64,000 bases of DNA from Planctomycetota bacterium (GTDB lineage: Bacteria; Planctomycetota; PLA2; JAEUHO01), in NCBI GenBank assembly GCA_965223505.1, contig CBDCWP010000041.1, positions 100,994 through 164,993 on the forward strand. The letters are read 5' to 3'. The translations under genes and the position numbers were made by a program. The notes under the pieces are model-generated. The model ran no database searches. It saw only the letters and a program-made list of their open reading frames with translations, and was not told where the DNA came from. Shown here one piece after another: positions 1 to 64,000 of this stretch. Each line of letters starts with the position of its first letter. Position 1 is the first letter of the stretch.

Positions 1-459
1 TCCTACGTCGAACTGCGCCGGACATCCGGATCCGGAGTCCCCGATGATCGCGAATCGGAGCGGACGATCGGGATCGCTGCCGATCGGCGAGCACGGGTGG
101 AAAGCACCGACGGCGCGACCATCGTGCAGAATCTGGTACGCGCACCCTGCCTCGAGACCTCGGATGGTGATCTCGTGGTCGAGACGGGACCCGACTTCAC
201 GCAACTCTCGAGGTCGCTGACCCGGGGCGCCAACATAGCGAAGGCCGCCTCGCACCGGTTCCGTCGATCGCCAGAGGACGGTGATGCCGTCCCTCGTCGG
301 ATGCACCACGTACGGGCCGTAGTGAATGCCCCTCGGGAACTTGACCACCGGCCAGTAGTTCTTGGAGCCGCTGCCGCAGGCCGTGAGCAGCGGCGGGATG
401 CTGCCGGCGAGGGCCGTGCCGGCCATCCAACGCAGCAAGCGGCGCCGATCAAGCTCCAT
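1..459 (-). CDS. Tat-exported lipoprotein metallophosphoesterase (purple acid phosphatase-like), 5' part; runs off window start
   Basis: Not in ORF track. Manual translation: MELDRRRLLRWMAGTALAGSIPPLLTAC (twin-Arg plus lipobox), then an FN3-like region (GPYVVHPTRDGITVLWRST...HEITIRGLEAG) and LRFAIIGDSG (first metallophosphoesterase motif). Overlaps the upstream gene's stop. Confidence 0.8.
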   Translation of the reverse strand, partial: MELDRRRLLRWMAGTALAGSIPPLLTACGSGSKNYWPVVKFPRGIHYGPYVVHPTRDGITVLWRSTEPVRGGLRYVGAPGQRPRELREVGSRLDHEITIRGLEAGCAYQILHDGRAVGAFHPCSPIGSDPDRPLRFAIIGDSGSGCPAQFDVG

Positions 460-1093
460 CGCGTGCCTCGGCCCGGTGGGCCACGCACCACTCGATCATG
501 CCGATCAGGATGAGCATGTAGCCGAGCAGCTCGACCGACTCCTCCCCCATGCGCCGGGCGAGGAACGGCACCCCCTCACCGACGATGGGCTCCCAGATCG
601 CTCGCTCGTCGAGCAGCGCCCCGAACCGGTGGGCGAGCGCGCCGGCAGCGCACCACGGGAGTCCGGAGCGCATGAAGACCATCAGACTGCTGCCGAGCGA
701 CCGGCGGTGCGGCCACGCGAGCGCGACGCTCCCGAGCGCGATGGCGGCCACGATGAACTTCCAGATGTCGTAGTACTCGAGCGGCGTGTTGAGCTCCCGA
801 ACCAGCAGCGCGAGGAAGGCCCCTGTGGCAAGGATCGACAGCGGCCGCGCGGCCGGACGGCGCAGGAGCAGGAGCACGCAGATCGAGAGCGACACGCCGA
901 GCAGGCCGACCTGCGCGTTCTCGATCCGCCGGTGTTCGCCGAAGACCGCTTCCGCGTCGTCCATGGGCATCCAGACGAACAGCGTGTGGCTCACGACGAA
1001 GAAGGCGAGCGCGTACAGGCCCAGGCGCAAGAGCGGACCGTAGCGCCTGCGGAACGGCTCGTCGGGCAGCGGGTCGATCGGCGCGTTCATCAA
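449..1093 (-). CDS. Multi-pass membrane protein, function unknown
   Basis: About 6 hydrophobic segments; tightly packed between two phosphatase genes. Confidence 0.75.
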   Translation of the reverse strand: MMNAPIDPLPDEPFRRRYGPLLRLGLYALAFFVVSHTLFVWMPMDDAEAVFGEHRRIENAQVGLLGVSLSICVLLLLRRPAARPLSILATGAFLALLVRELNTPLEYYDIWKFIVAAIALGSVALAWPHRRSLGSSLMVFMRSGLPWCAAGALAHRFGALLDERAIWEPIVGEGVPFLARRMGEESVELLGYMLILIGMIEWCVAHRAEARDGA

Positions 1094-1105
1094 CAGCGCG
1101 GAAGT

Positions 1106-2356
1106 CTACTTGACCGCCGCCTCCGATGCCGTCATTCGCATCTGGGAGCAGCGGAAGGTGCGCTCGGCCTTGACGGACCCGTCGCGCAGGAACACGCGCA
1201 CCTCGACGGACGGGTCTTCGGCAGTCGTATCGAACGTCAGCGTCGCGAAGCTGCCCTCGTAGTCGCGCTGGATGCCCGACGAGATCACTTCCACCAGGTC
1301 GTAGAAGCCGGTCTCGGCCGCGGGATGCACGCGGATCTCGCTGCGATGCAGGTCGCCGGAGAGGTAGAGAACGCCTTCGATGCGACGATCGGCGATCGCC
1401 TTGAAGAGCCGGCGGCGCGAGAAGTCGTAGTGGGCCCAGCTGTCGTCGGGCTTGTCCTTCATGGTGCTGCCGGACGCGAGCACCTTGAACGTCGCCTTGG
1501 AGGCCGCGAGCCGTTGCAGGAGCCAGCGAAACTGCGCGTCGCCGAGCATGCGCTTGCGGTGGTCGTTGCGTGCCTTCACGGGGCTGCGGTGGTAGCGGCC
1601 GTCGAGCACGAAGAAATCGACGTCACCCCAGGAGAAGTCGAAGAACGTGCCGGGGACACCGGGCGCCCCGAAGGACGGGTTGGCCCAGACCTCCTTGAAC
1701 GTGCGTAGCGCCTCGGCCTTGCCCGGCTCGGTTCCGTCGGCGTTGTCGCCGGCGAAGTCGTGATCGTCCCAGACGGCGTAGGTCGCCGCGCGGCCGATGG
1801 CGACGCGGAAGGCTTCGACGTTGCGCATGTCGAGGTACGCCTTCCAGAGCCTGCTGCGCTTGGTCGTGTCGGCGTAGACGTTGTCGCCGAGCAGGAGCTG
1901 GAACACCGGCTTCTGCTCGAGCAGCACGTGCCAGGTGTGCGGCAACACCTTCGGCTTCATGCAGGACGCGGTGGCCATCGTGAAGCGCGACGGGGTGCCC
2001 TTGCGCGGCGGGGTCCGGAAGCTGCCACGGTGGCGGGGACTGCGGCCTTGTCCCACCGCGACGCGATACACGTAGTCGGTGTCGGGCTCGAGCCCGGTCA
2101 ATCGAGCGCGCGCCATGCGCGGCCCGTTGGCGGCGGTGCTGGTGCGTGCGACGCGCGCTTCGCCGATCGGCGCGCCGGCCTCGCGGTAGAAGACGCGCAG
2201 GCCGCTCGCGCTCGGGTGATGTGCCCAGATGATCGCTTCGGTCGGCCCGACGTGTCCGACCATCGGACCGGAGAGGCTGGGTCCGCGTGCCGCAGGCGAA
2301 TGACCGTCCGCGACGAGCAGCACGAGCAGGACACAGGCGGCGAGCCGAGTTCGCAT
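1106..2356 (-). CDS. phoD: Alkaline phosphatase D (PhoD) family protein
   Basis: Signal peptide MRTRLAACVLLVLLVA; FN3-like N-domain; motifs LGDNVYAD, WDDHDF, LDGRYHRS, LSGDLH. Confidence 0.9.
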   Translation of the reverse strand: MRTRLAACVLLVLLVADGHSPAARGPSLSGPMVGHVGPTEAIIWAHHPSASGLRVFYREAGAPIGEARVARTSTAANGPRMARARLTGLEPDTDYVYRVAVGQGRSPRHRGSFRTPPRKGTPSRFTMATASCMKPKVLPHTWHVLLEQKPVFQLLLGDNVYADTTKRSRLWKAYLDMRNVEAFRVAIGRAATYAVWDDHDFAGDNADGTEPGKAEALRTFKEVWANPSFGAPGVPGTFFDFSWGDVDFFVLDGRYHRSPVKARNDHRKRMLGDAQFRWLLQRLAASKATFKVLASGSTMKDKPDDSWAHYDFSRRRLFKAIADRRIEGVLYLSGDLHRSEIRVHPAAETGFYDLVEVISSGIQRDYEGSFATLTFDTTAEDPSVEVRVFLRDGSVKAERTFRCSQMRMTASEAAVK

Positions 2357-2423
2357 GCGCACGACGGTACTCGGGAGCGACGGCGCCGACCACGAACGGC
2401 AGCCACGGGGACAGGCTCGACTG

Positions 2424-2554
2424 CGCGCGCGGGCCGCGACCGTCTTCGCGGCCCGTCGCCTCCGGGCACACCTCGGGCCCCGACCGATCACGTGCTTCGC
2501 TCTCACACGAGCAGCGCCGCGCGCGGGCCGCGACTGTCTTCGCGGCCCGTCGCC
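2424..2554. repeat. Two 37-bp palindromic direct repeats (2424-2460, 2518-2554)
   Basis: cgcgcgcgggccgcgac(c/t)gtcttcgcggcccgtcgcc, 36/37 identical; internal hairpin cgggccgcga-N6-tcgcggcccg; 57-bp spacer. Confidence 0.85.
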
Positions 2555-2557
2555 AGT

Positions 2558-2597
2558 AAACAAAAAAAGGGGCCGCGGCATGCGCCGCGGCCCCTTT
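2558..2597 (-). terminator. Rho-independent terminator of the 2622-5114 gene
   Basis: Perfect stem aaaggggccgcggc/gccgcggccccttt with 4-nt loop, followed on the minus strand by a T-run. Confidence 0.85.
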
Positions 2598-2621
2598 GGA
2601 TTGCTTGTCCTGTCGCTGCGA

Positions 2622-5114
2622 CTACTGCGACGCGGTGCTGGCCACGCGGCGCACGCCCGGAATCGGAACCGGGCTGTAGAAGCTCAGAGCGCCGGACACC
2701 TGCTCGATGACCGTGACCTTGCCCTCGCCGGCCGCACAGATGTACAGCTCGCTGGCATTGTCCCAGGTCGCGTCGGTCGCGTTGACGCCGCGCTGGTTGG
2801 CGTTCTGCTGCGTGCCGCTGTACTGGTAGCCCAACGGCAGCGGGCCGTTACAGCCCAGCGAGCCGATCGGCGCGATGCACGGCGGGAAGTACGACGGACG
2901 GTGCGCGAGACTCGTCGGGTTGTTCCCGATCTCGTCGAAGCGGCTGATGATGGCCGGCACGTTGAACGTACCCGTCACGAAGCCGAGCGTGGAGATCGCG
3001 TCGGAGCCCGACTCGGCCACGGCCCAGAAGGCCTGGCTGGTGAGCGGAATGAACACGTTGTCCAGGCCCGCCGGTCCGTCGAAGCCCGTGAGGTCACCCA
3101 CGATGCTGTCCGGACGCGCCGGGGTGCTGGCGCCGGTGACACAGCCCGGGCCGGCGATGTAGTACGCCACTTTGCCCTGGCCGGACAGGCCGCCCTGCGA
3201 GATCGAGGCGAACATGATGACCGGGTTGCCGAAGCACGGGCTCAGGGAGATGTCGTTCGGCGACGATCCCGCACCCAGTGCGAACTGCTTGACCGGCTCG
3301 TCCGACGCCAGCGTCGTCGTGTTGACCACGCCGTCCGTCTTGTCGATGTACATCACGACCTCGTTGCCGGGGCCCGTGAACGGACCTTCACGGTTCCAGT
3401 GATCCGGGATCAACGCCGGCGCCGGCGGCGCCGAGATCGTGATGCCGGTCGGCGTGTTGCCGGTCGGCGTGATCGAGTTGATGAAGATCGGACCGTTCAG
3501 GAACTGCGCACCCGGCGTCACGTTGCCCAGGCTGTAGGCCGTGAACGTGTTCGCGGACGAGTTCGTCACCAGGAGCACCTTCGCGCCCTGGTTCGCCGTC
3601 TGACAGGCGATGCCACCCGGGCTCGGCGTGTTGATCAGCGCCACCGGGATCATGTTCTTCGTCTGGATGATCGCGACCTGGCCGCTGTCGGCCGACTGCA
3701 CGTAGGCCCAGCTGTGGTGCTCGGCGAACGACGTGCGGGTGTCGATCAGGATCTCGCCAGGCGAGAAGTTCGGGATGTTGGTGCTGTTCGCGATGGTGTC
3801 GTTGAACGGCGGAAGCACGTTCTCCGGCACACCCAGCGGGAACTGCTGCGCACCCGTGAACTGATCCGCGAGCCCCTGCTGGTTGACGGTGTCGATGACG
3901 CCGACGCGGTCCGAAGCGGACCACCAGATCGCGTACTCGGGGAACGGGCAGTTCGGCAGGTCCGGCGGCGCCAGCGTCTGGAACTGGAAGGAGTCCGAGA
4001 ACTCCATCTTGTTGCCGGCCAGGTCCGCGATGGGCGCCTGGTTCGTCGGCATGCCGTTGCCGTCCGGGTCTTCACCGACGATCGTCACCTGGATCTGGGT
4101 GCCGAACGGGAAGCCGCCGGTCGTCGGGTCCACGCGCCAGAGGATCTCGTGGCCGTTCGACGGCAGCGTCTCACGGTCGTTGTCGCTCTTCAGCTTCGGG
4201 AAGCCGGGCGCGGGCGCCAGCTGCGGCGGCGCACCACCACCGGGCACGAAGGCGCCGGCGTCGATGACGGTGATGTTGTTGGCGTTCACGGTCGTCGCCG
4301 TGATGCCCTCGGTGAAGCGGATCGTGATGTCCGGCGAGGTCGGGCCGAAGACGTTGGTCGTCACGTCGGCCACACCCTCGACGCCCGGGGGCACCGCAGG
4401 CGGCGGCGCGCCGGCGCCCACGTTCTGCTCGCCGTTGACCGGGTTCGTGGTCAGGACGCGCGGACGAATCGTGTCTTTCGCACCGACGGTGAAGGCGTGG
4501 AAGACAGGGCCCTTGACCATCTCCTTGTTCTCGGTGTTCTTGATGTTCTTGAACGCCGCGATCGTGTACTGGCCGTCGGGCATCGACGTCACCCAGCCCG
4601 AGGCGTTGTTGTTCGGGCCGGCGTTGGCGAACGGCGGCAGCGGCTGACAACGGATGATGTGGTCGAGCGGCTGGATCGGAACCACCGGAAGACCGGTGAC
4701 CGGGTCCGTGTACGGAGCGGTCGGCTCGAGGATCTCGATCGCGATCTGGATGTTGCCGACGCCCGGAATCTCCTGCGTGACCTGCAGGGCCGACGGGTCG
4801 ACGCCCAGCGCAGGACTCCCACCGAGGAAGAGCGAGCTGAACAAGATCGCCGTGTCTTCCTGGAAGTTGATCACGATCTCACCCGGGAAGCGGGGATCCG
4901 TCGACACGGTGAGAGCGTTGTTCGTGAACGTGGGGTTCTGCTGCAGATTCGCGAAGTCAATGGGCGAAAGGAACGGCGAGAAACTGCGCACCACGGGTCG
5001 ATCCACGTGGTCCGAGGCCGGACTGCCCCCAATACCGCCGCAACCCGTAACCAGCAGCGAAGTGGCTGCGATCACGACCAATGCGGCCGGCACGATTCGA
5101 GTGCTTCGAAGCAT
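2622..5114 (-). CDS. Large surface lipoprotein with Ig-like (Big_5-type) domain(s) and beta-propeller-like C-terminus
   Basis: Lipobox LLVTGC; DTIRPRVLTTNP...ITIRFTE...IADLAGN Ig signature; YVTN-like blades (TGNTPTGITI, IGNNPTSLA). Confidence 0.8.
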   Translation of the reverse strand: MLRSTRIVPAALVVIAATSLLVTGCGGIGGSPASDHVDRPVVRSFSPFLSPIDFANLQQNPTFTNNALTVSTDPRFPGEIVINFQEDTAILFSSLFLGGSPALGVDPSALQVTQEIPGVGNIQIAIEILEPTAPYTDPVTGLPVVPIQPLDHIIRCQPLPPFANAGPNNNASGWVTSMPDGQYTIAAFKNIKNTENKEMVKGPVFHAFTVGAKDTIRPRVLTTNPVNGEQNVGAGAPPPAVPPGVEGVADVTTNVFGPTSPDITIRFTEGITATTVNANNITVIDAGAFVPGGGAPPQLAPAPGFPKLKSDNDRETLPSNGHEILWRVDPTTGGFPFGTQIQVTIVGEDPDGNGMPTNQAPIADLAGNKMEFSDSFQFQTLAPPDLPNCPFPEYAIWWSASDRVGVIDTVNQQGLADQFTGAQQFPLGVPENVLPPFNDTIANSTNIPNFSPGEILIDTRTSFAEHHSWAYVQSADSGQVAIIQTKNMIPVALINTPSPGGIACQTANQGAKVLLVTNSSANTFTAYSLGNVTPGAQFLNGPIFINSITPTGNTPTGITISAPPAPALIPDHWNREGPFTGPGNEVVMYIDKTDGVVNTTTLASDEPVKQFALGAGSSPNDISLSPCFGNPVIMFASISQGGLSGQGKVAYYIAGPGCVTGASTPARPDSIVGDLTGFDGPAGLDNVFIPLTSQAFWAVAESGSDAISTLGFVTGTFNVPAIISRFDEIGNNPTSLAHRPSYFPPCIAPIGSLGCNGPLPLGYQYSGTQQNANQRGVNATDATWDNASELYICAAGEGKVTVIEQVSGALSFYSPVPIPGVRRVASTASQ

Positions 5115-5616
5115 CTAGGAAACTCCCATCTTGGCCGTGTGCCCCCCGACAGACGCGCGCGGCCTGGGTTATAGGAAGGTGCCGGAAAGGCCGCAAGCAT
5201 CCGAGGCTGCCTCGCCTACCGACTCCTTCTCTCGATCTGGCTTGTATTCCTGCTCTTTCGCCCGCCCGCATGCCCCCTCGCAGGGGCCCCACCCGGCCGT
5301 TCCAGCAACCCCACGGGCCCCCGGGGAGGCGCGCAGAGCCGAACCTGCGGGGCTGGATTGGCCGTCACAGACGAGGTCCGGCCCCTGTTCCGCAAGCCTC
5401 ATGCCACGGCCGAACCTGAATCTGGGTCTCTAACTCATTTCAGAAACGCATCTTACAGTCTCCGGGTATCGCGCGCGCGGCACGCCCGACGTGCATCGTG
5501 CGCTTTTGCAACAACACGAACCGCGCCCTTTGGCTCCTGTGCGCCGGACAGCCGCACCACGGCCGCGCTTCTCGTAGGATCGCTGCGGACCCCCTCCCGG
5601 CCGCCGGAGCCTCGCC

Positions 5617-6300
5617 ATGATTCGACCCCGATTCGTTTGTCTCGCGTTTGTCATGGCGGTGTTTTCGGCCTCTCCGGCGCTTGCAGACGAGCCGGCTGCG
5701 GACGCCGTGGTCCTGGACACCGGCGAGCGCATCGCGTGCGAGATCCTGGCGGCGAGCGAGGAGACCGTGCGTGTGCGGATCGGCGCCCAGACGTACGACT
5801 TCGAGCGCTCGACGCTCACCTCGATCGAGCGCGCCGGCAAGCCCGAGCTCGACCCGGCGCACTTGCGTTTCGTGCGTGATCTGGCGCCGCGACTGGTGCA
5901 CGCCGACGCGCGGCTCGCCAAGGCGGCGCAGGCCGGCCTGGCCGCGCTCGGCGAAGAGGGCCGGCCGTATCTCGAGGCCGTCGCCAACACGTCGAAGGAC
6001 GCGAACGTGAGCGCCGCGCTGCGCGCGGTGCTGAGGCCGGACCGCGCCGAGCGGCAGCCGGCGCCGTCTCCGACGGCGATGATCGACGCCTGGATCGAGC
6101 GGTCCAAGACCACGCTCGCGCTCGAGGCGGCGCAGGAGCCGGGATTTCGCAAGGCGCTCGAGTCGTTCTTCCAGGAAGGCCGCTCGTCCGGAGACTGGCA
6201 AGCTGCGTGGAAGAGTCTGCGCGAGGCATTGGCGAAGTTCCTGACCGATGCGCAGATGAAGAAGTTCGACGCCATGCGCACCCAGCGGGGCGGCGGCTAA
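5617..6300 (+). CDS. Secreted hypothetical protein with HEAT-like helices
   Basis: GGAG RBS; signal peptide ending ALA-D; helical AQAGLAALGEEGRPYLE segment. Confidence 0.75.
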   Translation: MIRPRFVCLAFVMAVFSASPALADEPAADAVVLDTGERIACEILAASEETVRVRIGAQTYDFERSTLTSIERAGKPELDPAHLRFVRDLAPRLVHADARLAKAAQAGLAALGEEGRPYLEAVANTSKDANVSAALRAVLRPDRAERQPAPSPTAMIDAWIERSKTTLALEAAQEPGFRKALESFFQEGRSSGDWQAAWKSLREALAKFLTDAQMKKFDAMRTQRGGG

Positions 6301-6309
6301 GAGGAGCTC

Positions 6310-7581
6310 ATGATCCAGCGCACGCTGTTTTCGGTCGCCCTGTTCGTCGCCCTGATGGCGGGGACGGACGACGCGCGTGCGGACGTGTACGCGAACCAGA
6401 TCAAGAAGGGGATCGAGTATCTCACGCAATCCGAGAAGGCGTACCAGCAAGGCAACACGGCGCGCCAGAAGCAGCTCGCCTACAAGGCCGAGAAGCTCTT
6501 TCGCGACGCGACGACGATCCGCCCGCGCGACACGCGCGCGTACTTCCTCGGATGTCTCGCGGCCGGGCTCGCCGAGGATCTCGAACGCGGCAACGCGTGG
6601 TTGAACAACTACATCCAACGGTCCGCGTACGGCAAGCGCGACCCGGACGTCTACTTCCTGCGCGCGTATCTGGCCTACTACGCCGGCAAGCACCCGGACG
6701 CCGCCATTCGCTACCTCGAGACCATGTACGGGTTGAACGCGCGGGCGCGGGGCCGTGAACGCGACACGATCTGGTACGCCGCGCTCGTGCTGAGCGCCGA
6801 GCAGTTCGCGCAGAAGTCCGAGTGGAACAAGTCGCTTCACCGTCTGAGGGAGGCCGAGCGGATCGCGGGCAAGCGCGGATGGCGCAACAAGGTCATCGCG
6901 GCGCGCGGCAACTACGGGATCATCCTGCGCCGCGCCAATCGCCTGAAGGAGGCGATCCCGATCCTGACCGACATGATCAAGGCGGATCCCAACAGTCCCA
7001 TCTGGTACATGCAGCGCGGGCGCGCACTCGCGGGCGAGCTGCGCTGGAACGACGCGATCAAGGACTACCGCAAGGTGATCGAGCTGCTCCAGACCCGCGA
7101 GCACGCGCTCGCGATGTCGGATCACAAGGAGGTCTACCTGCGGCTCGGCAACTGCCTGCGGCACACCGTCAAGGAGTCGACGCCGGACGCCGAGAAGATC
7201 GCGACCCGCGCGGAGGCGCTGAAGCACCTGCGCAAGTACGTCGAGCTCGCGCCCAAGGACGCGCGCGGGCACAAGTGGATCGGCGCGTTCTACTACGAGG
7301 ATCTCGAGCAGCCGTACAAGGCGATTCCGTACTACCAGAAGGCGCTCGAGCTCGACTGGGCCTGCTTGTCGAACCTGCGCGACCTGATCCAGATCTACCG
7401 CGTGTTCCCGCCGCCTCCGGACCAGATGCCCAAGGACGACCCCGCCGCGTCCGAGCGGGTGCGGGCGGCGTGGAAGAAGCAGCTGGCCGCCTACGAGAAG
7501 GACCTGGCCGACAACGCCGAGAAGCGGGACGCGGAGATCAAGCGCCGGGGCGAGACCGCCGGCGGCGACACCTGCGAGTAG
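6310..7581 (+). CDS. Secreted tetratricopeptide repeat protein
   Basis: GAGGAG RBS; signal peptide; multiple TPR motifs (AIPYYQKALELD, AIKDYRKVIEL, YVELAPKDA). Confidence 0.85.
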   Translation: MIQRTLFSVALFVALMAGTDDARADVYANQIKKGIEYLTQSEKAYQQGNTARQKQLAYKAEKLFRDATTIRPRDTRAYFLGCLAAGLAEDLERGNAWLNNYIQRSAYGKRDPDVYFLRAYLAYYAGKHPDAAIRYLETMYGLNARARGRERDTIWYAALVLSAEQFAQKSEWNKSLHRLREAERIAGKRGWRNKVIAARGNYGIILRRANRLKEAIPILTDMIKADPNSPIWYMQRGRALAGELRWNDAIKDYRKVIELLQTREHALAMSDHKEVYLRLGNCLRHTVKESTPDAEKIATRAEALKHLRKYVELAPKDARGHKWIGAFYYEDLEQPYKAIPYYQKALELDWACLSNLRDLIQIYRVFPPPPDQMPKDDPAASERVRAAWKKQLAAYEKDLADNAEKRDAEIKRRGETAGGDTCE

Positions 7582-7646
7582 CCGGCAATCGTTCGCCGTC
7601 CGGACCGCCACTGGAACCCGTCCCTCGCAGTCGCTACCTTGCCGCC

Positions 7647-8024
7647 ATGCGCGCCGAAGTGATCCCCAGCTCGGACACCACCACGCTCTACCTGCGCTGG
7701 GAGGTCATCCCGGAAGGCGGAGAGCTCGACCAGATGCGTGAGCTGGGCGGTCCGGTCACGCTCGAGCTCGAGGCGACCGACTACGTGGACGTCGGGGGCA
7801 AGTACCACGAGACGGCGGCCGTCGAGGTCCCGATCTTCCCCTTCGACGGCCCGCGCAACTTCGGGCAGGCGAAGTTCACCGATCACGAGTCGCGCCGCTC
7901 GTTCATGGAGCGGCTGCAGGGCGCCGTCGTCGGGGACGTCGCCAACTTCGTCGCCGACACGGAGCCGGGCTCCCTGGACGTCGAAGGGCACGTGATCCGC
8001 GTCGCGGAGACGCGCGCGCGTTGA
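7647..8024 (+). CDS. Hypothetical protein (125 aa)
   Basis: MRAEVIPSSDTTTLYLRWEV...; host-like codon usage. Confidence 0.7.
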   Translation: MRAEVIPSSDTTTLYLRWEVIPEGGELDQMRELGGPVTLELEATDYVDVGGKYHETAAVEVPIFPFDGPRNFGQAKFTDHESRRSFMERLQGAVVGDVANFVADTEPGSLDVEGHVIRVAETRAR

Positions 8025-8060
8025 GGCGGCGGGTGCGGCGGTGTCGTCGCCCGCGGGTTG

Positions 8061-8148
8061 GTACGGGCGACCCTCGTGGTCGCCCGAGCGCTCGTCGATC
8101 GGTCGCCCACGAATGCGCGGTTCAGACAACCACAAGGGCTGCCCCTAC
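8061..8148. repeat. Inverted pair of GTAG-type REP-like elements (REPIN-like)
   Basis: gtacgggcgaccctcgtggtcgccc on + (8061-8085) and gtaggggcagcccttgtggttgtct on - (8148-8124), between convergent genes. Confidence 0.65.
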
Positions 8149-8693
8149 CGTGCTCGCCTGCGGCTCGCGCGCTTCTGCTTCGCGCTCATCGAGTACAGCG
8201 CCCACCCCATGAAGCCCACCTGCAACACGTAGGCGAGCAAGAGCCCGGTGTTCACCAGACGTCGCTCCTTGCGCGCGTCTTCGTAGGCGATCGACGCGGT
8301 CCAGAGCTCGCGCTCGTGGGTCCAATCCGCGAACGCCTCACTGCCGGCGACCGGCGCCTTGCCGGGGTCCTTGGCGCCGTGCAGCGCGCCCGCGCCGTGC
8401 CGCGCCTCGTGCTCTTCGATCTCCGCCCGCGCGGTCGCGGTGATGAGCAGGTAGAGACCGTAGTGCGCGACGGCGAGGACGGCCAGGACGACGGTGACCA
8501 TCATCCACGGAAGCTGCGGGGCCGGCGTGGGCTCCGGCGCGTCGACCTGCGGGGTCGAGGCACGTTTCTCGGGACGCGCGTCCGCGGTGCTCGTCTCGGG
8601 CACGACGACGGGGTTCCCGCACCCGGGGCACGGGACCGTCGCGCCGGGCTTGGCCCGGAACCCGGCTCGGCACTCCGGGCAGGTGGTGTTCAT
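8145..8693 (-). CDS. Zinc-ribbon membrane protein (MJ0042-like finger plus 2 TM)
   Basis: N-terminal CPEC...CPGC, Pro-rich linker, two TM helices. Confidence 0.75.
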   Translation of the reverse strand: MNTTCPECRAGFRAKPGATVPCPGCGNPVVVPETSTADARPEKRASTPQVDAPEPTPAPQLPWMMVTVVLAVLAVAHYGLYLLITATARAEIEEHEARHGAGALHGAKDPGKAPVAGSEAFADWTHERELWTASIAYEDARKERRLVNTGLLLAYVLQVGFMGWALYSMSAKQKRASRRRAR

Positions 8694-8778
8694 GCGGGCG
8701 ACCACGGGGGCAGAGGAAACCACACGCGCGCCCTCGGTGCACGCTCGTCCCGGGGACGCCGGGAGCCGTGCCGAGCGG

Positions 8779-9012
8779 TCAGACCTTCGCGGAGACCTCG
8801 TCGAGGATTTGGCGTTCGTCCGGGAACTCACCGGTTTCGAGCTTCGAGTAGATCTGCTCGTCATCGACGAACACCTCGAAACAGCCACCCCCGCGGGGTT
8901 CGAGCTCGAGGGACGTGATGTTGCGCTTCAGGCTTTCCAGGAGCAGCGACGTCAAACTGACGGCTTGCGGCTCATAGTTTCAGACCGAGCAGAATTGAAT
9001 CCGGATCTTCAT
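8779..9012 (-). CDS. SelT/SelW/SelH (Rdx) family selenoprotein, 77 aa, Sec encoded by TGA at 8982-8980
   Basis: MKIRIQFCSV[TGA]NYEPQAVSLTSLLLESLKRNITSLELEPRGGGCFEVFVDDEQIYSKLETGEFPDERQIL: CxxU plus GxFEV...YSK...FPD Rdx motifs. GGAG RBS. Missed by ORF track. Confidence 0.92.
8941..8973 (-). promoter_or_regulatory. Bacterial SECIS-like stem-loop of the SelW gene
   Basis: CGTCA-GTT-TGACG apical hairpin (8962-8950) with G-first loop 22 nt after UGA; GAGC/GCTC lower stem. Confidence 0.7.
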
Positions 9013-9208
9013 CGTCGTCTCCGAGACCGCGACTTGAGGTAGGCCCTTGACCGGGGCCGAAACCGCCTCGACGGCCGCTAGGGACCGGTCTACTCGCAAC
9101 CGGGACCCCGCGCAAAAGCCGTCAGGGGCGCAATCGGCTCCTGTTCACATCCGCCGGCGGGTGAAATCCCCTATGTGACGGCGGTTTGCCTCGCTAGGTT
9201 TCGGACCT

Positions 9209-10294
9209 ATGGAGGCAGGCCAGATCGCCGTCACTGCATCGCGGCCGCGGACGCTCACCACGACCGAGCGCAACTGGCTCTGGGCGCTCGCCATCGTCGT
9301 CGGCAGCGCGCTGTTCTTCTGGCTGCTCTACGCCGCGGAGCAGCGCTGGGGGCACACGGTGCGCGAAGAGCGCCTGGTGTGGCACGCGGTCGAGACGTCG
9401 ATGCGCTATCTGGCGCTTTCGCACTTCCTCGTCGCGATCCTCTTCATGACGACGTCGCGCTCGATGCGCAAGGCCAGCTCGTGGGCGTGGTTCGCCGGGC
9501 TCGCGATGTTCGGCACCGGACTGTCGATGGCGTTCGCATCGGCCGGCGGGCTCGAGATGCACGTCGCGGCCGCGCTCTTCTACACGTACTTCCTCGTGCA
9601 CGAGTTCCGCGACCAGGCGTTCTTCTACCGCGTGAACGGCGACGCGCCCAAGGACGCGGACCCCGACGAGCTGCGCAAGACGCTCTGGACCGTGCCCGCG
9701 GTCGTGATGGGATTGATCGGCACGATCTTCTTCGCCGGCGCCGCGTTCGAGATCGGCGGCGCGCGCCGCTACACCGAAGCCGTCTTCGGCGACCTGCCGC
9801 AGACGGCGCGCTACGTGATCGGCGCGCTGCCGATCGCCGCGATGATCGTCGTGACGCACCTCTTGCGGCGGTCGTACGCCAGGAAACACCCGGGCGGGAT
9901 CAGCGGGTTCGCGCGCGCGAACCGCCCGATCCTCTTCGTCTTCGGCGGCATCCTCGCCGTGCTGATCGCGGACATCATCATCACGGGTCGCGTCTACGCG
10001 ATCGTGACGCTGCACGTGACCGCCTGGTACGTGTTCGTCGTGCGCGGCTTCGCGAAGCGGCCGCCACCGGAACCGCGGCCGCGCGCCTTCACGTGGACGT
10101 GGATGCGCTCGACGCTGGCGGGGTTCAACTTCCTCCACATCGGCATGCTCGTGCTCGTCATGGCCGCCGGCGCCGTCTGGGCATACGGGTTCGACAACAG
10201 CGCGTCGCAGTCGTTCTTTTGGGTGCTGCTCTCGCGCGAGGCCTTCCCGTTCTGGACGATCATGCACGTGTCCGTCTCGTTCCTGCCCCGGTAG
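9209..10294 (+). CDS. Polytopic membrane protein with several membrane-associated His residues
   Basis: About 9-10 TM segments; LSHF, VHEFRD, LHVTAW, LHI, MHV. Confidence 0.8.
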   Translation: MEAGQIAVTASRPRTLTTTERNWLWALAIVVGSALFFWLLYAAEQRWGHTVREERLVWHAVETSMRYLALSHFLVAILFMTTSRSMRKASSWAWFAGLAMFGTGLSMAFASAGGLEMHVAAALFYTYFLVHEFRDQAFFYRVNGDAPKDADPDELRKTLWTVPAVVMGLIGTIFFAGAAFEIGGARRYTEAVFGDLPQTARYVIGALPIAAMIVVTHLLRRSYARKHPGGISGFARANRPILFVFGGILAVLIADIIITGRVYAIVTLHVTAWYVFVVRGFAKRPPPEPRPRAFTWTWMRSTLAGFNFLHIGMLVLVMAAGAVWAYGFDNSASQSFFWVLLSREAFPFWTIMHVSVSFLPR

Positions 10295-10403
10295 CGGGGC
10301 TGCACGCGCCGCGCGCGACGTTCGCCATCGGTTTCGATGGCTGAAATCCACGCACATTCGAACGGGTTTACGCCGGATCCCCGGGTGCGGATATCGTCGC
10401 GGC

Positions 10404-11750
10404 ATGGACGCCAACCTGCCGGTCCACTTCGGACGACGCGTCATCGCGAGCATCGTGTTGATCGCGGTGGTGCTGTTCGCCGGGTTCACGGGCTACAAGA
10501 AGCTCGCGGGCATGCGCGAGGATAGCGCGCGCTCGGCCGGCGACGTCCCGCCCCCGCTGGTCAGGCAGGGCGTGGCGGCGCGCGGGGACTACAAGGAGAC
10601 GCTGCGCGGCTACGGGCGCGCCCGGGCGATTCGCCGCACGAGCGTTTCCGCCGAGGTCGCCGGAACGATCACCTGGGTTGCGCCCGCGCTGGAGGCGGGC
10701 GCTGCGATCGAGTTCGATCCGCCGGCGCGCACCAACGGGGACGCGCCGAAGAACGGAGACCGGCCGCCCGCGGGGCCCGAGGTCGTGCGCATCGACGACG
10801 AGGACTTGCAGGACCTGCACGCCCGCGCGCTCGCCGAACAGGCGGCCGCCGCGTCCGACATTCGCCGGCTCGAGACGCTGCACACGAGCGTCGAAGCGCG
10901 TCTGAAGGTCGCGCAGGAGGAGTACGACGTCGCGACGCGCGAGTACGAGCGCGTCGCGGGACTCGTCGCGCGAGGGCGGCTTGGCAAGAGCGACGCCGAT
11001 CGCGAGCGACTGAAGGTCACGCTGCGTGAGCGGGCGCTGCTGGAGCTGCAGTGGTCGGACGACGAGACCGAGGAGTCGCTGAGGGCCGCGAAGGAGCGGC
11101 TGAAGGCGCGCGAGAAGGACGTCGCGCTGGCCGCGCGAAACATCGAGCGTGCCAAGATCTTCGTTCCGTTCCCGGGCCGCGTCGAGATGCGGCACGTCAA
11201 CCGCGACGACCGCGTCAACATCGGCAGCCCCATGTTCGACATCGTGGACCTGTCCAAGGTCGAGGTGCCGGTGGCGTTGCCCGCCGGGCGCTATGACGAC
11301 GTCGACGTCGGCTCGCCCGTCGTGCTTCATCGCGCGCAAACCGGCGAGGAGCTCTGGAAGGGGTCGGTCGCGCGCAAGTCGCCGCGCATCAACGACGAAG
11401 ACCGCACCTTCTTCGTCTACGTCGAGATCGGCGGCGACGCGACGTCCAATCCGGTGCCGCCCGGCACCTACGTGTTGGCCGAGGTCGACGGGAAGACGCA
11501 CACCGGCGTGGTTGCGGTTCCGCGCGAGGCCTTCGTGGGCAAGTACCTGTTCGTCGTGGACGAGCAGGACGACACGTTCGTCGCGCGGCGGGTCGAGCCG
11601 GAGGTGGAACGTCTGCTCGCCGGCGTCGCGCTGGTGCGCGGCGGCATCGACGACGGCGCGCGCTACGTGCTGACCAACCTCGAGTCGATCGCCGACGGCT
11701 CGGTCATTCGCGTCGCGGAAGACGAGGAGGCGCGCACGGCGTCGAAATGA
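10404..11750 (+). CDS. RND efflux periplasmic adaptor (membrane fusion protein)
   Basis: N-terminal TM; VSAEVAGTI...PFPGRV lipoyl halves; long coiled coil; ATGA overlap with permease. Confidence 0.9.
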   Translation: MDANLPVHFGRRVIASIVLIAVVLFAGFTGYKKLAGMREDSARSAGDVPPPLVRQGVAARGDYKETLRGYGRARAIRRTSVSAEVAGTITWVAPALEAGAAIEFDPPARTNGDAPKNGDRPPAGPEVVRIDDEDLQDLHARALAEQAAAASDIRRLETLHTSVEARLKVAQEEYDVATREYERVAGLVARGRLGKSDADRERLKVTLRERALLELQWSDDETEESLRAAKERLKAREKDVALAARNIERAKIFVPFPGRVEMRHVNRDDRVNIGSPMFDIVDLSKVEVPVALPAGRYDDVDVGSPVVLHRAQTGEELWKGSVARKSPRINDEDRTFFVYVEIGGDATSNPVPPGTYVLAEVDGKTHTGVVAVPREAFVGKYLFVVDEQDDTFVARRVEPEVERLLAGVALVRGGIDDGARYVLTNLESIADGSVIRVAEDEEARTASK

Positions 11751-14700
11751 ACCTCCCGCGCTTCTCCGTACGCAATCCCGTACCGGTCAACCTGCTGATG
11801 ATCGTCGTGATCTTCGGCGGTCTCGTCGCGGGTAGCGCGATCATCCGCGAGTTCTTCCCGAACATCGAGCCGGAGCTGGTGACGATCACCGTGCCGTATC
11901 CGGGCGCCACGCCCGAGGAGATCGAGCGCTCGGTCACGCGTCTGGTCGAGCGCGAGATCGAGGACGTCGACGGCGTGAAGGAGATTCGCTCGAGCGTCTT
12001 CGAGGGTCTCACGGTGATCGCAATCGAGCTCGACGACGGGGTCGATCGCAACCGCGTCGTCAACGACCTGCGCGGCGAGGTCGACAAGGTCATCCCGGAC
12101 CTGCCGGACGACGCGGAGGAGCCGGAGATCTCCGAGGCGCGGCCGTTCATCCCCGTGATCGCGGTCGTCGTGTCCGGGGACGTGACCGAAGACAAGCTCC
12201 ACACCGTGGTCGAGCAGGTCCAGGACGAGTTGCTGGACCTCGAGGAGGTCACCGAGTCGCTGGTGACCGGCTTCCGGAAGCGCGAGTTCCTAGTGGAGAT
12301 CCAGCCGGACCGCCTCGAGGAGTACGGCATCACTTTCGAGCAGGTGGGACGCGCGGTCGGCGCGCTCAACGTCGACGTCCCGGGCGGACAGCTCAAGGGT
12401 GACCGCACGAACATCCGCGTGCGCACGGTCGGCGAGGAGCGCGTGACCCACGAGCTCGAGAATCGCGTGGTGCTCGCGAGTCCCGACGGCACCGCGGTTC
12501 GGCTGGGCGACGTCGCGCGCGTGATGCCGGGCTTCGAGGACAAGACGGAGCGCGGCAGCTTCCTGCGGATTCGCGAGACCGACTCGACGACGGCGACGCG
12601 AAAAGACGAGCGCGCGCCGACGACCGGTCAGTCCGCCGCGTCGATCACGGTGTTCAAGACGCCCGAGCAGGACGCGATCAAGATCGCAGAGCGCGTGCGC
12701 GCCTTCGTCGCCGACGCGCCGACGCGCATGGGCGGCGCGGTCAAGCTCGAGACGACGACGGACCTGTCGCGCCTGATCCAGCAGCGCATCGACCTGATGA
12801 CGCGCAACGCGATCGCCGGGCTGATCCTGGTGCTGATCTGCCTGGCCGTGTTCCTGGAGCTGCGCATCGCGATCTGGGTCGCGCTCGGCCTGGGCTTCGC
12901 CTTCATGGGCACGTTCATCGTGATGTACTTCACGGGCCAGACGATCAACCTCATCAGCCTGTTCGGCTTGATCGTCGTGCTGGGCCTGATCGTCGACGAC
13001 GCCATCGTCATCGCGGAGAACATCTTCCGCAGGCGGCGGGAGGGAATGCCGCCGCTCGAAGCCGCGGAGAAGGGCACGAACGAGGTCGCCGTGCCGGTGA
13101 TCACGGCGGTGCTCACGACGTGCGCGGCATTCGGTCCCCTGGCGTTCATCGAAGGCCGGATGGGCGACTTCCTGGGTGTCTTGCCGGGCGTCGTCATCTG
13201 CGCGCTGGGCGTCTCGCTCATCGAGGCGTTCCTGATCCTGCCGCGGCACCTCGCGCACGGACGCCACGGCCCGCCCTCCGACAACGCGTTCTCGCGGTTC
13301 TTCGCCAAGTGGCGCACGGTGCGACATCGGTTCTTCGAGGAGACGTTGCCAGGCATCCTGGGGCGGTCGCTGCGCTTCCTCATTCGCTGGCGGTACGTGT
13401 CGGTCGCCACGATGTTCGTCACGGTCATTCTGATGGCCGGGCTGGTCGTCGGCGGCATCGTTCCGTTCGTCCTGCTGCAGGACACCGATGCCGAGACGAT
13501 CACGTCGAAGCTGGAAATGGCGGCCGGTACGCCGGAGGCGCGCACGATCGAGACGCTGTCGAGGATCGAGCAGATCGTCGCGGCGCAGCCCGAGGTCGGC
13601 ACGGTCTTCACCGTCGTCGGCACGTCCTTCGGCGATCGCGGCAGACAGGTCGCTTCGGACCCCGCGGTCGTCGGACAGATCACGATCGAGCTCTTGTCCG
13701 CCGAGAGCCGCGAGCTGGACGGTCTGCGCACGTCGACCGACCTGTTGACGGCACTTCGGCGCGAGACGGCGCAGCTCCCCGGCGTGCGTCGGATTTCGTT
13801 CACCTCCCAGGGCGGCGGTCCGCAGGGCGCCGACCTCGAGGTGCGCGTGCGCAGCACGAACCTCGAGGACCTGCGGAAGGGCGTCGCGTACGTGCGCGAC
13901 AAGATGGCTGCGTTCTCCGGCGTCTCGGAGATCTACGACGACCTCGAGCTGGGAAAGCTCGAAGCCCGGCTGCGCCTGCGGCCCGAGGCCCGGCTGATGG
14001 GGCTGAGCACCGTCGATGTCGCCGTGCAGGTGCGGCACGCGCTGTTCGGGTTCGAGGCGCAGGACCTGCAGATCGGCAACGAAGAGGTGACGGTGCGCGT
14101 GATGCTGCCGGAGCAGCGACGACGCAACCTGGAGGACCTCGGGACGCTTCGCATCGCGCTGCCGAACGGGCGCCGAGTTCCCATCGAAGAGCTCGTCACG
14201 TTCACGACGGACCGCGGGTACGCGTCGCTCTCGCGCGTCGACGGCAAGCGCGCGGCGACGATCAAGGCCGAGGTCGATCAGCGCACGGCGAACACGGCGC
14301 AGATCACGGCGGAGCTGCAGCGGGACATCGCGGACATCGGCGAGCGCTTTCCGGGCGTATCGGTGACGTTCGAAGGCGCGCGCAAGGAGACGCGCGAGTC
14401 GGTCGGCTCGCTCTTCTACCTGTTCCCGGCCGCCCTGCTGTTCATCTTCGCGATCATCGCCGTGCTCTTCCGATCGTATCTGCAGCCGATCGTGGTGATG
14501 GCGGCGATCCCGTTCGCGATGGTGGGCGCGATCGTCGGGCACTTCCTCATGGGGTACCCGTTCACCATCCTCTCGATGATCGGGTTGGTGGCGCTGGCGG
14601 GCATCGTGGTGAACGACGGGCTGATCCTGGTCGACTTCATCAATCGCCGGCGGCGCAAGGGCCAGCAGCTCGAAGCGGCGGTGGTGGACGCGGCGAAGGG

Positions 14701-14992
14701 GCGCATGCGTCCGATCCTGCTCACGTCGATCACGACGTGCGCGGGCCTGGCGCCGCTGATGCTCGAGACCAGCTTCCAGGCGCAGTTCCTGATCCCGATG
14801 GCGGTGTCGATCGTCTTCGGGCTCGCGTTCGCGACCGGCATCATCCTCGTGCTGATCCCGTTGCTCGTGATCATCCTCGAGGACGTGCGGGCGTGTCTGC
14901 GCTGGTTGTTCGGCGGTCCGTGGAGCCGGCAGCTCGGCTACGACCCCGCGGCGGGGGTGGGCGCGTCGAGCAGCGAGCTATCGGACGGCTAG
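11747..14992 (+). CDS. RND efflux permease (AcrB/AcrD/AcrF family)
   Basis: REFFP, YPGATPEEIE, GLIVDDAIVIAENI, GIVVNDGLILVD, RMRPILLTS; 1081 aa. Confidence 0.95.
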   Translation: MNLPRFSVRNPVPVNLLMIVVIFGGLVAGSAIIREFFPNIEPELVTITVPYPGATPEEIERSVTRLVEREIEDVDGVKEIRSSVFEGLTVIAIELDDGVDRNRVVNDLRGEVDKVIPDLPDDAEEPEISEARPFIPVIAVVVSGDVTEDKLHTVVEQVQDELLDLEEVTESLVTGFRKREFLVEIQPDRLEEYGITFEQVGRAVGALNVDVPGGQLKGDRTNIRVRTVGEERVTHELENRVVLASPDGTAVRLGDVARVMPGFEDKTERGSFLRIRETDSTTATRKDERAPTTGQSAASITVFKTPEQDAIKIAERVRAFVADAPTRMGGAVKLETTTDLSRLIQQRIDLMTRNAIAGLILVLICLAVFLELRIAIWVALGLGFAFMGTFIVMYFTGQTINLISLFGLIVVLGLIVDDAIVIAENIFRRRREGMPPLEAAEKGTNEVAVPVITAVLTTCAAFGPLAFIEGRMGDFLGVLPGVVICALGVSLIEAFLILPRHLAHGRHGPPSDNAFSRFFAKWRTVRHRFFEETLPGILGRSLRFLIRWRYVSVATMFVTVILMAGLVVGGIVPFVLLQDTDAETITSKLEMAAGTPEARTIETLSRIEQIVAAQPEVGTVFTVVGTSFGDRGRQVASDPAVVGQITIELLSAESRELDGLRTSTDLLTALRRETAQLPGVRRISFTSQGGGPQGADLEVRVRSTNLEDLRKGVAYVRDKMAAFSGVSEIYDDLELGKLEARLRLRPEARLMGLSTVDVAVQVRHALFGFEAQDLQIGNEEVTVRVMLPEQRRRNLEDLGTLRIALPNGRRVPIEELVTFTTDRGYASLSRVDGKRAATIKAEVDQRTANTAQITAELQRDIADIGERFPGVSVTFEGARKETRESVGSLFYLFPAALLFIFAIIAVLFRSYLQPIVVMAAIPFAMVGAIVGHFLMGYPFTILSMIGLVALAGIVVNDGLILVDFINRRRRKGQQLEAAVVDAAKGRMRPILLTSITTCAGLAPLMLETSFQAQFLIPMAVSIVFGLAFATGIILVLIPLLVIILEDVRACLRWLFGGPWSRQLGYDPAAGVGASSSELSDG

Positions 14993-15027
14993 GCGACGCG
15001 GCTCAGCGCGGCGCCGCGCGGGAGGAC

Positions 15028-15144
15028 TTAGCGCCAGATGTCCGCCGACGGCGGACAGTTCGGTCCCGTTCACCCGCCGGAGGTGCAGCCGGCAAGAAAC
15101 GCGGCCGCAGTGGTGACGACGAGTAGGGCAAGAAGCTTGCGCAT
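15028..15144 (-). CDS. Candidate 38-aa selenocysteine-containing lipopeptide (in-frame TGA at 15072-15070)
   Basis: GGGAG RBS; MRKLLALLVVTTAAAFLAG|CTSGG[TGA]TGPNCPPSADIWR-TAA; canonical LAGC lipobox; SECIS-like hairpin follows TGA. Confidence 0.65.
15039..15057 (-). promoter_or_regulatory. SECIS-like hairpin downstream of TGA 15072-15070
   Basis: TGTCCGCC-GTC-GGCGGACA perfect 8-bp stem; G-first 3-nt loop starting 20 nt after UGA; no U-tract. Confidence 0.55.
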
Positions 15145-15209
15145 GAATGTCTCCCTCGAGGCGGCGCAAGGGTGGGCTGCCGCGTCGATTCCGTATGCCT
15201 TGCTTCCCG

Positions 15210-15234
15210 TACGTCCCGCGCAACAGGAAGTTGG
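15210..15234 (-). promoter_or_regulatory. Possible ECF-type promoter upstream of the lipopeptide gene
   Basis: ccAAC-N16-CGTA matches the generic ECF AAC/CGT consensus; motif is short, so chance match is possible. Confidence 0.3.
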
Positions 15235-15242
15235 TCAGGAAA

Positions 15243-16802
15243 TCAATCGGCTTCGAAGAGCGCCTTCGCCACCGCGGTGTCGATCTTGGCACCGACGTCG
15301 GTCTCGGCGGTGAGGAGGGTCGCGTTGTCGTAGGCGGCCGCGGCGGCCTGGGCGAGCGCGTGCGCGTCACCGAATCCGACGAACGCGAGCTTGTGCGACG
15401 CCACGAGTCGTGCCGGCGCGGCGTCGATGTAGCGCTCGGGGTCCTTCACGCCGGCAGGCAGGATCAGCACCCCCATGCCGCGGTCTACGGCGACGTTCAC
15501 GAGGCCGTGGAAAGCGCCGAACGAGCGCTCGGAGCGGAACACGACGAGCAGGCCCTTGAACAAGCCGCGCGCGCCGGGCGCGACCATGGCCTCCTTGCCC
15601 CCGACGCGGATGCGCGTGGGCAGCGCCTGGTTGCCGAGATCGGCCGGTAGGCGGGTGCCTTCGCCGGCGATGCCGAGGATGGCGTCCGTGGCCGCGCGGG
15701 AGAGCACGGCGCACTCGAGTCGATCTTCGAGCTTCTTCAGGTCCTCGAGCAGATCGTCGGCGCCGTTGGCTTGCATGAGGCGTAGGCAGCCGAGCACGAC
15801 GTAGCCTTGCTCGCTCTCGACGCGCAATGCCTCGACGTCCCCCATCAGGATCCCGCGCAGCAGATCACGGCAGGCCTGATGCGGTTCGGCCGAGACCAGC
15901 GCCTCGGCGCTGGCACTGCGCGCTTCGGGATGCTTGTCGAGCGCCATGACGAGCCGGCGCAGCAGATCACCGGTGTCCTTGACGCCGTAGCGGCCGAGGA
16001 AGCGCGCGGTGACCTCCGCGTTGTGACGAAGCCCGTCGCTGGAGACGCTCTCGAAGGTGTCGTCGGAGTCGAGGAACGACTCGAGGTCGCTGCTCGCGCT
16101 CGTGAGCGAGCGAAACTCGTTGCTGCGACGAACGAGCTCCATCGACTCTTCGGCGGTGCGGTCGGCGCCGTCCCACGGCTGGACACCGTCCAGATGCACG
16201 ATGCCGAAGTGGTCGCCGTGCTCAACGACGCGGATGTAGCGCTCGCCGTCGTAGCGCCCGAACAGCGCGACGCGCTGGCCCGGTTGGATGCTGGCGGGAA
16301 AGCGGCAGGAGCGCCCTTTGGCGTCGCCGAAGATCGTCTCCTCGACGCGCAGACGCAGCACGCCGTTGAAGCGCTCAGTGGTGCCGATCAGCAACACGTC
16401 GCTCGAGCGGGCGAGGTCCTTCGCCGAGATCTGCTGTGCGGCGTAGGCCGTCGGCAGGAACAGGTCGTCGTCGGCCTGGTTGAAAAACGCGACCGACGCG
16501 CCGACGGCGACGAGCACGCAGGCGGCGACGGCGAGGCGGGGCAGCGTGAGTGCTCGCTTGCGGCGCGCGACTCGCTCCGGCTGGCCGGTGACGGCGCGCA
16601 GGATGTTGTCCTTGACGTGGCACGGCGCGGGCTTGGGATCGACGGCCTTGCGTACGAGGCGCACCATCTCTTCGGCTTCGCGGTACTGACGCGCCCAATC
16701 GGGCGAGGTGCGGATCAGGTGTTCGAGCCGCGCCTCTTCTTCGGGCGTGAGGACGCCGGCCAGGTGTCGATCGATCAGTTGCTTGTCATCCGAGGTGTTC
16801 AT
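15243..16802 (-). CDS. Putative anti-sigma factor with TM helix and large extracytoplasmic (HEAT-like) region
   Basis: N-terminal anti-sigma-like LIDRHLAGVLTPEEEARLEHLI; single TM; TGATG coupling to the ECF sigma. Confidence 0.8.
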   Translation of the reverse strand: MNTSDDKQLIDRHLAGVLTPEEEARLEHLIRTSPDWARQYREAEEMVRLVRKAVDPKPAPCHVKDNILRAVTGQPERVARRKRALTLPRLAVAACVLVAVGASVAFFNQADDDLFLPTAYAAQQISAKDLARSSDVLLIGTTERFNGVLRLRVEETIFGDAKGRSCRFPASIQPGQRVALFGRYDGERYIRVVEHGDHFGIVHLDGVQPWDGADRTAEESMELVRRSNEFRSLTSASSDLESFLDSDDTFESVSSDGLRHNAEVTARFLGRYGVKDTGDLLRRLVMALDKHPEARSASAEALVSAEPHQACRDLLRGILMGDVEALRVESEQGYVVLGCLRLMQANGADDLLEDLKKLEDRLECAVLSRAATDAILGIAGEGTRLPADLGNQALPTRIRVGGKEAMVAPGARGLFKGLLVVFRSERSFGAFHGLVNVAVDRGMGVLILPAGVKDPERYIDAAPARLVASHKLAFVGFGDAHALAQAAAAAYDNATLLTAETDVGAKIDTAVAKALFEAD

Positions 16803-17365
16803 CACTCGCTCACCAGGTGTTTGAGCTGCGACCGCAGTACGCGGTTCGCGCGGAAGATCTGACTGACGACCGTGCCGACGGGGACCCCCAGCATGCGGCT
16901 GATCGTCTTGACCGGCAGTCCCTGCCCGTAGCGCAGGAGGACGACCGGTCGAAAGTGTTCGGGAAGAGAGGCGATGGCGGCGTGGATCTGCGTGCGCGTC
17001 GACGCGCGATCGTTGAAGCGGCTGTCGTCGTCCGCGCCTTCGTCGGGCAGGACGGAGGCGAGGTCGTCGCTGAGCGCGGGGCGCCGGGGTCGGCGGCGAG
17101 CGATCTCGACGCAGCTTCGAACGACGATGGTGAACAGCCACCCGCCGAAGCGAGCGGGGTCGCGCAGGTGATCGAGCTTGCGAAACGCTAGGATGAACGC
17201 GTCCTGTGCTGCGTCTTCGGCGTCGCCCCAGTTGCGGGTGCGTTGGTAGGCGAGGGCGAGCGCTTGACTCCAGTGCCGGTCGACGATCCGGTCGAAGGCC
17301 TCGCGCCGTCCGGCGCGGGCTTCTTCGACGAGCTGTGCGTCGGTCGGGACGTGGACTCCGGACAT
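16802..17365 (-). CDS. ECF RNA polymerase sigma-70 factor
   Basis: Region 2 DAEDAAQDAFILAF...FGGWLFTI; region 4 LPEHFRPVVLLRY...LGVPVGTVVSQIFRA; GGGGAG RBS. Confidence 0.92.
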   Translation of the reverse strand: MSGVHVPTDAQLVEEARAGRREAFDRIVDRHWSQALALAYQRTRNWGDAEDAAQDAFILAFRKLDHLRDPARFGGWLFTIVVRSCVEIARRRPRRPALSDDLASVLPDEGADDDSRFNDRASTRTQIHAAIASLPEHFRPVVLLRYGQGLPVKTISRMLGVPVGTVVSQIFRANRVLRSQLKHLVSE

Positions 17366-17716
17366 GAACTCCCCTTCCCGCGCGGAGGCGGGAAACGAAC
17401 CGCAAAGTACCGCTTCAAGGACGCAGGCCCGTGGGGCCCAATTGCTGCAATTGCACGCCACGGGCGCGCATCGCGGGGCTCGCGACGCCGACCGTCGGGA
17501 CGAAAGGCCCTCCGGGGCCCCCCATACGTCACATCGCGCGAGCGCGGCGGGGGGATACGGACTCTCGAAACCGTGTGATGCCGGCGATCCAGGCGCGGTC
17601 GAGCGTCGCTCCTGCGAGTCGTGCGTCGGGAGGCCGCCCGGGCTCGGCGCGCGCAAGTCACGCAATGCGCCGTCGTCCAATGCTTGCAGTCGGCGTTGTT
17701 TCTGGAGGGCGTTGCG

Positions 17717-18112
17717 ATGGACCGCGAACGCGAAGGTGGCTTCACGTTGATCGAGATCATGGTGGTGCTCGTGATCCTGGGCGGCTTGGTGGCGGTGGTC
17801 TCGGTGAACGTGATCGGCGTGCGGGACGAGGCGGACATCGAAACGGCGAAGACGCAGATGGCGAGCATGGGCCAGGCCATCGAGATCTACCGCATGCGGT
17901 ACCGCAGCGTTCCGGACGCGCTGGAGATCCTGACGGAGGACGACGAGCGGTACGGTCGTGCGTTGCTGGCGCGGATTCCGCGCGACCCGTGGAACCAGGA
18001 GTACGAGTACCGGCGGCTCGGGCGGCAGACCTACGAGATCCGCTGCTACGGCGGGGACGGCGAGGCGGACACGGAGGACGACCTGGTGCATCCGTGGACG
18101 GAGGACCGCTAG
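17717..18112 (+). CDS. gspG: Type II secretion major pseudopilin GspG-like
   Basis: Prepilin motif G|FTLIEIMVVLVILG; DPWNQEYEY and YGGDGEADTEDD C-terminal motifs. Confidence 0.85.
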   Translation: MDREREGGFTLIEIMVVLVILGGLVAVVSVNVIGVRDEADIETAKTQMASMGQAIEIYRMRYRSVPDALEILTEDDERYGRALLARIPRDPWNQEYEYRRLGRQTYEIRCYGGDGEADTEDDLVHPWTEDR

Positions 18113-18120
18113 GGTCGAGC

Positions 18121-18207
18121 TGGTGGGCCCGCTGGGACTCGAACCCAGATGGGCTTGCGCCCCGCGGATTTTAAGTCCGCTGCGTATACCAATTCCGCCA
18201 CAGGCCC
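18121..18207 (-). tRNA. tRNA-Leu (anticodon UAA)
   Basis: GGGCCTG...GCGGA-CT-TAA-AA-TCCGC, long variable arm, GGTTCGAGTCC, encoded CCA; 87 nt. Confidence 0.97.
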
Positions 18208-18310
18208 GGGGAACCAGTCGTGCGGGGCGACTGTACCGCGGCGCCGTTCGGCCCGCACGGGCCCTGGCTTGCGTTCGCCGGATTCGGGGGTTTGCTGTGC
18301 ATCTTGGCGG

Positions 18311-18384
18311 GGCACCGTGGCCGAGTGGTTAGGCAACGGATTGCAAATCCGTGTACTCCGGTTCGATTCCGGACGGTGCCTCCA
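18311..18384 (+). tRNA. tRNA-Cys (anticodon GCA)
   Basis: GGCACCG...ACGGA-TT-GCA-AA-TCCGT...GGTTCGATTCC...CGGTGCC-T-CCA; U73 discriminator; 74 nt. Confidence 0.97.
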
Positions 18385-18707
18385 TCTTCCGCGCTCGGCG
18401 CTGATTGTTCCGCCCTGTGCGAGTCAGTCGGCTTCGGTATCTGCTCGGTCGTAGCGCCTGGCGCCCACTGACAACGAGACGGCAAGCGCCCGCGCATACG
18501 ATCCGCTTCGCGGAGATACGGAGCCCGTATCTGCGCAATATTCGTCGATCGCGGCCCGTTGAACATCGAACAGAAAATCCGGGCTCGGTATCACGCCGCG
18601 AGGCGACGAAACACCGGTCGGCCTTCTCCGCCCTACCTTCCGAGAGAGACTCCGCCGCCGGCGAGTGGTCCCTCCCGCCCACTTGCTACAACGGCGGAGA
18701 TGCTGTG

Positions 18708-21023
18708 ATGTTCCTGAAACGCGAGAAACTGTTCGTGAGCTACGCGAGCGACAACGACAGCTTCGTTCGAGACGAGGTGCTCCCGCAAGTCAAGCGCGGG
18801 AGGCGCGACCCGTGGTTCGCGCCGAAGAACATGGACGGCGGCGTCAACTGGCGCATGGAGCTGCTCGACGGGTTGGAGACCTGCGATCGCCTCCTCGTCG
18901 TGGTGTCGAGAGAGTCTCAAGCCAGCGACTACGTCCGAGACGAGGTCGCCCATGCCGCCAGGCGGCTGCTGGAGAAGCGGGCTAGGCTCGACGCGCGACG
19001 GGTCCACAGAGCCATCCTACCGGTGAAGCTCGATCCCCGTGACGAGTTCGGGCAGACGCCGGAAGACCGCGACCTGCGAGAGGGCAACCCGCAAGCCGAC
19101 GTCAATCCCTATCAGATCCATCCATACCTGACACTCGTCAACTACATCGAGATGCCGCACAGCGCGGCGCTGAACAAGAAGCTCGACCCCGAGACGGGGC
19201 GCTATCTGCACGATCCCGGCGAACTGACGCGGGCGCAGCGCGAGTCGATCCGTGAGTACGTGGAACAGCGCACTGAAGCGCGGGAACGCCTGCTCAAGGC
19301 GATTCGAAACCCGGATGTCCTGCATTGGGGCTTCAAACGATTCGGCCGGATGCTCGCGACGTTCGCGAGTCCGACGTTCCAGCGCTTCGCGCTCGCGTTC
19401 GGCGTCGTCGTTGCGATCTTCGCACTGCTACAGCTGCCGACGAGTCTCTTCTGGAGCGACGAGGTCGTGGACGTCGCACGTGCACCGTCGCTTCGCATCA
19501 CAGCCAACGGAACGACCCTTCCGGTCGATCGGGTGGCCGCCGCGCAAGGCATCCCCCTCGATCTGCGCGACGGTCCGATGAACCTGCTCATCGAAGCGCG
19601 CACCCGCGACGGGGAACCGGCCCGAGCCAGCATCACGTTTCGTCCCGACGCGGAGGCTCTGGCGGCCGCGCAGCCGCACGTGCCGCCGGCCGATGATGGC
19701 GCAACGTCGGACGTGACCGAGGTCGAGCCCGCAGCGACGCTCGACCAACCTACGTACGAAGCGACGGCGCCGACGATCGAGTACCGACTCGAGCGGAGCG
19801 GCGCTTGGAAGCAGCTCGCCGAGGGAGCGGGCATTCCGGTCGGGCCCGGCGACACCCCGCTCTACATCCGGTCCAGCGCCGGCGGCGATCCCACCTCGAC
19901 CCACGCGATCCTGCAGCCGGAACCCAGCGCGCAAGCGCCCACGAAATCAGACCCGGCACAGGACCCGCGCAAGTCCACCGAGACCCATTCCACAGAGACG
20001 CCGACGCTGCCCGACGTCCGGATCGTCTTCGAGACGACGCCGAAGACCGCGTTGGTGGATTCCGAGAGCGGGTTGCGCATCGACGTGGGTGCGCAGATCC
20101 AGCTCATGGCGCGGGCCGAGACGATGGACGGCACGGTGCTCGAGCGTGCCGCGGTGACGCTGAACCCGCTGGCGCCTTCGATCGAGTTCATCAAGATGAC
20201 GCAAGGCGACGACGGCAAGTGGGACGAGGAGCCTTTGGTAGGCGCCGACGAACAGGCGCTTCGTTCGGGGCGCCCGATTCCGACGCTTTCCGTGGAAGCG
20301 GATGACGTCACGAGGCTCGGCATGCGCGTGACCGATGGCGCCGGCAAGCTCACCGCGCGTTACGTCACGCTCGACGCCGTACCTCCGCCGCTCAGCGACA
20401 CCGAGATCAAGGTCCAGTTCCTGGTGCCACTCTTGGACGGATTCCCTCGGACCCAGAAGGTGAAGACGGTCGATGGCTCGGTGGAGTGGAGCAAGATCCC
20501 GGACGTCGCCTTCCCGATCGGCGCGGACGACCCGGTGCTGCAGGTCGTCGCGCGCGCTCCCGGGGGCAAGTGGGCCACCCGGCGCGTTCGCATTCGACCG
20601 CCCGGCGTGACCAAGACATTGCCGCCGATCGAGACGGATCGCGTCGTCGAGGCGCCGCCCGCCGTGCCGGCTCCGGTGATCAAGATCTACAAGGCGGTGC
20701 AACGCGAGCGGGCGCCGGAGTGGATCGACGTGTGGGGCAGCTTCGATCGTCCGGCGACGGCGCTGTCGCTCAACCGCTTCGACATCAGCCGTTACATCCT
20801 GAATCCGGAACGCATGCGTTTCCGCCTGACGATTCGAACGGGCCAGGTCCTGAACCTGCGCCGCCCGATGGTCTTCGAGATGCTGGACGAGCACGGACTC
20901 ACCGCCTGCGCGACGCTGGTGCCCGTCATCGTGCCGGTCACGGTCACTGTGCCCGTGCCGGTGCCGGTGCCCGGCGACGACGGCGGACTCGAACACGGCG
21001 ACCTGTTCTTCGACGACGGCTAG
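18708..21023 (+). CDS. TIR domain - TM helix - repeated Ig-like ectodomain protein
   Basis: TIR_2 motifs LFVSYAS, PWF, LLVVVSRES..SDYVRDEV; TM FALAFGVVVAIFALLQL; about 6 beta-rich modules. Confidence 0.85.
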   Translation: MFLKREKLFVSYASDNDSFVRDEVLPQVKRGRRDPWFAPKNMDGGVNWRMELLDGLETCDRLLVVVSRESQASDYVRDEVAHAARRLLEKRARLDARRVHRAILPVKLDPRDEFGQTPEDRDLREGNPQADVNPYQIHPYLTLVNYIEMPHSAALNKKLDPETGRYLHDPGELTRAQRESIREYVEQRTEARERLLKAIRNPDVLHWGFKRFGRMLATFASPTFQRFALAFGVVVAIFALLQLPTSLFWSDEVVDVARAPSLRITANGTTLPVDRVAAAQGIPLDLRDGPMNLLIEARTRDGEPARASITFRPDAEALAAAQPHVPPADDGATSDVTEVEPAATLDQPTYEATAPTIEYRLERSGAWKQLAEGAGIPVGPGDTPLYIRSSAGGDPTSTHAILQPEPSAQAPTKSDPAQDPRKSTETHSTETPTLPDVRIVFETTPKTALVDSESGLRIDVGAQIQLMARAETMDGTVLERAAVTLNPLAPSIEFIKMTQGDDGKWDEEPLVGADEQALRSGRPIPTLSVEADDVTRLGMRVTDGAGKLTARYVTLDAVPPPLSDTEIKVQFLVPLLDGFPRTQKVKTVDGSVEWSKIPDVAFPIGADDPVLQVVARAPGGKWATRRVRIRPPGVTKTLPPIETDRVVEAPPAVPAPVIKIYKAVQRERAPEWIDVWGSFDRPATALSLNRFDISRYILNPERMRFRLTIRTGQVLNLRRPMVFEMLDEHGLTACATLVPVIVPVTVTVPVPVPVPGDDGGLEHGDLFFDDG
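20979..21021 (+). repeat. 43-bp direct repeat, copy 1 (3' end of TIR gene)
   Basis: gacggcggactcgaacacggcgacctgttcttcgacgacggct; 40/43 identical to 24397-24439. Confidence 0.9.
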
Positions 21024-21361
21024 CCCCGTTCTCGACGTAGGCGACGCGACGTTCGGGGGCCGTGTGGCCCCGGCGGTCATGCTGTTCGCCATCGCGCTCT
21101 TCGCCGCGTCGCTTCTATGCGTCAGCGACGCCAGCGTCCCCGATCCGCAGGGGCCGAAACGGACGACCAGCGTTGGCACTACCGACCGGCCGAATCCGTA
21201 CTCGTGCGTGGCCGCATCGTCGCGCGCGAAACAGAGGGGCCGAAATGAGCCATGGGAACAGACGGGTGGCGACGGATGGACCTGCCGCCGGGGATCCGCA
21301 CGTCCCCACGAAGCAACCGGGCGACATGGGTGGGACGAGTGCGACCTCACCAGGCGGAAAG

Positions 21362-24361
21362 GTGTTCGTACGCCCCGCTGTCACGCGCGCTCTGCTGCGC
21401 AGCGCGGTCGTCGGCGGCTTGGTCGTATTGACCGCGCTGCCGGCGCGGGCGGACCGTGCGGAGAAAGAGGAAGTTGGCGGCGTTCTCCTGAGCTTGTTCA
21501 TGGGCGGATTCGGACACTCGGATCCGGACATGGAGCTGCCCGCCTCCGACGCGTGGCTCGCGCTCCGTAGCCAGCGCAACCTGGCGTTGGACGAGCCGAT
21601 CGACGAGGTGATGAACCTGGCGTCACACAACGCCTTCAACGCCATGCGCCACGGATTCACCAGGGCGCCGCCGTGGGCGCCCAACCAGATCATGAGCATC
21701 GACGAACAGTTGACCCTGGGGTCGCGGCTGATCGAGCTCGACATTCACGACAACGACTTCTCGGGCAACGGTGATACGCGGCTGCGCGTCTACCACTCGG
21801 ATCCCCTGGCCGGCTCCATGCTCGTCGGGCAAGCCTTGGCCAGGGTCGGCCCCTGGATGCGCAAGCACCCCAACGCCGTCGTGTTCTTGGACTTCGAAGA
21901 TGCGACCGGTGGACCGGAGGGCGCGGACCCCGATCGGTCGATCGATCTCGCGCTGCGGGCGCAGTTCGGCGATCCCGAGAAGGAGAACGCCAACTCGATG
22001 ATATTCACACCCGAGGACCGCCGTGCACTCGGACGGTGGCCGTCCCGCCGCGAGCTGATCGCGATGGGCAAGCGGTTGATCATCTTCTCGCACCGAAACG
22101 ACGACAAGAACGGACGCTTCGGAACGCGCGCGGCGTGGGACGACGCGGATGGGCATCGATGGTGGCAAGCAGGATTGTCGTTCTGGTCGCCGGAGGGTCG
22201 CGGCAACTTCCTGCAGGAGCCCGTGGACACTCTTCCCGCGCGAGTGATCGGCGAACCCTTGCTGCTACGAAAGCCGAAGGTTTTCACGTGCATGCAAAGC
22301 GACGGTCTGGACATCACCTTCTTGAGCTGGCACCTGATCCTCCCGAGCGTAGTCCTATATCCCTTCAGCACGGTGACACTTCTCGGCTTCCAAAAGGCCG
22401 TCGACTTGTACTTGGCAGGCATGGACGCCGAGCGCGCCAAGCCGGAACACGTGAGGTGGGCGGTCCGCAACAACGTCAACTTTCTGAAAATGGACTTCCT
22501 GTTCTGCCACGATGAAGATGCGGGGTTGGGCACGGACTTGACCTTCGATGACGCCTACGAGATGCAGTCGGAGTCACGGATCGGGCGCCTGCAGGCCATG
22601 GTTTGGAGCTGGTTTCCGGGCGACGCCGCGGTTCAACGTCAGCTCTTCCAGGACCTTCAACCGGGTGACGGTTCAGGCGCTCGACTGCGTGACGACTTCG
22701 CGCTCCGGTGGCCGGCCGTCAACATGTTGGACTTCGAGGTGCGCGGTGACGCGGCGCGCAACAGCGGCCACGACTACGCGATGATGCTGCCGCTGGGAAC
22801 GTTCTCGAATCCTCAAGGACGCTGGTTCTCCGCGACGGCGGCCGGGCGGATCGTCATCGAGGGAACGCCGTTCGACTTCGGCCGGCGCCCGTTCGCCCTT
22901 CGATCGACGGAGCCCGATACGAACACACGGCGTTATCGCTGGCGCATCAGCGAGTTCATGGGTGACGCCGACGAAGCCGGAGACATTCCCGTGAGCGAGC
23001 TCTTGGACGAAGACGGGTACGTCTACGCGTACGGAGCGCCGGTGAACGGTCTGCAGAACGACGACCTCGCGCGCGCCCGGCTGGAGAGCACCGACGGCGT
23101 GGCCAATCTGCCCGTGTGGATCAACGTCCACGACACCGATCGCGACGGCCACTGGAGCCCCAACGAGGGCATCGAGGCGCCCCCTCCCCCGATCATCGTC
23201 CATTGTCCGCCGGACATCACACTGGAGTGCGGCACGGCCCTGGGTCCCGTGGCCGCCGGTTGGGCTACGGTCACTGCCGACGTCGCGACGACGCTCGTGT
23301 ACACCGACACCGTCATCCAGGGGTACGGTTGCGCCGGCAACTACGAGATCGAGAGAGAATGGCGCGCAAGCGCGGCCGGCAGAGCGGACGGGACGTGTAC
23401 CCAGCGCATCTACGTGCGGGACACGACGCCTCCCGAGGTGGCACTCAATGGAGGGGCGTTCGTCGTCGTCGAATGCGGTACCGGTCCGTGGGACGACCCC
23501 GGCATCACGGCCCAGGATTCATGCGACGAGGGCCCGCTTCAGGTTGTGGTCGGCGGCTCCACGGTGCTGTGGGACCGGGTCGGTACGTACGTGCGCACCT
23601 ACTACGCGCTGGACGACTGCGGGAATGCTTCCGCGACGCTTCGACGCACGATCGTGATCGTCGACACACAGCCGCCGGTCGTGACCCTGAACGGCCCCGC
23701 GGAGATGTTCGTGGAGTGCGGCGTTCAGCTCTACGTGGAATTCGGCGCCGGCGCCTACGACCTCTGCGAGGGAGCGATCGCTAGCATCGAGATCGAGGGG
23801 CTCGTCGAGACGACCCGGGTCGGCACGTACTACATCGGCTACACCGCCAGCGACTCCAGGGGGAACAAGAGCGCGCAGGTGCTTCGGACGATCCATGTCC
23901 GCGACACGCTCCCACCGCAGCTAGCGTGCAAGGTCGATGTCGACGTCATGTGGCCGCCTGACGGCAAGCTCCGAGAGGTCGGGCTCGTCGCGGCTGCCTC
24001 CGATGTGTGCGACGGGGCCGTTCCGTTGCACCTCTACGTGTACAGCCGAACGCCTCATGGTCCGGCACCGCGTGCGCCGGACGCCACCACGGGCCCGACC
24101 CTGCCCTCGCTCGCGCTGCGCGCCGAGGCCTCGAAGCCGGGACTGGGACGCATCTACCTGATTGCGCTGGTGGCGAGGGACGCCAGTGGAAACGAAACGG
24201 TCTGCTGTGAGTCGGTGGTCGTGCCGCTGCGCCGGTCACCGGGCTCGGTCATCCAGCTGAGGGAAGACGCGACGACAGCGTGCCTCGCTTGCATCGAAGC
24301 CGGCGGCGTGCTCGACCCGAGCTCAGGCTGGATCCTGCTGCGAGCGGACCAGTTCCAGTGA
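21362..24361 (+). CDS. Secreted PI-PLC X-domain-like phosphodiesterase with HYR/DUF5011-like Ig repeats (start uncertain, 21246-21362)
   Basis: Signal peptide ending LPARA-D; SHNAF, NQIMSIDEQLTLGSRLIELDIH, VYH; repeats DTTPPEVALNG / DTQPPVVTLNG / DTLPPQL. Confidence 0.8.
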   Translation: MFVRPAVTRALLRSAVVGGLVVLTALPARADRAEKEEVGGVLLSLFMGGFGHSDPDMELPASDAWLALRSQRNLALDEPIDEVMNLASHNAFNAMRHGFTRAPPWAPNQIMSIDEQLTLGSRLIELDIHDNDFSGNGDTRLRVYHSDPLAGSMLVGQALARVGPWMRKHPNAVVFLDFEDATGGPEGADPDRSIDLALRAQFGDPEKENANSMIFTPEDRRALGRWPSRRELIAMGKRLIIFSHRNDDKNGRFGTRAAWDDADGHRWWQAGLSFWSPEGRGNFLQEPVDTLPARVIGEPLLLRKPKVFTCMQSDGLDITFLSWHLILPSVVLYPFSTVTLLGFQKAVDLYLAGMDAERAKPEHVRWAVRNNVNFLKMDFLFCHDEDAGLGTDLTFDDAYEMQSESRIGRLQAMVWSWFPGDAAVQRQLFQDLQPGDGSGARLRDDFALRWPAVNMLDFEVRGDAARNSGHDYAMMLPLGTFSNPQGRWFSATAAGRIVIEGTPFDFGRRPFALRSTEPDTNTRRYRWRISEFMGDADEAGDIPVSELLDEDGYVYAYGAPVNGLQNDDLARARLESTDGVANLPVWINVHDTDRDGHWSPNEGIEAPPPPIIVHCPPDITLECGTALGPVAAGWATVTADVATTLVYTDTVIQGYGCAGNYEIEREWRASAAGRADGTCTQRIYVRDTTPPEVALNGGAFVVVECGTGPWDDPGITAQDSCDEGPLQVVVGGSTVLWDRVGTYVRTYYALDDCGNASATLRRTIVIVDTQPPVVTLNGPAEMFVECGVQLYVEFGAGAYDLCEGAIASIEIEGLVETTRVGTYYIGYTASDSRGNKSAQVLRTIHVRDTLPPQLACKVDVDVMWPPDGKLREVGLVAAASDVCDGAVPLHLYVYSRTPHGPAPRAPDATTGPTLPSLALRAEASKPGLGRIYLIALVARDASGNETVCCESVVVPLRRSPGSVIQLREDATTACLACIEAGGVLDPSSGWILLRADQFQ

Positions 24362-24396
24362 GAGGCCCTGCGACGTCGCTCCGCGTGAACGCTACA

Positions 24397-24439
24397 GACG
24401 GCGGACTCGAACACGACGACCTGTTCCTCGACGGCGGCT
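24397..24439 (+). repeat. 43-bp direct repeat, copy 2 (intergenic)
   Basis: gacggcggactcgaacacgacgacctgttcctcgacggcggct. Confidence 0.9.
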
Positions 24440-24488
24440 GACCGTTGTCTTCCGACCGCGACCGCTTCCCACCCTGTACCCTGAAGGG

Positions 24489-24908
24489 ATGGATGCGATG
24501 AAGCAGTTGATATCGAGTGACCTTCAGACCCAGTGGAACGATCACTTTCACATGCGCGACCAGACGTGGAAGGTCGTCCAGTACTCGATTCTGTTCTTCC
24601 TCGGTGCCGTCGGGCTCGAGATCAAGGGCGTGGATCGCACCGTCTTGATCGCCGCCTACGCCGCCGTCGTCGTGACGAGCACATTCGGCGTGTTCATCGC
24701 CATGCACCACCGGCAGCGCCAGAAGGAGAAGTTCCAGATCATCGAGATCTACGAACGCGAGCTCGAGCTGGACACGCTGATCAAGCCCGTTCTCGACGCA
24801 GCCAACAAGACGTTCGTGGGCCGCGTGAACACGTCGGCGTACATCGTCGTCATGCAGCTCGCGATCGCCCTCGTCGCGGCCATGATGCTCGTGAGAGCGC
24901 TCCTCTAG
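24489..24908 (+). CDS. Small 3-TM membrane protein
   Basis: N-terminal helix, TM hairpin, charged helix, C-terminal TM; 139 aa. Confidence 0.8.
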   Translation: MDAMKQLISSDLQTQWNDHFHMRDQTWKVVQYSILFFLGAVGLEIKGVDRTVLIAAYAAVVVTSTFGVFIAMHHRQRQKEKFQIIEIYERELELDTLIKPVLDAANKTFVGRVNTSAYIVVMQLAIALVAAMMLVRALL

Positions 24909-24998
24909 CCGTCGACCTGACAGTCGACAGCCCCCACGGTGCGGTCGCGTGCGCCGGACGCCATGATCGACACCATACCGCCCCCCGAGGATGGAACG

Positions 24999-25682
24999 CT
25001 ACGGCAGGAACTGAGCAACGAGACTCGCGACGTTGAAGAGCCCACCTCCGACCGAGGCAAAGACGCCGCTCGCCGTATTGCTGTCGCCGCCGCTTACCGA
25101 CGAGGCGAAGCCGCTTGCCTCGTTGTCCTCGCCGCCGCTCACCGACGACGAGAAACCGCTCGCGACGTTCTTCGCGCCGCCGCTCACGGCGGCGAAGATC
25201 GCATTCGCGATGTTGTCCTCCCCTCCGCTCACCGAGGAGGCGAAACCGCTGGCCGTGTTGTTGCGCCCGCCGCTCACGCAAGCGTAGAGAGCGGATGTCT
25301 CGTTGGTCGTTCCGACCACGATCCCGCCGGCGCCGGAGTAGTTGTTCCTCTCGCCCACGACGAGCATGTGAGAGCCCGTGCGGTCGTTGTCCGAAGATCG
25401 AAGCTCTTGATACCCGATGATCACGTTGCCAAGCGCGTTCGTCGTTTCAGTTTCGCCCTCGCCGTTGACGACCTGGAGGTTGGCACCCGAGATCGTCATC
25501 GTGGTGCCGTTCGTCGTAACGAACTGCAGCTTCTCTGCGAGTGCCGCGTTCGCCGCTTCCAATGCCGCCACACGGCTCCCCAGGTCGGTGCCGGAACGGG
25601 TCCTTGCCTGCACCACCGACGGAACCACGAGAACGCCGATGACGGCGGCGATGAACACAGACAGGGGTACATTGGTTCGCAT
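24999..25682 (-). CDS. Secreted protein with coiled coil and 14-aa SVSGG repeats
   Basis: AAGGAGGT RBS; signal peptide; RVAALEAANAAL; about 6 repeats of A(S/N)GxxSSVSGGxxN. Confidence 0.85.
   Translation of the reverse strand: MRTNVPLSVFIAAVIGVLVVPSVVQARTRSGTDLGSRVAALEAANAALAEKLQFVTTNGTTMTISGANLQVVNGEGETETTNALGNVIIGYQELRSSDNDRTGSHMLVVGERNNYSGAGGIVVGTTNETSALYACVSGGRNNTASGFASSVSGGEDNIANAIFAAVSGGAKNVASGFSSSVSGGEDNEASGFASSVSGGDSNTASGVFASVGGGLFNVASLVAQFLP
25030..25285 (-). repeat. 42-bp-period coding tandem repeat
   Basis: Recurring ccgccgctcaccga...gcgaa..ccgct unit encoding SVSGG repeats. Confidence 0.8.
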
Positions 25683-25827
25683 GACACCTCCTTGCAACCG
25701 AGTAGGGTCGCAATATTGATTCCGGAGCTCCGACACCGTCAAGAGGAAACGAGCCTTCAACGACGCAAGTGCGTGCGCGATGTCGTGGACAGCGGTGCAG
25801 GAACCTCTCCTTCGCCCACCCGCATGC

Positions 25828-26460
25828 TCACTCCGCTCCTAAGCGTCCGGGGGGGACGGGCGGCCGCCAGAGGCCGCAGAGGCGCCAGCATCCGTACGCG
25901 ACGAAGGGGGCGACCAGCACGTCGACGACGTAGTGCGCATGCTGCCGGACCGTGAGGAGCGCAACCGCGGCGCCCGCGACGGCCAACAACGCGCGTTGAC
26001 CTCGCCGAGGCGCGGCGAACGCGAGAAGCAGCACCGTCGCCGTGTGGCCGGAGAAGAACAGGTCGCGGGTCAGCGCCGCGCCGGACGTCGCGAGCTCCAC
26101 GACCGGGTCGCGCAGCGGGATGATCTCGGGCGGCGGCTCGAGCGGCGTCACCGCCATCATCGCGATCCGAACCGCGACGATCACCACGTAGGCCTGAACC
26201 GCGCGCAACACCAGCGGCGGCCGGCACATGAGCACCGCCAGTCCGAAGACCAGCGAGGCGTAGATGATCGCGAACGTGACGATGCTCAGGTCGCGGGGCG
26301 TGAACAGCTCGAGAACGGGGTCGTCCAGGACCGCGCCCGGCCGCACCTCGTTCCATGCCATGAACGCCGCCTGTGCCGTCATGACGCCGACCAACGCGAC
26401 GCCGGTCAGCGCGAGCTCGACGCGGAACCGCGCTTCGGCCCATGACGCTCGCCACCCCAT
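25828..26460 (-). CDS. PAP2-related membrane enzyme, sphingomyelin-synthase-like (PAP2_C)
   Basis: DLFFSGHT and HYVVDVLVAPFVAY motifs; about 6 TM. Confidence 0.8.
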   Translation of the reverse strand: MGWRASWAEARFRVELALTGVALVGVMTAQAAFMAWNEVRPGAVLDDPVLELFTPRDLSIVTFAIIYASLVFGLAVLMCRPPLVLRAVQAYVVIVAVRIAMMAVTPLEPPPEIIPLRDPVVELATSGAALTRDLFFSGHTATVLLLAFAAPRRGQRALLAVAGAAVALLTVRQHAHYVVDVLVAPFVAYGCWRLCGLWRPPVPPGRLGAE

Positions 26461-26611
26461 GTCCGCATCCTACGCGGCGCGGAAGAACGACCCCAGGGCG
26501 CCGCTCGCGTCCTCGGTGCGAACACGTGCCAAGACGATTTTCACGTCGCACGCGCTCCCGTCCGAACGGCTCGCCTGCGACACTGTCGGCAACGACGATG
26601 GGAGACCGACG

Positions 26612-27100
26612 ATGACCACCCGCCTAGCTCTCGCCCTGCTGATCACGACCGCTCTGTGCTTCGGCGCGTGCGGCGGCGACGATCCCTCTACGGCACCCTC
26701 GCCGGAACCCGAGGGCGCCGGCGCGGCCGAGCCGACCAAGGCCGCGCTCGTGGCCGTTCTGCGCGACGTGCTCCAGGCCCTGGAGGCCGGCGACGCGGAC
26801 GCGGCCGTCCCGCACTTCATCCTTCCGGAGGGCATGAGCGCGGAAAAGGCGCGCGCGGGCGTGGGCGGCTTCCTCGAGAAGCGCGAGATCTCCGGCGCCG
26901 GCATCGACCGCCTGGAGAAGGACGGTCGCTACGGCACCCTGAAGGAGGTGTTCGCTGAGCGCGGGGAGAGCTGGGCCGAGCGCGCCGGCGCCGATCTCGG
27001 CAAGTGCTACGCGCTCTCGCTCGACGGCGCCGAAGTGGCGGCACTGTGGGACGGCAAGGCGTTCAAGCTCATTCGTCTCGACGACGTCGGCAAGCTCTAG
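26612..27100 (+). CDS. Hypothetical lipoprotein
   Basis: GGAG RBS; MTTRLALALLITTALCFGA|CGGDD. Confidence 0.8.
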   Translation: MTTRLALALLITTALCFGACGGDDPSTAPSPEPEGAGAAEPTKAALVAVLRDVLQALEAGDADAAVPHFILPEGMSAEKARAGVGGFLEKREISGAGIDRLEKDGRYGTLKEVFAERGESWAERAGADLGKCYALSLDGAEVAALWDGKAFKLIRLDDVGKL

Positions 27101-27132
27101 GGTCTACTTCGAACGACTCGGTTCACGCCGCC

Positions 27133-28209
27133 CTAGCCTTCGAACAGCGCCTTGATCTTCGCCTTCTGCTTCTTCTTCTTGGTGCCCGCCAGCAGCGCCT
27201 TCTGGAATTCGGCCAGGCTGTAGTAGCGCACCTGGTTGATGCGGTGGCCCATGCGCTTCTCGTCCATCAGGTTGAGCGCGTCGCCGATCCGCTTCGGCCC
27301 GACGAGGTCGTGCAGCTCGATCAGGATGCGAAGCACGCCCTCGCGGCTCTCGGCGGACGGCTCGACGTCGGCCGTTTTCTTGCGGTCGACGTCCACCGAC
27401 CGCCAGCGTCGGTCCTTGAGCTTCTTCGCCCAGGGCGCCTTGACACAGGCATCGACGATCACGACACCCGTGTAGTGCGCCCAGGCGTGATGGTCCTCCT
27501 GGTTGTTGCGGTCGCCCCACATGGCGATCAGGTGGCCGAGCTCGTGACACAGCCCGTAGAAGAGGAACTTGCCGTCGTTCGTCGGCGAGTAGAACAGCTT
27601 GTCGTTGCCGATCGGGAAGTCGATCGTCGAGTGGTACTTGTACTGGGGCGCGAACTGCGGCGGCCGTGGGCGCTCCTCCTTGTGCAGCAGCACGCGGATC
27701 TTCTTGCCGGGGACCTTCGAGAACTCCTTGAAACCGAACGTCTTGTCGTAGGCCTCGAGGATGCCGTCGACCGCGTCGGCGAACGCTTCGGCGTACTCCC
27801 GATTCGTCCGCGCGGCATGGAGCAGGAATCGCGGGCGTGAGATGTACAGACCGAACTCGCCGCGTTCACTCTCCGGCGCCTTCTCGAGCGCCTTCTCGAT
27901 CTTCGCGAGATCGTCTTCGAGATCGAGCTCGGCCGCTTGCCGCCCGTACGCGATCAGCGCCTGCCACTTGGCGTCGCCGTCCTTCATGCCGATCAACCGC
28001 GCCAGGCCCTTGCGCGCGGACGCCGGCAGCTTGTTGGCGAGCTCGTCTTCGTCGTCGGCCTTCGGAGACGCAAGCTGTGCGCGATTTACCTTGTCGACGG
28101 CCTTCTCGAATCGCTCGACGATCTTCTCGGCGTCCTTCGCGGAAACGTCACCCGCCCACGCGGGCACGCACAAGAGCAGGACGATCGAGACCGGCACCGC
28201 GAACCTCAT
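27133..28209 (-). CDS. Secreted putative zinc metallopeptidase
   Basis: Signal peptide ending AWA-G; HELGH (HExxH) motif. Confidence 0.7.
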   Translation of the reverse strand: MRFAVPVSIVLLLCVPAWAGDVSAKDAEKIVERFEKAVDKVNRAQLASPKADDEDELANKLPASARKGLARLIGMKDGDAKWQALIAYGRQAAELDLEDDLAKIEKALEKAPESERGEFGLYISRPRFLLHAARTNREYAEAFADAVDGILEAYDKTFGFKEFSKVPGKKIRVLLHKEERPRPPQFAPQYKYHSTIDFPIGNDKLFYSPTNDGKFLFYGLCHELGHLIAMWGDRNNQEDHHAWAHYTGVVIVDACVKAPWAKKLKDRRWRSVDVDRKKTADVEPSAESREGVLRILIELHDLVGPKRIGDALNLMDEKRMGHRINQVRYYSLAEFQKALLAGTKKKKQKAKIKALFEG

Positions 28210-28253
28210 CGAGGCAGTCTACCGATCGGCCGGGCCCCGTCTCCATGCTTCGT

Positions 28254-29540
28254 CTACCCCCCCGCCGTTCGAATCTCGGCGTCGTCGGCGACCTTCTTCG
28301 GCTTGGGCACTTTCTGGAGCCAGAACGTTCCCTCGTCGTCCGACACCCACTCGAAGAGCAGCTCGGACTTGCCCGGCACCCAACAAATCGCGCTGCCGAC
28401 GCCGGCGCCCGACGGTGAGGGAACGATCAGCACTTCGTCGGAATACAGATCCCGGATCTCGATGTGACAGTCATCGGGCTTGGCGGAAGACTTGCCGTCC
28501 TCGGCGACCCAGAACGCAATGCGTCGCCCCTCCCCATCGAGGGACGCGGACCACTTCATGCGCCCGTCGTCGGTGATTCGATAGCTGGTTTGCCCGTCCG
28601 CCGTCGCCACGTAGGCGTCCCACGCCTCCTCCTCGGACCGCACGACGAACGTGAAGAGATTGCCGTCCTCGTCCCACATCTCGTGGGCCCCGCACGAGCA
28701 GCTCGGACTTCCCCGCCGCGAGACGCCCGGCGTGTTCTCGCGAAACCCGCCTTCCCCTTTGTGACCGCCCTCGCATCCGCCGCTCAGGATCCAGTCCCGC
28801 CGGCCCCGCGAGCTCCCCTGCATGACCATGGTCGTCCTGTCGTTCTCGACGTCGACCACGCCGATGCGTCGAACCGGCAGCTGGCCGTCGAGGAAGAACT
28901 GCAGACTGAACGCAACGCGCTTTCCATCCGGCGACCACGAGAGAATGCTGCAGTTGTCGCTCTTGATCGAGTGCCCAAGCGCGAGCGGCTTGACCGCGCC
29001 CGCCGCATCGACGAGATACAGGGTCCGCTCGATGCCGGAAGGGGGCTTCACGCCGGGGTTGACCGAGTAGAACTGATCGTCCGCGATGTACACCAGCTTG
29101 CTGCCGTCGCGTGACCAAGCAACGCGACGCACCTCGAGCTTGTCAGGCAGTGATGCACACGCCTTGCGACGTTTCCCGGACTTCGCGACGACGACGTGCC
29201 CGGCGGCTACACCCACGGCGTCGGCGCCCGTCCAACCTTGCGGAATGCTTTTCAGCGAACGTTTCGACGCCTTCTTCTTCTTGACCGCTTGGAAGTACAG
29301 CCGAGGAATGGGGATCGGGTCGCCGCGGTAGTCGACCTTGTTCTTGTCGTGGGTGAAGCGCACGAAGGCAAACTGGTTGCCGTCCGGCGCGATGCAGGGA
29401 TGCCGGCCTTCACCGATCTGCTTCGCACCCTTCAGTGTTTTGGGCTTGCTCTTCTCCTCTTCATCCGCAGGGGCGCGAACAGCAAGCACGGCGATTCCGG
29501 CCAGCAACACGATCAACATCCGAGGACCCGAGCACTTCAT
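28254..29540 (-). CDS. Secreted TolB/PD40-like beta-propeller protein
   Basis: Signal peptide; APDGNQFAF, WSRDGSKLVY, WSPDGKRVAF repeats. Confidence 0.8.
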   Translation of the reverse strand: MKCSGPRMLIVLLAGIAVLAVRAPADEEEKSKPKTLKGAKQIGEGRHPCIAPDGNQFAFVRFTHDKNKVDYRGDPIPIPRLYFQAVKKKKASKRSLKSIPQGWTGADAVGVAAGHVVVAKSGKRRKACASLPDKLEVRRVAWSRDGSKLVYIADDQFYSVNPGVKPPSGIERTLYLVDAAGAVKPLALGHSIKSDNCSILSWSPDGKRVAFSLQFFLDGQLPVRRIGVVDVENDRTTMVMQGSSRGRRDWILSGGCEGGHKGEGGFRENTPGVSRRGSPSCSCGAHEMWDEDGNLFTFVVRSEEEAWDAYVATADGQTSYRITDDGRMKWSASLDGEGRRIAFWVAEDGKSSAKPDDCHIEIRDLYSDEVLIVPSPSGAGVGSAICWVPGKSELLFEWVSDDEGTFWLQKVPKPKKVADDAEIRTAGG

Positions 29541-29735
29541 CACGTCTCCAAACACGACGACATCGACCCGTCCCCGCTCCGAGCGTACTGCCGGCGACCC
29601 GTCGATGGGAAGGGCGGATGGCTGCGTGCCTCGGCTGCCCGCGACGCACGCGGCGTTCGAGCCGCGACAATTCGACGGTTCGCGGCCATCTGTGGCGGCT
29701 CGCTTCGCTACACTCGCCCATTGGAGGGCCTCTTC

Positions 29736-31139
29736 GTGAAATGGCGCCCGTTGATCTTGGCCGCTCTCGTGCTTCTGTCGGCAAGCCCGTACGCCGAACC
29801 CGTTCACGCGGACGAATCGGAGGATGGTTCGTTCATCGATCGGGTCAACAAGGCGATCGAGCAAGGGGTCGACTGGTTGCTTGCCAAGCCCTCCTTCTTC
29901 AATGCGGGCAAGGTCGAAATGGCGCACTGGGGCCTCGTCGGCTCCGACCGGCTGTACGGAGGCGGCCAGGGCAAGGGCTACTCGTTCCCGGCGGGGCCGA
30001 CGGCGCTCGCCGTGTACACACTGCTGAAGTGTGAAGTCGATCCCAAGCACCCGGTCGTCGAGCGCGGTTTCAACTGGCTCCGGGAGGTCCATCCGATCAC
30101 GGAGAAGTGGGACGGCGCCACCTTCCAAGGGTCGTGGCGGCACACCGACGCTTGTAGCTCCTACGAGCTGTCGATGATGATCCTGGCCCTGACGGCGAAG
30201 TACGACCCGGACAAAGAGAACGCCAAGAGCATGGAAAGAGCCCGCAAGGGCAAGTTGAGGATCAAGAACGCAGCGGACCGGAAGTGGCTGTTCGAGATGC
30301 TCGAGGCGCTCGTGGAGCGTCGCAGCTTTCCGTCCGGCCGCGAACGCAAGGGCTGGCGTTACAACGGACCACCGATTCAGATCGGAAACCGGCGGCGGCC
30401 GGCATCGGGCGAACCGCCGGGCGGCGCGGAAGACCTCTCGAGCACGCAGCTTGCCACACTGGCGATCTTCAGCGCCAGCCGGTTCGGCGCGCGCGCGGAG
30501 CCCGTCGTCTGGCACGACATCGCCGACTTCACGCTGGCGCAACAAGCAACGAGCGGCAAGGAGCGGCGGCGGTTCGATCCGGAGAATGCGCCCGTGGACC
30601 AGGCCCGGGGCTTCAGCTACATCCGCAACAGCGAGGACAAACACGAAGCGCGGCCGACCAGCAGCATGACGGCATGCGGTGTCGCGAATCTCCTGATGGT
30701 GCGTGACGTCCTTGCCCGCCACAAAAAGACGAAGCAGTCCTTTCCCGGCTCCGCCCGGGCGAAGGAGATCGACACGGCGATTGACGACGGCCTGGCATGG
30801 CTGGATCTGAACTGGTCGCCGTTCAAGAACCGCTTCGGAGGCGGCTACCACATCTACTACCTCTACGCGCTCGAGCGCGCGATGGACCTGCGCAACAAGA
30901 AGCTGGTCGGCAAGCACCTCTGGTACCGGGAGGGCGCCGAGGAGATCCTCAAACGACAGAACCCGGTCTCCGTCGAGATCACCGAGCGGAAGGGCAAGCG
31001 CAAGGCGGAGGGGGTCTACTGGAACGCGGGCGGGAGTCACCGGCCCGAGGACGTGCTCGACACGTGCTTCGCGCTGCTCTTCCTGAAGCGGGCAACGAAG
31101 GGGCTGGTGCCCTCGCCGGTGGTCACGGGCGGCGACTGA
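29736..31139 (+). CDS. Secreted alpha/alpha-barrel (prenyltransferase/squalene oxidase repeat-like) protein
   Basis: GTG after GGAGG; AIEQGVDWLL, GWRY...DLSSTQLATLA, SMTACG, YYLYALER, DTCFALLFL. Confidence 0.8.
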   Translation: MKWRPLILAALVLLSASPYAEPVHADESEDGSFIDRVNKAIEQGVDWLLAKPSFFNAGKVEMAHWGLVGSDRLYGGGQGKGYSFPAGPTALAVYTLLKCEVDPKHPVVERGFNWLREVHPITEKWDGATFQGSWRHTDACSSYELSMMILALTAKYDPDKENAKSMERARKGKLRIKNAADRKWLFEMLEALVERRSFPSGRERKGWRYNGPPIQIGNRRRPASGEPPGGAEDLSSTQLATLAIFSASRFGARAEPVVWHDIADFTLAQQATSGKERRRFDPENAPVDQARGFSYIRNSEDKHEARPTSSMTACGVANLLMVRDVLARHKKTKQSFPGSARAKEIDTAIDDGLAWLDLNWSPFKNRFGGGYHIYYLYALERAMDLRNKKLVGKHLWYREGAEEILKRQNPVSVEITERKGKRKAEGVYWNAGGSHRPEDVLDTCFALLFLKRATKGLVPSPVVTGGD

Positions 31140-31141
31140 CG

Positions 31142-32122
31142 CTACGGAAGGTCGTGGCGCCGATCGATCAGGACGAGGCGCAAGGTCTCGTCTTCGTTGA
31201 TGCGCTCGACCAGGAGGCGGACCGACGCGACGTCGCCCTCGACATCGACGTCGAGCTCGAAGTCGCGGCCCTTGTTCGGCTCGAGGCCGTCTTCGAGCCG
31301 GCTCAACAACGACGTCTCCGCACGCCCCAGCTCGGCGCCGCCGTCGTCGAGGCCAACCACCCGAATGCGCAGTTCCCGATAGCCGTACTCCCCCGTCGGA
31401 ACGCGATGCCCGGCGCCGACGTTGGTCAGCCTGACGACGACGCGCACCGACCCGTCACCCCGCTCGACCCGCAGCGGTGAAGCGACGAGCGCCGTACGCG
31501 CGTTCGTCTTCCACGCGCGGAACGAGTGGTCCGCGACGACACGGCGCGGGTGCATCGCGCTCAACACGTGCCCCTGCGTCAACCGGTCCGTCCGGCGCGT
31601 CATGTGACACTCGGCACAGCTCTTCCGCTCAGGCGCCGCTACCGAGGTCGCGTACAGCGTCTCGTGTTCGCGCAGCTCCATCTCGTGACAGCGGCCGCAG
31701 AACGCGGACGAACGGATCGCGGCGTCCTCGCGCGTCCCGTGCGGCGCGCCGCCGTCGTACGGACCGACCTGAGCGCAGACGTCTTTGTGACAGGCCGCGC
31801 AGTCCACGCCGTCGGACCGGCGGTGCGCACGAAGCGCCGGCCGCCCGTCCGCCTCCTCGAACAACGGTTTCGGCGCGTGACAGCCCAGGCACGCCGCCTT
31901 CGTGCGGCTCTCGCTCTCTCTGACGAAGGCCGGGGCGCGCCACGCGCTCGCGTGCGCCGACGCTCGCCACTGCCGGGCGATGTCGCGGTGGCAGTCAGCG
32001 CACGAGGCGGGTGTCTGGGCTTCCAAACGCTCCGGGACCGTGGTGCAGGCCGGCAGACCGATCCACAGGGCCGGCGCTGCGAGCAACGCGGGAAGCAGCA
32101 ACAGACAGCGGCGCGTTCGCAT
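31142..32122 (-). CDS. Multiheme (5 CxxCH) cytochrome c, c554-like, probable lipoprotein
   Basis: CADCH, CLGCH, CAACH, CGRCH, CAECH; WRASAHA; C-terminal LTNVGAGHRVPTG. Confidence 0.88.
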   Translation of the reverse strand: MRTRRCLLLLPALLAAPALWIGLPACTTVPERLEAQTPASCADCHRDIARQWRASAHASAWRAPAFVRESESRTKAACLGCHAPKPLFEEADGRPALRAHRRSDGVDCAACHKDVCAQVGPYDGGAPHGTREDAAIRSSAFCGRCHEMELREHETLYATSVAAPERKSCAECHMTRRTDRLTQGHVLSAMHPRRVVADHSFRAWKTNARTALVASPLRVERGDGSVRVVVRLTNVGAGHRVPTGEYGYRELRIRVVGLDDGGAELGRAETSLLSRLEDGLEPNKGRDFELDVDVEGDVASVRLLVERINEDETLRLVLIDRRHDLP

Positions 32123-32313
32123 GTCGCGAGCGTACCTGACCACGGGCACCTTCGTCTCGACCGGCATGGAGGCCGGGTGGTCGACCTCGACCCGCAGCTC
32201 GACGACCGTCGTGGGCCGTCGACGGCGGGCCGAGCCGGAATCGAGTCGTTTGGACCATCGCCCCGCCCCCGAATGGGTCCCAACACTCGCGGCCGCCCGA
32301 CGTTTGAACGTCT

Positions 32314-33603
32314 GTGACCCATCTGCGAATCCCCACCGTCCCGATGCTGGTCCTGGGCATCGCCCTCTCGGCATTCGCAGACGATCCGGCGCCGATCCCG
32401 CTCCCGGAGAACCCGAAGGCCGTCGTGCTGTCCTGGGAGGAGGTGCCGGCGCGGGCGCAGGGCCAGAAGCAGACGGTCATCTCGGTTCGAAGTGACGGCA
32501 GCGTGAGCGTGCTCGGCCGCGAGAGCGACCCCACGGTACGGCTGTCCACGCAGGAGCTGCAGGCGCTCTTGGCGTTCGTCATCGAGGAGCAGCGCTTCTT
32601 CGACGTGGACCGGGAAGCGCTGAACCAGTCCCTGCGAGCCGCGAAGGACGCCGGCAAGCTGCGCATGCTGCCCCACGCGCCCTCGAGCGTGCTGCGCGTC
32701 GCGACGGCGAAGCGGCAGAAGGTCGTGCGCGTGAGCGGCCTGTACCTCGCCTCGGTACAGCTTCACGGCGACCCGGTGCTCGCCCGGCTCATGGCCGTCC
32801 GCAACCGGCTCTCGGATCTGAGCAACGAGTTCAAGTCGCGTGATCGCGACGCGCGGTACACCCGCGAGCAGACACCGCAAGAGCGGGAGCACGTCCGCCG
32901 TGTCGAGGCAGCGGCGCGGGAACACCTGAAGGACAAGGAAGACACCGCGCTCGGCGCCGTCGTCCCCGTGCATCACGAGAAGCTGACGGAACGGCTTCCT
33001 CACCTGCGGCTCTTCGTCGTCGAGTGGATCCGCCGCGAGGTGCGCGACTACCTGCAGTTCGGGCGCAAGAAACAGCAGGTCATCCATCACCACTCGTACG
33101 GTCTGGCGGTCCTGAACGAAACGAACGACTCGCTTCGCGTCCACGACCGCGGCATGAAGTTCGCGACGCTGTGGCCCGACTTCGACCTCGTGGCGCGCAC
33201 CGAGGACGAAGCAAGGAAGCTGTTCTTCCTCCATCGTCTCCTCCAGCGTCTGGCTGCGGGGACGATCGTCGCCGGCACCGGTCAGAAATGGCACCTCGAT
33301 CCGGAGACGCTCTGGAAGACGCTCGAGGTACGGCCGGAGGACTACGAGCAGCTCGACATGCCGCTGCGCATCGTGAGGGGCAAGACGCGCTTTCACTGCG
33401 TTCGGTGGGCGCTGTTCGCCGACGACTTCGGCATGCCGAAGCATCTGCACTTCTTCATCGTCTGGTTCGAGATCGGCGGCACGCAGTTCCAGGCATTGCG
33501 CGAGAAGCTCGAGTCGCCCGTGTTCGACCGCGGCGCGAGGCTCGAAGACGAGCCGGTCCGCGAGGCCGTCGAGGCGTTCCTGAAGAAACGCGCCGGTTCG
33601 TAG
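32314..33603 (+). CDS. Secreted hypothetical protein
   Basis: Signal peptide ending AFA-D; long ORF with host-like codon usage. Confidence 0.7.
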   Translation: MTHLRIPTVPMLVLGIALSAFADDPAPIPLPENPKAVVLSWEEVPARAQGQKQTVISVRSDGSVSVLGRESDPTVRLSTQELQALLAFVIEEQRFFDVDREALNQSLRAAKDAGKLRMLPHAPSSVLRVATAKRQKVVRVSGLYLASVQLHGDPVLARLMAVRNRLSDLSNEFKSRDRDARYTREQTPQEREHVRRVEAAAREHLKDKEDTALGAVVPVHHEKLTERLPHLRLFVVEWIRREVRDYLQFGRKKQQVIHHHSYGLAVLNETNDSLRVHDRGMKFATLWPDFDLVARTEDEARKLFFLHRLLQRLAAGTIVAGTGQKWHLDPETLWKTLEVRPEDYEQLDMPLRIVRGKTRFHCVRWALFADDFGMPKHLHFFIVWFEIGGTQFQALREKLESPVFDRGARLEDEPVREAVEAFLKKRAGS

Positions 33604-33612
33604 GCGCTACGC

Positions 33613-35491
33613 CTACCTCTCCTTGCGCTCGAAGCGAACGTCGACGGGCTCGCCGCCGGCGCGGACGCCCTTGACCTGCGCCTCCGCGCCATCGTCGGTG
33701 AACACGTAGATCTCGTGCTCGCCGTCGTCCAGATGCTCGAACCGAAACGTGCCGTCCTTCTTCACCGGCCCCTGGCGCACGATCTGGTCCACCCGGTTGC
33801 TCGATACGGCGACCCACGCGTCCGTGACGCGCTTGCCGTCCGCGTCGAACACGTTGCCCTCGAGCGTCAGGCCCGGCTTCAACACGACGTCACCGAGGTC
33901 CGTGTCGTGCGAGCCGTCGAACGGCACCTTCACCTGCTCGACGACGTACGCCTTCGACGCGAAACGCACCAGCACGGCGCGCGGCGGCAGCCGCTTGATG
34001 ACGAACCGGCCGTCCGCACCGGTGGACTGCCCGCCCACCGAGTCCGGCAGCTCGATCGCCGCGTCGGCGACGGGCTTCCCGTCTTCGTTCACGAGTCGCC
34101 CGCGGATGATCCGCTGCACCTCGATGACCATGGTCAGCGTCGAAACGCCCTCGATCTTCGCGAGGTCCAGCCAGGACTCGGTAAAGCCCTTCGCCCTCGC
34201 TTCCAGCTGCGCCTCGACGGATCGCTCCGCCCCCAGCATCGTGTGCGGCACGTGGGGAATCTCGAACCACCCGCTCTCGTCGGTCACGCTCCATGCGATC
34301 GCCTCGATCGACGGCGGGAACTTCGCGTGGAGGATCATCCGCGCCTCGGCGACGCCCTCGGCGAACGGATCGACCAGCCGGCCGCGCAGCGTGCGCGCAC
34401 GAGCGAGCACCACGCGCACGGGGTCCTTCGAGAGGTCGAATCCCTTGAACGACTTCGTGACGCCTGCGTGGTCTTCGTCGTGGGCCCACACGCGAGCGAT
34501 CGCCGTCGGCGGGAAGGGCGAGAGCTTCGCGGCCCCCTCCGCGTCCGTGACCGCCTTCGCCAGCACCGTGCCCGGCGGCTGCCCCTTGTCGTTGGCTGCG
34601 GACACGAGCCGCACCGTCGCGTCGCGCACCGGACGATCCCACGCGTCGACGACGCGTACGTCCACGTGCTGGACGGGGCCGGCCATCTTCTCGATCATGC
34701 CCGCGGCGCCGGGCGGCGCGACGACAACCGGCTCGTCCTTTGGGGCGCGGCCGTGGAGCATCGGTTCCCGTGCGTCACCGTCGCCGGCCGCCGGCGCGCG
34801 CGTACCGGAGAGCTCGACGGGTTGCGTGTCTTCGCCTACGTCGTGCGTCATCCAGGGCCGCCAGGCGAACACGACGCCCACAACGACGATCGCCGCGGCG
34901 AGGAACGCGAGCACCAGCCCGCCGCCCGCGACGGTCGCAGCGCCTGCGGGCCACGCGATGGCGATGAGAGCGCGACGCGAGCGCTCTTCGTCGCCGAAGT
35001 TGCGCCGCGAGGCGAGCGCGCAGCTGCTCGTGCGCCCGCGCGAGACGGGTGCGTACGGTCGAAGCCGGGACCGCCATGCGCTTGCCCACCTCGTTGGTCG
35101 AGAGGTCATCGAAGTGCCGGAGCAGGACGGTCGAGCGGTACGGCTCCTCCAGCGCGAGCACGGCGTCGATGACGGCGCGCTGCGTCTCGGCCTGCGAGGC
35201 GAGCTCTTCGGTCGAGCGTTCACGCTCGGGCTTCGCGGCCCGCGCTTCGCGATGGTGACGCCGCGTGGCGCGACGGTGGTCGTCCCGCGCGCGGTTGCGC
35301 AGGACCGTCGCGAGCCACCCGCGTCCAGATCCGCGGCGCGCGGGCGGACGTTCGACGGCCGTTCGCCAGGTCTCCTGCTCGAGGTCGGCGGCTCGATGCT
35401 CGTCGTGAACCAGCGCTCGTGCGAGCCCGCGCAGCCAGGTGCGATGGGCCAGAAGGTCTTCGATGCGAACAGTGGATTCGTGCGTGTTCAT
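33613..35491 (-). pseudogene. ECF sigma factor fused to TM and carboxypeptidase-regulatory-like domains, broken by a frameshift at about 35008
   Basis: Sigma frame (MNTHES...ADLEQETW...GWLATVLRN...STVRTRLARAHEQLRARL) gives way to a second frame RRNFGDEERSRRAL-TM-repeated GRLV/TDAEGxF domains; the downstream frame has no clear start of its own. Confidence 0.75.
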
Positions 35492-35558
35492 GCAATGGAA
35501 ACGCCACGACGTCGCGTCGCGTCTCAAGAAAGCGCTTCCCGCCCAGCTTAGGCGAGCG

Positions 35559-37238
35559 CTAGCGGTCGGACCTGCGGATGAGCAGCTCGAGCACCTCTTC
35601 TCGCTGCGCATGCAACAAGAGCAGCAGCAGGTCGCCCGGCTGGGCCCAGGCGAGCGCCTTCTCGACCGCTTCGAGCTCGGACCGCGCGTGATCGATGCGC
35701 GCCTCGGGCACGCCCACGCGCGCGAGCTCGCTGTCGATCAACGCGACCATCTCGCCCTGCGGACGACCGCGTAGGTACTTCTCCATCGCCTTCACGATGA
35801 TCAGATCCGGCTGCGTCTCCCACGTCGCCTCGACGAGCAAGCGCACGTCCTCGTCGGTCCGGTCCCCCGCCTGTCCCAGCAGGACCGCGGTTCGTTTCGC
35901 GCCGTAGGCCTTCGCCATCTGAAACAACGCGCGCGTCCCGTGCGGGTTGTGCGCGAAGTCCGCGAAGATCGTCACGCCGTCGATCGTGAACAGGTTGCCG
36001 CGGCCCGGGTTCTTCTCGGGCGAGCTCTCGAACGTTCGCAGCCCTTCGACGATCGCGTCCTTCGAGATGCCCGCACACGCGGCAAGCGCCGACGCCGCCA
36101 GCGCGTTCGACGTGTTGAACCGCGCCTTGCCGCCGAACGTCATCGGCACCGACGTTTCCTCGATCAACGGCACCCGCGCCCCGCCGCGCACCAACGTGAG
36201 CATGCCGTCGTCCACGAACGCGGCGTCGCCGCCCGCCTCCGTGTGAATGCGGATCTTCTTGTGACTCGCGTCGACGCTGAACCACAGCTTGCGCCCCTCG
36301 AGCATGCCGCCGCGCTTGCGCACCGGGTCTTCGTCGGCGTTCAGGATCGTGGTGCCGCCGTCACGCACGCCCTGCGCGAGGATGAACTTCGTCTCGACCA
36401 GACCGTCGAGATCGCCGATCCCCCACTCGCCGAGGTGATCCTCCGCGACGTTCAGGATCGCGATCGCGTCGGCGTGCTCGTAGCCGAGCCCGCGCCGCAG
36501 CATCCCGCCGCGCGCGGTCTCGAGGATCGCGACCTCGCAGCGGGGATCGCGCAGCACCGCACGCGCGCCGCCCGGTCCCGAGTAGTCCCCGGTGTCGAGC
36601 ACGTCGTCGCCGACGCGAATCCAGTCGGTCGAGGACAAGCCCGGAACCTTGCCGTCCGCGGCGACCATCGCCGCCATCAAGCGAACGGTCGTCGACTTGC
36701 CGTTCGTGCCCGTCACCATCACGACGGGAATGTCGTGGATCTTCTCCCAGGCGACGTCGTCCGGATCGGGCAGCTCGGTCGTCGGCCAGGTCTTCGATCC
36801 GATGCCGAGGCCCACCGAGGTCTCGTCGTCGTCCCACAAGAACGCGACGCCGTTCTGCGCTGCCGCGTCCCGAAGCGCGAGCAGCTTCGGGTTGCTCTCC
36901 TTCTCGACCTCTGCGCGGAGACGCTCCAAGGCCTGATCGAAGTCGCCGCCCTGAAGCGCCCACTCGTTCACCTCGCAGGCGGCGTACAGCACGTCGATCG
37001 GCGCGGAGAAAGCCAGGCTCACGCCGCCCGGATAGCGGCGCTCGTGAAGCGTCTCGTTCCCCCACCCGAGCGCCGCGAGCATTCGCGTCGCGTTCGTGCG
37101 CCAACTCGCGACCAGTCCGTCGACCTCCGCGTCGTCGACGACGACATCCATCACCGGACCGGCGACGGCCATGATCAGGTTGGCGCCGGTGAAGCGACGG
37201 GAGTCGCGCAGCTCCATCTTCGGTGACTTAGTCGTCAC
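35559..37238 (-). CDS. Cyanophycin-synthetase-related Mur ligase family protein lacking ATP-grasp domain
   Basis: VTGTNGKSTT, AILETARGGMLRRGL, LNVAEDHLG, PGRGN, DFAHNP, GDR; CphA-like N-terminus; 559 aa. Confidence 0.85.
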   Translation of the reverse strand: MTTKSPKMELRDSRRFTGANLIMAVAGPVMDVVVDDAEVDGLVASWRTNATRMLAALGWGNETLHERRYPGGVSLAFSAPIDVLYAACEVNEWALQGGDFDQALERLRAEVEKESNPKLLALRDAAAQNGVAFLWDDDETSVGLGIGSKTWPTTELPDPDDVAWEKIHDIPVVMVTGTNGKSTTVRLMAAMVAADGKVPGLSSTDWIRVGDDVLDTGDYSGPGGARAVLRDPRCEVAILETARGGMLRRGLGYEHADAIAILNVAEDHLGEWGIGDLDGLVETKFILAQGVRDGGTTILNADEDPVRKRGGMLEGRKLWFSVDASHKKIRIHTEAGGDAAFVDDGMLTLVRGGARVPLIEETSVPMTFGGKARFNTSNALAASALAACAGISKDAIVEGLRTFESSPEKNPGRGNLFTIDGVTIFADFAHNPHGTRALFQMAKAYGAKRTAVLLGQAGDRTDEDVRLLVEATWETQPDLIIVKAMEKYLRGRPQGEMVALIDSELARVGVPEARIDHARSELEAVEKALAWAQPGDLLLLLLHAQREEVLELLIRRSDR

Positions 37239-40017
37239 TGTCCGGAACCTCGCGCGGCAGATGCACGCCGCGTTCGTCGTGGACCAGCTCCTGGTCTCCG
37301 AGGTCGATCGACGGCACCGTCACCGGGACCACCGGCTTCGGCAACGCCGTCTTCGAACGCTTCGCCTCGTTCGACGGGCTGAACTCGGTGATCTGGCGCC
37401 AACAGCGGCCGATGTCGTCGCCGAGCACCAACAAGAGATCGTCCGGCGCCGCGGTCGCCAGCGCCGTCTCGAGCGCGAGCTGCTCGTCCGGGATGATCTG
37501 GATCGCGTCTTCCTCGACGCCGGCCTCCCTGAGGTGCTTGGCCAACATGTTCGGAATCTCGTCGGGGTCGCGGCCGCGCAGCGAGTCGTCCCGCCGCACG
37601 ACGTAGTGGTCGAAGTGGCCGGCGGCCAGGGTCGCGATCTCCGCGATGTCCTCGTCGCGCCGGTCGCCCGGCGCCGCGAGAACGACGATCCGACGGCCCG
37701 TCGTATCGAGGCGATCCGTGAGATCGACCATCGACTTCACCGCCGCCGGGTTGTGGGCGTAGTCGAGGATCACCTTGAACGGATGCTCGTCGAACACGTT
37801 CATGCGTCCCGGCGCCTGGAACCACGACGTGTCGAACGTCTTCAGCCCCTGCCGCACGTCCTCGAGAGACACGCCCATGCGATAGGTGATCGCCGCGGCG
37901 AACATCGCGTTCTGCACGTTGTGCATCGCCTTGCCGTCGAGCGTCGCGGGAATCTCGTTCGTCCAAAGCAGCGGCATGTGCGCGCTGTTCTCGTGGATGT
38001 CGATGCGGTGCCCGTGAATGCCCTCCTCGAGGACGACGGCACAACCGCCCGAACGGATGTGCTCCCGCACCAACGGGTTCCGCGAGCTCATCGTCACATA
38101 GCAGAGGTGCTCCGCGTCCGAGTACGCCGCCATCTTCAAGCACAGCGGATCGTCGGCGTTGAGCACGGCCGTGTCCTGCGCGGTCTCGATGACGATGCGC
38201 TTGACCTGCGCGAGCTGCTCGAGGGTGTCGACGCCGCGCAAACCGAGGTGGTCGGCCTGCACGTTCAACACGGCCCCCACGTTGCAGCGCCGGTAGCCCA
38301 TGCCGCGCTTGAGCATCCCGCCGCGCGCGGTTTCCAGCACGGCGACGTCGACGGACGGATCGCGAAGCACCATGCGGGCGGCGACGGGGCCGGTCAGGTC
38401 GCCCGCCAGCGTCTGGTGGCCGTCGATGTACACACCGTCGGTCGTCGCGAGTCCGACCGCGTGCCGCGCCATCTTGAAGATGTGCGCCGCCATGCGGACC
38501 GTCGTCGTCTTGCCGTTCGTGCCGGTGACGGACGCGATCGGAATCCGGCTCGGCGAGCCCGGCGGGAACAGCATGTCCATCACCGCGCCCGCGACGTCCC
38601 GCGGCTCGCCCTTGCTCGGCGCGACGTGCATGCGGAACCCCGGCGCCGCGTTGACCTCGCAGATCGCGCCGCCGGTCTCGGCGTACGACTTCGAGATGTC
38701 CGTCGTCAGGAAGTCGACGCCGGCGACATCGAGGCCGATGGCCTCGGCCGCGCGAATCGCCATCTGCCGGTTGTCCGGATGCACGATGTCGGTCACGTCG
38801 GTCGCCGTGCCGCCGGTCGACAGGTTGCCCGTGGTGCGCAACCAGACGATCTCGTCCTTCTTGGGCACGCTGTCGGGCCGCAGTCCGGCCTGCTTCATCA
38901 GGCGCTTCGCCTGGTGATCGAACTCGAGCTTGGTGAGCACCTTCTCGTGGCCGACGCCGCGGCGCGGGTCTTCGTTCGTGATGTCGACGAGCTCTTCGAC
39001 GGTGTGCGCGCCGTCGCCGACGACGTGGCCGGGGACGCGCTGCGCCACCGCGACCAGCTCGCCGTTCACGACGAGCATCCGGTGGTCGAACCCGCGGATG
39101 AAACTCTCGACCAGCACGGAACGCGAGTGCTTGCGCGCGTTCGTGTACGCCACGCGCACCTGTTGCGGACGCTCGAGGTTCGTCGAGCAGCCGCGCCCGT
39201 GGTTGGCATTGAGCGGCTTGACGACGACCGGGTATCCGATGCGCTCGGCCGCCTTCGCGGCCCCCTCTTCGCTGTAGACGAGCCGCTGGCGCGCGACGGG
39301 CAAGCCGAGGTCCCCGAGGATCTGGTTCGTCTCTTCCTTGTCGCTCGCGATCTCGACCGCGATGTGACGCGTCTCGCTCGTCACCGTCGCCTGGATGCGG
39401 CGCTGGTACTTGCCGTGGCCGAACTGGACGAGGCTGTAGCGGTTGAGGCGCAGATACGGGATGTTGCGCTCTTCGGCCGCCTTCACCAGCGACGCGGTGC
39501 TCGGACCGAGGGCACGCCGCTGCGCCGAGCGAATGAACTCGTCGAGCGCTTCCGCGAAGTCGAAGTCGTGCGGCACCGAGCGCTCCGGCCGCAGCGCCTC
39601 GGGCAGCAGCGAACAGATCAGCTTGATCGCGAGCTTGGCCGCGTCGAGGCCGACGTCTTCCTGCTCGTACTCGTAGACGACCGTGTACACGCCCGGTTCG
39701 CCGGTCGAGCGCGTCTTGCCGAAGGTGACGTCGCCGCCGGCCGCGTTCTGGAGCTCGATCGCGACGTGCTCGAAGACGTGACCCAGCCACGTCCCTTCGT
39801 CTTCGTGCAGCCGCTTCACGAAGCCGCCCGGCTCGCCGTAGCTGCAGCCGTGCACCGCGAGGTTGGGCAGCGCCTCGAGCAGCGCCCCCGTGAACTCGTC
39901 GCCCAGGCGACCGGTCGGCCATTCCTCGAGCTCCCCCAGCTCGACCGTCATGCGAATGACGCGGAAGAGCGCGTAGAGGTTGGGGCCCAGGTAGACGGAC
40001 GTGTCGCGGATCCTCAT
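37228..40017 (-). CDS. cphA: Cyanophycin synthetase
   Basis: GPN, HGCS...GTWLGHVFEH, LGPST, ATP-grasp (VVKP..NHGRG, NLSTGG, EVNAAPGFRMH), Mur domain (TGTNGKTT, DYAHN); 929 aa. Confidence 0.97.
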   Translation of the reverse strand: MRIRDTSVYLGPNLYALFRVIRMTVELGELEEWPTGRLGDEFTGALLEALPNLAVHGCSYGEPGGFVKRLHEDEGTWLGHVFEHVAIELQNAAGGDVTFGKTRSTGEPGVYTVVYEYEQEDVGLDAAKLAIKLICSLLPEALRPERSVPHDFDFAEALDEFIRSAQRRALGPSTASLVKAAEERNIPYLRLNRYSLVQFGHGKYQRRIQATVTSETRHIAVEIASDKEETNQILGDLGLPVARQRLVYSEEGAAKAAERIGYPVVVKPLNANHGRGCSTNLERPQQVRVAYTNARKHSRSVLVESFIRGFDHRMLVVNGELVAVAQRVPGHVVGDGAHTVEELVDITNEDPRRGVGHEKVLTKLEFDHQAKRLMKQAGLRPDSVPKKDEIVWLRTTGNLSTGGTATDVTDIVHPDNRQMAIRAAEAIGLDVAGVDFLTTDISKSYAETGGAICEVNAAPGFRMHVAPSKGEPRDVAGAVMDMLFPPGSPSRIPIASVTGTNGKTTTVRMAAHIFKMARHAVGLATTDGVYIDGHQTLAGDLTGPVAARMVLRDPSVDVAVLETARGGMLKRGMGYRRCNVGAVLNVQADHLGLRGVDTLEQLAQVKRIVIETAQDTAVLNADDPLCLKMAAYSDAEHLCYVTMSSRNPLVREHIRSGGCAVVLEEGIHGHRIDIHENSAHMPLLWTNEIPATLDGKAMHNVQNAMFAAAITYRMGVSLEDVRQGLKTFDTSWFQAPGRMNVFDEHPFKVILDYAHNPAAVKSMVDLTDRLDTTGRRIVVLAAPGDRRDEDIAEIATLAAGHFDHYVVRRDDSLRGRDPDEIPNMLAKHLREAGVEEDAIQIIPDEQLALETALATAAPDDLLLVLGDDIGRCWRQITEFSPSNEAKRSKTALPKPVVPVTVPSIDLGDQELVHDERGVHLPREVPDSDD

Positions 40018-40019
40018 GG

Positions 40020-40859
40020 TCACCTTCTCGGTTTCGGCGGCGGCGGGTGCGCCTTGCGGGACTTGACGTCGAAAGTCGCGCCCTCCGTGAGGACGTGCAC
40101 GCGCAAGCCGATGATGCAGACCGGGTCGTCGCGGTACGAAGAGTCCATGGACGTGAAGTCGACGTCGAGGGGATCGACGATCGTCAGCGCGCCGGTCCCG
40201 CGCACCTCCAGAACGTCGTCCGCGGCGAGAAAGGCCGCCGTGTCCTCGTCGAGCCCGACGCCGATGGCCTCCGGGTTGTAGGCAAGCGCCGCCAGGAGAC
40301 GGCCGAGCCGATCGCGCTGCCGGAAGTGCTGATCGACGATCAGCTTCTCGGTCAAGCCGAGCCCGGGCGCGAGCGTCACGATGTCGGCGGTGGGCGTCGA
40401 ACCTTCGTCGCCGAACGCGATCATGTGCTCCGACATGACCGCCGCACCGGCCGACGTGCCGGCGATGTGCTGGCCCTCGAGGTTGCGCCGCCGAAGTGTC
40501 TTCGCGACGACGGTGCCGCCGAGCGTCGTCGATAGGCGAAGTTGGTTGCCGCCGGTCAGAAAGACGCCGTCGGCGCGCTCGAGGACCTCGAGCCAGTCCT
40601 CTCGCTTGCAATCCGAGCGCCGCTCGTACGGCAAGCTCGTCGCGCGTCTCACGCCGATCTCGCTGAACGTGCGCTCGTACTTTCGGCCGGTGTCGCGCAA
40701 GCGCGACGCCGTCGGGATGATCGCGATGTGCGCGTCCTTGCCGCCGCAAACGGAGACGAAGCGCTCGAGGATTCGCGGATCCCGGCCACGCTCCTCGGCG
40801 CCGCCGATCGGGACGATGTAGCCGCGCGTGGCCGAATGATGTTCGTCGTCGATTCTCAA
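40020..40859 (-). CDS. cphB: Cyanophycinase (peptidase S51); TTG start uncertain
   Basis: PIGGAE, IIPTAS, TGGNQLRL, GTSAGA, DQHFRQRDRLGRL, GLDEDTA. Confidence 0.93.
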   Translation of the reverse strand: MRIDDEHHSATRGYIVPIGGAEERGRDPRILERFVSVCGGKDAHIAIIPTASRLRDTGRKYERTFSEIGVRRATSLPYERRSDCKREDWLEVLERADGVFLTGGNQLRLSTTLGGTVVAKTLRRRNLEGQHIAGTSAGAAVMSEHMIAFGDEGSTPTADIVTLAPGLGLTEKLIVDQHFRQRDRLGRLLAALAYNPEAIGVGLDEDTAAFLAADDVLEVRGTGALTIVDPLDVDFTSMDSSYRDDPVCIIGLRVHVLTEGATFDVKSRKAHPPPPKPRR

Positions 40860-40927
40860 GTACCGAGCTCCCGCTGGCGGGGCACTAGGATCGGCACCCC
40901 GCCGATTGCCGTCAAGCTGACGGCCAC

Positions 40928-42097
40928 CTACCCGTCGTGCTCGAACGGACCGCGCACGACGGGGGCCGCGTCTCTGACCATCCACTGCCCGCCCGCCATG
41001 ACGTCCGCCACCCGATGATCGTCGGTCAGGACGACAAGGTCCGCGGCGGCATCGACCTCGATGCGGCCCTTTCCCGCCAGCCGCAGGTGCGCGGCCGGAT
41101 TCGTGGTGAACGGCGGCAGCACCTGCGACAGATTCCGGCCGCGCTCGAGCAGACGCCGCAGCGTGTCGGCCAGCGTCGCGGGACGGCCGACGTCCATGTG
41201 AAGCGCACGCCCCTCGTCGTCGAACACCGGCAGGCACCCCCCACCGTCCGAGCTGACGGTGAGCCGCGCGGCCGGCAGGTCCGCGTCGAGGTACTGCTCG
41301 ATTGCATCCGCCGCATCGACGACGTCCGCGTCGTCGTCGTCCGGCGGAAACGCGGTGACGTCGATCGTGCAGCCGTCGCGCGCCAGCGCGAACGCCTCTT
41401 CGAGAAGCGGCGCGCGACGATTGACGTGCGTCGGGTGGTAGACACGCGCGGGAATCTCGGCCGTTTCGAGCGCGGCGCGGATCAGCGCGAGACCGCGTTC
41501 GCCGTCGCCCACGTGCAGATGCAACACGCCGGCCTTGCCCGTCATGAGACCGCCGACGTGGCAGTCGGCCGCGACGCGCACGAGCTCGTCGAGCGTCGGC
41601 TGGCTGGACCGATGATCGCTGATCGCGACCTCGCCCGCGCCGATGACGAGATCGAGGTGAACGATGTCGCTGCGCACGCCGCCGGTCAGCGTCGCCGGCG
41701 GTAGGTGATAGCCGCCGGTCCAGCAGTACGTCGTGAGACCGAGCGAACGAAGGGCGCGCGCGGCGGCGAGCAGCTCTCCCGTCGTGCGGACGGTGTCGTC
41801 GGTGCCGAGCAGCCCGACGGCGGTCGTCACCCCGGCGGTCGTGAGCTCGGTGAGTTGCAGCGGCGGTACGCGTGACGCGTAGCCGGTCTCGCCGCCTCCG
41901 CCGGTGAGATGCGTATGCGCATCGACGAGACCGGGGATGACGCGGCGGCCTTCGAGGTCGACGACCTCGATGTCGAGCGTCGCGTCGAGCTCCGGCGTCT
42001 CGGACCCCATCCACACGATGCGCCCGCCCGCGACCAGCAGGTGCAGGACGCCGAGCGGCTCGGGGGCGTGGACGGTGGCGTTGGCGAGCAGCAACAT
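40928..42097 (-). CDS. iadA: Isoaspartyl dipeptidase (beta-aspartyl peptidase)
   Basis: DAHTHLTGGGGE, GLLGTD, GEVAISDHRSS, GKAG...HVG, PTHVNR, SSDGGG. Confidence 0.93.
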   Translation of the reverse strand: MLLLANATVHAPEPLGVLHLLVAGGRIVWMGSETPELDATLDIEVVDLEGRRVIPGLVDAHTHLTGGGGETGYASRVPPLQLTELTTAGVTTAVGLLGTDDTVRTTGELLAAARALRSLGLTTYCWTGGYHLPPATLTGGVRSDIVHLDLVIGAGEVAISDHRSSQPTLDELVRVAADCHVGGLMTGKAGVLHLHVGDGERGLALIRAALETAEIPARVYHPTHVNRRAPLLEEAFALARDGCTIDVTAFPPDDDDADVVDAADAIEQYLDADLPAARLTVSSDGGGCLPVFDDEGRALHMDVGRPATLADTLRRLLERGRNLSQVLPPFTTNPAAHLRLAGKGRIEVDAAADLVVLTDDHRVADVMAGGQWMVRDAAPVVRGPFEHDG

Positions 42098-42160
42098 GAC
42101 GGCCCGGGAGTATCCGCTGCGGCGGGACCGCGTTCGCAGGGATATCCCGACCGTGACCGC

Positions 42161-43483
42161 TCAGGCGGTGTGAGGCGAGAACAACGCCTCCAGCCGATTC
42201 GCGAGCTCCTCGTCTTGCAGCTTGACGGCGACCAGGCCGGCCTGCAGCCCGGCGCTCGCGTGCTTCCAAGGTTCGTCGTCCGTGGCAACGACCCGTTCGT
42301 ACAGCCCGAGCGCCTCGTCGTAGTTGCCGAGATACAGGTTCGCCTCGGCTCTCGTTGCGACGGTCCACAAGTTCTCGTCCGCCTTGTCGCAGGCGTCGAG
42401 CGCCACCTGCGCGAACGCGCGAGCCTCGTCCGCGTCGTCGTAGGCCACGAGGTGCAGGAACGCGACGTTGATCGCGTGGTAGTAGATCTGATCGTGGTCG
42501 TCCGCCGCCTGCGCGGTCTTCAGTGCTTCGCTGTAGAGGAGAAGCGCGTGGTCGGCATCCGAGCTGTCGTTGGTGCCGAAGTAGTCGCGCTTGTACGCGC
42601 CGGCGAGGGTGCCCTGCACGTCGGTGCCGAGATCCTTGTGCTCGTGCAGGAGCGCTTTCGCCTCCTTGCGCTTGTCCTGCAAGCGCAGCTCGATGGCGGC
42701 GCGCACGACCTCCTTCTGCGTCGTCGGCGGCGCCTTGGCCGCGAAGGCTGCCTCGGCTTGCTTCGCTTCGTCGGCGAGCTTCTCCTTGCCCTTGGCGCCG
42801 AGCGCGGTCGCGATCAGGCGGACGCTGTCCGTCTGATCGTTTGCCGGCTTCACGATCTCGAGGTGGTCGCCGCCGACGACCTTGTGGGTCTCCGGCGGAA
42901 ACGGATCGAGCGACGACTCGGGCGGGACGAACTGGTCTCGGTCGCCCGCGACGGTGTAGAAGTCGAAGTGCCCGTTGTCGCCGAAGTTCGTGGTCCAGGC
43001 CGCGCGCAACGCCGTGACGAACGGGCTACCCTGCGACATGTTCTTGAGCTGTCGCTTCCAGAACTTGAACCACTTGGCCTTCTTGAGACCGCCGCTCGGC
43101 GTGCCGAAGAGCAGCACGTGGCTCACGCGCTCGGCCAGCGCCGGCTTGTCCACCAAGGTCTTCTGGACGACGAGTCCGCCCATGCTGTGTGCGATGAGGG
43201 CGATCTCTGCGTAGCCGTCGAGCGGCTCGATGCTGAGTTGGGTGTCGACCAGCTTCGCGACGATGGGCAGATCGGGGTCCGCAGCCCAGATGCCGACGAT
43301 GTCGGGCAGGAGCGTCGTCGCGTAGCCGAGCGTGTAGACGTCCCACTCGGGGATCTTCTTCGCAACGTATTCGGGCAGGTTCGCCCAGGTGTCGTCCCGG
43401 CCTCCGGAGAACCCGTGGATGAGCACGATCGCCTTGCTGTTGCCGTCCCGCGTCGTAACGGCTCGCAGGTCTTGTTCCGACAC
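42161..43483 (-). CDS. Alpha/beta hydrolase (lipase-like) fused to TPR-S / MAP3K TRAF-binding-like domain
   Basis: LIHGF, AHSMGG, FGTP, D and H triad candidates; C-terminal GTLAGAYKR, YYHAINVAFL, WTVATRAEA. Confidence 0.8.
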   Translation of the reverse strand: MSEQDLRAVTTRDGNSKAIVLIHGFSGGRDDTWANLPEYVAKKIPEWDVYTLGYATTLLPDIVGIWAADPDLPIVAKLVDTQLSIEPLDGYAEIALIAHSMGGLVVQKTLVDKPALAERVSHVLLFGTPSGGLKKAKWFKFWKRQLKNMSQGSPFVTALRAAWTTNFGDNGHFDFYTVAGDRDQFVPPESSLDPFPPETHKVVGGDHLEIVKPANDQTDSVRLIATALGAKGKEKLADEAKQAEAAFAAKAPPTTQKEVVRAAIELRLQDKRKEAKALLHEHKDLGTDVQGTLAGAYKRDYFGTNDSSDADHALLLYSEALKTAQAADDHDQIYYHAINVAFLHLVAYDDADEARAFAQVALDACDKADENLWTVATRAEANLYLGNYDEALGLYERVVATDDEPWKHASAGLQAGLVAVKLQDEELANRLEALFSPHTA

Positions 43484-43606
43484 GACACCCCCCTCCAAAA
43501 CAGTCCCCCCAGCCTGCCAACCTGGAAGCCCGCTGGCAAGGCCGCGGATGTCGGCGGTGCCGCCTACCGTACCGGGCGCAGCGAAGCGAGGAGGCGCCCG
43601 CAACCC

Positions 43607-44164
43607 ATGGTGCTCGTCATTGGAATCACCGGCCGCAACTGCGCGGGCAAGGACTCCGCCGCGGAGTCCCTCGTCCGGCGCGGCTTCGAGCGGCACAGCC
43701 TCTCGGACGTGTTGCGCGAGGAGCTGCGAGCGCGCGGCGAGGCCATCACGCGGCCGGCCCTGATCGCCGTCGGCAACGAGCTGCGCGAGCACGAAGGGCC
43801 CGGCGTCCTCGCACGCCGCGTCCAGGCCATGATGAAGACGGAGCGCGTCGCGCTCGTGAGCGTTCGCAACCCCGCCGAGGTCGAGTGCCTGCGCGAGCTG
43901 CCGAACTTCTTCCTGCTCGGTGTCGACGCGCCGCTGGAGGTGCGCTTCGCCCGCGAGAGTGGACGCGCCCGCGAGTCGGCGCCCGCGACGCTGGACGAGT
44001 TCAAGGCGCTCGAGGAGCGTGAGAACACGGCCGATCCCAACGCACAACAGCTCGACGCGACGATGGCGCTCGCGGATCACGTCGTCGTCAACGACGGAAC
44101 GCTCGAGCAATTCGAGGAGCGCGTCGCCGCATTCGTGAACGCGCTGCAGGCGGAGGCGACATGA
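43607..44164 (+). CDS. P-loop nucleotide kinase (dephospho-CoA/NMP kinase-like)
   Basis: VIGITGRNCAGKD, SLSD, GNELR, SVRNPAEV, RFAR, NDGT. Confidence 0.85.
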   Translation: MVLVIGITGRNCAGKDSAAESLVRRGFERHSLSDVLREELRARGEAITRPALIAVGNELREHEGPGVLARRVQAMMKTERVALVSVRNPAEVECLRELPNFFLLGVDAPLEVRFARESGRARESAPATLDEFKALEERENTADPNAQQLDATMALADHVVVNDGTLEQFEERVAAFVNALQAEAT

Positions 44165-44703
44165 TCAATCGAACCGAGGGCGACGGAAACGGCGTCGATC
44201 TCGCCTACGGGCAGAATCCGGACCACGTGCGCCCGGACTGGAAAGAGTACTTCCTCAAGGTCATGGACACCGTCGCCGAACGCGCCAACTGCGATCGGGG
44301 TCGGGCAGCCGCCATCATCGTCAAGGACAAGCGCATCATCTCGACGGGCTACGTGGGCGCGCCGGCCGGACTTCCGACGTGCGACGAGATCGGGCACCTC
44401 ATCAAGGAGTCGTACGACGAGCGCGGCGGCAAGCACAAGCACTGCGTCCGAACGACCCATGCCGAAGCGAACGCGATCGCGCAGGCGGCCAAGCACGGCA
44501 CCGCCATCGACGGCGCGACGATCTACATCCGCATGACGCCCTGTCTGGACTGCACGAAACTGCTCATCAACGCCGGCATCCGGCACGTCGTGTGCCGCAG
44601 GCGTTATCACGCCGATCACGACAGCGTGCAGATGCTCGCAGAGGCCGGCGTGACGCTCGACGTCCTGTCGCAGGAGACGCAGACGTACGACCAGATGCGG
44701 TAG
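44161..44703 (+). CDS. dCMP deaminase (ComEB-like) family protein
   Basis: RPDWKEYF, STGY, HAEANAI, PCLDC zinc motif; ATGA overlap with kinase. Confidence 0.9.
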   Translation: MINRTEGDGNGVDLAYGQNPDHVRPDWKEYFLKVMDTVAERANCDRGRAAAIIVKDKRIISTGYVGAPAGLPTCDEIGHLIKESYDERGGKHKHCVRTTHAEANAIAQAAKHGTAIDGATIYIRMTPCLDCTKLLINAGIRHVVCRRRYHADHDSVQMLAEAGVTLDVLSQETQTYDQMR

Positions 44704-44761
44704 CCCGTTCGCGCGATTGCCCGCGCTCCACCCAAGCGAACGGGCCCCCCGGCGCCGCGGT

Positions 44762-46150
44762 TCAGCGTGCGAGGTTGACGTTGACGTACGAAGGGTCGTT
44801 CGTGACCTGGCGCACCACGTGCGGAGCCAGCCACGCCGGCGGCTCGACGCGCGCCTGCTCGTCGTCGAGCTCCACCTCGGCGAGCAGCAGATCGCGGTCC
44901 AGGAACTCGTCGAGCTCCCAATCGTGCTCGCCCTCGCGGACGACGTGCCGGCGCTTGAGAACGCGTGCACCCTCCGTGAGCGGCCAGGTCCGCGCGAAGA
45001 ACGCCTCCGAGACCTCCTCTTCGACCTCGACGCGGCGAACGCCCTTCCCGAACTTGATCGAGCGCGTGTACTGCACGCCGCGGTCCGTGGTCTTGCGGCG
45101 CAACCGCTCACGGAACCGATCGCCGGGGAGCCAACCCTGGTGGATCTCGACGACGCGCGCCGCGCCTTCCGAGCTCACGCAGGCGGGTAGCGCGTCGAGC
45201 AGGTATTTGTGCTCGATCTCATACGGATCGGTCGCCTCGGTCGCGAGGTCGTGCACGAGGGTGCCAACGGCCTCGAGCAGGTCGGCGGCGCCCGTCTCTA
45301 GCCAGCGCGAACGCAGGCGCTTGAATAGCCGCTTCTCCCGCCGACGCACGCGGCGGCGCAGTTCCTCGACCCCGAGGCGCTCGCCGCTCTCGGGATCGAC
45401 CGCGGAACCGTCCAGCACGTCGGTCAGCTCGCTCTCCAGCACGAAGGCGTCGTTGAGGTCGCCGAGCAGCCCCTGCATCGCGCGGCACTGCTCCAGCACG
45501 GGATCCGCGGCGGCGACGACGCCCTGCAACGGCTCCAGGAGGTAGCGCAGGCGCTTACCCGCGATGCGCAGCTTGTGGATGCGGCGGCGGTGCTTGCGCT
45601 TGCGCACGCGGCGCAGGATGCGCGACAGGCGTTGCGCGTGACGGCACACCGACGCGAGCAGCGCGTCCGCGAACGTCGTGCCTTCGTCCGGCCCGTCGCT
45701 CTTCAACAGCGTGCGCAGGGTCGCGTCGAGACGGTCGAACGTCGTGCGCCCGGTCGTCCGAGCGGCGGTCATGGCGTCGCGCCAGCGCGGGTCGAGACGC
45801 GCGTTGACGACGAGGTCGATGCCCGCATGGTGCGCGGTCTCCGCGCTCTCCCGCTCGCCGGCGATCCACGACAAGGCGACCTGCGCGTCGCGCCCGGCGC
45901 CGCTCTCGCGCTGCAGGTCGTCCCACGCGCGAGCGTGCTCTCGCGGCACGACACCGGCGAGGAGTGCGCGCCATGCCCGCAGCGTCGTGCGCAGACGGCG
46001 CACGGCAACACGGAAGTCGTGAAGCGCCTCCTCGTCCGCCTCGTCGGCTAGCCGCGGCGCCGCGGCGCGGGCCTGCTCCAGGTAGCGCAGCGCGATCGAA
46101 CGCGCGGCGTCGAAGGGCGTTGCCCGGAGCAGATTCCGTTCCGTCGTCAT
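44762..46150 (-). CDS. CHAD-CYTH domain fusion protein
   Basis: CHAD: LHDFRVAVRRLR, RD, HKLRIAGKRLRY, QGLLGDLND. CYTH: EIEHKYLL, KRRH, WELDEF, LAEVEL. Confidence 0.9.
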   Translation of the reverse strand: MTTERNLLRATPFDAARSIALRYLEQARAAAPRLADEADEEALHDFRVAVRRLRTTLRAWRALLAGVVPREHARAWDDLQRESGAGRDAQVALSWIAGERESAETAHHAGIDLVVNARLDPRWRDAMTAARTTGRTTFDRLDATLRTLLKSDGPDEGTTFADALLASVCRHAQRLSRILRRVRKRKHRRRIHKLRIAGKRLRYLLEPLQGVVAAADPVLEQCRAMQGLLGDLNDAFVLESELTDVLDGSAVDPESGERLGVEELRRRVRRREKRLFKRLRSRWLETGAADLLEAVGTLVHDLATEATDPYEIEHKYLLDALPACVSSEGAARVVEIHQGWLPGDRFRERLRRKTTDRGVQYTRSIKFGKGVRRVEVEEEVSEAFFARTWPLTEGARVLKRRHVVREGEHDWELDEFLDRDLLLAEVELDDEQARVEPPAWLAPHVVRQVTNDPSYVNVNLAR

Positions 46151-46157
46151 GAGTCCT

Positions 46158-47414
46158 CTAGTGGTGAACGTCACGCGGCGACATCACGAGCTTCTGCCCA
46201 TCGACGTGATGGCGGCGGAACCCGAGCAAATGGAAGATCTCCCGGGAGAACCAACGCGCCCGCTTGCGGTTCACGATGAAGCTGCCCGGCATCTGGGGGT
46301 GGCGCGCCACGCCGGGGAACCAGTGCGCGATGCGCTCGAGGCGCAAGCGCCGAAGGGCCGCCGAGATCCGCAGCCAGAACGGACGCACCGGCTGAATGAG
46401 GAAGTAGCCGTCCTCGCCCTGCTTCTGATACAGGGGCATGAGGATCAATCCACCGACGCGCGCGGAAATGACGTCTCCGTTGCGGCTGGCGAGGGCTTCG
46501 CCCGCGCGCACTGTCTGGAAGCTGCAGTACCCCGGACTCATGACGAAGCCGTCGCCCGCTTCGACCGGCTCGCGGTGCCGCACCTCCACGACCGGCGGGA
46601 GCGCGCCCCGGTTCTCCAGGAGAAGCGCGCGGCCCGCGGCCACCTCCGGCCGAACGCCCCGGGCCAGCACGCCGGCGGACTCGAGCGCCAGCCAGATCGC
46701 GGCTCGCGCGCGCTCGACACTGCCGGGGTCAGCGTGCTGTCCCGCCTCGAATCCGATCGCCGTCATGCCCCGTTCGACGAGGCGGCCGATCAGCGTGCCC
46801 GAGATCTCCTCCTCCAAACCGAGCACCTGCGGCGACGGGATCTCGCTCGCGAATTCGCGGTTCGCGAGGGTGTCGTCGAGCGTCGTGAACGCCGGTCCGC
46901 CTCCGGAGGTCGAATGCAGGTCCAGCACGACAACAAACGCTCCCGCAGCTTCGAAGACGCGGCTCAAATGCGCGTCGAGCTCGGCTTGCTCGCGATCCTC
47001 GCTCTGCTCGGATCCCGCGCCGTCGCGCAGCCGCGACAGCCGCTCGTCCGTCCACGCACGGTTGAGGTCGACGTCGACGAAACGTCGCGCGCGGGCGAGC
47101 GCGGCCCGGTTGCCGGAGAAGCCGATCAGACAGCCCTGCATGCCGCGGCCGTCGGCGGCGAGCTCCTCGAAGACGCGCTGCAGGGCAAGGACGCCGGACG
47201 GCTCGTTGCCGTGAATGCCGCCGACGCAAACGAGCGTGGGCCCGCGGCCCGGGGTGCCCACCTGACCGAGAACGCGCGGCACCTCGACCGGAGCCGGCTG
47301 GCCGACGGGCGCGGCGGCGCTCGTCACGCAGGGCGCCTCCGACGCCGGTGTTCGGAAGCCCGACGACGGCGCGCCGGATGCTGCTGAGTCTTCGAGTCCG
47401 CGCATTGGTTCCAT
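46158..47414 (-). CDS. Succinylglutamate desuccinylase/aspartoacylase (AstE/AspA) family protein; start uncertain
   Basis: GGIHGNEPSG, DLNRAW, LDLHST, FEAGQH. Confidence 0.85.
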   Translation of the reverse strand: MEPMRGLEDSAASGAPSSGFRTPASEAPCVTSAAAPVGQPAPVEVPRVLGQVGTPGRGPTLVCVGGIHGNEPSGVLALQRVFEELAADGRGMQGCLIGFSGNRAALARARRFVDVDLNRAWTDERLSRLRDGAGSEQSEDREQAELDAHLSRVFEAAGAFVVVLDLHSTSGGGPAFTTLDDTLANREFASEIPSPQVLGLEEEISGTLIGRLVERGMTAIGFEAGQHADPGSVERARAAIWLALESAGVLARGVRPEVAAGRALLLENRGALPPVVEVRHREPVEAGDGFVMSPGYCSFQTVRAGEALASRNGDVISARVGGLILMPLYQKQGEDGYFLIQPVRPFWLRISAALRRLRLERIAHWFPGVARHPQMPGSFIVNRKRARWFSREIFHLLGFRRHHVDGQKLVMSPRDVHH

Positions 47415-47424
47415 CGACGAACCG

Positions 47425-49802
<2,378 letters not shown>

Positions 49803-49806
<4 letters not shown>

Positions 49807-51341
49807 TCGGTTCCCTTCCGCCCCGCATCACCATCCGGCGCGGGGCCGAGTCGTTTCTCGAGCGCGTCGCAGACCGTCTCGATCACGCGAACGCGCGCAA
49901 AGCGCTTGTCGTCGCCTTCGACGAGCGTCCAAGGCGCGATGTTCGTGCTGCAGCGTTCCACCATCTCGTGCACCGCGAGCTCGTAGTCGTGCCAGCGCTC
50001 TCGATTGCGCCAGTCTTCTTCCGTGAGCTTCCACTGCTTGTGAGGCGTCTCCTCGCGGGACTCGAAGCGGCGCGCCTGCTCCTCGGGCGTCACGTGCAAC
50101 CAGAACTTGAGCAGCACGCTTCCGTCCTCGATGAGCTGGTGCTCGAAGTCGTTGATCTCGGCGTAGGCGCGGCGCCACTCGGCTTCGGTCGCGAATCCCT
50201 CCACGCGCTCGACCAACACGCGGCCGTACCAGCTGCGGTCGAAGACGGTCACCCGCCCCGACCGCGGAAGGTGGCGCCAGAACCGCCACAAGTAGTGATG
50301 CGCGAGCTCCTCGTCCGTCGGAGCGGCGATCGAGATGACCTGATAGTCGCGCGCGTCCATCGCAGCCGTGAGCCGGCGGATGGCGCCGCCCTTGCCCGCC
50401 GCATCCCAGCCCTGGAAGACCAATACGGTGGAGATGTTCTGTTCCTTGGCTCGTCGATACAGCAGGTTCAGCCGCGCTTGAAGCTCCTTGAGGCGTCGCT
50501 TGTAGACCCGTTTTTCGAGCGCGAGCGTCATGTCGAGGGTCGAGAGGATTGTCTGGGGCGGCTCGAGCGGCTCCGGCGCCTCGGCCTCGTCCGATGCGGG
50601 GGACGCCTCTTGGAGGTTCGCCTCGAGGACGCTCTCTCGCAGCTTGCGGTGGAGCGCGTCGCGCAACAGCGTGCCGACGCGCAGACTGCGATAGTGGTGA
50701 TCTGCGCCTTCCACGATCTCCCACGGCGCCTCGCCTGTGCTCGTGCGCATCAGCAGCCGCTCGGCCGCCGAAACGAACGCCTCGTACTTGCGCCAGTGCC
50801 GCCAGTCCCGTTTCGTGACCCGCCACGCCTGCAACGGATCCGCCTCGAGCGTCTCGAAGCGCTCCTTTTGCTCCCGCTTTCCGAGGTGCATCCAGAACTT
50901 CAGGATCAAGGCGCCGTCGTCGGCGAGCGTGCGCTCGAACGCGACGATCCGGTCCAGACGGTCGTCGAGCGTCTCGTCGTCGTCTCTCCCGTATACGCGA
51001 TCCAGCAGCGGCGCGGTGTACCAGGCGCTCATGAAGATGCCGATCTGCCCGCGCGGCGGCAGGTCGCGCCAGTAGCGCCAATAGTGCGGGCGCTCTTCCT
51101 CCTCTTCGGACTTGCGCCCGTAGGCGCGCGTCACGATGCCGCGCGGGTCCATCCACGCGCTGAGCAGGTTGGCCGACTCGCCCTTGCCGGCGCCGTCGAC
51201 GCCGCCGAAGAGCAGGATGACGGGAAAGGGCGCGCTCCGCAGCTCCGACTGCAGGTCCAGGAGCTCGCGGCGAAGAACCGGGGCGCGGTGACGAAACTCT
51301 TCCTTGGAGACGCGCTGGCCTAGCTCTGCGGTTTCGAACAT
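49803..51341 (-). CDS. pap: Polyphosphate:AMP phosphotransferase (two-domain PPK2)
   Basis: MFETAELG; two PPK2 domains (GVDGAGKG; GWDAAGKGG, FDRSWYGRVLVERV). Confidence 0.93.
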
Positions 51342-51498
51342 GTCGGGGTCCGGCTCGGGGGAGCCGCGCATTAGGCCAAGATTGGCGGCGCGGCGCGAGT
51401 CCTCCCCGCAACATTCGGGCCGGTTGTATAGGGCGGTCTGCCGTTCGGCCCGCGCCCGCGCGCCGGCGCCAGGGGCCCATTCGTTGCGGGCTACGCGG

Positions 51499-51810
51499 CT
51501 AGCGGGCCCGATTGTCCTGCTGGAGCGGGTGGGCCATGCCGTGGCGGCGAATTGCGTGCGCGACGTCGCTCGAGGAGCCCCCCATCCTCGAGCCCCGGGA
51601 CTGCATCCGCAGCGCGTCCGCGAGGGCGGCCAGCATGTCGAGGGCGGGCACCTCGATCCCCTCGACTGCGTCACAGTCCACAGTCACGTTGCGGCCCCGC
51701 ACCAGCAGGTCGCACACGAGCGCTTGCATTTGGGGGCGGCCGCACACGACGCCCCGCAGATGCAGCACGGATTCGTCGTCCCCCAGCGTGATGGGATAGG
51801 GCAATACCAC
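51499..51810 (-). CDS. Small STAS-like domain protein
   Basis: GGGAG RBS plus GTG; VLHLRG...VTVDCDAVEGIEVPALDML pattern resembles STAS_2. Confidence 0.5.
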   Translation of the reverse strand: MVLPYPITLGDDESVLHLRGVVCGRPQMQALVCDLLVRGRNVTVDCDAVEGIEVPALDMLAALADALRMQSRGSRMGGSSSDVAHAIRRHGMAHPLQQDNRAR

Positions 51811-51887
51811 CGGTCCACTCCCTGACTACCGCCGCGCGCCTTCTCCTGCGCACGACCCGGAACCTAAGCGCCGAACGCGGGCGTCAC

Positions 51888-51908
51888 GGCCCCGAAGGGC
51901 CCTTTTTT
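51888..51908 (+). terminator. Terminator-like hairpin with T6
   Basis: ggccc-cgaa-gggcc-c-tttttt; no evident + strand gene upstream. Confidence 0.45.
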
Positions 51909-52027
51909 CGTGGAGTCTTCACCGATCGGCCAAGGGGCCCGGAATCGCCATTTCGTGGGCTCCGGCGTTGGATCGTGGTGTGCCGGGCAGTAGCCCGTGC
52001 GTCCAACAGGGAGTGAAGGGTCCATGC

Positions 52028-52129
52028 TTACCCAGTTCTGATCTTGGCCGCGAGGGCCGAAGACGAGCGCCCGACGCTCCCGAAGGCGGAGGAAGAAGCG
52101 CCGCCGACGGTGATCTCACCGTTCGCCAT
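52028..52129 (-). CDS. Possible 33-aa Ser/Gly-rich small ORF
   Basis: AGAAGGAG RBS 6 nt before ATG; MANGEITVGGASSSAFGSVGRSSSALAAKIRTG. Confidence 0.35.
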   Translation of the reverse strand: MANGEITVGGASSSAFGSVGRSSSALAAKIRTG

Positions 52130-52249
52130 AGGCGGCTCCTTCTCCAACGGGACAGTCCGGCCCCGGCCCCATGTCAACTGATGCGAATCGGTGGGAGCGG
52201 CGGTAGACGGAAGACGTCGATCTGCATGAACGTACAAGGGCGAAACGGC

Positions 52250-53143
52250 TTACTGCGCGCCGCCGCCCCCGGCGCCCTCCTTGCCGAACTCCGCCACCCA
52301 GCTCTGGTTCTCGAACGCGAGCGCGTCTTCGCACGCGCTCACGAACGCGGCGTCGTCGACGAATCCCTCGATGCCCGCTTCGCGCCGCGCGTGCAGGTCC
52401 TGCAGACGACGCCGGGTGGAGTAGTAGACGATCGCCTGCGCCTCGTACCGCGCGGCGGCGACATGCGACGCAATGGCCGCGCCGACGGTGGTCAGCACGG
52501 CCACCCACATCCCCCAGCTCTTCCCGCCTTCGACGTAGGACGCAAGCACGCCCAGGATCGCCGCGCCGAGCGTGAGCGTGTTCTGCACGCGGCGCCAGAT
52601 GTCGAAGCGCTTCGCGTAGCTCAGCGCCCGGCCCTTGTACCAGTTCATCTGGTCCAGGACGCGCTCCTGGTAGTAGCCGTCGACGTCGAGCGGCGCGGCG
52701 GGCATCGGTTCGTTCGTCGGTTTCGCGCCCGCGGCCTCGATGCCGAGATCGTCCACGCGGCTGACGATCTCCTCCTTGCGCGCGAAGAGCGCCTTGTCGC
52801 GATCGTCGCCGTCATACGGTGCGACGCCGGTGACGTAACGATACGTGTCGCTCTTGAGCCGCTCGGCCGCGGCGCGCGCGCGGGTCCAGTCCTGCACGCG
52901 CTCCTTGGAGAGCTTCTTGGACTGGATCCACGGCGTGATGACCAGCAGTAGGGCACCCGCGATCGCGATGACCTGCCGCCACTCCGTATCGGGCACCACG
53001 ACGGCCGCGGTTTCGCACACCGCGCCGGCGGAGACGAAGATCAGCACCCAGGCCCGCGAGCGGACGATGCTCTTCTTCAGGTCGCCGGCGACGGAGTTCC
53101 AGACGCGGTAGTCTTCCCAGAACGACTCGATCGGGGTCGTCAT
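52250..53143 (-). CDS. DUF4231 / tandem SLATT-domain membrane protein
   Basis: Two TM hairpins; WTRARAAAERLKS.TYRY, YYQERV.DQMNWY, FVSACEDAL..EN..W. Confidence 0.85.
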   Translation of the reverse strand: MTTPIESFWEDYRVWNSVAGDLKKSIVRSRAWVLIFVSAGAVCETAAVVVPDTEWRQVIAIAGALLLVITPWIQSKKLSKERVQDWTRARAAAERLKSDTYRYVTGVAPYDGDDRDKALFARKEEIVSRVDDLGIEAAGAKPTNEPMPAAPLDVDGYYQERVLDQMNWYKGRALSYAKRFDIWRRVQNTLTLGAAILGVLASYVEGGKSWGMWVAVLTTVGAAIASHVAAARYEAQAIVYYSTRRRLQDLHARREAGIEGFVDDAAFVSACEDALAFENQSWVAEFGKEGAGGGGAQ

Positions 53144-53916
53144 CGACGGCGACCCGAACCGGTGCGAACCTCCATGTTCATGCCGTCTCCCCCGCCAAGG
53201 CCGAAGATGCCGGCTTCCTCGACGATGAACTCGTCCTTGAGGCGCTTGGCGTTGTCCTCGCCGATGGCGTCCACGATCGCCTTCTCGCGGTCGGACCGCA
53301 GCTGCCCCAGCTCCGCCGCCTTTGGAATGATGCGCGGGACGTAGGCGATGAGCTCGAGCATCTTCATCGGGTCCTTGCGCGCGGCTTTGAACTTCGTGCG
53401 GATCTCCTCGGCTTCGTCGTCGTCTTCGGCAATGATCTCGATCGCCTTGTCCTCGTACTCCTCGTACGTGCGAAGAAGCGCCGTCTCTTCGGCCGTCGAC
53501 AGTCCCAGCTCCATCGCCGCGTCCGCGAGCTTGACGCGCTTCTTGGGCTTGCTCGCCGGCGCCTCGATGAGCTCGCTCACGGCCCCGCCGGACTCGGAGA
53601 GCTCCGTCAGCGTCTCCTTCATCGAGGCGCGCATGCGCTCATCGAGCTTTTCGACCAACGCATCGACGGTCATGCTGCCCATGACCGGCGCGTCGCCCAT
53701 CTCGGCGGCGGGGCGCGCACCGCTGAGCCCCGCCCTCTCGGAACGCAGCTCGTCGAGCTTGGACTCGATGCGCGCGAGTCGTTCCTCGTCCACGGACGCA
53801 GCACCGCCGCTCTCGCCGATCGCGTCTCCCGTCGGCGCCATCAGCTTGTTCGTCATGTAGCTGCCCGTCGCACCGGCCACCAGCCCGATGACGAGGGCCA
53901 ACATCGTCTTGTCCAT
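53140..53916 (-). CDS. Hypothetical membrane-anchored helical protein
   Basis: GGAGGTG RBS; N-terminal hydrophobic anchor; coiled coils; ATGA overlap with SLATT gene. Confidence 0.75.
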   Translation of the reverse strand: MDKTMLALVIGLVAGATGSYMTNKLMAPTGDAIGESGGAASVDEERLARIESKLDELRSERAGLSGARPAAEMGDAPVMGSMTVDALVEKLDERMRASMKETLTELSESGGAVSELIEAPASKPKKRVKLADAAMELGLSTAEETALLRTYEEYEDKAIEIIAEDDDEAEEIRTKFKAARKDPMKMLELIAYVPRIIPKAAELGQLRSDREKAIVDAIGEDNAKRLKDEFIVEEAGIFGLGGGDGMNMEVRTGSGRRR

Positions 53917-53970
53917 CGGTCTCACCTCCATCGGCCGGGGCCTCCCAAGGTACGGGCAGTGCGGGCCCTG

Positions 53971-54636
53971 CTAAAGCCGCCAGTCGATTGCGCGCTCGCC
54001 CAGCAGTGTGTTCGCCTTGCTGAAGTGCCCGCAGCCCCGGAAGAAGCGGATGGAGAGCGGCGACGGGTGCCCCGCTTCCAGCACGTGATGGGGCGCCGGA
54101 ACGGCCTTCGCGAACCTGCGCGCCTCGCCCCCCCACAGCAGGAACACGATCGGCGCCTCGCGGGCCGTCAGCACATTCACGGCGGCGCGCGTGATCGTCT
54201 CCCATCCCCGCCGCCGGTGGGAGCCCGCCGCGCCGGCCCTCACCGTGAGCACGGTGTTGAGCAGGAACACGCCCTGCGTGGCCCAGGGGGCGAGGTCGCC
54301 GCGGTCGGTCGGCATGACGTGCCCGAGGTCGCGTTCGACCTCCGCGAAGATGTTGCGAAGCGAGCGTGGCAGGGCGCCGTCGCCTTGATAGGAGAACGCG
54401 AGCCCATGGGCGTGTCCGGGGGTCGGATACGGATCCTGCCCCAGGATCACGACGCGCACCTCGGCGGGCGCGACAGCGTTGAACGCGGCGAAGACCTGCT
54501 CCGGCGGCGGCAGGACTTCGTGCTGTGCACGCTCCTCGGCCAGGAAGTCACCCAGCGCGCGGGCATCGTCTCCCTCGATCACCTCGGCGAGGGCGCTGCG
54601 CCACATCGTCGAGCGGAGCGCGTCGAAGAGCACCAT
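53971..54636 (-). CDS. ung: Uracil-DNA glycosylase (family 1)
   Basis: GQDPY, GLAFS, SLRNI, GVFLLN, HPSPLS. Confidence 0.95.
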   Translation of the reverse strand: MVLFDALRSTMWRSALAEVIEGDDARALGDFLAEERAQHEVLPPPEQVFAAFNAVAPAEVRVVILGQDPYPTPGHAHGLAFSYQGDGALPRSLRNIFAEVERDLGHVMPTDRGDLAPWATQGVFLLNTVLTVRAGAAGSHRRRGWETITRAAVNVLTAREAPIVFLLWGGEARRFAKAVPAPHHVLEAGHPSPLSIRFFRGCGHFSKANTLLGERAIDWRL

Positions 54637-54945
54637 CTACTTGCCCGGCCGTCTCGAGCGTTCCTTCTCCTCCTGCAACGCACGGTTTCGCGCTTCAGCG
54701 GCCTCGAGGCGCGCCTCGGCCGCCTCTTGTTCGCGCCGCGCGCGCTGGAGGTCGGCCTGGATCTCCCGCAGGCCCTTCGGGACCGGCACTTCGACCGGCG
54801 TCTCGGTCCGGCCGGAGTCAGGCAGGCCAGTTCCGTCCCGCGCCTTGCTGCTCGTATGCAGCTGGACGAACCCCAACGCCGTGACGAGCACCAACGCAAC
54901 CCAGGCCATGACGCGAGTCGCTGCCGTCCGCGCGTTTCCGGACAT
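54637..54945 (-). CDS. Small TM plus coiled-coil hypothetical protein
   Basis: GGAGG RBS; one TM; abuts ung start. Confidence 0.6.
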   Translation of the reverse strand: MSGNARTAATRVMAWVALVLVTALGFVQLHTSSKARDGTGLPDSGRTETPVEVPVPKGLREIQADLQRARREQEAAEARLEAAEARNRALQEEKERSRRPGK

Positions 54946-55000
54946 CGTGGCCTCCGTCTCTTCGTGCGGCGGTCAGTGTACTGCTACCTTGCCCGCCGCC

Positions 55001-56416
55001 ATGGACGCCGCCGCCCCCCTCCCCGCGCTCGTCGACTCCCACTGCCACCTGACGTGGGACAGCTTCGAGCCCGACTTCGACGACGTCGTCGCACGCATGT
55101 CCGAGGCCGGTGTCGACCAGGCGATCGTCGTGGCGACGTCGGTGGCGGACGCGAAGCGCTGCCTCGACGTCTGCAAGGACCAGCCGGGCCTGTATCCGTC
55201 CGCCGGGATCCACCCCAACGACGTGCCGCAAGACGCCGAGGCGGCGCTAGACGACCTCGACGACCTGGTCCGATCCGGCGGCTTCGTCGCCGTCGGCGAG
55301 TCGGGGCTCGACTACTACCGCGACTCGACCGACGTCGCCCGCCAGAAGCTCTCGTTCCGGCGGCAAGCGGCGCTCGCGCGCGAGAACGACCTGCCGATCA
55401 TCGTGCACATTCGCGACAAAGAAGGCTCCTGGGACGCGTTCGACGACGTCGGGGACATCATCGAAGAGTTCCCGGGCCTGCGCGGCGTGATCCACTGCTA
55501 CACGGGCGACCCGGCGCACGCCGAGCGCTATCTCGCGGCGGGCTTCGTGATCTCCTTCTCCGGCATTCTCACGTTTCCCAAGGGCGACAACGTGCGCGAG
55601 TCGGCGCTGGCCGTTCCCATCGAGCACACGCTGGTGGAGACGGACGCGCCCTTCCTCGCTCCGGTGCCGAACCGCGGCAAGCGCAACGAGCCGGGATTCG
55701 TGGCGCACACGGCGAAGGCGTTGGCGGAGCTCAAGGGCCTCTCCGAAGCGGACGTGCGCCGGATCACCTCGCAGAACGCGCGCCGGCTGTTCCGCCTGCC
55801 CGCGGAAGAGACACCCGGCCCCGCCACGTACACGATTCGCAACTCGATCTACGTGAACGTCACGAACGCGTGCGACGCGAAGTGCACCTTCTGCCCGCGC
55901 ACGCACGACAACTTCGAGGTGAAGGGCTACGACCTGCGGCGTCCGAAGGACCCGAGCGAAGCCGACATCATCGAAGCCGTCGGCGACCCGACGGCGTACG
56001 ACGAGGTCGTGTTCTGCGGATTCGGCGAACCCACCCTGCGCCTGGAGACCGTCAAGGCGGTCGCGCGATACGTGAAAGCGAACGGGGGCCGCACACGCCT
56101 GAACACGAACGGGCACGCCGACCTGATTCACAAGCGCGAAACGGCGCCGGAGATGGTGGGGTTGATCGACGTGATCTCCGTCAGCCTGAATGCGCAGGAC
56201 CGGGAGACGTTCGAGCGACACTGTCCGTCCGCGTTCTCACCCGACGGATTCACGCCGATGCTCGACTACATCAGGTCGACCCGAGACGCGGGCATCGAGG
56301 TGGTCTGCACGGCCGTCGAGGGCCTGGAAGGTGTGGACATGGAGGCTTGCCGCCGCCTCGCCGAAGACGAGCTGAAGGTCGCATGGCGGGGTCGGTCGCT
56401 CGACGAGGTCGGATGA
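55001..56416 (+). CDS. TatD family nuclease fused to TatD-associated radical SAM domain
   Basis: DSHCH, GIHP, GESGLD, VH.R, HCY, ETDAPFL; then YVNVTNACDAKCTFC (CxxxCxxC), FCGFGEP, NTNG. Confidence 0.93.
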   Translation: MDAAAPLPALVDSHCHLTWDSFEPDFDDVVARMSEAGVDQAIVVATSVADAKRCLDVCKDQPGLYPSAGIHPNDVPQDAEAALDDLDDLVRSGGFVAVGESGLDYYRDSTDVARQKLSFRRQAALARENDLPIIVHIRDKEGSWDAFDDVGDIIEEFPGLRGVIHCYTGDPAHAERYLAAGFVISFSGILTFPKGDNVRESALAVPIEHTLVETDAPFLAPVPNRGKRNEPGFVAHTAKALAELKGLSEADVRRITSQNARRLFRLPAEETPGPATYTIRNSIYVNVTNACDAKCTFCPRTHDNFEVKGYDLRRPKDPSEADIIEAVGDPTAYDEVVFCGFGEPTLRLETVKAVARYVKANGGRTRLNTNGHADLIHKRETAPEMVGLIDVISVSLNAQDRETFERHCPSAFSPDGFTPMLDYIRSTRDAGIEVVCTAVEGLEGVDMEACRRLAEDELKVAWRGRSLDEVG

Positions 56417-56532
56417 CGACCGCATGACCGTCACGCCACCCGAGACCGGGCGCGCGGGCGGCAGCGCGCAATGCGGGGGCCCTCCCCGCCGTCTCACCCG
56501 GTACCATTTGCGGCGCAACGAAGGAGGACCAG

Positions 56533-57531
<999 letters not shown>

Positions 57532-57698
57532 CGACGACGCAGGCCGTCGACCGGAAACCGTTTTTTCAGCGTGATTTGCGGATCCTCACGAGTTCCCCGA
57601 TCGGTCGCGGTCCGGAGTTGAACCCCTCTCGCGCTGAGCCTAGGATCTACGGCCCGCCCGGGCCCTCAAGTACCCACTACCCGGGGGGCGGAGACAAC

Positions 57699-58475
57699 AT
57701 GAAGCTCGAGAAGCACCGGTATGACGACATCGTGATCCTGAAGTTCACGGGGGAGTTCGACACGTTCAACCTCCCTGGCTTCAGTGAGCGCATCGACCGC
57801 ATGATCTCGCAGGGTGACAACCTCCTGATCCTCGACCTGAAGCTGCTGAAGTTCATCAACTCGGCCGCTTTGGGATACATCATCAAGACCTCGAAGAGCG
57901 TCGCCGACAGCGGCGGCGAGCTGGTCTTGGCGCGTCCCAGCAAGTTCATCAAGAAGACGCTCGGCACACTGGGACTCGAGGAGATCTTCAGGGTCTACGA
58001 GACGGTCGAAGACGCGATCACGCACTTCAAGAAGGGCGAGGACGTCGGCGAGATCAAGCTGGAGGGCGGCGAGTACGACGAGTCGCTGACCGGCTCCGTA
58101 CCGATCCTCTTCCGTCCCGCCGTGGACGGCGGAGACGCCCCGCCGAACCAGGTCGGACGCATCGTGACGCTGTACGAGGACGGCCTGCTCTTCCGCTTCG
58201 AGGCGGGCGGGGACGGCAGCCCCGCGAGCGAGTACCTCAAGGACGGCACCAACCTCAAGCTGAAGTTCCGGCAACCGTTCGCGGTCAAGGACTACTACTT
58301 CGAGATGGGCGCCACGATCGACCAGGTGAGCGAGATGTTCGGAGAGGAGTCCGAAGAGGGCGTCGTCACGGTGAAGGTCCGCTACCAGGACATCAAGGAC
58401 GAAGACCGCAAGCACCTCGAGCAATTCGTTCGCGACCAGGAGTCGTGGAAGGCCGAGCTGCAGTCGGACGGCTAG
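57699..58475 (+). CDS. Anti-sigma factor antagonist (STAS) with C-terminal PilZ-like extension
   Basis: GEFD, LDLK.LKFINSAALG; beta-rich C-terminus ending VRYQDIKDEDRKHLEQFV. Confidence 0.8.
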   Translation: MKLEKHRYDDIVILKFTGEFDTFNLPGFSERIDRMISQGDNLLILDLKLLKFINSAALGYIIKTSKSVADSGGELVLARPSKFIKKTLGTLGLEEIFRVYETVEDAITHFKKGEDVGEIKLEGGEYDESLTGSVPILFRPAVDGGDAPPNQVGRIVTLYEDGLLFRFEAGGDGSPASEYLKDGTNLKLKFRQPFAVKDYYFEMGATIDQVSEMFGEESEEGVVTVKVRYQDIKDEDRKHLEQFVRDQESWKAELQSDG

Positions 58476-58510
58476 GGTCTGCGGCGGGCGATCCTCTCGC
58501 CGGACGCTGC

Positions 58511-59569
58511 CTAGAGCGCCGCGCGCACCTCGTCGTCGGTCACGTCGTCGACGATCGTGAGTTCCCGTGCGGCGGGCAGGACGAACGTATGCGTCGCGCC
58601 GGATCGGCGCTTCTTGTCCGTCTGCATCGACGCGAGCACCGCGTCCGGATCGACCCCGTCGGGCAGCGCGACGGGTAGCTGTAGCCGGCGCAAGTCCACC
58701 GTCTGACGCTCGACCGCGTCGTCGCCGATCAGGTTTCGCGCGCGAGAGAGTCGTGCCGCCGCCTGCATGCCGATGGCGACGGCTTCGCCGTGGCGGACCG
58801 CCTCGTTGCCGAACAGCCGCTCGAGCGCGTGACCGACCGTGTGACCGTAGTTGAGCAGGCGGCGCTCGCCCTCGTCGCGCTCGTCCCGCTCCACGATGCG
58901 CGCTTTGACGGCGACCGCGCGGCCGATCGCCTCGATCCAGGCGCGCGTCTCGCGCGGCGCGCCCCCACCGAGCGTTTCCAACAGCACCGTGTCGCCGACG
59001 CAGGCGCACTTGTAGAGCTCGGCGAGCCCGGAGACGCGATCGCGCTCGTCGAGGGTCTCGAGATACGCCACATCGGCGAGCACGTGGCGCGGCGGATGGA
59101 ACGTACCCAGCAGGTTCTTCCCCCGCGGGTGATTGACGGCGACCTTTCCGCCGACCGCGGCGTCCGCCATCCCGATCAGCGTGGTGGGGACGGCGAGCCA
59201 CGTCAGCCCCCGACGCAACGTGGCGGCGGCGAAGCCTCCGACATCCAGCGTCGCGCCGCCGCCGACGACGACGACGGGCTCGTCGCGCCGAAGGTCGATC
59301 AGCGCGTCCTGGACCGCCCCCAGCACCTGCCGGTCCTTGGCCTTCTCGCCCCGGGGCACGGTGCAGGCCACCGGCTCGAAGTCCTCGCCCGTGTCGACGA
59401 GCGGCCACAGCGTCTGGACGTGCTCGTCGATGACGATGCCGCAGCGCTGCGCGCGGGGCGCGAGCGCTCGCAGGGTCGACCACAGCCGCTCGCGCACGCC
59501 GTGGCCGATCTCGATGTCGGTCGGGCGTCCGGAGAGCTCGACGCGCTCGTGTCGTTCCGGCGACGACAT
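58511..59569 (-). CDS. aroB: 3-dehydroquinate synthase
   Basis: GEKAK, GGGATLDVGGF, PTTL..ADAAVGGK, KNLLGTFH.P, LNYGHT.GH, HGEAV. Confidence 0.93.
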   Translation of the reverse strand: MSSPERHERVELSGRPTDIEIGHGVRERLWSTLRALAPRAQRCGIVIDEHVQTLWPLVDTGEDFEPVACTVPRGEKAKDRQVLGAVQDALIDLRRDEPVVVVGGGATLDVGGFAAATLRRGLTWLAVPTTLIGMADAAVGGKVAVNHPRGKNLLGTFHPPRHVLADVAYLETLDERDRVSGLAELYKCACVGDTVLLETLGGGAPRETRAWIEAIGRAVAVKARIVERDERDEGERRLLNYGHTVGHALERLFGNEAVRHGEAVAIGMQAAARLSRARNLIGDDAVERQTVDLRRLQLPVALPDGVDPDAVLASMQTDKKRRSGATHTFVLPAARELTIVDDVTDDEVRAAL

Positions 59570-59573
59570 CGGA

Positions 59574-61100
59574 TCAGTCGCCGTCGCCGGCGCTCGCGCC
59601 CTCCGCGCCCTCCGCGCCCTTCGTCGCCTCGACGGCACGCATGCGCTTGCGCAGACGAATGCGGTGCTCCTCCATCCGCTTGGCCTGCTTGCGCTCGCCG
59701 CGGATCAGCACGACGTAGAACAGGATGCCCATCACGATCAGAACGATTGCGATACCCCAGATCAGCTCGCCCTGGCCCACGGCTTCGAGCGTGGGCACGC
59801 GCTCGACGTGAACGACGATGAACATCGGCACCGTCAACGGCTGGTTGCCGGTCCCGGCCTCGTTCGTCTGCCGCCTCAGGTAGGTGTGGTTCTTGAGGAA
59901 GAACCCGTACATGTTCACGTGTTCGGTCTTCTCGCCCTTGATGTCGGTGAACGTATCGAGCGGGAAGGGCGAGATGTTGCGGATGACGACGTTGCCGTAG
60001 TGATCGCTCATCATGAGCAACTGGAAGAGCTCGTCGACACCGAAGCGGTTCGCCGGAATGCTGTTCCACTCCTCGTACGTGACGTCGGCGATCAAACCGG
60101 ACATCCGGAACAGCCGGCCGCGGGCCCCTTCGGTGAAGGGCCGCTTCTGCGTCGACTTGGCGCGCACCTCCTTCTCCCAGGTGGAAAAGGTGTCCTGGTC
60201 CCACTCCGACCACGAGAGCCGGCCGGACTCGATCATGTCCTGGATCCCGTCGTGGCCGGTCGCGCGCGCCCATTGGATGACCTGGTACAGCGCCGCCTCG
60301 TCCCACTTCTGGGTCTGGTTGAGGTAGCGGTCCTTGATGTTGCCCCAATCGGCGTCGGACGGATCGGCAATGGGCGCGACCCGCTCGTCGATGTCGAGCA
60401 CGCGGCGAAAGGCGGTCGCGTAGAGCACGGGCGTCGGATCGCGGAACGCGGTCTTGCCGATGGTGCCGACGCGCCGTTGCAGATAGATGCCGCGCATGAT
60501 GACGCGCTGGCCTTCTTCGATACGCCGGCGCGCGCCGCCGCCGATCCATTCGTCGCGCGGCGCCCCCTCGTTGAGATCCGACGCGAAGGCGGGGTACACA
60601 CCGACGATGACGGGCCCTTCCCCCTCCCCGTCCGGGTCGCTCTGGACCATGACGGACCACAGCCGCTGCGTGCCGCCCTCGCCCCAGATCTCGCGGGTGA
60701 GGTCCGTCACGATGCCTTCCACCTCGAACACCTTGCCGAGCGCGTCCGCCGGGTTCGCCGCGATGAGTCCGGCCGGATCGACACGGACCGCACCGACGCC
60801 GGAGACGGCCTCTTTCAGCTCGACGCGCAGCGCGTCGATGGCGGGCTGCGAGAACTGGTTGATCTCCCTGTCTGCGCCGTGGTCCCGCAGGCGCTGACCG
60901 AAGTCGATCGGATCGCCGAGCGACGAGAGGATGGCGTACTCGCCGTCCTCGGCCTGCTCGATCGGCGTGGTGTCTTCGCACGTCTGCATGAAGAAGACGG
61001 CGGAGCCGAGAACCAGTACGAGAGCGATGAAGAGCGAGACCCGCATCAGGTCCTGCGGCCCGAACCCTTCACGGTGTTCCTTCTTGAGGTCTTCGAGCAT
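59574..61100 (-). CDS. Hypothetical protein with N- and C-terminal TM helices and a periplasmic region
   Basis: Two TM anchors; two similar GKVFEVEG / GRLFRMSG beta-rich units. Confidence 0.75.
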   Translation of the reverse strand: MLEDLKKEHREGFGPQDLMRVSLFIALVLVLGSAVFFMQTCEDTTPIEQAEDGEYAILSSLGDPIDFGQRLRDHGADREINQFSQPAIDALRVELKEAVSGVGAVRVDPAGLIAANPADALGKVFEVEGIVTDLTREIWGEGGTQRLWSVMVQSDPDGEGEGPVIVGVYPAFASDLNEGAPRDEWIGGGARRRIEEGQRVIMRGIYLQRRVGTIGKTAFRDPTPVLYATAFRRVLDIDERVAPIADPSDADWGNIKDRYLNQTQKWDEAALYQVIQWARATGHDGIQDMIESGRLSWSEWDQDTFSTWEKEVRAKSTQKRPFTEGARGRLFRMSGLIADVTYEEWNSIPANRFGVDELFQLLMMSDHYGNVVIRNISPFPLDTFTDIKGEKTEHVNMYGFFLKNHTYLRRQTNEAGTGNQPLTVPMFIVVHVERVPTLEAVGQGELIWGIAIVLIVMGILFYVVLIRGERKQAKRMEEHRIRLRKRMRAVEATKGAEGAEGASAGDGD

Positions 61101-61203
61101 TTGGCGTCCTGAACGGGTCGTTCCAGGCGGGACGAGAATACCACGCTGGTCCGGGCGTCATGAATACGCGGCAAAGCGAGCAACGCCCTACAATCCGCGG
61201 CCC

Positions 61204-62544
61204 ATGACACGCGACCTCCCCGACCGCGTCCGCACGCGCGCCGATGTGGACAGCCTGCTGGCGCTGACCACGAATTACGAAGAGCGGCTGCCGCGGGACC
61301 CGTCCAAGCGGATGTTCAAGCTCGAACGTGTCTCCGCGCTGCTGGCGGCGGTGGGCGATCCGCAGACGAGCGCCCGAACCACCCACGTCGCGGGGTCGAA
61401 GGGCAAGGGATCGGTCGCGCGCATGATCGCGCACGTGCTCGGGCGACAGGCACCGGGGCCGGTCGGCCTGTTCACCTCGCCGCACTTGCAGGACTTGTCC
61501 GAGCGCATCGCCATCGACGGCGCGCCGATCTCCGGCGACGCGATGGCGCGCGCGGCGAACGCCATGCTCGCGTATCTGCGCGCGGTGCGCGGCACGGACG
61601 CGGCGCCGACGTTCTTCGAGATCGTCACGTGCATGGCGTGGCTCGCGTTCCGCGAGGCGGGCTGCGCCGACGTGGTCCTCGAGACCGGGCTCGGCGGCCG
61701 CCTCGACGCAACCAACGTCTGCGTCCCGGCGGTGACGGTCATCACGACGATCGAGCTCGAGCACACGCGGTTGCTGGGGGACACGATCGAACAGATCGCC
61801 GCGGAGAAGGCCGGCATCCTGAAGGCCGGCGTGCCCGCGATCACCACGGCGACGGGGGCTGCGTTGGACGTGATTGACACGCACGCGAGCGGGATCGGCG
61901 CGCCGCTGTGTGCGGTCGGCCGCGAGGCGCGGCTCGCGGACGTCGTCGCCGCGCCCGGGCCCGAGCTCTCCTTCGCGCTTCACGCCGACGACGAGACGCA
62001 CGCTTTGCGACTCCCGCTCGCGGGTATCCATCACGCGCCGAACGCGGCGGCGGCGTTCCTCGCGCTGAACGTGCTAGGCGTTGCCCCCGTGGACATCGAG
62101 GCGGCGTTTCGGGACGTGCGGCTGCCCGGGGTCGTGGAGCCGATCGGCGACGCCCCGGTGGTCATCGTGGACGGCGCGCACACGCCGCGCTCGGCCGAGA
62201 CGACGGACGCCGCGCTCGACGCGTGCTGGCCGGGGGTGCCGCGCGTGCTGCTGATCGGGATGCTGCGCGACAAGGACGCGGCGGCGGTGGGCCGGCCGCT
62301 GATGCGCGACGCGGTGGCAGTCATCACGACGGAGGTGGACTCGCTGCGAACGATGAAGGCCGCCGAGCTGGCGCAGACGCTCGGCTCGATGACGGAGTCG
62401 ATCGACGCCATGCCCGACACGGCCCAGGCGCTCGAGACCGCGCGCCGCCGTGCGCGGGAGGTGGACGGCCTCGTGCTGGCGAGCGGCAGTGTGTACCTGG
62501 CGGGCAGGGTCAAGTCGCTGATGCGCAGCGCCGAACCGGCGTAG
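61204..62544 (+). CDS. folC: Folylpolyglutamate synthase / dihydrofolate synthase
   Basis: HVAGSKGKGS, FTSPHL..ERI, TFFE, ETGLGGRLDATN, EKAGI.K, DGAH. Confidence 0.93.
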   Translation: MTRDLPDRVRTRADVDSLLALTTNYEERLPRDPSKRMFKLERVSALLAAVGDPQTSARTTHVAGSKGKGSVARMIAHVLGRQAPGPVGLFTSPHLQDLSERIAIDGAPISGDAMARAANAMLAYLRAVRGTDAAPTFFEIVTCMAWLAFREAGCADVVLETGLGGRLDATNVCVPAVTVITTIELEHTRLLGDTIEQIAAEKAGILKAGVPAITTATGAALDVIDTHASGIGAPLCAVGREARLADVVAAPGPELSFALHADDETHALRLPLAGIHHAPNAAAAFLALNVLGVAPVDIEAAFRDVRLPGVVEPIGDAPVVIVDGAHTPRSAETTDAALDACWPGVPRVLLIGMLRDKDAAAVGRPLMRDAVAVITTEVDSLRTMKAAELAQTLGSMTESIDAMPDTAQALETARRRAREVDGLVLASGSVYLAGRVKSLMRSAEPA

Positions 62545-62553
62545 TCGGCGCCG

Positions 62554-63483
62554 CTACTCGGGGGTCGAGAAGATCTTCGACAGCCACCCGCGCTTGCGCT
62601 CGCGCGGCGGCAACACCGCGGGCGCGACCGCGGTACCCAGCTGTATGGCTTGCAGCGCGGCGACGAGTTCCGACGCCGATCGATAGCGCTGCGCGGGGTT
62701 CTTGCGCAGGCACCGCAACACGACGATGCGCAACGGAGACGGGAGGTCCTCGCGCAGCTCGCGCGGATCGCGCGGGGGCTCTTCGACCTGCTTCTTCGTG
62801 ATCTCGATCGCGTACTTGCCGTCGAAGGGCGGCCGGCCCGTTAGCAGGTGATAGAGCACGCAGCCGAAAGAGTAGATGTCCGCCCGCGTATCGACCAGGC
62901 GTGCCGACTCGACCACCTCCGGCGACATGTAGCGCGCGGCGCGCTTGTCGACGTCGAACCACGTCTGGCTCGCGTCGCCGTCGTAGAGCTTCGAGAGCGA
63001 GAAGCCGCGCAGCTTGGCCACGCCCGAGTCCGCCAGGACGATGGCCTCCGGCGTCACGCCGCGGTGGATGACGCGCACGCTCTCGAGATGGGCGAGCGCG
63101 CTGGCGATGTCGCGGGCAATCGCCAGACAGCGCCGGATCGGGATCCACTCGCCGCTCGCGAGCATTGCCGAGAGCCGTTGTCCCCCGGCGTACTCGGACG
63201 CGATGAACTTGTGGCCGTGCACCGACCCGGCATCGACGGCGCAAACGACGTTGGGATGGTTGATGCGTGACGCGGCGGCGGTCTGCCGCTCGAAGCGCTT
63301 CTTGAACGCGGCCTTGCCCTCTTGCGGCTTGGGAAGCACCGTCAACGTGACGATGCGGTCCACCGACGTCTGCCGCGCGAGGAAGATCCGCGCTCCCGCG
63401 GCGCGGTCGACCAGCTCCAGGATCTTGTAGCCGCCGAACGTCGTGGGCACGCCGGCGAGCTGATCGAGGTCGGGGGAGGCCAT
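62554..63483 (-). CDS. Hanks-type Ser/Thr kinase-fold pseudokinase
   Basis: HPNVV, YMSPE, DIYSFGCVLY.LLTG.PPF retained; catalytic motifs altered (VTLT, HRG, GFS). Confidence 0.85.
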   Translation of the reverse strand: MASPDLDQLAGVPTTFGGYKILELVDRAAGARIFLARQTSVDRIVTLTVLPKPQEGKAAFKKRFERQTAAASRINHPNVVCAVDAGSVHGHKFIASEYAGGQRLSAMLASGEWIPIRRCLAIARDIASALAHLESVRVIHRGVTPEAIVLADSGVAKLRGFSLSKLYDGDASQTWFDVDKRAARYMSPEVVESARLVDTRADIYSFGCVLYHLLTGRPPFDGKYAIEITKKQVEEPPRDPRELREDLPSPLRIVVLRCLRKNPAQRYRSASELVAALQAIQLGTAVAPAVLPPRERKRGWLSKIFSTPE

Positions 63484-63547
63484 TGCCGGAGTGTACCGAG
63501 CGGCGGCGAGCGCGCACCTGGCCGAACGGCCGGCCGAGGGCGTTGGT

Positions 63548-64000
63548 CTACTCCGAGAGGCTCTCCCAGATGCGCAGGTACGAGTCGAAGCGCTGGGGGG
63601 CGATCTCGCCCTCCAACAACGCTTCCTGCACTGCGCACTCGGGCTCGTGGGTGTGGCTGCAGTCCGGGTAGCGGCAGCCGGGCGCCACGTCGGCGATGTC
63701 CTTGTAGAGCCACCCCAGATCGCGCTGCGGAATCCCGTACAGCCCGAACTCGCGAATGCCCGCGGTGTCGATCACGGCGCCGCCGCCTTCGAGCGGAATC
63801 CACACGGCCGCCGTCGTCGTGTGCTTGCCGCGCCGGCTGACAGGGTTCACCTCCCCCACCGCCAGACCGAGCCCGGGCTGCACCGCGTTCAGCAACGACG
63901 ACTTCCCCACGCCGCTGTGCCCCGTGACCACCGTGTTGTGTCCGTCGAGCGCGTTCGCGACGCCGTCGATGCCGGTTCGTTCCGTCGCGCTCGCCGTCAA
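63548..64000 (-). CDS. rsgA: Ribosome small subunit-dependent GTPase A, 3' part
   Basis: GHSGVGKSSLLN, GKHTTT, DTAGIR, CRYPDCSHTHEPEC zinc finger. Confidence 0.95.
   Translation of the reverse strand: MTASATERTGIDGVANALDGHNTVVTGHSGVGKSSLLNAVQPGLGLAVGEVNPVSRRGKHTTTAAVWIPLEGGGAVIDTAGIREFGLYGIPQRDLGWLYKDIADVAPGCRYPDCSHTHEPECAVQEALLEGEIAPQRFDSYLRIWESLSE

Follow-up and report, generated by a model that had tools for sequence, protein, structure and literature searches.

Here we report that a very small open reading frame on the minus strand of a 64,000-nt stretch of planctomycete DNA (in the following, the window) is probably a real selenoprotein gene that works by the mechanism set out below. 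Its in-frame UGA codon is very likely decoded as selenocysteine (Sec) within a genuine exported peptide, and the gene is very probably the founding member of an uncatalogued family of miniature selenoproteins from uncultured Planctomycetota. By computation we established the structure of the gene, its conservation, the alignment of its Sec codon with Cys in homologues, a SECIS-like hairpin and the presence of the Sec and lipoprotein machineries in the genome.

Structure of the gene

The gene had been proposed in a preliminary description made from the DNA letters, and the elements named there, i.e. a GGGAG ribosome binding site, a lipoprotein signal, TSGG, TGA, a tail and TAA, were all found on the minus strand (Table 1). 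From 15144 to 15028 the open reading frame reads MRKLLALLVVTTAAAFLAG followed by C-TSGG-TGA-TGPNC-PPSADIWR-TAA. The signal peptide is composed of M-RK, LLALLVVTTAAAF and L-A-G-C and thus has the charged n-region, the hydrophobic h-region and the lipobox by which lipoprotein signals were defined here ([LVI][ASTVI][GAS]C after a positively charged n-region and a hydrophobic h-region). The Cys of the lipoprotein signal is invariant across all homologue alignments. In a six-frame scan of the genome, only two open reading frames with a lipoprotein signal stop within six codons past the lipobox Cys. Both of them stop at a TGA, with a Cys codon five codons further on.

Table 1. Positions of the tiny gene, its parts and the neighbouring genes in the window
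Feature	Position	Strand	Basis or remark
Whole gene, 38 codons plus TAA if TGA (codon 25) is read as Sec	15028..15144	-	Sequence and homologues
Precursor if TGA is Sec: MRKLLALLVVTTAAAFLAGCTSGG-U-TGPNCPPSADIWR	15028..15144	-	
Shine-Dalgarno-like GGGAG	15155..15151	-	Sequence reading; 6 nt 5' of the ATG at 15144
Lipoprotein signal peptide (codons 1-19) and lipobox Cys20	15085..15144	-	Sequence reading
Cys20 codon of lipobox L-A-G-C	15087..15085	-	Cys20 invariant in alignments A3 and A9
In-frame TGA, proposed Sec codon (residue 25, mature position 6)	15072..15070	-	
SECIS-like hairpin, 8-bp stem TGTCCGCC/GGCGGACA, loop GUC	15039..15057	-	Fold and covariation
Hairpin segments TGTCCGCC, GTC and GGCGGACA	15057..15050, 15049..15047, 15046..15039	-	
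Cys30 codon (TGT), partner in U-x4-C	15055..15057	-	Column invariant in alignments A1, A3, A7 and A9
TGG CGC TAA, C-terminal Trp-Arg and stop	15028..15036	-	Alignment A9
TAA after TGPNCPPSADIWR	15030..15028	-	
Anti-sigma-factor-like membrane protein, 525 aa, upstream gene	15243..16820	-	NCBIfam NF052375 antisigma
ECF-type sigma-70 factor	16802..17380 (start approximate; open frame to 18091)	-	Pfam, NCBIfam
RND efflux permease, convergent	11747..14992	+	Pfam ACR_tran (5e-172), NCBIfam RND_permease_2
RND adaptor gene	10404..11750		
SelW gene	8791..9009	-	Hairpin CGTCA-GTT-TGACG 22 nt past TGA

Conservation of the TGA codon and of the downstream frame

Genes of this type with an in-frame TGA (group A) number 12 and are spread over 10 of the 29 genomes in f1, the family of uncultured Planctomycetota to which the window belongs. 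GGAG, GAGG or AGGA is present within 25 nt 5' of the start in 10 of them. According to the preliminary description, a selenoprotein gene should keep TGA or Cys at codon 25 together with residues downstream of it, and TAA or TAG at this codon would speak against Sec. In agreement with this, the TGA is kept in all 12 genes, three to five codons past the lipobox Cys; two full-length homologues (see below) have Cys instead, and neither TAA nor TAG occurred at the Sec codon among the homologues inspected. Past the TGA, the reading frame is kept and a Cys codon follows at a distance of exactly five codons in 12/12 genes. Furthermore, the alignments contain a conserved Pro, and Trp-Arg is found at or near the C-terminal end in nine of the 12 genes. 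In alignment A9 the Trp-Arg column is invariant in 9/9 rows, two Cys homologues included, despite tails of 13-55 codons; it is terminal in eight rows and followed by eight further residues in G009.

Insertions and deletions past the TGA are multiples of three in five of six pairs compared. Substitutions in this part are even over the codon positions (e.g. 5/6/7 and 9/11/12), so that beyond a few conserved residues the tail shows no clear purifying selection, and those in the signal peptide are concentrated at third positions (e.g. 2/1/9).

When a profile was run against 1.84 billion representative proteins, five matches had E<=0.001; part of every profile score stems from the signal peptide. 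P0004 (E 8.5e-6) and P0007 (E 8.7e-4) are full-length homologues, taken from public assemblies, in which a Cys is aligned to the TGA; both are singletons of unassigned taxonomy with modest E-values. They share the C-terminal GGxGWR, which reads ...GG(H/S)GWR. P0003 (2,657 aa), the top profile match, had no single matched stretch and was taken as an artefact of repetitive sequence. In a set of 5.8 billion proteins, the sole match to profile A7 was a form that ends exactly at the TGA, the point at which annotation would truncate the gene, and P0004 retrieved only itself from this set. In the ESM Atlas the best values obtained with P0004, 0.83-0.85, were below the level at which a match was counted, and the clusters were named 'lipoprotein' with no family given. 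Outside f1, there was no match at E<=1e-4 in a 401-genome sample of the phylum with 14 candidates scored per genome. A metagenome scan for a tail of the window type (CCGTCGGCG...CTGGCGCTAR) gave four matches, all of them due to chance and devoid of a signal peptide or such a gene structure. No RNA data set was listed for the stretch, and contigs from four runs yielded only the probable source contig and short, unrelated pieces. L072/L116 in G028 (CSSTCDGGPC...), at first thought to be a Cys form, belongs to the N-terminal end of a 237-aa lipoprotein that shows no other resemblance and was discarded.

The hairpin downstream of the TGA codon

The hairpin had been described as an 8-bp stem with a GTC loop 20 nt past the TGA and no U-tract, and this was confirmed; its stem starts 12 nt past the TGA. 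The similar geometry that had been claimed for the SelW gene of the window was seen as well, with a GTT loop at 22 nt. In the genome the 19-nt hairpin sequence is unique. A 23-nt segment holding the hairpin has a folding energy of -14.0 kcal/mol (z -4.0), and 0 of 200 shuffled sequences were as stable. The fold of the 53-nt stretch from the TGA onwards is unexceptional (z -1.17; 25 of 200 shuffles). Of the 106,419 TGA triplets in the genome, 433 (0.41%) have a G[G/T] loop 16-30 nt further on that is closed by a stem of 8 bp or more, and for the hairpins of 6 bp or more considered below the number is 2,538 (2.4%). Because 0.41% of the TGA triplets carry such a structure, a single hairpin taken alone is not significant genome-wide.

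In each of the 12 group A genes, a hairpin with a stem of 6 bp or more and a 3-5 nt loop starting with G[G/T] is located 20-23 nt past the TGA, and the eight representative hairpins folded range from -10 to -14.3 kcal/mol. The covariation predicted by the preliminary description was analyzed with 11 of the 12 sequences; G018a was excluded because its 4-nt loop broke the register. Pairing was found in 94.4% of the alignment cells as compared to 67.7% in shuffles, in an alignment that was anchored on the results of a hairpin search and is for this reason biased towards pairing. The stem sequences are not the same, seven of eight stem pairs checked vary on both sides in a compensatory manner, and the observed covariation score was reached by 0 of 500 shuffles. 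In the CAVPSAS subgroup, to which 6/12 hairpins belong, the hairpins are almost identical, so that conservation of the Pro-Ser-Ala codons and of the RNA stem are inseparable there. The hairpin goes along with the TGA: in group C, the tiny lipoproteins of the same genomes that have only Cys, a hairpin of this kind follows the matching Cys codon in one of 11 cases.

The bSECIS consensus, as stated in section 5 of PMC13188914, demands a loop of 3-9 nt with a G in its first two positions, a stem of 4-16 bp, a spacing of 16-37 nt and an energy of at most -7.5 kcal/mol. We applied these published rules with a script of our own. The window hairpin (8 bp, GUC, 20 nt, -14.0 kcal/mol) and all 12 group A genes pass them; a bSECIS prediction had been suggested in the preliminary description.

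The hairpin is followed by TCTGGCGCTAAG, which has no T-run, and was not flagged as an intrinsic terminator. The same scan, covering 14850..15400, flagged two other sites. In an Rfam search of the window at gathering score, two tRNAs were the sole matches. As the SelW hairpin was missed too, the Rfam library used does not recognise such SECIS elements.

Sec and lipoprotein machinery

The preliminary description had asked for the Sec machinery in the same genome, and all of its components were detected above the respective cut-offs, namely selB (335.7 bits), selA (507.2 bits), selD (338.1 bits) and tRNA-Sec (69.2 bits). Of the 40 genomes in the order, 38 contain selA. Likewise, lgt (136.1 bits) and lspA (80.9 bits) of the window genome score above their cut-offs. 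Seven of the eight family-assigned selenoprotein genes folded from this genome carry a hairpin of the same type. In SelW and six Redoxin genes with an in-frame TGA, stems of 5-7 bp lie 20-29 nt downstream, with the loop sequence GTT, GTC, GGT or GGTC in six cases and CGGGC in the remaining one.

A shorter sister type and the genomic context

A search with a DNA pattern revealed a sister type (group B) with the layout lipobox Cys-TGA-x4-Cys-Gly-stop and therefore with a mature peptide of eight residues. Its hairpin spans the true stop codon and extends into the 3' untranslated region, as would also be expected for star-type selenoprotein families. Group B genes are located at the orthologous sigma/anti-sigma/RND locus in genus g5 and also elsewhere in the window genome.

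The tiny gene is the last one of an ECF sigma/anti-sigma unit that faces an RND efflux operon (window genome, genus g5). The upstream membrane protein scores 46.6 bits with NF052375, under the cut-off of 100 of this antisigma model. The sigma gene matches Pfam Sigma70_r2 and r4_2 (residues 270-415 of the open frame) and NCBIfam TIGR02937. A syntenic search past anti-sigma orthologues, as suggested earlier, revealed a tiny TGA lipoprotein ORF in both other genomes of the order that have such an orthologue, G022 and G027; these ORFs are of the shorter type, group B. The anti-sigma orthologues there show 43% identity and the sigma orthologues 58-60%, and the order of sigma, anti-sigma, tiny TGA lipoprotein and convergent RND genes is kept in these two genomes of another genus. 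RND orthologues with 65-69% identity are convergent to group B genes in five g5 genomes. A heavy-metal pump was considered and rejected: the RND protein scores best as a multidrug-type permease and not as CusA/CzcA, and for this reason we do not argue for a metal function from the RND neighbour.

Outside the two genera that have the anti-sigma locus, the gene is found near genes for a flavin reductase and a membrane protein of 580 aa, or near one for a CarboxypepD_reg protein. Since the neighbourhood differs there, no firm function can be drawn from the context. The upstream membrane protein of 576-710 aa in G005, G008, G013 and G023 is unrelated to the anti-sigma protein of the window and matched no Pfam or NCBIfam family. 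In several relatives another gene starts shortly past the tiny ORF; it encodes a flavin reductase in G005, G013 and G023, whereas in G026 the product is a beta-lactamase-fold protein.

Comparison with known families

The earlier statement that the gene belongs to no recognised family was upheld: the tiny lipopeptides match no Pfam-A family, and with NCBIfam release 20 groups A, B and C as well as the Cys homologues gave matches below cut-off only, at the level of the signal peptide. Small Gram-negative lipoproteins such as LptM (NF047847) and YgdI/YgdR (NF033216) resemble the peptides in the very small size of the precursor, in the lipobox and in a mature N-terminus that is short and Gly/Pro-rich, but the matches are weak and confined to the signal peptide (14.3 bits for a cut-off of 27.7, and 13.1 bits for a cut-off of 42). 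To our knowledge, neither of these families has a Sec or a Cys pair.

None of the 119 selenoprotein families that the 2026 catalogue (PMC13188914) lists in its Table 1 has a similar motif or architecture; the text of this publication uses 'lipoprotein' 0 times and 'signal peptide' 0 times and describes no such U-x4-C motif. Short NCBI-curated families with Sec near the C-terminus are listed there, namely UXX-star (NF041114, NF041211) and KCU-star (NF033934), as is the selenobacteriocin TIGR04081 in Table 1. As far as their catalogue entries go, these resemble the present peptides in being small or in having Sec near an end, yet none of the models matches the tiny lipopeptides.

With bacterial genes of the E. 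coli fdhF type, in which SelB decodes a UGA followed by a SECIS hairpin in the coding region, the window gene shares the in-frame UGA and a hairpin with a G-then-U loop, which here lies 20 nt downstream on a stem starting at 12 nt. The Cys homologues and the presence of selA, selB, selD and tRNA-Sec are further features shared with SelB-decoded selenoprotein genes. In contrast to the fdhF type, the product of the window gene is a mature peptide of 19 residues (8 residues in group B) without a fold or an enzyme domain, and Sec is placed a few residues from the lipid anchor. The U-x4-C spacing also differs from the usual UxxC/CxxU.

Proposed mechanism and function

From the features described above we infer Sec insertion, lipidation and function as follows. 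Translation would start from the ATG at 15144, and when the UGA enters the ribosomal A site, the GUC-loop hairpin, whose stem starts 12 nt downstream, would recruit SelB loaded with Sec-tRNA(Sec). After insertion of Sec, 13 further codons would be read up to the TAA. The precursor would be exported, lipidated by Lgt at Cys20 and cleaved by LspA in front of this residue, giving the lipid-anchored 19-mer C-TSGG-U-TGPN-C-PPSADIWR. Apart from the selenol of Sec, its sole free chalcogen group would be the Cys thiol five residues further on. Such a membrane-tethered selenol/thiol couple could cycle through an intramolecular selenenylsulfide or bind a soft metal ion at the envelope, and we tentatively suggest redox or metal handling of this kind, along the lines of the preliminary description, as the most likely of the possible functions.

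In peroxiredoxins of the BCP/PrxQ type the peroxidatic and the resolving Cys are four residues apart, which permits an intramolecular disulfide after peroxide attack. The peptide has the same (U/C)-x4-C spacing, and these proteins are a plausible chemical model for its cycling. The likeness is one of spacing only, as the peptide lacks both a peroxiredoxin fold and a PxxxTxxC context and is not homologous to them.

As the gene ends an ECF unit facing the RND operon, it may be an input to an envelope-stress circuit or be under the control of one. One could go further and speculate that the Sec-x4-Cys lipopeptides of 19 and 8 residues are stand-alone selenol sensors or catalysts that signal peroxide, thiol or soft-metal stress to the ECF anti-sigma factor and so control the RND pump; we regard this extended scheme as rather unlikely.

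Alternative explanations

If the TGA were an ordinary stop codon, the ORF would be a 24-codon remnant or no gene at all, the hairpin would be a transcript-end or stability element serving the anti-sigma operon or the convergent RND gene, and the likeness downstream would reflect RNA constraint. The gene does lie between two transcription units that converge on it, a place in which one would expect terminators, and GC-rich hairpins are so common that a similar one follows 2.4% of the TGA triplets; yet the missing T-run, the negative terminator scan and the occurrence of the hairpin in just 1/11 of the Cys-only relatives do not fit with a terminator. Similarly, the tail past the TGA shows no third-position bias and the Pro-Ser-Ala codons coincide with the hairpin loop, as constraint on the RNA would predict, but over tail lengths of 13-55 codons the genes retain the TGA, the Cys five codons on and a Trp-Arg-stop in frame, the ORF of the long forms extends 30-55 codons beyond the hairpin, and the full-length Cys homologues are open through the Sec position. 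Termination at the TGA would furthermore leave a mature lipoprotein of five residues here and a single Cys in group B. We therefore consider an ordinary stop very improbable.

Two other explanations accept that the UGA is read through. The ORF could be a selenium-sensing device in which read-through or termination at the UGA tunes the expression of the neighbours or the stability of the mRNA, the peptide itself being without function. The almost neutral evolution of the tail and the genes that start soon after the tiny ORF in G005, G013, G023 and G026 would agree with that. The window, on the other hand, has no gene next on the same strand but a convergent RND permease, a canonical lipobox with its invariant Cys, the invariant U-x4-C and the conserved Trp-Arg end would serve no purpose in an ORF that is only a sensor, and the Cys homologues would be unable to sense selenium, which makes this explanation very improbable to us. 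Alternatively, a real peptide free of selenium could arise by recoding of the UGA without SelB, e.g. by insertion of Trp or Cys through a near-cognate tRNA. This has the lowest probability in our view: the spacing and loop of the hairpin fit the published SelB-type consensus, the hairpin resembles those of seven of the eight family-assigned selenoprotein genes folded, the Sec machinery of the genome is complete, and the aligned residue of the homologues is Cys. Cys is the usual counterpart of Sec in homologous proteins.

Conclusions

Overall, insertion of Sec at the UGA of a small lipoprotein gene remains our preferred reading. The selenoprotein catalogues rest almost wholly on enzyme-sized proteins with Cys homologues in the databases. 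A family with a mature product of 8-19 residues is invisible to gene callers, and it also escapes the homology-based selenoprotein finders described in the literature available to us. The finding would lead to a corrected annotation for at least 20 genes in 15 genomes. If the sensor scheme were true, the lipopeptides would constitute a new third component of ECF signalling. If they act as stand-alone units, they would be the smallest mature selenoproteins described and form a new, peptide-sized class.

If real, the family would extend the known size range of selenoproteins downwards and provide, with lipid-Cys, a Gly-rich spacer and U-x4-C, a simple natural scaffold for selenol chemistry at the membrane. 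It would mean that bacteria employ Sec at their envelope in lipid-anchored molecules of peptide size.

Layout and chance expectation of the window gene

The preliminary description had proposed a short frame consisting of a ribosome-binding site, a lipoprotein signal, TSGG, an in-frame TGA, a tail and TAA, and this layout was recovered exactly on the minus strand at 15144..15028. The tiny gene is placed intergenically, between the end of a convergent RND permease gene (14992) and the end of an anti-sigma-like gene (15243). The hairpin proposed behind the TGA was likewise confirmed with its GTC loop at the indicated distance; no T-run is present 3' of it, and a terminator scan did not contain this hairpin in its list.

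For its composition, the 23-nt hairpin folds with unusual stability (-14.0 kcal/mol, z -4.0; none of 200 shuffles did as well), and its sequence occurs only once in the window's own genome (G000). The fold of the 53 nt from the TGA is unexceptional (z -1.17), and comparable stems of at least 8 bp follow 433 of the 106,419 TGA triplets of the genome. Taken alone, the window site exceeds chance only partly. The combination of a lipoprotein signal with an early stop is rare in the genome: a six-frame scan for any stop at most 6 codons past the lipobox Cys returned two ORFs, in both of which the stop is TGA followed by x4-Cys. One is the window gene, the other lies on contig C7.

Coordinates of the features described (window positions unless a contig or locus is named)
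Feature	Position	Strand	Details
SD-like GGGAG	15155..15151	minus	read from sequence
Start codon ATG	15144	minus	read from sequence
Signal peptide		minus	MRKLLALLVVTTAAAFLAG, then Cys20; lipobox L-A-G-C; read from sequence
TSGG, then in-frame TGA	TGA 15072..15070	minus	read from sequence
Post-TGA tail, then stop TAA	TAA 15030..15028	minus	TGPNCPPSADIWR; read from sequence
Hairpin	15057..15039	minus	TGTCCGCC-GTC-GGCGGACA; stem from 12 nt, loop from 20 nt past TGA
SelW/Rdx-family gene	8791..9009	minus	Pfam PF10262, 64.7 bits; one in-frame TGA, CSV-U context
Group B gene of G000 (L056/L144)	C7:129348..129428	minus	MRWMLSLAMLAVMAAILTGC-TGA-NGGTCG-TAG; hairpin spans stop codon
Group C gene of G000	C26:39755	plus	further group C loci L064, L063, L090, L091
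Conserved 576-710 aa protein	L107:4545-6275, L106:6620-8395, L110:2690-4822, L111:4905-6644		directly upstream of Sec-lipoprotein gene or tandem pair, four genomes

Relatives with TGA and with Cys

The window peptide and then its profiles were searched in 60 relatives, throughout the order (40 genomes) and in a phylum-wide sample of 401 genomes. Translated matches with in-frame stops or good E-values were counted, and weak matches (E 0.001-0.01) inside long open frames were left out. This yielded 12 window-type genes (group A) in 10 of the 29 genomes of the window's family f1 (G000, G003, G005 with two, G008, G009, G013, G018 with two, G020, G023 and G026), and no match at E<=1e-4 outside this family in the phylum sample, among the 14 candidates scored per genome. 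As the preliminary description had anticipated, all 12 carry TGA at the Sec codon, in a common layout of lipobox Cys, 3-5 residues (mostly Gly/Ser), TGA, four residues, Cys and usually Pro-Ser-Ala; an SD-like motif precedes 10 of them. The tails past the TGA range from 6 to 55 codons. The gene nearest to that of the window, from G008, reads ...QAC-ASGGG-TGA-GPRGC-PTPSASSWR-stop, and the long forms (G005, G018, G026) end in (D/E)GG(H/S)GWR-stop.

Cys in place of the TGA, also anticipated, was found among proteins. Profile A7 of these peptides gave five matches at E<=0.001 in 1.84 billion representative proteins, two of which are tiny lipoproteins of full length that show Cys in the TGA column and a C-terminus as in group A: P0004 (...LLGC-ADGG-C-RSGS-C-GLPS...GVSPYQGRYIEGGHGWR) and P0007 (...LSGC-ASG-C-ADGS-C-GTPS...IDGGSGWR), both singletons from public run assemblies. 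Two further matches were rejected as unrelated Ser/Thr-rich lipoproteins, and the remaining one is a 2,657-aa protein. A word-indexed set of 5.8 billion proteins contained only one relative, which ends exactly at the TGA.

The expected conservation past the TGA held in part. In alignment A9 (seven Sec forms, two Cys forms) the lipobox Cys, the Sec/Cys column, the Cys at +5, one Pro and a Trp-Arg pair are invariant; the pair closes the sequence in 8 of 9 rows and is followed by 8 further residues in G009. The rest of the tail, however, lacks a third-position bias: substitutions concentrate at third codon positions in the signal peptide but not past the TGA. Post-TGA indels preserve the reading frame in 5 of the 6 pairs compared. 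From these comparisons, the tail beyond the anchor residues looks weakly constrained.

A SECIS-like hairpin

In each of the 12 group A genes, a hairpin follows the TGA; its stem has 6 bp or more, and its loop, which begins with G[G/T], lies 20-23 nt downstream. The background rate of such hairpins after TGA in the genome is 2.4%. Nine loops are GTC, the others GGTC, GGGC and GGC, and six distinct stem sequences occur. Covariation was assessed on 11 of the 12 sequences, G018a, whose 4-nt loop put it out of register, being excluded. In this alignment, which was anchored on the hairpins themselves and thereby favours pairing, and in which six rows are near-identical, 94.4% of the cells pair as compared to 67.7% in shuffles, and both partners have changed in 7 of the 8 stem pairs; none of 500 shuffles and no slid control came near these values. 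The window-type hairpins also agree with the bacterial SECIS consensus in loop size, G position, stem length, spacing and energy, the features covered by the published rules (PMC13188914, section 5). Cys-only tiny lipoprotein genes (group C) of the same genomes served as a control lacking the TGA; of 11 such genes, 1 has a hairpin of this kind behind the corresponding Cys codon.

selB, selA, tRNA-Sec and selD were each detected above cut-off in the genome, together with lgt and lspA. As 38 of the order's 40 genomes have selA, the Sec trait is general there and its co-occurrence carries no information. Eight other G000 genes of known families with one in-frame TGA each (SelW, SelD and six of the Redoxin family) were folded. 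Seven have a 5-7 bp stem 20-29 nt past the TGA, with loops GTT, GTC, GGT or GGTC in six and CGGGC in one, while SelD has a 7-bp stem and an 8-nt loop without an early G. The hairpin of the window's SelW gene has its GTT loop 22 nt past the TGA, in agreement with the comparison drawn in the preliminary description; this is a known, ordinary type of selenoprotein whose gene would be split in automatic gene calling. The six Redoxin-family genes (above Pfam cut-off) and selD lie on contigs C34, C10, C39, C5, C43, C44 and C8, and as all show a single in-frame TGA and a SECIS-like hairpin, the exported-redoxin selenoproteome of G000 is rich. A seventh, weaker Redoxin match (C7:1492-1830) has two TGA codons.

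The sister type

In group B, the TGA directly follows the lipobox Cys (...LTGC-TGA-(S/N)GG(S/G/T/R)-C-G-TAG), giving a mature peptide of 8 residues with the U-x4-C spacing of group A. Eight of the 29 f1 genomes carry it, among them G000, in which its neighbours are a Cu2_monoox_C-like gene upstream and a gene for a PDZ-domain protein downstream. A scan of a collection of genomes from 185,579 species found the pattern in seven Planctomycetota records; a Neorhizobium match was taken as a chance match. The hairpin (6-7 bp, loop AGGT(C) or AGTT(C) 19 nt past the TGA) spans the TAG stop, and 8 of 8 pass a relaxed rule with a background of 4.5%. Where the last Gly codon changes synonymously between GGC and GGG, the untranslated 3' arm changes in step between G and C (4 vs 4 sequences), which points to selection on the RNA structure itself.

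At locus L149 (G006:C8:150125-150199 and just upstream), a longer lipoprotein begins ...LTGC-C-AGGK-C-IKDPPCKCGENPCC, with Cys where group B has Sec; this could represent a Cys-rich relative that has been joined to a larger protein. A comparable motif, CIKDPPCC, closes the ORF before it.

Genomic context

Only three of the order's 40 genomes have an anti-sigma orthologue (E<=1e-20), namely G000 and the two genomes G022 and G027 of another genus, g5. All three share the order ECF sigma factor (58-60% identity), anti-sigma factor (43%), tiny TGA lipoprotein and convergent RND permease (65-69%). The syntenic search thus found the expected gene downstream of both orthologues, but of the group B type. 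Groups A and B thus occupy equivalent positions and form one family. On three more g5 contigs, a group B gene is convergent to the same RND gene, and the contig ends before the anti-sigma position or has no match there.

Other group A genes follow a polytopic membrane protein of 576-710 aa, often with a flavin reductase downstream (G005, G008, G013, G023), or lie beside a CarboxypepD_reg repeat protein (G009, G020). The 576-710 aa protein has a multi-pass membrane N-terminal half and a soluble C-terminal half, and Pfam and NCBIfam searches gave no match for it; metH is often near its gene. Group C genes, with the motif C-x3-C-x2-C-G-R-stop (for example ...AACTSGGGCSTCGG-stop), stand in tandem directly upstream of the Sec gene in G005, G013, G018 and G023. 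Elsewhere in the window, an 872-aa open frame (18405-21023, plus strand) with a TIR_2 domain at residues 110-211 comes right after a divergent tRNA-Leu/tRNA-Cys pair (18121-18207 minus, 18311-18384 plus).

Proposed function and relation to known families

The computations show a translatable frame of 38 codons that opens with a canonical lipoprotein signal and keeps its UGA in relatives, with a suitably spaced SelB-type hairpin behind it; Cys homologues exist, and the genome encodes the Sec and lipoprotein machinery. The preliminary reading as a Sec-containing lipopeptide is supported by these tests. A tiny ORF could also act purely as a leader peptide. This is unlikely here because no gene follows the window ORF on the same strand.

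For a Sec-containing lipopeptide, SelB would deliver Sec-tRNA(Sec) at the UGA, and the precursor would be exported, lipidated on Cys20 and cleaved. As the thiol of the lipidated Cys would be blocked, the reactive pair would be Sec6 and Cys11 of the mature peptide. In BCP/PrxQ peroxiredoxins, (U/C)-x4-C spacing is able to form an intramolecular bridge, and by analogy such a bridge could close here; the Gly, Ser and Pro residues around the pair point to a flexible loop. Because of the blocked thiol, the x4 spacing and the flexible flanks, the function we tentatively prefer is that of a selenol/thiol redox couple tethered to the membrane, or of a soft-metal site. The sigma/anti-sigma/RND neighbourhood in two genera weakly hints at a link to envelope stress handling, weakly because gene context varies elsewhere.

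The claim that no known family is involved stood up to searches of Pfam-A and NCBIfam (release 20), where groups A, B and C and the Cys homologues matched no model at cut-off and gave signal-peptide-level matches only. The whole of Table 1 of a 2026 review (PMC13188914), with 119 prokaryotic selenoprotein families, contains nothing similar, and the text of the review has no instance of 'lipoprotein', 'signal peptide' or 'Planctomyc'. 'Lipoprotein' is likewise absent from the searched main-text passages of the BSepDB and deep-Sep papers, and in the Haft 2022 preprint the passages searched speak of lipoproteins only in connection with two large proteins, SaoX and SaoC. A full-text literature search for 'lipobox' with 'selenocysteine' gave nothing related among the matches listed, as judged by title and abstract. 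The group A and B peptides look like a real, so far uncatalogued selenoprotein family of miniature lipoproteins, which is predicted to rely on the known bacterial Sec-decoding mechanism.
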